Origin: Klebsormidium nitens
Lineage: Eukaryota; Plantae; Klebsormidiophyceae
Direction: 5' to 3'
NCBI GenBank assembly: GCA_000708835.1
Contig: DF237691.1
Location: forward strand, 1-38,368
DNA length: 38,368 nucleotides
The notes under the pieces are model-generated. The model did not search any database. It was given only the letters and a program-made list of their open reading frames with translations, and was not told the DNA's origin. A program made the translations under genes and the position numbers. Positions 1 to 38,368 of this stretch are shown here, in pieces. Position 1 is the stretch's first letter, and the number at the start of each line of letters is the position of its first letter.

Positions 1-1047
1 GTCACATTACAATGAACCATCTCAGACATGTCTTCATATCTGACGCCTTTAAGGGGGACCACTCGATCATTCAACGAGAGGCTGTAGCCAAACGTATGCT
101 TCACGATTGGCCCACGGCTATGAAAAGCTACGAACGTAAGCATCGTGCGATGGGCCACACTCGAACCAGTACAAGAGGTTTTTCAAGGTCCCCAGCACTG
201 TGTGTACGGTCCATGAGTGTCTAACCGTACCGCAACGGGTTCGGGCTGCTTGGGGTTGATCTAGCCGGGCCATTTATGCTGCATAGAACGCTCGTTCAGC
301 ACGGCAGCTCTCTGTGGCTCTACTGGATCCAACCTCTTTTCAAAAGCTAAACACCTGCGTATCGCGATGGTAATTTGGTTTTTAGAACTGAACTGATAGG
401 AAAGCAGCTACGTTATCTTGCTTTTGGTCTAGGATCGATCAATTTGTAGCTGGAGATAGGACCTTCACAGGGAAACCAGCATCAAACAGCCATTGTAAGG
501 TCTTTTGTTGTGACGAACGCCCCTGCTGATAGCGTTCAAAGGCTTGTCTTAGTAGAATCTCGGTCCTCTTTTTCGTGTAATGGCGCTTCATGTACGTTTT
601 GTGTGCATTTGGATGTCGTTCGTGAAAGTGCTTCATATAAAGGCAATTCTTGCAGCTACAGCAGATGATGGGCGTTTTTCTACTCGTAAGATCGGCTAGT
701 TCCATAGATTGCTCCTACTTTCTTGCGGAGAAAATATGCTTGGGTTCAAACGCAACCGCGTTCGAAAGCCTCGTGAAAAAATCTTGGGACAATGTACTAA
801 GAGATGGAGCCCGCCGTGATCAGCACCTTCGAAACCGGTGTGCTAGCAAGTGGCTCAAGGCCTCATCAGACCCCAGATTTTGCTTTGGCCGTGCACAGCA
901 CCACCAAATGAAGTGCCGAAGCCACAGCAGGATATGCCGAGTATGAATGCTCCAACGAGGAACCCTGGTTTAACAACTGACATGCCGCCAAATGCCGACG
1001 ATCGGCGTTCTATTACTCACAATCTTTCGCCCCCCTCCTTTCTGCAG

Positions 1048-1266
1048 GCTCTGCTCGCGTTCATGGCGATGGGCGGCTGGTTCGCGTGGCCGAACGAGGT
1101 GCACGCCCACGCTGGGGACCTGGTGGCGCTCGTCGAGCGCTGCTGCCACGTGGACCCCAGCCAGCGGCCCAGCGCACACCACGTGGCAAACGACTTGCTG
1201 CAGATCGCAGAGCTGCTGCGCGCGCAGTGCTCCGAGGACGAACTAGAGGCGGCGTGGAGTGGGTAG
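1048..1266 (+). CDS. Terminal exon of Ser/Thr kinase paralog 1; upstream exons lie outside the window or are lost
   Basis: Acceptor tttctgcag ends at 1047. Reads ALLAFMAMGGWFAWPNEVHAHAGDLVALVERCCHVDPSQRPSA...WSG* (subdomains X-XI). Same length (219 nt) as the last exon of kinase 3 and 43/72 aa identical by hand count. Confidence 0.9.
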   Translation, partial: ALLAFMAMGGWFAWPNEVHAHAGDLVALVERCCHVDPSQRPSAHHVANDLLQIAELLRAQCSEDELEAAWSG

Positions 1267-2540
1267 AGGGGGGAGAGGGAGGAGAATGGACACTTGATTG
1301 ATTAGTGTAGAAATTACGCAGTGGGTTGACGGACTCATTGTGTTCAGGCGGATGCGATGGTCTCTCGACTTGTGTCGCGCGTGTTGGGTATACTGGCGAA
1401 TGTGTGCGTGTTTGTGGGGCAAGATCAGCGGGGATGGGGGTGGAATGAAGCGTAAGAGAGCCGGGCTTTGAGTGGGCGGATATTGTGTGAGTGCGCACGC
1501 GTAGATTAAGGGCAGCCCTGGCTCCTCCAGGGGAATGAGCGAGGGCGAATGTTGCGGCTGCGGAGCTGTAAACAGATGAAGAGCGAGTTGTAAATAGATA
1601 AAGAACGAGTGACGGGGAGGCATGAGCAGAACTTGGCTGGCGGGGGAACCATTTTTTGAGACTCATTAATTGCTGCTTGACATTTTGACAGCAGATTGTT
1701 TCCCTTGCTTTTGATAAGGGAGTTTCATAAGCGCTGAACTTCATTTGCTGCTTTTATACACAGGCCCCCGCCACTGGTTGTAACCGAAACAGATTTTTAA
1801 GGCATTAACCTAGCAGACACTAGCTAGACATTTAGTCAGAGCAAGCCGCGCTACAGTCTTAAATTCTAATCGATACAGATTGACATTTTACTGGTAGCAA
1901 ACTCAGATTAGGACAGCTAATTTATTGTGCCATAGATGCAAGCGAATGGTGAAAGTCTTTGGGCGCTAATCTGTTTCAATTGGTCCAAGATCAATGATAT
2001 GCCTAAGTGCACGCGCCGGCCCGAACGAGCACATGGCTTGTGTGCCCATGATGAAAGGCGAAACTCAATATCACCGATCAGACGGCCGGTGCGCTATAGC
2101 GGCATGCCTTCCGCACGATCAGAGCACGACCTTTTCTCGCGTCGATCTATGGTCATCCCTTTGTGCTGCGCCTTCCGCTTGAGTCCAGGTTCATGAGCAG
2201 TACCAGATTGTACGTCGAGCTTTCGTAGGCATCACATGCACGAACATTAATAAGCATCAATAATCTATTCGGCGCCATGCCAGATGCATGTTCCCGGCCC
2301 GTTCCCGGTGCATGGCCTTAACTCATGATTCCGGAGCTAGTAGGAAGTCAGTCAGTAAGCTCCTGCTTTTACTAAGCTGGATGCAGTAGAAGCTGGCGGC
2401 TGCAGGATCTGGGATCAATCAATGTGCAATGATGCACCGCGCATCTGCCTTTCTCAACATCATGAACAATGGTTACAACTTACAGTAGTAGTCACAGTGG
2501 CGCCCTGAAACCTCGCGGCCGCGCCTCCAGCCGGCCGCGC

Positions 2541-2605
2541 AGTGAGACGCGTGAATGCCGATCACCGTTCGATCTAGTGAGATCGACGGCATTCAAGCGC
2601 TCACT
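2541..2605. repeat. 65-nt imperfect inverted repeat (hairpin)
   Basis: AGTGAGACGCGTGAATGCCG (2541-2560) pairs with CGGCATTCAAGCGCTCACT (2587-2605). Inner stem is TCGATCT-agtg-AGATCGA. Confidence 0.75.
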
Positions 2606-2909
2606 ATCCATGGAGTTCCTGGCAAGATTGACTAGTGAGGCTGAAGGGATCCCTGAGGCATTTGCCTGCTCGAGTTAGCTGACGCGGATTATTGACTGAG
2701 CCCAAATGCGAAGGTCTTGCATTTGTTCAATCCACAAAAATTCTTAGGTTATCCAGAGCTTTCAGCTTTGAGCGCCTTCGGCGTTTGTTTATCAGCCCCC
2801 TCCACCAGCGATTGCGAGCGCTAGCGAGGAGAGCGAGACTGAGAGTGACTTCTCAGCGAGCAGCGACAGTGAGAGTGTTTTCAGCGCCTCCACCGCGTGG
2901 CCTCTTGCC

Positions 2910-5900
2910 ATGGCGGTCTTCTTTTCTGCTTGCCTGGGGGTCTTTGAGAGATACAGCGCCATCGTGAGGGGCGCTGTCTACGGGGGCATGATCCCCCTCT
3001 TCAGCAGCTGGGATGATGTCCCTTTCGACGATCTGCTGGTAGAGGTGGGGAGGGGCATTGCGCTGGGCGCCCTGCAGGGACTCCTTGGGGATGAGGAGGG
3101 GGAGCAGGAGCTTTGCCAGCAGGAGGGAGGCCAGGAGGAGGTGGTGATGGAGGTTGGGGGGAGGGAGGGAGAGGAGTTCTTGGTGGGAGAGGAGGGAGAG
3201 GAGGGGATTGAGGAGGGAGCAGAGGTGGAGCAGGGTCTCCCAGGAGGGGAGGAGGAGGGACAGCAGGCCAGCCCTGCGTATTCTGCGGAGGATGCTGACC
3301 AGCAGGTGAGCAGAATCACATGGCAATACCAACTTGTTTTTGTTCTGGACAAAAGCATTTGTTAAAATTTATAGATTTTTGAATGACCAAGCTGAGGGTT
3401 AAACAGTTCGGAAGTCAGCAAGGTTTCGTTAGAGACAGCAGTCTGTGCATCTCTGTCCATGATCTGGTTGAATCTACAAAGGACTGTGAGGCGCTAGGGA
3501 AGCCATAGTAGTTTGTTCCTTGTGGTGGTTTCTACAAGCTGCCGAGCAGCAAAAATGGTGTTTTTTGTTTGATCATGAAGTAGATGCTCACCATGTAAAA
3601 TACCAAGTACAAAACTTTTGAGACGATTCAAGAGCTTGGATCATTCACAGAGTATCTTTTGTTCATTTTCGCGGTCTCCTGTTTAAGAATTCAGCTGCAA
3701 AGCTTGCAACATATCATGAAGGTGCCAGTTGATCGGAATGTTGCACTTTGTCTTCAAACAGTATTCCAAGTTTTGATCACATTTTCATCAGCAACCTGAT
3801 GTGTGCTTAGCTTCAAAAGGTCTTGCACTCACATAATGCGTAAAGAGAGCTTCCTGTCACCAAATTGCATGTTTGTTTACCCCCAACCCTTGCTTACTTG
3901 ACAAAGATTTCTCTCTTCCTTCTCGCCGGAAATCCTTCAAAACCTGCTCACTAGCACAAAACAGTGACCAACATAAGTTCATCCTGTCACCAGCTCATCA
4001 AGTCTTCCTCCTCCTTTCAGGTAGCATCTTCCGGAGCCTCAGAGGCGGTGCCCTGCTCCCCCTCTGCTGCCCCCCTGGTCTCACACGATGCCCCGAGCAG
4101 CTCTGCACACGACCAGGGGGACAGCGGCAGGGCCCAGGAGGCCCCACTCGAGGTTGCCTTGGACGGGGTGGGTTTGTTCAGCGCGGACGCGTTCGCAGCC
4201 CCCGAGAGCACTCCCCCAGGGTTCGGCGTCTTCTCCGGCCTCGATTTTGACCTGGAGGCGCTCCCCACGCCCAGCCCGCGCGCCCCAGGCGACCAGTCTA
4301 GTTCCCCCCGCCCCGCCCCGCTAGCAGATACTGTTGCACTCTTTGAGGCACTCCCCGGTAGCGACGTGCCAGCAGCCCCCTCGCTTTTGTCCTGGAGTGA
4401 TACGAGTATTGAGTCGGTGGAGCTGGTCATGGGTGACGTCATTGAGGGGGATGAGGAGCAGGGGATGGCGGGTGCGCTACTTGATGAGGGGGTGGGGGAC
4501 TCCTGGAGGTGGAGGGCGAGCGACACGGCGCTGATGCAGGCAGGGCTGCAGCCTCAGGTAGGCAAACTTTCAAGGTTTTTTGTTCAGGGGTTTGTTGGAA
4601 ATCCGTCACAAGTGGGTTTGTATTGGGGTTTGTCTTGAGGTCAGTTCTACGGACAACTTTCAATTCTGTCTCTCAGAGTCTAAAGTTTTTGTCCTAAGCC
4701 AACGCAGGAACGCTTGGAAAACTTTGCGCACTTTCACGAGAGGGGAAGTCCACATTTGCATGTAATTCGGACGAGCAATTGGCATCTACGTCTTCATGAA
4801 AGCTCTCAATGGCTGATCGAAAAATATGGAAACGTTTGAGTCAGGCAAAGCTTGCAGTTTGAGCTTGCAAAGTTGAGGAGCTTCTGAAAACTTGCCAGGT
4901 CAAAAAGGTAATGCCTCAATCAGTTTCTGCTGTGCCTGTAGGAGCCGGAGAGGGATCCGTACGCCTTCCTGGCAGCAGCCGGCCTCGAGTTTTACCCGAA
5001 GATATCGCTTCTGGAACTTCTGGGCAGGGTGAGCTCAGCGCTGTCGACTGCCGCCTTTATGAATAGGCAGTTTGCCCCCTGAAGCTGGGTCCTAAGAAGT
5101 GTAGGCAATGAAACATTCAGCAGATAGATGACTGTGTACCGAAACCTTTGCGAGCATGTGGGCCGATGTCAAGCTCCAGAAATGTTGAAGCTCCAGAAAC
5201 AACAGAGAGGCTCCTGCAACGATCCGCGGGGAATGCTGGATTTCATCTGCCTCTTCAGGTTTAACGAAGGATTGCAGTCTTTGTTAAAAAGTCCTCGCAG
5301 TGCAAACAGGAAGATTTCAAAAGTAACGCGTGCAACTTCTTTCCGCAGGGGGGACAGGGCCTCGTGTGCTCCGCCAAAGGCCTCAATTCCCGTGGCGAGC
5401 ATCGCATCCTGGCCGCCAAGTTCCTTTTCTGGGGGTCATTGATTGAGGTAAGCAAGGCGTTCCAATGACAACGTTTCTGTTCTGACTACAAATGGATGAC
5501 AAGAAGACTTTCAAAAAGTTCCGGAGACCACGGGAACTTTCGGCTTAGGGTTCAAAATATTTCTTCCGCCCTGACAAATTCTTCCGGTCGACAAGGATGA
5601 ATCCTGTTGGAACCTCCTTCTCGGCAGAACGAAATTCTTAAAGTTTGCTACTGCGAGCAACGAATGGTTAACTTGCAGTCCCTCAGAACTGAAGCCTGAT
5701 CCTCGGAGGGACACCAATTGTGACGCCAGGCGAGATCGAAACACTTATCAACGGACTCAAATCTAACAACTTTCCAAAAGCCGTTTTACACGAAGGCTGA
5801 CCCTTATTTCTGCTCGTTTGATATGCAGGCAACGAATCTGATCCAGTGCCGCGCCTGCCCCGACATCATTCGCCTGGAGGGCTACACTCTGGACGGGGGG

Positions 5901-7705
5901 GAGCTGTGCCTGCTGTTCGAGCTCGCCGACTCCCCCCTGGAGTGGAGCGTCGCCGGGGCCACCCCCAGGTTCACCCCCGCCCGCCTGTACCAGATTGCAC
6001 GGCACATGGGACACGTGGCGGGCGCGCTCGCGTGGCTGCACGAGCACGGCTTGATCCACCGGTGAGCCAAGTAATCCTCTTGTTCGGGAAGACACCCGGA
6101 GTGTGACTGGAGATGTGGTACTAACATCTACTGGGAAGAAGGCAACGCCGAAGGGGTTCTAGCGGTCCTGGCTGATGCAGCTTAGTGTCGCGTCCTACTT
6201 TTTGTTGCCGTTGTAAAAGGGACGGCAGACGAGATGCTATCAGCACGGTCTGGCTGTATGATCTTATGCCACGACACGGACTCTATTCTGATGGGATCTT
6301 CTCTGTGGGGTTTATATCGTGTACGAATTCTCTGGCGTTCTGCATCTGGGGCACAAGCCGTCGCCTCTTTATCCCATCCCACATGCTCCCTTATATTTCC
6401 TCCTTTGCATCTGGTGGAGTATGTTGTTTCGTAAGGACTCTCCAAAGTCTGACCAGTATATTTCTCTTCGCAGGGACATCAAGCCGGAGAACATCCTGGC
6501 CAAGGACGGGGTCGCCAAGCTGGCGGACTTCGGACTGGTGACGTCAGTCGAGGAGGCGGCGCAGGGGGGTGACGTAAGGGCACCATTCACTTTATTTGTC
6601 AGTCACGCCGTGAGATCATGATTCGTGGAAAACGGATGTAAAAAATGCGGATCTGTGGAATTGTACGCTGAATCTCTGGCCTCCCCTTTGAAATTTGAAG
6701 CATCACAAGAAGCACAAGGCACGGAAATGGTGTCAGCGGCTGCTTACTAGATTTCTCAATCAACTTGAATCTACCTATGTCACACGTCCTAGAAAAAGCT
6801 TGGCAGAAGTGAATGACCTGGTGTTTTCCGTTCGCTTCTGTCCCAATGATTTGGCAGGTTGTGCTTGAGAACATACTCTTTGCCACCTCTTCTGACTGCT
6901 TGTTGAAGTCTATATCTGCTCCCTCGCTCGCGATAATCCGTTCCCGTAGCTCACATGTTCACCAAACCTGTGTGTGCAGTGCGGCACGCACGGCTACATC
7001 GCCCCAGAGGTCTACGTGGAGCGTTGCCACAGCCCCGCCTCCGACATTTTCGCTGCGGGCGTGACGCTCCACAACCTGCTCACCGGGACCCGCCCCTGCT
7101 CGGAGTTCCCCAACGTCGAGGTTAGCCGCGCTGCTTCACTTTGATGGTCCTCCGGTGTGATTCGTCTTTGCTTGTGGACTCTCCTCGCCCTCGCTTCGTT
7201 TCCTCGCCCGTTGCTTCTACCCACTTTCTTTCACTTCCATATCATTCCCGCTGCTGCTCCTTTCTTTTCCTCTTGTTTCCCCTTCAGATTCATCTGATCC
7301 TTTTTGCCCGTTTCGTCGAACCCTCGCGTCGTCTTTTTACGATCGTTCTGACTACTCGTTTAAAGTTCTTGATCCAAGAGTGGCTCCAACGGTCGAAGCC
7401 TCGCGGTTTGCAAAGACAAGGCAAAGACATATAAGTCGGTTTACCTTCTTACTCCACATAATCTGTTGGTTTCTGAAATCTTCCTCCTTTTTCCCCCCCA
7501 GGCCCTGCGCGATCACTTCGACGAAGGGCTGCGCTACACCTGGCCGACGGACATCCACCCGTACGGATCGGAGCTGGTGGCGCTGGTCGAGCGGTGCTGG
7601 CACACGCTGCCCGACGAGCGGCCCACCGCGGCCGCCCTGCAACAGGCGCTGTTCGGTATTTCACAAAATCTGAGCTGGCTGGCGCGTGCGACAGCGGCCG
7701 CGTGA
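2910..7705 (+). CDS. Ser/Thr protein kinase paralog 2 (RD type) with acidic low-complexity N-terminus; 1-nt frameshift in exon 3 (pseudogene or assembly error)
   Basis: Exons 2910-3305, 4021-4557, 4942-5027, 5349-5447, 5829-6061, 6474-6573, 6980-7120, 7502-7705, all GT-AG. Motifs LLELLGR|GGQGLV, LAAK, E|ATNL, HRDIKPEN, DFG, CGTHGYIAPE, DIFAAG, ERPTA. Exon sum is 1796 nt, one short of 599 codons. The start is uncertain because the frame is open upstream to 2772. Confidence 0.85.
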
Positions 7706-7712
7706 CCATTCG

Positions 7713-7741
7713 GGGTTTAGCAAGGGTTTAGCAAGGGTTAG
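7713..7741 (+). repeat. 11-bp tandem repeat (GGGTTTAGCAA x2.6), telomere-like
   Basis: gggtttagcaa gggtttagcaa gggttag, just after the kinase 2 stop. Confidence 0.7.
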
Positions 7742-9074
7742 AGACTCTGGGGCGATTGTGCAGCGGGATTCGACCGGGGTATGGAGAGGGTTTAAGTGTG
7801 TTGTAGGTGGTGAAGCGAGGGTTTTGGGTGTGGCGAGAACTGAGCGGTCGGGGTATAGCGAGGGGTATGTGAGGGGTCGCAACTGATGGCGGGTTTGCAG
7901 CGGGGGTTTCGACGAGAATGGGAAGGTTCCGGGGCGAGTGTGTCATAGTAAGGTGGGGGTTTGGGGTGGGGAATGTAGAGCGTTGACGGAGGGGCGTGTA
8001 CAATTTATTCATCATTCACGGCGGGGTTCGAAGGAGTTAAGTCGGATTGGTGCGAGGGGTGTGTGAGGAGTTAGAAGGTTGCGCTACTTTAGGGGAATGA
8101 GGCTTGTGCGGCTGTGGGCGGCGTTCGAATTGAATGAGAAGAGCTTAGCTTGAACTTGACAAGTTTGAATATAATCGCAGGACGTGTTGTACGTAGAGGG
8201 AGCGAGTTGCAAGACTTGGCAGCGTGTACGCAATTGGCCAATGTCTACACATTCTTTACAGGACTTAGTACATAGTAAAATGACTGGTCGAAATGATTGG
8301 TCGCTTATTTATCTAGCTTACTGCATGGAAGACATACGGACAGCCTAATTGATTCTTTGAGGTGAGACAGCTTAATCAGACCACCAGTGCGCGCACTTAT
8401 GTGCAACCGTTCGGATAGGCTAGAACGATGTTTTACTGCCTCATAAAAAGCAGTCGATTTCTCATAAAGTAATGACTGCCGTTGTATATGATTCAAGGCT
8501 TACGCCTTATTGTGCGCCCTCCCGGAATCAGGATCAAGCATATTCGTCTGGTATCTTCTGTATCTTGGCTGACGGTCCAATCATTACTTAGACCCGTGAT
8601 AAAGACCGGCTCTTGAAGGGTACATGGCCTGCTGGATGCTGCAGGCAATACTCGAGGCAGCCCATGCAACCCGGTTGTGACCTTTACGACGACTGACGGC
8701 CTGGTCAACTTGCTGCGAGCTGTCCATCATTGACGATCCACTCGGTGCAGGCGGCGCAGACCGTTGGTGGCTGAGGGGGATGTTGTAAGATTATGGCCGC
8801 AATTGCATGGGCGCATCCGTCATCATCTTCGTTCACCGTTATCGAGCCTTCAACCATTCAACAACTGAATATGGAAACACAGGTTCATTACATTCTGGAC
8901 CGAAGCAAGTGGGGTGGTCTCGACCGTCCTTTTAGCGGATTGCAAATTCGGCCGTTCAAATCGGAAAAGGCTTGCAATAAAGAACCGTCAAAGCTTACAT
9001 CTTTTCTCGACCGTTCGATAAGCGGGCGGCTATCTGGACGGCTGGAACATCTCACGGACGGTATTGCCTGCTTA

Positions 9075-9574
9075 CGGCCTTTTCACAACAGGCGAATCCG
9101 ACGCGAACCCCAATTCTGCGTCAGTTTGACCCCAGTTTTGCGACGGTCTTCTTCAGCCTATGTGGCGGAGCCAGAATGGCTGTAGTTGCTCTGTCAGCAG
9201 CCACGTGAGCAGAATTTTAAAATTCAATCTCCTCCCGCTGTGAAAGCCAGTTCCCCCAGTTTTACCCCAATTCGCCGCTTTTATGAACAAAATGTACCTC
9301 GGGATCAGTACATCATGAACGGTGCACCCGAAAATCGTCGATGTTGGTCAAGCTCCAAAGCTGGATATCGGACGGTTTCAAACATAGGTATTCCTGCTTT
9401 TGCGGATGGCGTCAAACTCTCCGGCCTATTTTGGCCGGAGAAGAGTTTGCCCCTAGCGCGAAAGTTGCCCGAGTTCGGCGAAGTTGACGAAATCCTACGT
9501 GGCACGCAGGACTCGGGCTGTGACAGGCCCCAATTTGTGGTTTCGCGTCGGATTCGCGTGTTGTGAAAAGGCCG
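9075..9574. mobile_element. 500-bp PIF/Harbinger (Tourist-like) MITE
   Basis: 33-bp TIR CGGCCTTTTCACAACAGGCGAATCCGACGCGAA (9075-9107) matches 9542-9574 in reverse complement at 32/33. TTA on both flanks (9072-9074, 9575-9577). No transposase-like ORF inside. Confidence 0.9.
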
Positions 9575-9600
9575 TTAGTGCCGTGAATTTAGGCTGCTCA

Positions 9601-9609
9601 ACCAATCAG
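9601..9609 (+). promoter_or_regulatory. Candidate CCAAT box upstream of kinase 3
   Basis: ACCAATCAG about 280 bp upstream of ATG 9887 and just downstream of the MITE; motif match only. Confidence 0.3.
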
Positions 9610-9886
9610 GTGCATGATCACCCAAAATAAGGCGCCAACTCTTCATGGTACCATGATTGTAGCAAAGCTGACGGGGATTTTCGCTGGGTATCTTCAGGAG
9701 CTCTTGAGTCTGGCGAGCTGCATTTTGCGGGAATCCAAGCTGAGAATCTCTCATTCTTCAGTTCTCTGAAGGATACCAGCTTTCAGGCGTTCTAGCGTCC
9801 TGCTTTCCTGCTTAGTGCCTGCTTTGCGATTGCATCGCGCAGCGCCCCGTCACCGTGGGTTAGATAGCATCGTGAGGCGCCACATC

Positions 9887-12800
9887 ATGGCGTCTCTTTT
9901 TAGCCTCATTGATCAGGCGTTTCTGATGCCCCTCGAGCACCTCACTTACGATATCCGAGAGGGTGCCCGTGACTTTACAGAGGTGCTCTGCACGAGATTG
10001 AGCGAGTTTTTTGGAGGGGATCTCCTCGCAGAGAGCGCTCGAGGCCTGGTCGGTGGAGCCCTAGAGGCGCTTCTCCCTGTAGAGGAGAAGGCCCAGGTGC
10101 AGGCGCACTGGGGGGTGCAGAGGGAGCTGGTGGAGGTAGAGGAGGAGGAGACGGAGAGAGAGGGTGAGGGGGTGGAGGTGATGCGGCCTCTTACTGTCCG
10201 GGAGGAGGATGACGTGGCGGGGTCTCCCTGGACAGACTGCGCAGAGGGTGACCGCCAGCAGGTAATGATCCTCAATGCAGTTTGTTAACATTATGGCATC
10301 TGACATCTAAAGAACGAGGGGGCTTCCATACTTGCAATTGCAGCCAATTGCAGGTAGACCTACTCGTTTATAAGTCACTGCCAAGCATAGTCTGTTCAAG
10401 AAGGCTGTTCGTCATTCTTACTTGGACGAATGACACGTGTGCTGGAAGCTGACTTGTTGAGACCTTTCGAAGCTGAGTCTACGATGCTATGTAACTTCCA
10501 ACCCATATGTAAAATGCTGCGACACAATTCCAGGCTTTGCTGGCATTTGCATCTAAAATCAAACTTTCCAAAGATTCTGACCACTGGGAGATGGCCAGTA
10601 TTTGTTCAGATCTCTCGTAATTCTGGCCATTTGTTAACTTTAGTAACTGAAGTTCACCCTCCCCTACAGGCGCCCTCTGCAGGGCCCCTCCCCGACATGG
10701 CCGCCGTCCCCCTCGCCGCTGCCTCTGCGCCCGATCATACGGAGCAGCGGGGCACCGGTGCAGCGGAGGCGGAGGCCATCGTCGCTGAGGAGGAAGCGGA
10801 CGTCTCTGGCGCCCGGGAGGTGGACACGGATCGGTCTCCCGGCGCCTCCTGCGCAGAGGATGGCCAGCACCAGGTAAAGCGCCGGCAGACTTACTGAGAT
10901 TGAAGCTGAAATTGAAGCTTCTTTTGAACAAAACCAGGAAGAAGGAAAACTTATTATGTTACGGTAGATGAACAAGAAGAATTGCAGGGACACAGTGTTA
11001 GCTTTTGGCCAGAGCTTCATTTTGTAATTGATGACCCGTAGATCTTTGACAATGTTTGCCTCCATAAACCAAAAAAGTGGTTGGATGACCCAGCGACGAC
11101 AAAAAGATAAATGTTTGATTAGAGCCAAAGGCCGACATGCTACAATGATGCAAGGAAAGTCAACGATTTTGTAGAGAAACTTCAGAGGTCTTGGCGCAAT
11201 TAACAGCCTTCATCCTTCAGAAGTTGGACAAGATGCAAACAATGAGTGATTTGGTTTCAGTGTGGTTTAATGAGCCATAAGCGGAATAGAGAGTTCTGCA
11301 GGGGCTCCCTTCAAGTACTTGCTGCTCGAGTAGTTGGACTCGGACTCTTGTGCATACTTCCGTTCAAAAACCATTGCGCTCCAAGACCAGTTTTCTAATG
11401 GTTCACCTCCCTCCACAGGCACCCTCTGCCGCGCCCCTCACTGAGGTGGCCGCAGACACCCCCGCCGCTGCCCCTGCGCCCGCAGCCCCCCACACGCCCA
11501 GCCCCCAGAAGGAGCAGCGGGGCAGCGGCAGGGGCGGGTCGTCATCCGCAAGGGGGGGTCTGTTCAGCTCAGACGCCTTCACCCTCCCCAGCGACGACGG
11601 CACCCTCTTTTCCGACCCCCACTTCGAGTACCACCCCCTCCCATCCCCTGACGCCCGTGACCCCTCCACGATCCTGACGGTCGATCGGCAGGCTACCCTG
11701 CAGCTGCTTGAGACCCTTTTGGCACTTGGCTTCTCAGAGGTTGTCCACATTGGTGGAGAGGAGAGAGCAGAGTGTGGGGCTGTCACGGAGGTCCTTGGGG
11801 GGAGGAGTATCTTTGCGGAGAGGTCGGGGGTCAGTGGGGGTGAGACGGCGGCGCTGAGTCATGGGGAGGCGCTGCTGCCCAGTGGGGTCCAAACGGACAT
11901 GGAGATGGGCGGGGCTGGGGCGCGGGAGGAGGCGGTGACGCCGACGGCGTGGGGACAGGACCAGTCGCAGGTGCGTGCTAAGCACAATGTGCGATAAGTT
12001 CTTCTTTCTGTCTCTCTTAACTGTTCTCTTGTTTCCGCAAGTTGTCTCTCTATTTCAGAAGAACAGGCTTAATCTGTTCGCATATCTCTCGCCTTTTCAA
12101 CAGTTCATCTGGATTGTCCCGAAATTGCGAAGTCGATAAGCCTGCTTTCAGCAAGCTCGAAGTTCGTGTCGACCTAACCCTCTTTCTAACCCTCTTTGTT
12201 ATGGTGTCTGCAGGCCAGCACGGCTGCACTGCGCATCCCGTCCCCATACTCGTTCCTGGAGGGGTCCCTGGAGTACTACCCAAACGTTACGCTCGACAGG
12301 GAGCTGGGCAGAGTGAGCAGCCAATCTCGCATCCACTGTTTGAACCATTGAATCAATCTAGACTTTGCTCGGCATTGCCGAGAAGCACTGATGGGAAGGC
12401 TGGGCCTAGTCACACGGCTTCTCACTGCTACGGTCTCTACCGCAGACGGCTTCCGTTGCTCAGGTCTCTGATTATTTCAGCAAGTTGTTACCTCCCTGCT
12501 CCGCTTTCGTCCGAAAAGGTTTTGATCAAGTACTTTGATAATATCTGAGAGGATAATGATGACTTTTTCTCCACTCGCAGGGCGGGCAGGGTGCGGTCTA
12601 CTTGGCGCTCGCGACTCGCCCGACGGGGGAGGCCTTCCTCGTGGCCGCCAAGGTGCCGCTGGCGTGCCTTCCATTCGACTACTTGCTGCCCGAGGTGAGG
12701 CAGCGAGGCCTTGTTTAGGGCCTGCAGTTCCCACAATTCGGATTGAGGACTTGATCCGGCATTTGGGTTGGAGAATTGTGCTCGCGGAGTTGCTGTAGAC

Positions 12801-15097
12801 TTTCAGTTCTAATGAGCGAGAAGTTGGTGACTTGGGTGGTAAATAAGACAGACAACTGTTACGCTTGATAGGATCTACTTGCTCTGATGCTCTGTCGCTT
12901 TGCAAGGCTTTTACATCCGCGAAACTGCGGGAATCAGTTTTGTGCCCTTCTTCATATTGTAAGATCGCCAGAAGGCCAAGAGGCCGACAATCTCTTTCTT
13001 TCTTTGTGAGAGCCAACGGTTGAACTCCTTATCGCACAAGCTGGCACTTCAAAAATAATTCATTTAAATCAGTACTCATTAAATATAAATTTCAATGAAT
13101 ACTGATTACTCCCTGTTTTCCTCTCTGCCAGGCCCTGAATTGGATCGAGTGTGCGTCGTGCCCGAACCTGATCCCGCTCCTGGGGTTCACGATCCAGCAG
13201 GACACGTTCATTCCGCTTTTTGGGCTGGCGGATCCGTCCCCCGCCTGGACGGAACCGGGTGCCGGAGTCCAGGAGACCCCCTTTGAGCTGTACCGGGTGG
13301 CGGTGTTCGCGCACCACATTGCGCGCGCGCTCGCGGCCATGCACAGCCTCGGCTGGCTGCACTGGTGAGGACCCGTTGCTGTCGCTGTTTGTTCTGAAAA
13401 AGCGAAGCAGGGGTTGCTAAAGAGTGAAAGCCAAAAGCAAAGTCTAGCAGGGTCGAGGAGGGAAAACTTGATGCGAAGACGAACTGGTGCGATGTTGGTC
13501 GCAATCACGGCTCCGTTTTCGGAATCGTTTCTTGCGTGCAAGTGCCAGAACAGTTTCTCTAGTCCGATCGACTGCTGCTGCTCACTGCGGAATGGACCTG
13601 GTCCGGTGACTGCCACGTGCTTCTACCTACAGGTCTCGATGCTCAGCTGAACTTTGTGAGCTGCTTCTGTTGTGCCTGCAATCCTGTGTTGAGTATTCGT
13701 ACATCAAGCTGATCTCTCTTTTCCCGCTGCAGTGACGTCAAGACCGACAACCTGCTCCTCAAGGACGGCTGCCCGGTGCTGGCGGACTTCGGGCTCGCCA
13801 TCCACGAGCGTGACGCGCCGGGGAGGGGGCTGGTGAGCGCCCTCCCTTCTTGCTCCCCCTTCACAGACCTTCCTTCTTTCTGCCTCTTCGCTTGCTTTTC
13901 TTACTCTATGTTTTCTTCACTAGCATTTCCTCACTCTTCGCTGGCCTTTCTTCTTTCCGCCTCTTCCCTGTCTTTCTCCTCTTTCCCCACTCTATCCCGT
14001 CCATTTTTGGCTGATAACAGCGTGCTTTCCAATGATCTTGCAAAGACACGATTAGTACAGGTCACTTTGAGTGAACTTGAGAGCTCAGAATTGACGACTT
14101 TGCATTTGCTGACGTCACCAACTGACCCACGAGTGGATCGACGTGCCTTCTCCTCAAACACTGCCGTCAAGGCCTAAAACCTTGCCAAAATTTATCGTCC
14201 TGAACCCTGTTTAAAGTCGTCTGAACCCTACACAAGCGATGCCAATAGCCCTTCTAAGCTGTTCCTAGGGTGTGTATCTACCCCGTGTTTAAGCATGTCC
14301 AAACTTCTCTGAACCTCGATTGAATCCTGCCTGAATCCCTCTTGTACCCCCGCCCTGATTCTGCCTAAACCCTGTCGTAACCCTGCAGTGCGGCAGCCGG
14401 GGCTACATTGGCCCCGAGGTGTACCTGAAGGGGTACCACACGCAGAAGGCCGACATCTTCGCCCTTGGAATGGTCATCTGGGCGCACGTCACGGGCGGCC
14501 GCCCCCACTACGGCTTCTGCGACACGCGGGTGAGGAACTTCTTCGCTCGAGTGTGTTGCGTGCTTCGAAACATGCATTGTGGCGATTGGGGGATTGAATG
14601 TTGCATAGAATTTGCGTGATTTGTGCCTTCCGAAGAATTTAAACAGGAAAACATTGAACGGCACGTGGTGAGCCTTGGTGCTCTCAGGAGAGACGGGCTC
14701 AACTCTTTCGCAATAATGACATCTCTGCTATCACTGAACTCGATTGAGAAGAGCGATACCAAACACTACCAGATATGAGCATCTGAACGGACCAACATTG
14801 AACCAAGTCTATATCTCTTATACTCCGGGCACCCGTTGTTGTGGTTTCTCACCATCTTTTTTCCCCGTATTTGTCCAGGCGCTGCTCGCGTGGATGGCCC
14901 TGGGCGGGTGGTACACGTGGCCCACGGAGGTGCACGCCCACGGCGGCGACCTCATGGCGCTCGTCGAGCGCTGCTGCGACGCCAACCCCGACCGGCGGCC
15001 CACCGCGTGCCAGCTGGCGGACGAGCTGCACGACATTGCGGAGCTGCTGTGCGCGCAGTGCAGCAACGCGGACATGGCGCGGGGGTGGGACGGGTAG
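9887..15097 (+). CDS. Ser/Thr protein kinase paralog 3 (non-RD, HCD catalytic loop), 678 aa, long low-complexity N-terminus
   Basis: Exons 9887-10261, 10670-10873, 11419-11970, 12214-12312, 12581-12694, 13132-13364, 13733-13832, 14389-14529, 14879-15097; 2037 nt, in frame. Motifs ELGR|GGQGAVY, VAAK, HC|DVKTDN, DFG, CGSRGYIGPE, DIFALG. Kinase-domain intron positions and phases match kinase 2 (exons of 233, 100 and 141 nt in both). Confidence 0.9.
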
Positions 15098-15801
15098 GGA
15101 GGCAGGAGGGGGGGATTTTGTCTATTGCATTGCGTTGAGTTATTAAGGGACGGGTTATCTTAGCGGAGAAGATCGGTCACCTGGAAGGCGTGTTGTGTAA
15201 ACTAATGGATGCCATTGGTTATTGGGCGCGCGGCTAGTCAGAAGTAGCAGAGTACGAAGTGGAGGTAGATGGGAACGGACGGGACGATGTCTGGGGCGGA
15301 GCGGTTTCGTCAGCTAGTAATATGTGGTGAACATCGAGGAAAGCTTGTGGAGTCAGCGAGAGAGTGTATTGAGCTGCGGGGAGGGCAGTGCCAGAGGATG
15401 AGTGGACGGAGCGGCGGGGGGACGGAGGATGTTGAGGATTGTATAACGGAGGTGCGATCAAGGAGGGCAGCGAGCAACAGGCTTACAAATGCGGTTACCA
15501 GTCTGATTTGACAATTGGTTCCTTTCAACTTGTTTTGTAGACTGCCCTTGTGTTAGACGTGAAAGTGGATTGCTTATTTAAGCACAGGACCAGTTTCGTA
15601 AGACTGACTGGTAGAAAGTGACCAGCTATAGACCTTGTGTAGGAAAGCATAGAAAGCACGCAGTATTGATTTGATACATCATAAGCCATCATTCTTTGCA
15701 ATCGTAGTAAAGGTACTGCCAGTTGCCAGATTGACAGTTCAATCTGAACAAAGATTCTTTGACTGCACGCTTGAAATGTAACTTTGTTGATCAATAACAA
15801 G

Positions 15802-15909
15802 AGGGCGGATCCAAGCTGCCTGGTGCAGCTAGCGCCTTTTGCACTGACTGATTCTTCGGAAACCCTGTTTCACATTTTTGAGATTTAAATTTGAACCTGA
15901 ATCGCCCCT
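15802..15909. mobile_element. Possible degenerate 108-bp miniature element with AGGGGCGGATCCA-type ends
   Basis: Left end AGGGCGGATCCA; right end in reverse complement AGGGGCGATTCA. ACAAG on both flanks (15797-15801, 15910-15914). Confidence 0.35.
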
Positions 15910-17148
15910 ACAAGCTGAGTAATCTATTCGGATCATCCACGAGGGCGTGTAATCTGCGTATGGTACCGGCTAGCTGTGTGGAGTCTCTATATATATGGCC
16001 TCAAATGTGCTCATACTATAGCGTGTATGATCCCGCATGATGCAGTGGGGAATTATGTCACAAACATGATTTGCCTAGGGTCCGGCCGGCTTAAAGTAAA
16101 GTCTGATCGATGGTACAAACAAATCATTCGCACATGCATGTGTATAGACTTACACGGGATATTGCTGCGCGTGGATCAGTTGCTCGCACGCCATGCAATC
16201 AGTGGCCCGCATGCTTTGGCGCGGGAAGGTTGATCTTCTTAAAATCGAGTGGAACACTATGGTGCCATGGGCGGCAGGTATCGATTGCATGACAATTCGA
16301 CCGTTTCCTTATTCGACACATGGCGGCACTCTTCACTGAACTTGGAAACACCCTTAATTAATGCAGTGAGCCGACCATGCAGAGATACGCGATTGACTAC
16401 TTCATGACTCGGTCATGCATGGGCATAGACGAGGCTGCCCGGCTGCAGCATCTGGACATCGATATAGGAATAGATGGGAATTGGTATTCACTTCTTCGAA
16501 CGGCCCGGGCCCCGGGGGAGCCCGCTGGGCGGGTTTCAGTTGCCTTGCTAGAATTGAGGCGCCGCTCAACCAGCTAGAAAAGTGCCATTGCGTCATGGCA
16601 TACAATATCTTCCATCAAAGGGAATGGGACTCTCAAGTCAAAAGAACGGATCGTGTTGTACTCAATTTCCAATTTGCAAACTGAATGCTCCTACTCCTAC
16701 TCATGCAGATTCTGGTGTCGCGCTACTGTGATCGATTGTCAGTTTCAAGCCTTCGAATTGGCCAGTGTTAGACATACCAAAAACGACTAGGTGCCGGATG
16801 CCTGACTAGGTACAATTGAGTTGTCTAAGGATCTGCTTTACTGATTGGACGACGGTATGTGCCTGTGTCTCAACTAAAACATTCTTTTCTGAGATGACCC
16901 TAGCTCATGTGGCACTAAGTTGTCAGATAAGTCAACTAATCAACAATTGAAACATCGGCACAGCGGTCTGCCTTGCTTTTATAAAGTGACTTCCTCAAAA
17001 AGATCAACAATTCTCAAAGCATCATGGACATGGACTCTCCGGTTGTGATGTTGCGAGGCTAGTGAAGTCTCAAGCTCGCTCTCTACGTCTCGTAGTGATC
17101 AACTCATCATGTGCGGAATCTCCGAATTACAAGCTCATAGACTCTCCT

Positions 17149-17784
17149 TTACACGCTGACTGCAATGCTAACCCGCTCATCTCCCACTCTACTATACGGC
17201 CAGGCTGCCCTCTCGGGCACGTCATACACTTGCTGTTGCCTGATAGTATTGCTTGTGGCTCGCTGATTCAGCAGCTCCGCCCTTACCTGGACCAGAATCT
17301 CGCCAAGCACATTCTTCCCAGAACCGTCTAACCCATCCCCCGAGAACGCATCCGCCCCATGCTCCACCAACTCCCGCACCCCCGTTTGCAGCAACACAAC
17401 TCTCAGCGTCCGGTGCTGGGTGAACTTTGCCCTGACTGCTGTCAGCATGACATCAGCCTTCATCTGCCGTCACCCAGGCCGAATGGGGTGCTCACGTCGA
17501 TTCCCCTCAGCCATTGCCTCTGCAGGAGTGCCTAGCAACCGTATCCGCTCAACCGATTGGTGGTCCAAGAACTTCTGCGCCTGGTAGTAGTGCTCAGAGG
17601 TTGACCACTCCTTCCCATCGATGCAAATGGGGGCGGGGTAGAAGTTGCAAAATTCGCCGTAGGCGTCATGGTGGTAGTAAAACCAAATTGGTGCCTCACT
17701 ATCTGAGTCGCGCTGATGTGATGAGGGCTGCAAATCTGTCCCGCAGGAATCTTGTTGCCGTCCAATCTCTATGCTTGGCACCAT
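17149..17784 (-). pseudogene. NADAR (YbiA-like N-glycosidase) domain gene with an in-frame TGA at a conserved Trp
   Basis: FYYHHDAYGEFCNFYPAPICIDGKEWSTSEHYYQAQKFLD...HPIRPG*RQMKADVMLTAVRAKFTQH...LVEHGADAFSGDGLDGSGKNVLGEILVQVR is colinear with E. coli YbiA as recalled (TSEHYFQAQKFLD, LRKNWESVK, AYWGDG, GKNRLG). The TGA at 17472-17470 is in frame between the two listed ORFs. The 5' end is uncertain (possible extra exon near 18103-17896). Confidence 0.85.
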
Positions 17785-17965
17785 CCTTTCAGCAGCAGTT
17801 TTAGAAGAACAATCTGCAAGACACAGCGGGAGGTTGCATTTTCTATTGATTATAGCTACCGTAGCTTCAAAAGCAACGTTCTTGAGATCCGTCACTTCCC
17901 AGCTGTTGTGTTGACCAGCGAAACAGAGCAAAATCAGAACGAGCAAGTGAGGAGCATGTCCAGAC

Positions 17966-18037
17966 TCCACTGCCTTCCGACTCTGTACTACCTACCGACT
18001 CGGTACTAGGTACCGACTCTGACTCTGAGTCTGAGTC
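17966..18037. repeat. 18-bp tandem repeat x3 followed by GACTCT/GAGTCT hexamers
   Basis: Units end in CCGACTC at 17983, 18001 and 18019. The minus strand reads SDSDSESESVPSTESVGSTESEGS. Confidence 0.7.
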
Positions 18038-18443
18038 AGAGCTGCCAATTTCCAAGCTGGATTCTGGATTCGATTTCTACAGTTCAAGGTCCACAATGCA
18101 CATTGTGGATGCGGTACCTTTTCCAAGACCATAGGGTATACAAGCTGTAGTATCTATCATCGAGACCGTCAAATCTTCGTTCCTTTGCAAAAACAATAGC
18201 TTTCAACCGTTCGATGCTTGGACTGAATATTCTGTTTGTACAAACCTCGTACTTTTCGTGTACAGTGACAGCCCTGGGCCTTTGTGGCTTCGACAGTTAG
18301 CAATGGTAGGTACTAGGTACCGTACCTAGGTACCGGTAATATGATTTAACTGGTACCACGTACGGTACCGGAGATGCATGATGCAAATTCGAAGAGTACA
18401 TCGTGACGTCGGTTCGCAGTACCGTGACGTCGGTAGGCAGTAC
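17985..18443. promoter_or_regulatory. Dense GTAC-core array in the divergent NADAR/DnaJ region (candidate SBP/CuRE cluster)
   Basis: GTAC at 17985, 18003, 18010, 18114, 18238, 18249, 18260, 18310, 18317, 18322, 18330, 18353, 18360, 18365, 18396, 18419, 18440 (17 copies). The function is inferred. Confidence 0.5.
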
Positions 18444-18450
18444 GGTAACG
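18403..18450 (+). repeat. 21-bp tandem repeat x2.3 carrying TGACGTC
   Basis: GTGACGTCGGTTCGCAGTACC / GTGACGTCGGTAGGCAGTACG / GTAACG. Confidence 0.75.
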
Positions 18451-18885
18451 GCACGCGCCGACATGAGCGACGGGTATAGCTTACGGCGACGTTCTGTCCG
18501 TTCCGGCGGAATCCGGCTCCTCTCAGCGACAAATTGTCTGCAAACTTTTGAACTTGGGCCTGAGCCTGAGGCTGAAGGGTGGTGCTAATACACCTCACTC
18601 CTCGTCTCACCACCCAAAATGCTGCCAATGGCAACAAGTCTTCTTTGAAAGCCCGCCGCAAACTAGCGCAACAAAGTAGCATCGGCACCGTCTGCGGCCA
18701 TCTTCTCCGAGGCCGTTCTTGTCAGCATTGCGTCAAGATAGCTGTTTGTATGTCCTGAGCTTATGTCACAGACATTTGATTGAGAGGATCACAGTTCGGT
18801 TTGCGCTGTGCCACAAACAAAGGCAGCTTTGTTACGGAGCCCAAAGTCAAGGTGGCCGACTGCACTTGCAGTCACAGTCGGAGAA

Positions 18886-21800
18886 ATGGCGAGTACATGG
18901 TTGCTTGCGAACGCCGAAGCTGGCTTCTCCTCGAAATGCCTCTCCATTCAAATTAATAATTGCAACCGTGATCAAGTAGGCAGCATTGTTAGGAAAAGGC
19001 AAATTGCTGCTGAGGGATTCGGGTTTAGTGCGAGGGCGTCAACATTCATACAAAGTTCTAGTCAGGGTCACAGACTTCGGTCCCTTCCACATGGACTCGG
19101 TGTCGAAACGGGGAGAAAGTTTGGCACAAGCTTCGCTTCACAGTCATGCAGATGCCGATTGCCGCAGATATCATGCTCAGGTACAACGAGGTTAGAGTGC
19201 GAACGAGGGAAGTGGGAGTATGGAAGTTTCAGTCGGAGTGGCCTCGTGGGAAGAACATGTCGGTTGCAGAGCAAAAGGGATCATCATACGCGGGCAAAGG
19301 CGTCCAAAGAACAGTGGACGCTAGACCAGTCACCGTATGAGACATTAGGTATGCAACTTTCCTGATCTTCCTGCTTCTTGTTGCTGTTGTCTCTTTTCGA
19401 AGACTTTCGTCTAAGAGCTGGAGAATACTTATCTCCTTTAATACAGACATACTGCCCCGACTCTGTACTGATATGCGTCTTGAAGCGAAGGTTCTATGCT
19501 TCGAAGCCACACTGGCACCAAGCATCCAAAGCTTGATGACGAAGGCCAGTTTCTAGACCCCTGTTATTCCAATTATTTTAGGGAAGTGGTTCAAATCAAC
19601 ATCCTGATTCAAGCAGCCAGACACTCGTATTGAGTGCTCGAGGCCACCTTGGAAAAGGGTCCCAGAGCGTCAATTTCCCCCTTCGCAGAAGTATCTGGGC
19701 AGGTGTGGTAGAGAGTATGAGTCATCCTCCAAACGCTGATCACTTCGTTAACTAACCTACTGATTCGCTTAATGTGTCCGTGACAGGGGTGCAAGGGGAC
19801 GTCTCAGAAGAGGGCATTAAAACCGCGTACCGGAACCTCGTGAAAATCTACCACCCGGATGGTAAGCCCCGCCAGTTGATAGGCCCCCACAAAAGATCTT
19901 CTTGCATGCGTGCACTGACTCAGGACGCTGCAAAAAGGTCAGCTCTGGACCATGGCTGGTTGCCCTGTCTTACGACAGACTTTAGGGAGTGGACGCGCGG
20001 GGTTCGGTGGGGCCAATTTGTGCCACGACAATAATACATGGAGTCTGGGGCACTTGTCATATTCAAACATTTGAGGAGGTTCCTGAGGTTCTCTGCACTC
20101 ACATGATCAGACAAGGTATGAGAACCAGTGCATGGAGCGCGCTGCGCAGATGACCGGGATGTAGGTGACAGTTCATGTTCGGTGGAAGCAAGCCGTGTGC
20201 TTAAAACGAGAAGGTAGGTGTTGGATCCTTTATCGGTCGATATGGATCCTCATGTCTTCCCCGACCGGGCGTTTCTGCAGTCTACCAGGGCACTGAAGAC
20301 GGGGAGCCCGCTGGTGCCCGCTTCATCCGCATCCAGGCCGCTTACGAGCTGCTTATGGACCGGGAGGCGCGGGGCAACTATGACCGGGATCACAAACGGA
20401 ACCCCTTCATGGTGAGCGGTGATGATGGCAAAGGCTTCTTGACAATCTGATATAACAGCAAAATGCATGGGCTGTTCCAGTGTAGATTCTTTAAGATTTT
20501 GCGTTCCTCATTGCCGGGGCTGTTTCGTATGTACTGATTACTCTGTGCTTGCTCTCATCGACCCAAGTATGGCTGACTTGAGTCTGCCAATCGCTTACTG
20601 AGTAGTATGCCCGATACCTTTTCACTTTATTTTTTCCCAAGGGAAGGGGTGTGAGTTGCGAAGCAAGTCTCAATGGGTTCGCGGTCTTGGAGGGTTTGTT
20701 ACGCTTTGAATGGTCCAAGGTTGTTTGCCAATTCTTCCAAGACTCATCGATATCCCCCAAAGGCCCCACTCTGGTCGACTCGACCATGTGAGTTGCCCCC
20801 ATACTGATGCAGGCGAACGAGCTGTAGCAGGTAATGAGACTCGCGCAAGAATGGCCTCGTAATCAGTGTTTACCACGAAATTGTTGGAATGCCGGTTTTC
20901 AAACCGACTACTAGAATGGTAGCCGGTTTTACAAAGGTGCCGGGCGGTTTGTAGCCCCCATTGCCTGTAGAGAGGCGCATTTCAGCCAGTTTTGCGGACC
21001 GACTGGTCCGCAGTCGGTTGGTTACTGCTGAAATCGGTCAGTCACCTTTCGCTTGGAAGTCGGTTCGTGGTAAAACATGCTAATTTGTAACCCTCAATCC
21101 CCCAGCTTCTTAGCAACGTCGAAATCGTTACAATCGTAAGCATCTCTATCGTTGCAGGCGAGTGAGGCGTGGCAGGCGTACGTGGCGCGCAAGAAGAAGG
21201 CGTTCGAGCAGCGGGGTGACGTGGCAGCCACCGCGTGGGCCGAGGTGCAGCGGCACGAGATGCAGGTCAAGGCGCGCCAAATGGCCAAGCAAAAGGTGCG
21301 GAGCGACATTTTTGGAAGCTTTCGAGAACGTAGACTCAGAGTGCTGATAGGTCGACGTGGTTCAAAAGTGTTGAAAGCGGAGGTCGTAAGGAGAACATGG
21401 TCCAGAGTCTGAAAAGGTGGACATACTGAGGAGAACGCGCTTCGAAGTTGTTCGTCTTGGGAACCGGAAGGTGAATGTTGTTCGGGGTTGCTGGAAATTG
21501 CGGGCTTCAAGTGTGGCGGGATTCTAACTTGGTTCGGAGGTGCCGGAAGCTGGAGTTTGCAAGGAGGTGATTCGGAGGTGTTGAAAGTTGGAAGGGCGCT
21601 GCGTTATGTGAAGAAGAGCGGCTTGTGCCCTGTAGTTGCGGGCTTCTTGATTGCTTGACGTTGATTCCGTAGAGGGGTGCCAGATGTTGAAACGGACTTT
21701 CTGGCTCGTGACGTCTAACTAGCTGTTCCTGGACTCGTGGGCTTAAGGAGGAGTACATGTGATCGCCTTCGATCCTTTGACAAGGCTAAAGATTAGTCGA

Positions 21801-23166
21801 GCCTGACATCCGAAGATAAGTGTCAGAAGGCTTTTTCATCTTTGAAAAGGGTTGGCTTTCGTAGGTACTTCTGGCGGCTTCACTGACTGGAAAGATCTGC
21901 TGTCGATTTCCATCATTTTCTCAGGATCACTTGATTCTGGCGAGTACTGGATCGCTGAATCTTGTACAATCAAACCGTTCTCGAAGTTAAGGGGGTTTGC
22001 CAGATTCATCAAAGTGATGGACTCTTATAGATTTTACATTGTTGTTTTCCCACTAATTTCAGATGCACCCCAAACAGGAGCGGCGGCTAGTGGCTGAAAG
22101 ATAAAGGGGGAAAAACTTTATCCGAGACCCTATTGAAAGCTCTTAACCCTCCTCAACGTCAAACCTCTGTACCCTTTCTGAACCCGAAAGGGAGTATCGA
22201 TTGTGTAGCAATACATTCAAATGTAGGATGAGCCGTTTGACACACAATATGCTCGTTGACTTATAGCTTATTAGAACGCCCTAACCCTCGTCTGCAAAAA
22301 ATGGTATCCGTAACCCGTTACTGTGGCACGCTCAGATGGATCCCGAGGAGGAGCGGCGGTTAGTTGCCAATGAGGTGCAGCTGAAGGCGGAGCTGTTAGC
22401 GACCTCAAACTTCGCTTCACATTTCGGAGCCCACGCTTTCTCGTCACCCTGATCCCAAATCGGCAAACTCCCTTTTTCTGGATGCCAAAAATCTGCTCAG
22501 TCCAATATCCTAGATGCGCTTCACTTCCAGAGCGTCTCGGAGCCCACGCTTCTCGAACCTTAACCCTTCTCTTAACCCCAAAGCGGGGATTTACCCGTAG
22601 TGGAACGTAATGATTCCGAATAAATAAATAATTATTTGCCGTCGGAAAGTTAGAAACTCATTTTTGGGTTCGGAAAGTGGATTTTTGCATTCTAAAAATA
22701 ATTGCTCAAGGGCGTTCGGATTCAAAAAAAGTACAACCGGTCGGTAGAAAACAAACAAATGTGGGGCAGAAAAGCGCTCGGGGGACGATTCCGGCCCAAT
22801 TCGGATTTGGGGTCGTATTTAAGAAATTAATTGAGAAGCTGAGGTCGTATTCGATAAAATAATTGTAATTTTTGACCATTCGGAATCATTACGTTCCACT
22901 ACGGTACTTTCTCGAAAAATCGAGAATCTGATCGTCCTGATATCCTATGATCGTGAAACCCTCAGATGGACCCCGAGGAGGAGCGGCGGTTAGTTGCCAA
23001 GGAGGTGCAGTTAAAGGCGGAGCTGTTCGACCGCACGAGCAAGCGGCACATGCTGGTGCTCAAGAAGCGGGACCTGGCCAAGCGGCGCGCGGGGGAGGAC
23101 GAGAAGAAGCTGCTCGTGCAGAAACTACTCCTCGAGGAGGGCTTCGAGCTGGCGGACGAGGACTGA
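18886..23166 (+). CDS. DJC65: Chloroplast-type J-domain co-chaperone (DJC65/At1g77930-like), 335 aa
   Basis: Exons 18886-19348, 19787-19861, 20281-20411, 21158-21295, 22966-23166; 1008 nt, in frame. J-domain SPYETL|GVQ...AYRNLVKIYHPD|VY...FIRIQAAYELLMD, then ASEAW...KKKAFEQRGD..AW and DPEEERR...KRHMLVLKKRD, matching my recollection of the plant DJC65 family. The S/R-rich N-terminus resembles a transit peptide. The symbol rests on recall, not a search. Confidence 0.85.
20867..21077. repeat. About 210-bp segment bounded by short inverted repeats, possibly a decayed MITE
   Basis: TGTTTACCACGAA (20867-20879) versus TTCGTGGTAAAACA (21064-21077). Internal hairpin GCGGACC-gact-GGTCCGC. Confidence 0.4.
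22331..22397 (+). repeat. Intronic partial duplicate of the 5' part of the DnaJ last exon, including its acceptor
   Basis: ctcag|ATGGATCCCGAGGAGGAGCGGCGGTTAGTTGCCAATGAGGTGCAGCTGAAGGCGGAGCTGTT differs from 22961-23027 at 4 of 67 positions. Confidence 0.9.
22595..22904. mobile_element. 310-bp MITE in DnaJ intron 4
   Basis: Perfect 27-bp TIR CCGTAGTGGAACGTAATGATTCCGAAT (22595-22621 and 22878-22904). AT-rich interior. Flanked by TAC/TAC, or by TA if one terminal base was lost; superfamily unresolved. Confidence 0.9.
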
Positions 23167-25356
23167 CCTTTTCGGGGGGTCCGAAATTCTAGGAGAAGGG
23201 GGGAAGGGGTGGGAGAGGCATGTTGCGGATTGGAAGTGCTTAGGGAACGGTGCTGCTCGTGGGGAGCTTTGAGTTGGAGGACTGACGCCTCTCAGGGGGC
23301 TGCGGTTTGAATGGGAAGGTGGGGGGTGGAAAGGGTGAACGGAAGCATTTGATTGTAGTGTTTCGGTTGACAAGAGTGCTGTCCAAGGAGGGCGTCGAGC
23401 TGGAGGACAAGGATAGCCGCCCTCGGGGGGGTGGCCTTTTCACTTGGTTGACGGGAGGGGGGGGAGAGGGGCAAAAGGACGTGTTGGGGATTGCATGAAG
23501 ATTCGGATGTGATGGGTTCAACACTTGTACTTCGAGGAAGCTTCCGAGCTGTATGACAAATGCTGACGGGTCAGGAGCGTGCGTTTTGCTAGGGGCAAAA
23601 GGCGGGGGACGGAGGGGCGTGTACTGAAGTGGGCGCTGGAGAGCGGTTCAATGATGCTTCTTCGAGGAGGGTCTCGAAGGCGGGGACGACGATTGTGTCG
23701 TCCAAGAGGTTGTTCCATTTCGTCGGAAGGAGGCGCGCCGTCAGTGTTGCTAAAATTCGGGTGCGAGGGAGTGAGGCATTTAAATTTCTAGCGCAAGCGA
23801 GACCGTAATCAAAAGCGGGCGGGCGCTGCTTTCTAGTGTCAATCTGAACGCATCAGAGGGGGATTGCGACAAGTCGAGACGGTCTCGAAGTGCACGGATG
23901 TTTGGCGCGGGGTTGAGGACCTTTTGAAAGGACCGGCCGTCTGCGGCGGAGACTGAGAGCCCGGAACGGAGTTCGTTCCGTGGGGAACGGGTCCGGGGCT
24001 GGAAGCGCGAGCTGCGACAACGAAGCCTGAGTCGGGGAGCCTCGGCTCAACCTGTATGGCTTCGACTGTGTGGCTTTACGCCGTACGGAGGCTAGGGGGA
24101 GAATCCAAGCCGGATATGCGAGGTGGAAGGTGTGTTGCGACGGAGAAGATTTGATGCTTGCGTTGGGCTGGTTGCGGGTAGGCACCACGCACCCGGACTG
24201 GTCGTCTCGCCAGTGTATTTTGATAAGTCTGATGCTGGGATCATGGCGGAGCTGCACTGGCGTGCTTCACTTGGCGAGCAGCGAGACGGTAGCCCACTTG
24301 TGAGTGTGCGCTTCATTAACATTCTGAAAAGAGGTGGGTGTTGCACAACAGAAAACGGCAGACGGCTTCGCTCGCTGTCAATATGAAAAAGCCGCAGGTA
24401 TTGCTACGACACAGTTGGTGACAAGACTGTAAGTAAATGCTCGCAGATTTTTGAACTATGATGTCAATTGATGTTGAAATGCACATCACCTAAACTCTTG
24501 GGGAACAGGCCGGCGCCGCCGCTGTACTAGGTTGCAGAAAACGCAGTGAAGCCTTCTTTTGACCATAATACATTTATTGAATTGCACTCCGACGCTCAGC
24601 TCATTAAGTCAGTAATTGCAGATGATTGGTGATGTAGTATCTTCAAATCATGTAAGTTGACCATGCTCCATGCGTGCATGCATACAGAGTTCCCATGCAT
24701 CGTCCGCGCACTGGCAGCGGCAAGCAAAATTCAAGTTTTGTTTGCATGATTGATGCTATATTTAAATAACTTTGAACCATAAGAGCTGTCCAATGTGCAT
24801 GTTCCTGAGAAACGTTTCGAAAGAACTTGCCCAGACATGACATCATGCTATGTTTGTGGCCCGGCCCGCTGCAAAATAAACGATTCCGATGCAGTCTATA
24901 TCCGGCCGGCCGGCCACGGGCATGCAAGTCGCATATGCATGGTAAAATGTGAGTTTCTTGGGCCGCCCAGGCGGGCAGTGCTGCACATGGTGCCAGGATC
25001 TGTAGTAGCTAGGCGCCAAGTAGCATGGCAGGCAGGCTGCGACCGTCGAAAGGATGCAATTTTAGCAAAAATCAGATCTAGGACAAAAGTGAATGCCCGT
25101 AGGCATCCAGTCATGCACGGTTCTAGCTGATCGTGCACAGGTCGTTTCCAAGCTGTTTGAAGCCTCGGCCACTGGCTAAGAGTCAAACAATCTGCAACTG
25201 TAGGTTGCGAGCTGCCTGCGATTAGATTCTAATTGTGAGAAGGTTAAATGGACAAACACTGGTGCTTCTGGCGCTGTACCTGATCTCGGACATCAAACCT
25301 CGATAACAGCGGCCCACACGCTCACATCGTGGCAAGCACTTTCAGACGAACGAACC

Positions 25357-26415
25357 TCATGTGAGCTGATGGGAGACTACGGCACTCTTCTGCCGCAGCT
25401 GTCTTGGAACGAAGACCTCACTCCGTCCCGCGGCCTTTTCATCCACGGCTGCATCCTCTAGCTTCGGCGCTTTGTTCAGTCGCACCCGCGCCAGCCACGG
25501 CGTCGCGCCGCAGCTGCCATCAGCCAGCAAATTCTCCGGCTCCTCTCCCCGCCGCTTATGCGAGTTAGAGCCGGGCGACAGAAGCGACTCCGGAGCGGGC
25601 TCCCTCGCACCACCCAGAACCGGCCACTCGCTTATGTCCAGAGCCGGGGGCCTATAGTCCGCCAACAGCTGGGCGCCAAACCGCTTGAGCCCGTCCGCCT
25701 CTCCGTTGCCTTCCGTCTCCATCACCCGCTTTGCCAAATCCTCATTCAAGTTGACCCCGTCTTGTGACTTCCCCCCGCTTGCCCGATCCAAATCAAACCT
25801 TTCCACAGAACCCCCTCTTTTCGCAGTCCCTGACTCGGCGGCTCCGGGGAGTACCCTTCCGCTGCCTTCAGCACGCTCCTCCCTGTTTGCCCGCCCTTGC
25901 TGAACGCCCTCTCTCGCTTGGCCCCTCCCGCTGCTCTTAGAACCGTCCACTCCGACGTTTCCGTCGCCTGATGGCTGACACGTGGCACGTAGCCTGCCCC
26001 TCAAGCCCGTACTTGATTGTGGTCCAATGCTCTCCCGTGTCGAAGTGCGCCCTCTTCCCATGGAGTTCATCAAAGCCGCCCTGGCCGCCAGCGCTCTAGG
26101 GGGCAGAACCGCCTCCCAGTTCGTCCCCCCGGTTTGTGAATCCGACTTGCTGGAAGGCAAATCGCTGCCTATGCGACCCCTGGCTCCCTCGTTCTCTTTC
26201 CCCTCGAAGTCCGGCCTGCTGAACCGCCCCCTACTCCGGCTTGTACTTCTCGAACTTTCCGCGCTCTGTAATTTTTCCAGCGTTATGTGGTCGGCGAACC
26301 GAACGGGTTTGGGGCGGAGCGAAGGTTTGAGGTTTGCAAGCGCGCGGTTTGCGACGGAGGGGTCTAGGTGGAAGATGCCCTGCCAGCCGCGCATCCGCAC
26401 GGGAGCCTCTAGCAG
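25357..26415 (-). CDS. Alternative distal terminal exon B of the ASCH gene (long isoform, 471 aa in total)
   Basis: Acceptor ccctgcag at 26416, phase 0. Starts LLEAPVRMRGWQGIFHLDPSVANRALANL, which completes the ASCH domain, followed by about 300 aa of S/R/G/E-rich low-complexity sequence. Further splicing near the 3' end cannot be excluded. Confidence 0.7.
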   Translation of the reverse strand: MLEAPVRMRGWQGIFHLDPSVANRALANLKPSLRPKPVRFADHITLEKLQSAESSRSTSRSRGRFSRPDFEGKENEGARGRIGSDLPSSKSDSQTGGTNWEAVLPPRALAARAALMNSMGRGRTSTRESIGPQSSTGLRGRLRATCQPSGDGNVGVDGSKSSGRGQAREGVQQGRANREERAEGSGRVLPGAAESGTAKRGGSVERFDLDRASGGKSQDGVNLNEDLAKRVMETEGNGEADGLKRFGAQLLADYRPPALDISEWPVLGGAREPAPESLLSPGSNSHKRRGEEPENLLADGSCGATPWLARVRLNKAPKLEDAAVDEKAAGRSEVFVPRQLRQKSAVVSHQLT

Positions 26416-26528
26416 CTGCAGGGTGCAAACGGAGAAGCTTCAAACTTGTCCGTACCTAGTTCTTCCTCTTTCGTTCGTTCTCACGGGGGCTGACAAGAGC
26501 GCCTGTGCAATCAGCGCTCCCCCTGCAA

Positions 26529-28594
26529 CTACGAGCTGGCTTTCTTGCCTCCCTTCGCCTTTCCCTTTGCGACTTCACCCTGGTTTGAAGATAAGTCTTT
26601 GACGTGATCAGAGAATTTGACGGGATTTGGGCCTAAGGCGGATCGGAGACCACGGACGGCTGCCGAGGCGACCTTCTTCTCGAGCTTGTAGATGCCCTGC
26701 GCGCCACTCATCTGGAAAGGGACCACCATGCGCTGCAAAGTGGGGGGAAATCGAGCGAGGAATCTTTAGATGCCCAGAGCATGGCTTGGAATATTGAGAT
26801 AAGTAAAAGAAGTGTTCAGTGATGGCCAACTGGTTCGAATTCGTTGTTCTCTTCTGCTTCTCCGTCATGATAGAATCTCTGCAGGAACCGCCTGGAATGA
26901 GAGAGAGGAGGAACGAGAAAGCGTTGTTGCTGAAGAAGGTTCCGAGTGGTCGAGGCATCCAACAAAATGAGGGCCCCAAAGATTGCACGGACGTCAAAAC
27001 AGACAAAAGTTCGAACGGAAGATTTCCCTGCATGCAGAGAATCAATTTCTAACTCCTCACTCCAGTTGTGGCAGTGAAACCCAGACCCAAACCCACTTTA
27101 TCTGAAGGGACGGACTTCCGCTGACTCAACTGTCTTTGATGAGAAAGCGAGAAAAACGACAAAGAGAGCTGAAGCTGGTCTCCATGGAAGGCAAGGAAGG
27201 GAGAGCAAGGCGTGACGGCATATTCTATGACATAGACGGCCAGTGAAGCCATGGCAGACGAAAATAGTTGTAAAGAGCGAATCTTTTGAAACCTGTGTGC
27301 GCAAAGAATGACGGGGCTGACAGTTATAACCACCATGTGTGCAGATTCTGGCAGAGTCAGAATCTAAAAGTTCCATAAGCCATTTGAGTAACTCTGGCAG
27401 CCAAGTGGGCTACAGAGGCATTGGATTCTGAGGTCATGGAGAATCTAACTGAAGCTACCCTCACCTGAGCATTCTCGCAGAGGAAGCCGTACTCTGACAT
27501 CAGCTCAAGTTTGATGGAGTCGGGAAGCGAGTGGACTTGGCTGAGATCCTCTCTACTCAAGCATCCTACGACCTCAACACAGCCTGCACGTTGAGAAGAG
27601 GACTGAGATCATTCCAGTGAATCTAAGAAGGAAAATTTTGTGCTTTCACTTTAACACACGAAGTCACTTCTTAAGCAGTCTCAACCTTAATGACCACATC
27701 ATAGACCAGATTTGAAACCAGCAGGAAAACAGTCAGCATGATGTCCATGACTTGCCAAAGTCATAGCTTTGACTGGCTTGTCAAAGCAAGCAACATCCAA
27801 TCAGATGAAAAAGTTGATAGCTGAGCAGACCTCATCGCCTGCAGTACGACAAATGAAAGGGTGCTTCTTTTTCTGAAAACAGGCTGCACTGCACGTCAAA
27901 CAAAGAACTTTTGGACAATCATGTTGCAAAGGGGGAACTCTTTGAGCATCTCACCGAGCAGAACGGAGGTCGGGTAGTGCTCAGGAAACTTCACTTCAGT
28001 AACACCCTCTGCAGCATAGATATCTCGGTACAGCTCCTCCACAGCGTCAACCCCGTCAGGAGTTTTGGATGCAGCGTGTATCCACAGCCGTCCTGCATCC
28101 CAGTACTAAGTTGATCAGCCTTCCCAAGAGTTGAAAAGCGTTCAGCCTTCTTAGCAGTGTGACGATGCCAGACTGCAGTCACCCCTGCTTCCCGGTGACT
28201 AACCAAAAGTGCAAAAACACCTTATAGGAAATAGTAAACCAAGCAAAAGGTGACTCCGGCAGTGTCTGAGCTTGGTCTCGGGGAGGGTGTCAGATGGTTG
28301 AAAAAGAATCTTCTACTTTTTTTATTCTACAAGCTTTTCAGATTACTTAACAATGCCAACAGTTTGCAAGCAGTGTGCAAGAGTCGATCTTAATGTTTCT
28401 GTGCCACAGCTTAGCTTCTGCCAGTTCTGGTCTTCATGAAGCTTTGTGATCTTTGAGCAATTGGCCTACTACATGACACATGGAACTTGCTCACCTTTGT
28501 GTTTGGTTGGCCAATTCCTTCCTTCGATGCGCTTGATGCCGTAGACAACTAACGAAGCCCAAGGCTGGTGAAGCGTCAAACAGAGCTCCTCCAT
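26529..28594 (-). CDS. ASCH (ASC-1 homology, PUA-like) domain protein, short isoform 186 aa
   Basis: Exons 28594-28495, 28092-27955, 27583-27465, 26732-26529. Reads MEELCLTLHQPWASLVVYGIKRIEGRNW..G|RLWIHAASK...FPEHYPTSVLLG|CVEVVGC...LCENAQ|RMVVPFQMSGAQGIYKLE, with the QPWA, EGR, RLWIHA and LLGCV motifs of the ASC-1/TRIP4-type ASCH family. Confidence 0.9.
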
Positions 28595-29742
28595 GTTTGC
28601 ACTGATCAGATCGACTTCTATCTACGCCGATTAAAATTCAAATTGCACCAAAGTTTGAATCAACCAGCATTCGATTGCTCAATTATAAACCGATCAGAGA
28701 ACCAGGCAACTAATTGTGGCTGTCGCTGCTTCAATCTTCAGAAGTCGTAAAGATGATTTCCATACAATTTCTCACAGCTGCTGAGCGGCGCACAAAGGTA
28801 CTCTGTACTTGCGTGTTTGCGCCCTCTGTCCCGGCAGCAGCCAGTTGTCTCCAGGACCAGAGTCCAGCCGCCTCCAGCGCCTTGCGCCTTCAAAGGACTC
28901 AAAAAACAAGATGAAGGTAGCCGCCTGAGCATGCTGTCAGTGTTACTGAGGTAGCCATTGGAAATTGCTTGAGCGGAAGCCCAGGGCTGGAAGGGCGGAA
29001 TAGCGCCGGACAAGCGGAGCAGATCTAGGCATGGGGAGCCCTCAGCCCGGAATGCTAACTTCTGCGTGGGGCAATCGATCATTGAATCTACGGTTGAGAT
29101 GCAGGCCCGCAGTAAGTTCGTTCATCCATTTCACGGACGGCACATGTATCGCTAAGTAGCCACGTGATCAAACTGTTCTCTCCCGTGAACATCGACGGTC
29201 CTTCTTGGGCTGAGCCGGTCAATCTGACCACTCAGAGCTCAGCGCAAATTTGGGAGGGGAATGTGAGCAGCACAAGCTGAGCACACGCCTCCTCATGGCG
29301 GCGCACAATGTCGCCACCAGGGCACAAGGGGGAAGGAGAGCGGGCTGGTGGCAGCTGCCCGCTTCTCCTTCCTGGCATATTTGCACCTGCCGAGGCTGTA
29401 GTTACTCTTCTTCCGCGTTTGCAGCATTTGCTTCTGTATGCCCCTCTCTGACTGCCAACATCCCCTTCCGTCAGCAGCACTTGGCAGGCCGCACCGCTCT
29501 GCTTCAGAGAGCTGCTCTGCAGCCGACAGTGGCTCCGGCTGACTCACAGCTCATACAGGCGGTCAGGCTTTGCTGCAGCTCGTTTCCAGCTCCTACTTGG
29601 TCGCCACATTGTCCCAGTTTAATAGCCCCACCATTCCTTTGCAGCTGGCGTCACCCTTGTCACTGTTAGTACTAGCACTAGTAGACACTTGACCAGCCAG
29701 CCACATTGCTGCAGCTTGAGGTGCCACTGGCAACAGTTCACC

Positions 29743-32700
29743 ATGGGGGGCAACGACTACTTCAGCGTGACGGCCATGTTTGTGATGTTCAGAGAGTGTA
29801 TGGAGGCGGCTGTCATCATGGCGGTTCTACTGCAGTACGTGGCAAAGACTGGCAAGACGTATTTGAAGAAACAAGGTGCGCCTAGAGAGACTCTCTCCAC
29901 TGGCACGGGAGCCTGTTTGACCAGTGGCGCCAAGCTACGGTAGAGCAGTTCTGGTAGCTGAGTGTGTGTTTGCTCTGGCTAAACACTGCTCTATTCTCCT
30001 TTAGTGCACCAATGTAGACTTCCTGGCAGTTGTTTGAGAGCTTTTGTGCAATGGCGCCCATGTGTTGCACCTGGCAGAAGTGACAGCCGACAGAAGTGTC
30101 TCACGCTCCTCATTCAGCAAGACCCTGGTACTCAAGAACTGACCTTCGGTTTTTGAGTACTGAGTATTTTTCACTATAGGATTGTTCAGTTGTTGGCAGC
30201 GTCCCTCCTCTAAGCATTGGATGCTCAAGCGCCACCCTAGATTCCCCTCTCAATTTCCTGTTGTGCTTGACTCTGCAGTTCCCCCATCACTTTTCTGACA
30301 GTCCTCCCCTCTCCCTGTGCAGTCTGGATCGGGGCAGGCCTCGGGCTGCTGCTATCCATCATTTTTGCAGTGATTTTCATTGTGATATACTATACCCTCG
30401 ATAAGGAGGTGTTCACCGGCAAAGGGGAGCAGATCTTCAGCAGGATCATCTCCGTGATTGCCTCCGTCATGATCACCATCCTCGCCTTCGGCATGCTCAA
30501 AATGTTTGCGCTCCAGGAGAAGTGGAACCGCAAGCTTAAGAAGTCAGCTTTGGAGGTGAGGTCCGGTTTCATATATCAAGGACTTCATGGTTGGACCGCG
30601 TTTGGGGCGTTCACATTGACGAGGCTGGATCCTTGGTTCTAGAATCTGATGCATCCTTCTTCCTTAAAAAGTGGTCCCCTGTATGCCGGAGCTTCCTGCT
30701 ATTCCTCTTGAGTCAGGGCTCCTTGCAGATTCATCATTGATGCCTCTGATAGATGCGAAGAATAGTGAAGATTTTCTTTTCAAGATTGTCTGCTTGTTCA
30801 CTGCAGGCACTAGAGGGCAAGCAGGCGTTCACCACTCGCTATGCTCTCTTCATCATTGCATTCACCGCCGTCATTAGGGAGGGCATTGAGGCTGTGCTGT
30901 TCCTTGCCGGGGTTGGGGTTGGAACGCCGTGGAAAGCCATTCCCCTGGGCGGATTTGTGGGTGCAGCACTTGGCGTGTTCTTTGGATACTTCCTTTTCTT
31001 TGGGTAAGTGAATCCTGGGTGCCTCCCTTTGATTGTCGTCATAACCCAAAGTGGTATGGCAGTCTACTTGTTAGCCTTCTGGCCAAGACCTTTACCGAGT
31101 AACTCTCCTGACCAGACCAGAAAGATGGGACCAGCTCCCTATGAAACCCTGTTTAGCATATGCCACGCCGAATGCAAAGGTTGACCTTTAGAGCAAGCAA
31201 CATCAGCATTACTCAGGGGTGCATTGTCGAATTCTCTGACGAGCAAGGATTACATACGAAGTGCTGCAAATTCTGTATGTGAAGACACAAGGTCAAGGGT
31301 GTGAAAAATGTGTGCAATTGGTCACTCGGCAGCCTCTGTCCGAGGGAATGCATTTTGTGATAAATGGACACTCAGGAATGATTTGCCTGCGTGCTCAAAG
31401 TGCTCGAAATATCTGATGGCATCTACACTTTTCCGAACGATTTGATGTCAGCTGATCCTGCTTCCGCTCCGCAAGTTGCATGGATGCAAGTGCCAACGCT
31501 TATCCCCCAAGTCTGAGCTCCGCTCCTCTCGGGTTGCAGGTTGAAGCCGGTGCAGATGAAGTGGTTCTTCTACATCTCGACCGTCATTCTCATGTTCCTC
31601 GCCGCAGGGCTCATGATGACGGGCATCCACGAATTCCAGTTGGTGAGCGGCCCAGCTCATTATTAAGAATCTTCAGTTTGGCAATAGTAAGCTTTAGCAC
31701 TAGTAATGTAACCAGCCTGGGACGGGTAGGGTTAGTTTGGGGGTTAGGGTGGGTTCGGTTGGGGAGCGGGGGATTCTGTGGGTTAGGTTTTTTGTGTTAG
31801 TCCAGGAGCTTACTACTGCTAGAGCTCAGTTTTTGCTATAATAAGAGACATCTTATTTCTGCCAATCTGCTCTTGGATGGTGTACTCATTGCATTCTAGC
31901 GTTACTTTTTCCCGTTTTCAGCATGCATGGACCGGTGGCCAAGCCAACAGACAGGGTTTTGGGAAGCCGCTGAACTATGCAGACTGCCGAAAGAGTCCGC
32001 AGTGCTTTCCAAGCGATGGCTCCCCGTGCCTCTTGCCACTCATTCTCTGCTTCACATTGTTCGTCCTCTTTTCTGGGCGTCAGCCACCTGAAGTTCATTC
32101 CAGGCCTGACGAATCAACTTTTGGCCCTTTCCAGGCGGGAGCCTTCGGATATTTTCCCCCTGAAAGTGATGAAGGCGAATCAGCGCCGGCAGAGGCAGCG
32201 GCCCCCGGACCGGCCCCGGAGGAAGAAGAGAGGGAGCTCTCGTGGCATAACAAGGCGCTCTGGAACATCTGCAGCTGCTGTAGCGATGCGGTGAGGGACC
32301 TTGACTGGTAGTGCCCGCCGTCAGAGTCAGGCCCCTAACTTTGAAGCAGGGACGCTGCATGCTGGTCGTTACGTAGAGACAGCTGCAAGTTTCTGCTCCT
32401 TAACAAATGAATGGTTGCAATCATCAGAGAGCATGTCCGCACTAGGTCGCAGATGCATGGACGGATCGTCCTCCCTCTTGCGCGTTCATCCTGTTCTTGC
32501 TGTTTCTTCCATTCGCGCAGAAGCCAATCTTCTTCGCCGTTTGACAACCAGCAAGAACACAATGCTATGCGTCCAGAACAACCGTCAACTCGTTTTCCAC
32601 TTTGATCTGCTCTCTCCTTCTGATTGCACAGTCTCACGAAGCCGCACTTCTCCCTTACAGGACCAAGGGTTCTTCGAGTTGGCCCGGGCGCTGGTCGGCT

Positions 32701-33201
32701 ACGTGTGCGACCCGACGTTCATCCAGGTCATCACGTACATCTGCTACTGGATCGTCGTCATTGGGGTCTTCGTTTTCAAGGCCCGGCGGGGCACGCTCGA
32801 CAAGTACCGGGTCAAAGACGAGGAACTAGAGCAGGCAGAAGCGGACCTCGAGGCGGCCCCTGCAGGCGCGGAGAAAAAAGCTGGTGAGTTGCACACTGGA
32901 CATGGCTATGTGCCTGAATGAGGTATGGCGGGGTTCGAAGTGCCGTGTTTGAACTGACGCCGGAGGTTGTTCAATCTGCTCGAGGTAGTCGGTTTTGCTT
33001 GGAAAGCTGTCTGACCATTCGAATTCGGGCGTCTGAAGTGCTCATGTCTGAGGCCTCCTCTCTGCCTTCATTCTGCAACTGTCAGGCCACTTGCAATGTT
33101 GTCTGCGGAAATGGTGTTTTCTGCGACATTCCTGATCTCGGCTGTTTTCTGTTGCTGCAGATGAGGCCGCGAAGGTGGAACTAGTCCCGGAAGCAAGGTA
33201 G
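29743..33201 (+). CDS. FTR1: High-affinity iron permease, FTR1 family, 361 aa
   Basis: Exons 29743-29875, 30323-30555, 30807-31003, 31540-31642, 32135-32290, 32661-32883, 33161-33201; 1086 nt, in frame. Two RExxE motifs (RECME, REGIE), several hydrophobic helices, and AGL...GIHEFQ and LVGY motifs. Confidence 0.92.
31719..31786 (+). repeat. G-tract / TTAGGG-like stretch in FTR1 intron 4 (potential G-quadruplex)
   Basis: Nine runs of 3 or more G in 68 nt; exact TTAGGG at 31744-31749. Confidence 0.55.
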
Positions 33202-34341
33202 AGGTCACTATCTTCGGTTTCCATTACCATTCGGTGCAATCATTTTGCGACCGCTGTCGCGCATTGAAGCGATCGGTCTTTGTCAAAGAGACGACTCAAC
33301 GTCGGTCCTTAGCACAGAGGATGAGTTGCTGATCAGAAGCCATCCGACAGGCGAACACGCAACAGGCGTTGCGAAAGTTCAGCAGTCAGGATCTGCTCAG
33401 AATACGTCATGGGGACGAGCATTCGACGCTTGAGCCCAAGAGTCACAAAAGCAGCAACTAGGGCGGAGACTACCTCCAAGAGCTGATTGACTGCTGAGGC
33501 TGATCCCAAGAACATATGTACCATATCAAATGAGCTTCTTGGCGAGCTACTTCCAAGAGTTCGTCGAAGCGGCTATGGCCTGCGTTCACCGCCGGACAGC
33601 GTTTGATTTTCCCTGTTCTCTGTACCATGCACACAACGTGTCACGTTCTAATGCCTACCGCAATGATCGAAGGACCATGCCCCGGGGCATTTATTTTGGC
33701 CATAGGCACATCATATGCAGTACCTATGTCTGATGGATTGCCTAATAAGGTCGGCCCGTGCCAGTACCAATAATATGTGTCAACTGGGATCTGCACTGGC
33801 CCGCTCGCCGACCGCCAGCTGCTGCACGATCAGAAAACTTTGCGCGTACTAATCTGGCCAGCATGGATCCGTATGAAGTTGACAGCTTTCAAAGGAATGC
33901 AGCTGTAGAAGACAAGATAAAATACACGATTGACTGTGTCAGCCTCCTGCGCTCTCAGTGCCCATGAGTGTCCTGACGCTTGCCACACATGCCGTAGCGG
34001 CTTCAGGTTGATTTGAATTCATAAAACGTCCACTGATGCTTGAATTCGCAACTTAGACGCATGTATGTACGGAGACTGCGGGTTGATACATACAGTTTCT
34101 CCATGCTCAAAGGATGCACATTAGTTGCTGCGGCTCAGCCCAAAACCCGATGTTTCGGAGTGCCTCTTTTTATCACGGGGTGGAGCCTACTTAATCTACT
34201 CCAACACGCCGGAAAACGCTCAAGTCTACGGAGGGCTCCTACCTGACTCTGCACTTTTTAGCAACCCAAAACGTAGATTTCACAATTTACCCAGTCCAAG
34301 TGGATGCAAGCAGCTACTGTCCGAACGTCTTGACTCGGCAT

Positions 34342-37300
34342 CTACTGCTTCGCGCACACCTTGACCCCCTTCTGCACCTGGGGCCGGGCAAAAATGCGCT
34401 CCACCCAGGCCTTGGAGTTCGGGTAATCGTCGATGTCAAGGACGGCCTTGTCATAAAAGCTCAGGCCTTTGACCCACGTGACGCAGCAGATGTCAGCGAT
34501 GGAGTAATCCCCGACCAGGTACTCCTTGCCTGCGACAAAGGATGGGCACGGGCACTCAAGCATCAGTGCCAAGCTGGTTATGCGAAGGGGTGGGGCAAAA
34601 AAGCGGCTTCGGCTTAAGAAAAGAGATGACAGGAGAAGGACATGAGGCAATTTCAGAAGCTGCTTATCTCCCTTTTAGTTGTCGGCGGTCCACTTGAGAG
34701 GTTCCCGGAGACTAGGGTTTGGCAGAATAGACCAAAGGGTCCCACTGTCATTGAAAACCGCCAAAACATGGAAAGAAAACGTAAGACCGAAAACGTCCCA
34801 CTTGCCTTGTGGAATCCGCAACCCAGAGAGGTTGACCACAATGAAGGACGGAGGAATCGGGTACGATTGAAATAAAGCGGACTGTCAGAAAGACGCACGG
34901 AAGAAGTTGGAAACGACGAGAACTTCCCGACTTGACTTTTTCAGAACCTGTTTCTGAACCCAGATCGCCCAGCAATTCCGTGCAGCGATTCCTTTTCCGG
35001 GCCTACCTTCGAGGGCCTTGTCGAGGACGGTTAGCAGGCGCTTGGCCTCCGTGAGGTACCGCTCCTTGGCGTACGGAACGTCCTCCTTGGTAAACCTGAA
35101 GAAATGGCCCACCTGACCCAGCATTGGGCCCAGGCCCCCAACCTGCAGGCGGACCGTTAACCCCAGTTAGCCTCGTGGTTAGGAACCCGGTTGAGCAGTC
35201 TTATCGACTTCAGGGTCAGATGCATAGTCACGTCCTCCGGTTGAGCCTTGGGGTAAGAAGCTGGTTAGGCGCTCTAGGGGAGACGTTGAGTTCAATAAGG
35301 ATTCTGGTTGTTGATGCGCATTGTCACTTGACTTCGTGACTAGGAGCTCACTTGAGCACTCTGATCTGACCTTCAGAATGCAACCTAGTGTTCTGATGGT
35401 CATGAGCCGGGTTAAGCACTTTTATTGTTTCCAGTGAAGCTGTCTGGTCGGCCCCGTACTCAAGGAGCCCACTTCTAAAGCTTGAGGTATGTGAGCTTAG
35501 GAGCAGGGTTAAGCAACGGGTTTAGAGAAACGTTAAATCCTGGGAAGTAGACTCGTCCAATTGTTGGTGTACTAAGCAGCATTCTGTGCTGCAATTGTGC
35601 CGGGAGATGGGTGGACAGCAAAGAAAGGGATTTATGACGAAGGACAAGAGTGCGTCAAATAATGCAGGTTGACGTTTTATGTTGCTTCAGAGCCTACTTC
35701 GTACACATGTGCACCAAGAGCCAGACAGCTCTTCGACCACCCTCAAACCAGAGCAGGCAAGCAGTCACCAATATTCTTGATGCCTGACTGCCAGCACACT
35801 CGCTAATACTCTCAAAACGCAACCCACGGAACTTTCCAAAGGACCAGTTTATTGCTCTTAAGCTGTCTTCAGACGCGAAATGGGGTGCAATAAGAAGGTG
35901 ATGTCAGGTGGCGCTTGGATTGGTGTGACAGCTGGCGCACCTGCCAGAAGAGCCAGCCTAGCGTTTCGGCCTTCTTGGCGGGGTCGTCCTTTGGGTAGAG
36001 GGGGCTGTTGTACTTCTCGGCAAGGTAAATCATGATTGCGCCGCTCTCAAACACGCGGACCTCCTCTCCATCTGCAAGGTAATGCGTGAGCTTGCTTTCA
36101 GTGAGATGGTACCAGGGAGCAATGACTGAGCAAAGTCGAAGGATGCACGGAGAGGTTTGGTTTACTGGGTCCGACACAATAGACATCAGTTATGGATCTC
36201 GCATTCAAGGTGCGAGAGAAGTGATTATGACCGGACGTTCACAAAGAGCAGTTTGAGCGCCTTTTCTTGAGGCCAAGACTTTTGCCTGACGTACTGAGAG
36301 AGGGAATCATAAGATACTCAAGCAAATATGATTAGTCAAGCTTTCACCAACAAAGCAGTGTGGGTTCTCTGACTGCAGCCAACGGGCACGTGATGCAGTT
36401 TGCAAAGTGCTTCAGGGCGAGCAAAGAGGATGCGAGTTGGGGGGTTGACATTTGCTTCTCGTTTTGACCACATTCTTGCCAGCTGATTCTTTTTGCAGCG
36501 TCAATTGTGGTGGACGAAGGCATGCCAGTGCTCGACAAGTCGCAGACAATCTGCTTCTTGATACACACTGGAATTGCCGATCAGGCACAAAACAGTCATC
36601 TGGGTCTGGATATGAAAATGCTTCAAGATTTTGGAGTATCAAGGCCTTACTAGGACCATTGGGGTCGACGATCGCGGGGATCTTGGAGTTCGGGTTGATC
36701 TTGACAAACTCGGGCGAGAACTGGTCGCCCTTGCCAATGTCAATCAAGTGCGGCTCATATGGGATGCCCGACTCCTCCAGGAAGATACCAATCTGCACAA
36801 GGGAATGAAATGGGAGGGTGTCTGAGACAAGCAGCGGAAGCAACCCTTTGAGGAAAGAGAATTAATGGAGCACCTCTTTGTAACTATAAAGCAAGTGGAG
36901 TCAATTTGGGCCTCAGGAGAGCAAGGCATTGAGTCCTAATAAACGACATCTTTGCAATGGAGCACGAATTGCAAATGACGCGTTGCGATGTGCACGTGGC
37001 CTAATCCAACCCTTGTTGAACCTTTGTCTCTGCGAATGGTGGTGTCGGACATGTTATCACATTGCCGGCTCCACCAGCCACAAATAAACTGAGAGACAAG
37101 TCCCTTTTTGAAAATCCAGAGACTCATTTGCGCGACCAATGTGCACCTCATCAGTTGCCAAGCCACCTCAGCAATTGTGGACCCCTGCTTTGGAGGCAAC
37201 TGTGCAAGAATTGCGCCTTCCTCCGGCCCCTCACCTTCTGGCCATTTGGTGTGGCAAGCGAGTAAAGCTGGATTGGCTTGTCCGCAGATGCCATTGTGGT

Positions 37301-37558
37301 CTGGCTCCGAGAGGCTCCTTGTCCAGTTACGTGCTGCCAGGTGGCACTTTTGATGGCACCAATGCGAGCGCCCCCTGACAAGAAGCTTCTTCTGTGAATG
37401 AGCGCACCGAGCTGGGGGAGAGGGGACTCGAGGGAGGGCAACGAGAGTAGCTGCGATGGAGCAATGCTGAAAGTCCGAGAAGCGGTGGCGGAGATACAGG
37501 GGCGAAGGAGCGAGGCAGGAATGACGGCGATTCTACACAGCGAGGACGCAAAGGCCAT
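34342..37558 (-). CDS. Glutathione S-transferase, Nu/YfcG/Ure2p-like class, with a putative organellar transit peptide (306 aa; 218 aa from ATG 37294)
   Basis: Exons 37558-37235, 36792-36651, 36071-35941, 35142-35007, 34529-34342, in frame. Motifs [39 protein letters not shown]|[16 protein letters not shown]. Confidence 0.93.
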
Positions 37559-38368
37559 CAGCTTGAACAAGCTGGAACTGATAGCGCTGCCCTGTTCTGC
37601 CTTCCAGAAACAATAAAGCTTTCAGCAATGCAATGCCGGCTCGCGCCAGGAGTCCTTGCAATGCACCGTCCTCCTCAGCTGCATTTCCTACTGGAAGATC
37701 GCGACAGCACTAGCAACCATGCCCGGTTAACTTCTGCTGGGCGACCACCTTGCTCAACTTTGAGGTACAGATATCCCAACGCCGTCGCCCCCGCTATCCC
37801 GGTTGCCGCAGCTTCAAGAACGCATTGGAAGTGTGTACCGTACGGTCACGGTGTCAGCTTCGTACATGCCATGCAAGGAGCCATGGCATGAACCGTGCTC
37901 CTCTAGGACCGGCGGTGAGGACTGCACATCGTAGAGCATGTTGCCCGGGGATTCGAAGGCCGGCCGGCATGCATTTAATTCTCGGGTACTGGCCATGGCG
38001 TTTCGCGTCAGCATCACGTAGGGTATCCGGCATACATACGGTAAGCTGCATGCATGCTCGCCGACGTTTATTGCGGGCCGCGGCCGCCTAGCGGCCTGCG
38101 TTTTTGACCGACGGCCAGGCGGCCAGAATGGCAAAAACTACACTACAGCAAATACTCAGTCACTAGGGCGCTTGTCTTAGATTAGCCTTCGATAAGGGTA
38201 CCGTCATTTTGTACCTGGTACCCCCCCATTTTTATTTGGGGGGGGGGGCTCGAGGCCTCAGTGGTGACGCGGGGTGGAGGGGGGGGGGGGCTTGGGGGCA
38301 TTTTGAGATTCAGGGCCCCCATGGGGGGACGGCTTGAGGCTTCCGAGGGGAGGGTCTTATGAGCGACG

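What the first reader, a model, noticed from the sequence alone, without database searches (positions are those of the whole stretch)
25357..26732. Duplicated, mutually exclusive terminal exons each complete the ASCH domain
After exon 3 (...LCENAQ, phase 0) come two TGCAG acceptors, at 26733 and 26416. The exons align in register from codon 1: RMVVPFQMSGAQGIYKLEKKVASAAVRGLRSALGPNPVKFSDHV and LLEAPVRMRGWQGIFHLDPSVANRALANLKPSLRPKPVRFADHI (18/44 identical). Both match the C-terminal ASCH segment (plant-type KLIIPFEMRGYQGVYNL, recalled). Exon A ends quickly in a Lys-rich tail (KGKAKGGKKASS*, 186 aa), while exon B adds about 300 aa of likely disordered sequence (471 aa). One alternative 3' splice choice would swap part of the nucleic-acid-binding fold and the whole tail. 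Both copies are stop-free despite deep divergence, suggesting both are under selection. I do not know of this arrangement in ASCH genes.
Basis: partly seen in the sequence, partly recalled or inferred. Interest (0 to 1): 0.8.

Follow-up and report, generated by a model that had tools for sequence, protein, structure and literature searches.

The report
Two alternative endings for algal ASCH gene
A Klebsormidium gene for an ASCH-domain protein carries two tandem, diverged copies of its last coding segment, and real transcripts splice to either copy. The result is a short canonical protein that is not annotated and a long-tailed annotated one, a well-supported but not unprecedented case of exon duplication plus alternative splicing in a green alga.

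Summary
The gene is Klebsormidium nitens KFL_007420060, on the minus strand. Exons 1-3 end in phase 0 at 27465. Two AG acceptors follow, at 26733 (segment 4A) and 26416 (segment 4B).

- **Homology:** 4A and 4B align in register, 18/43 identical, E 5e-12. Both match a profile of the C-terminal ASCH segment of 48 outgroup proteins: 4A 64-68 bits, 4B 26-37 bits, shuffles at most 10.6.
- **Transcripts:** RNA contigs from four studies show junction 27465>26415 in 4/4 runs and 27465>26732 in 3/4. No 4A-to-4B splice was seen.
- **Refinement:** 4A transcripts run unspliced through the 113-nt spacer into 4B. This is one terminal exon with two alternative 3' splice sites and a shared 3' end. 4B is 3'UTR in isoform A.
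- **Conservation:** five Klebsormidium-like lineages keep both copies and both acceptors. dN/dS is 0.06-0.10 for the 4A core, 0.20-0.42 for the 4B core and 0.33-0.39 for the 4B tail.
- **Outgroups:** three land-plant loci share the intron position but have one copy.
- **Annotation:** only isoform B (471 aa) is in databases. The 186-aa isoform A, closer to the family consensus, is not.

The closest analogue is KRAS exon 4A/4B. This scan had already noted two other duplicated-exon cases elsewhere in this genome.

The parts
28495..28594 (-). Exon 1 coding part (ATG at 28594). N-terminal ASCH segment with the GxKxxExR octapeptide (GIKRIEGR). Ends in phase 1.
   Evidence: Pfam PF04266 27.2 bits against a cut-off of 21.2. 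Junction 28495>28092 in 4/4 RNA runs. Identical to P0001 residues 1-33.
27955..28092 (-). Exon 2
   Evidence: Junctions on both sides in 4/4 runs. Matches P0001.
27465..27583 (-). Exon 3, ends ...LCENAQ in phase 0. It is the common donor (GT at 27464-27463) for both alternative acceptors.
   Evidence: The same phase-0 intron position is found in Sphagnum, Diphasiastrum and Drosera orthologues.
26733..27464 (-). Intron 3 in its short form (isoform A, 732 nt). It is also retained at low depth in some RNA contigs.
   Evidence: Joint 'skips 732, CT..AC' in X1, X8 and X19. Unspliced contigs 26706-27494 at depth 5-15.
26529..26732 (-). Segment 4A: 44-aa ASCH C-terminal core plus a 23-aa Lys-rich tail and the stop codon (26531-26529). 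Completes the 186-aa isoform A, which is not annotated.
   Evidence: Outgroup profile 67.6 bits. Closer to the outgroup than 4B in 48/48 comparisons. dN/dS 0.06-0.10. Conserved in 5 lineages.
26416..26528 (-). 113-nt spacer. It is 3'UTR in isoform A and the last part of the intron in isoform B. The 27 nt before the 4B acceptor (26442-26416) form a conserved pyrimidine-rich tract plus AG.
   Evidence: Contigs 26389-26735 are colinear with the genome in X1 and X8. 21 of 27 columns before the acceptor are invariant in 5 lineages, against 20 of 87 in the rest of the spacer.
25357..26415 (-). Segment 4B: a diverged 44-aa ASCH core plus a 308-aa Gly/Ser/Arg-rich tail and the stop codon. Completes the annotated 471-aa isoform B. 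It is untranslated in isoform A mRNA.
   Evidence: P0001 is 100% identical. Outgroup profile 32.7 bits. dN/dS 0.20-0.42 for the core and 0.33-0.39 for the tail. The tail is mostly below pLDDT 50 with a few helices.
25053..25356 (-). Shared 3'UTR. RNA contigs end between 25053 and 25207.
   Evidence: Contig ends, table 8. Contigs cannot fix the true poly(A) site.
26511..26531 (-). 5' arm of a possible RNA stem (a lead only). It covers the 4A stop codon and the 18 nt after it.
   Evidence: MFE fold and RNAalifold consensus. 20 pairs, 91% of cells paired in 5 sequences, 1 compensatory pair, 5 pairs broken in some sequences.
26413..26435 (-). 3' arm of the possible stem. It covers the pyrimidine tract, the AG acceptor and the first 3 nt of 4B.
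   Evidence: The evidence is weak: z-score -2.07, and the covariation term is not favourable.

Best explanation
A tandem duplication in the Klebsormidium lineage copied the acceptor and the first part of the last coding exon of a stand-alone, TRIP4-type ASCH gene. The pre-mRNA now offers two 3' splice sites, 317 nt apart, to the single donor of exon 3.

Shown:
- Splicing to the proximal site (26733) gives an mRNA that translates 4A and stops at 26529. The spacer and all of 4B follow as roughly 1.3-1.5 kb of 3'UTR.
- Splicing to the distal site (26416) removes 4A with the intron and translates 4B.
- Both mRNAs share exons 1-3, which carry the GxKxxExR octapeptide.

Inferred:
- Both mRNAs probably share one 3' end.
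- The isoforms differ in the last two or three beta-strands and the C-terminal helix of the PUA-like barrel, and in the tail. Isoform A (186 aa) has a family-typical core with a short Lys-rich tail. Isoform B (471 aa) has a faster-evolving core that alone keeps the near-invariant Arg and the aromatic residue of MRGWQG, plus a 308-aa Arg/Gly/Ser-rich tail. That tail is largely disordered and has conserved short motifs.
- The two products are sub-functionalised versions of one nucleic-acid-binding or ac4C-related enzyme, differing in substrate, partners or localisation. The acceptor ratio varies between samples.
For: - **Junctions:** both are seen in RNA contigs. 27465>26415 is in 4/4 runs and 27465>26732 in 3/4, from four studies. 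One contig joins exons 1-2-3-4B, and another joins exon 3 to all of 4B.
- **Read-through:** contigs 26389-26735 are colinear with the genome. Contig depths add up: in X1, 70.4 + 43.5 + 14.5 is about the 128 of exon 3, and 75.7 + 43.5 is about the 124 of the 4B region.
- **Homology:** 4A against 4B gives E 5e-12. Both match the outgroup C-segment profile, with 0 of 1000 shuffles reaching them.
- **Conservation:** five lineages keep both ORFs and both AG acceptors. Locus L001 is syntenic over 13 kb.
- **Selection:** dN/dS is below 1, with bootstrap CIs excluding 1 for the 4A core and the 4B tail (both pairs tested) and for the 4B core in the Kn-L001 pair.
- **Acceptor:** the region before the 4B acceptor is conserved.
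- **Outgroups:** land-plant loci have the same phase-0 intron and one copy.
- **Family:** Pfam ASCH, human TRIP4 ASCH at E 1e-29, and the model matches TRIP4 at E 2e-11.
Against: - The RNA evidence comes from assembled contigs, not raw reads. The runs are only guessed to be RNA, although the spliced GT..AG joints show that they are.
- Contig depth is a poor measure of isoform ratio and cannot place poly(A) sites.
- No protein-level evidence exists for either isoform.
- Isoform A has a very long 3'UTR, which in land plants tends to trigger nonsense-mediated decay (my own knowledge). Part of it may therefore be unproductive.
- One run (X12) shows no A junction.
- The isoform B ASCH model has only moderate confidence (pLDDT 70, lower over 4B). 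It is not shown that the diverged 4B core folds as well as 4A.
- Isoform A could not be folded, because the joined step was left out.
- The 4B core dN/dS for the closest pair has a CI reaching 1.09.
Confidence: 0.85

Rival explanations
1. Only the annotated isoform B is functional. Use of the proximal acceptor gives an unproductive mRNA with an early stop and a long 3'UTR that is removed by NMD or serves only to tune the level of B.
For: Only isoform B is annotated or present in the 5.8-billion-protein collection. Isoform A mRNA has a 3'UTR of about 1.3-1.5 kb. Run X12 lacks the A junction.
Against: 4A is the more conserved copy, with dN/dS 0.06-0.10 and CI upper bound 0.26 or less. It is closer to 48/48 outgroup proteins and scores 64-68 bits on the family profile. 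Its ORF and acceptor are kept in five lineages. The A junction has higher contig depth than B in two runs. A purely regulatory poison segment would not keep an ASCH-like protein sequence.
Confidence: 0.07
2. Only isoform A is functional. 4B is a decaying duplicate lying in the 3'UTR, and its use is splicing noise that the gene predictor happened to pick.
For: The 4B core is much more diverged from the family: 15 against 22 of 44 residues identical to the outgroup, and 26-37 bits. The tail has no relatives outside Klebsormidium-like sequences, no Pfam family and no Atlas lead. The tail is mostly disordered.
Against: The 352-codon frame is open, while the other frames have 4-13 stops. Tail dN/dS is 0.33-0.39 with CI below 0.53. 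Conserved islands persist down to 43% overall identity. The pyrimidine tract and AG are conserved. The B junction is seen in 4/4 runs, and in two runs it has the higher depth or is the only junction seen. 4B keeps the near-invariant Arg and the aromatic residue that 4A lost.
Confidence: 0.05
3. The two segments belong to different transcription units or result from an assembly error. For example, a collapsed or chimeric scaffold, or a separate downstream gene that starts at 4B.
For: None found. 4B is preceded by an in-frame GTG/TTG that prokaryote-style gene callers used.
Against: Single RNA contigs join exons 1-3 to 4B and exon 3 to 4A, with no mismatches in four studies. The same order is found in independent assemblies from JGI, ENA and Logan. 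Only 113 nt separate the 4A stop from 4B, leaving no room for upstream exons.
Confidence: 0.02

Closest known systems
KRAS exons 4A/4B (vertebrates)
   Same: There are two homologous alternative last coding exons. Each supplies the end of the globular domain plus a different C-terminal tail. The upstream copy carries its own stop, so the downstream copy is untranslated in that mRNA. The arrangement is conserved over long times and is attributed to exon duplication followed by alternative splicing (PMC9882654; the 3'UTR detail is from my own knowledge).
   Different: In KRAS, 4A is a cassette exon with its own donor and an intron before 4B. Here no splice removes the spacer, so the choice is between two acceptors of one terminal exon. 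The protein family and kingdom differ. The tails differ about tenfold in length.
Mutually exclusive homologous exons from tandem exon duplication (e.g. ATE1 7a/7b, Dscam; Kondrashov and Koonin 2001, Letunic et al. 2002, as cited in PMC9882654; PMC6071210, PMC7797038)
   Same: The segments are adjacent paralogous coding units in the same phase and register. Only one is translated per mRNA. Both are conserved. There may be a role for RNA pairing near the splice sites.
   Different: Classic MXEs are internal exons of nearly equal length, and exactly one is present in the mature RNA. Here the event is terminal, the lengths differ (67 against 352 codons), and the 4A mRNA still contains 4B. The RNA-structure element is only a weak lead.
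Human TRIP4/ASC-1 ASCH domain, and land-plant 'activating signal cointegrator 1-like / RNA-binding ASCH domain' proteins
   Same: Exons 1-3 plus either segment align with the TRIP4 ASCH domain (E 1e-29). Land-plant proteins of 180-290 aa are 50-56% identical. The octapeptide is of the GKER type. The phase-0 intron before the C-terminal segment is shared with land plants.
   Different: TRIP4 has an N-terminal zinc finger that docks on ASCC3 (PMC10076317), and this gene has none. Land-plant loci have one copy of the segment, split by an extra intron. Their tail motif (AIAGARAAATQFSK) is not detectable in the 4B tail.
Alternative TM10 exons of a MATE transporter in the same genome
   Same: It is in the same organism, involves tandem duplicated exons, and a follow-up agent reported either-or use in transcripts.
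   Different: It concerns an internal exon of a membrane protein, and I did not check it here.

Membership tests
ASCH domain (Pfam PF04266), TRIP4-like GKER subgroup | Profile match above Pfam's gathering score | tested here: met
   Exon 1 alone scores 27.2 bits against a cut-off of 21.2. P0001 carries a precomputed PF04266 hit.
ASCH domain (Pfam PF04266), TRIP4-like GKER subgroup | Semi-conserved octapeptide GxKxxExR (Lys and Glu essential in TRIP4, EOLA1 and TthASCH according to bioRxiv 10.64898/2026.02.27.708502) | tested here: met
   GIKRIEGR lies in exon 1, P0001 residues 19-26. G19, K21, E24 and R26 are invariant across the 49 aligned proteins.
ASCH domain (Pfam PF04266), TRIP4-like GKER subgroup | PUA-like beta-barrel fold completed by the C-terminal strands and helix | tested here: inconclusive
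   The isoform B model has pLDDT 70. Strand 111-126 runs into 4B, and helix 138-146 lies in 4B. Foldseek finds TRIP4 ASCH at E 2e-11 but with TM of only 0.5-0.6. Isoform A was not folded because the joined step was left out. 4A fits the family profile at 64-68 bits.
ASCH domain (Pfam PF04266), TRIP4-like GKER subgroup | Nucleic-acid binding or N4-acetylcytidine amidohydrolase activity | not testable with these tools
   This needs biochemical assays of both isoforms.
Alternatively spliced homologous exons born by tandem exon duplication | Adjacent coding segments that are significantly similar, in the same phase and register | tested here: met
   BLASTP E 5e-12, ungapped over 43 residues from the second codon. 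Both follow a phase-0 junction.
Alternatively spliced homologous exons born by tandem exon duplication | Transcripts that use one or the other copy for coding | tested here: met
   Joints 27465>26732 (3/4 runs) and 27465>26415 (4/4 runs). No 4A>4B joint was seen.
Alternatively spliced homologous exons born by tandem exon duplication | Strict mutual exclusion at RNA level (exactly one copy in the mature mRNA) | tested here: not met
   Contigs 26389-26735 are colinear with the genome. 4A mRNAs continue into 4B.
Alternatively spliced homologous exons born by tandem exon duplication | Both copies conserved under purifying selection in related species, with a single copy in outgroups | tested here: met
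   Five lineages keep both copies. dN/dS with CIs is. Sphagnum, Diphasiastrum and Drosera loci are single-copy within 5-8 kb on either side of the gene.

The most novel reading that the evidence does not exclude
The choice between the two acceptors may be set by a conserved RNA stem of about 20 bp. The stem would pair the 4A stop-codon region (26531-26511) with the pyrimidine tract, AG and first bases of 4B (26435-26413). When formed it would hide the distal acceptor and favour isoform A. When melted or unwound, for example by temperature, desiccation or a helicase, it would expose the acceptor and favour isoform B. That would be structure-guided selection of homologous coding segments in a streptophyte alga, of the kind so far worked out mainly in animals. 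It would switch an ASCH enzyme between a bare domain and a form with a long RG-rich tail.
Probability: 0.15. Interest if true: 0.65.

Novelty: new member of a known kind. Interest (0 to 1): 0.45.

Why it matters
- **Annotation:** the K. nitens gene model and the public protein collections hold only the long isoform. The shorter isoform is closer to the family consensus and at least as abundant in two RNA data sets, yet it is missing.
- **Rarity in the green lineage:** this is a clean, RNA-supported and evolutionarily conserved case of tandem exon duplication turned into alternative splicing in a streptophyte alga close to the land-plant stem. Such events are seldom documented there. Two other notes from this scan suggest Klebsormidium may have several.
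- **A natural experiment on the ASCH fold:** the same catalytic or ligand-binding N-terminal half is completed by two C-terminal halves that are 42% identical. One lacks the near-invariant Arg and aromatic residue, and the other carries a 308-aa RG-rich tail. With ASCH proteins now proposed as ac4C erasers and DNA/RNA binders, comparing the two isoforms could show what the C-terminal wall and tails contribute.

Tried and rejected
1. **Is the 4B tail the ancestral land-plant tail?** By eye, its ARAA-containing motif resembled the land-plant AIAGARAAATQFSK motif. An HMM of 44 outgroup tails scored the 4B tails at -0.8 to -0.1 bits, inside the shuffle distribution. A motif-only HMM did no better. 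Rejected as unsupported.
2. **Tandem A-then-B splicing.** Candidate donors inside 4A (for example AGG|GTGAAG near 26574) would enter 4B out of frame, and no such joint exists in four runs. Rejected.
3. **A separate poly(A) site after 4A.** Contigs run colinear through the spacer and depths add up. Not supported, but contigs cannot exclude a minor site.
4. **Antisense ORF 25982-26602 (+), 206 aa.** A similar ORF exists in L001. The introns are GT..AG on the minus strand, and I take this ORF to be a by-product of the sense-strand composition. Not pursued.
5. **What the 4B tail is.** Pfam gave only a sub-threshold DUF2967 hit. The word search found only six Klebsormidium-like proteins. The ESM Atlas gave nothing usable. 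AlphaFold2 was mostly below pLDDT 50.
6. **An isoform A protein id to fold.** None was among the proteins of 91-289 aa found with P0001:1-165. Selaginella P0021 had no locus on record.
7. **Searches not run.** The third word search and the big representative search would not have changed the verdict and were flagged as costly. No tree was built to root the duplication, because 44 sites with one fast copy would be unreliable.
Full report
**What is there.**
The window is a whole 38,368-nt scaffold of Klebsormidium nitens. The annotated protein KFL_007420060 (P0001, 471 aa, Pfam ASCH) is 100% identical to the translation of 26415-25357 and contains exons 1-3.

Reading the minus strand gives this model:
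- Exon 1: 28594-28495. The ATG is at 28594 and the exon ends in phase 1.
- Exon 2: 28092-27955.
- Exon 3: 27583-27465. It ends ...LCENAQ in phase 0 and is followed by GTGAGG.
- Acceptor 1: CTTTGCAG with its AG ending at 26733, opening a 67-codon segment (4A) that stops at 26529.
- Spacer: 113 nt.
- Acceptor 2: CCCTGCAG with its AG ending at 26416, opening a 352-codon segment (4B) that stops at 25357.

**Is the similarity real?**
- 4A and 4B align without gaps from residue 2 to 44, with 18/43 identical and 29/43 similar (BLASTP E 5e-12).
- I built a profile from the matching columns of 48 outgroup ASCH proteins (land plants and one stramenopile, no Klebsormidium). It scores 4A at 64-68 bits and 4B at 26-37 bits in three lineages. 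A thousand shuffles of each never exceed 10.6 bits.
- The 4B frame has no internal stop, while the other five frames have 4-13. The region is GC-rich like the other exons.

**Are both used?**
The look-up of sequencing runs listed 20 runs from 7 studies that hold the stretch, under two organism labels. I laid the contigs of four runs from four studies on 24900-28900.
- The runs are RNA in fact. All show the spliced joints of introns 1 and 2 with CT..AC ends on the plus strand, which is GT..AG on the minus strand.
- The joint 27465>26415 (skips 1049) is present in all four runs.
- The joint 27465>26732 (skips 732) is present in three.
- One contig of X12 joins exons 1-2-3-4B. One contig of X19 joins exon 3 to the whole of 4B. 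Another X19 contig joins exon 3 to 4A.

**A refinement of the anatomy.**
In X1 and X8 a contig runs colinear with the genome from 26735 to 26389. That covers 4A, its stop, the spacer and the 4B acceptor, and extends into 4B.

Contig depths behave like a flow:
- In X1, 70.4 (A joint) + 43.5 (B joint) + 14.5 (retained intron) is about the 128.1 of exon 3.
- In X1, 75.7 (4A plus spacer) + 43.5 is about the 124.1 of the 4B region.
- X8 behaves alike.

The tool warns that contig depth is a poor measure, so I take this as suggestive. It implies that 4A mRNAs do not end in the spacer. They carry 4B as a 3'UTR of about 1.3-1.5 kb and share the 3' end (contigs end at 25053-25207).

The event is therefore a choice between two 3' splice sites of one terminal exon, with exclusivity at the level of translation. 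The apparent A:B depth ratio is about 62:38 in X1 and X8 and 38:62 in X19. A was not assembled in X12.

**Conservation.**
- The word search with 4B found only six proteins: the K. nitens one and five fragments from Logan, ENA and JGI assemblies.
- Their contigs (L001-L007) represent four further lineages. The 4B tail is 74-77% identical in the close lineages and 42-43% in the distant ones.
- All of them keep exon 3 ending LCENAQ, an AG acceptor, a 4A-like ORF, a spacer of roughly 100 nt, a second AG acceptor and a 4B-like ORF.
- L001 is syntenic with the window over 13 kb, including an FTR1-like gene upstream.

Nei-Gojobori dN/dS (bootstrap CIs):

| Segment | dN/dS | Bootstrap 95% CI |
|---|---|---|
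| 4A core | 0.06-0.10 | upper bound 0.26 or less |
| 4B core | 0.20-0.42 | 0.07-0.45 for Kn-L001; 0.16-1.09 for the closest pair, Kn-L002 |
| 4B tail | 0.33-0.39 | 0.24-0.52 |

- Synonymous divergence between 4A and 4B within a genome is saturated (dS 1.7-2.1). The duplication is therefore old and predates the split of these lineages.
- The 27 nt before the 4B acceptor are 21/27 invariant in five lineages, against 20/87 for the rest of the spacer. This fits a functional pyrimidine tract and acceptor.

**Outgroups.**
- In Sphagnum (L008), Diphasiastrum (L009) and Drosera (L010) the intron after ...CE.PQ is at the same place and phase.
- In each, the C-terminal segment occurs once within 5-8 kb on either side of the gene. 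It is split by one more intron after ...NL.KK, which both Klebsormidium copies lack.
- 4A is closer to every one of the 48 outgroup proteins, with a mean of 22 against 15 identical residues out of 44.
- However, 4B alone keeps the near-invariant Arg and the Trp/Tyr of the MRGWQG motif. 4A has Ser and Ala there.

**What the protein is.**
- Exon 1 alone passes Pfam's ASCH threshold and carries the octapeptide GIKRIEGR.
- P0001:1-170 matches the human TRIP4/ASC-1 ASCH domain at E 1e-29 over residues 5-144, which extends into 4B.
- An AlphaFold2 model of the isoform B domain (pLDDT 70) places the end of a long strand, a hairpin and helix 138-146 inside 4B. Foldseek finds the TRIP4 ASCH structures, including the dsDNA complexes, at E about 2e-11.
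- Literature:
  - The TRIP4 ASCH domain binds nucleic acid and helps activate the ASCC3 helicase (PMC10076317).
  - A 2026 preprint reports that several GKER-type ASCH proteins remove ac4C from tRNA and that the octapeptide Lys and Glu are essential.
- These residues are in exon 1 and are shared by both isoforms. The swap therefore changes one wall of the barrel and the tail, not the catalytic motif.
- The 4A tail is Lys-rich (6 of 23 residues).
- The 4B tail has 13% Gly, 11% Ser and 11% Arg, with 16 RG/GR dipeptides and pI 9.6.
- The full-length isoform B model leaves most of the tail below pLDDT 50. It predicts helices at 225-238, 342-372 and 458-470, which coincide with conserved islands.
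- The tail has no relatives outside Klebsormidium-like sequences, and no detectable similarity to land-plant tails.

**A lead on regulation.**
The RNA around the spacer folds so that the 4A stop region (26531-26511) pairs with the pyrimidine tract, AG and first bases of 4B (26435-26413) (z -2.07, with 9 of 200 shuffles folding as well).

RNAalifold finds the same helix in the five-lineage alignment. Of its 20 pairs:
- 9 never vary.
- 5 vary on one side only.
- 1 has a compensatory change.
- 5 are broken in some sequences.

Overall, 91% of cells are paired. With five sequences in about three independent lineages, and a structure derived from the same sequences, this is weak. I report it only as a hypothesis.

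**Comparison and novelty.**
- The kind is known: tandem exon duplication followed by alternative use of the homologous copies.
- The nearest analogue is KRAS 4A/4B. There too, each copy finishes the globular domain and adds its own tail. There too, the upstream copy's stop leaves the downstream copy untranslated.
- What differs here:
  - No intron separates the copies.
  - The tails differ about tenfold in length.
  - The gene is a stand-alone ASCH protein.
  - The organism is a streptophyte alga.
- I found no paper on alternative splicing of ASCH genes or on this gene.
- This scan has two other notes of duplicated-exon splicing in the same genome. I did not check them.

I file this as a new member of a known kind. 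It is real, conserved and RNA-supported, with an unannotated canonical isoform, and of moderate interest.

**Left out.**
All searches were done exon by exon or with the database protein P0001.

Noticed in passing
window 25982-26602 (+); L001 5907-6824 (-): There is a long antisense ORF (206 aa in K. nitens, 305 aa in L001) opposite the start of 4B, the spacer and the end of 4A. It is probably a by-product of the purine-rich sense strand, since all introns are GT..AG on the minus strand.
   Followed up: partly
L005 1934-3073; L006 641-1780; L003 5001-6020: In the distant lineage the 4B-tail ORF is cut short, at 199 aa followed by a separate 156-aa ORF. In L003 the last roughly 40 residues are in another frame than in L001. 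This could be a tail intron, a real frameshift or an assembly error.
   Followed up: no
window 29725-32296 (-); L001 200-2646: An FTR1-like iron permease gene lies upstream of the ASCH gene in both K. nitens and the metagenomic relative. Two downstream genes (window 20274-23100) are syntenic too.
   Followed up: partly
L008 7370-7722; L009 17894-18373; L010 10462-10980: Land-plant orthologues split the C-terminal ASCH segment with an extra intron after ...NL(E/Q)(K/R)K. Both Klebsormidium copies lack it. Land-plant tails share a conserved motif, AIAGARAAATQFSK, that is absent from Klebsormidium.
   Followed up: partly
window 26706-27494 and 27555-27874, 28146-28413: Unspliced contigs cover introns 1-3 at low depth (2-15) in the deepest runs, indicating intron retention or pre-mRNA.
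   Followed up: no
window 28595-28900 and beyond: RNA contigs that include exon 1 continue more than 300 nt upstream of the ATG, past the end of the laid stretch. This is either a long 5'UTR or an overlap with the neighbouring transcript.
   Followed up: no
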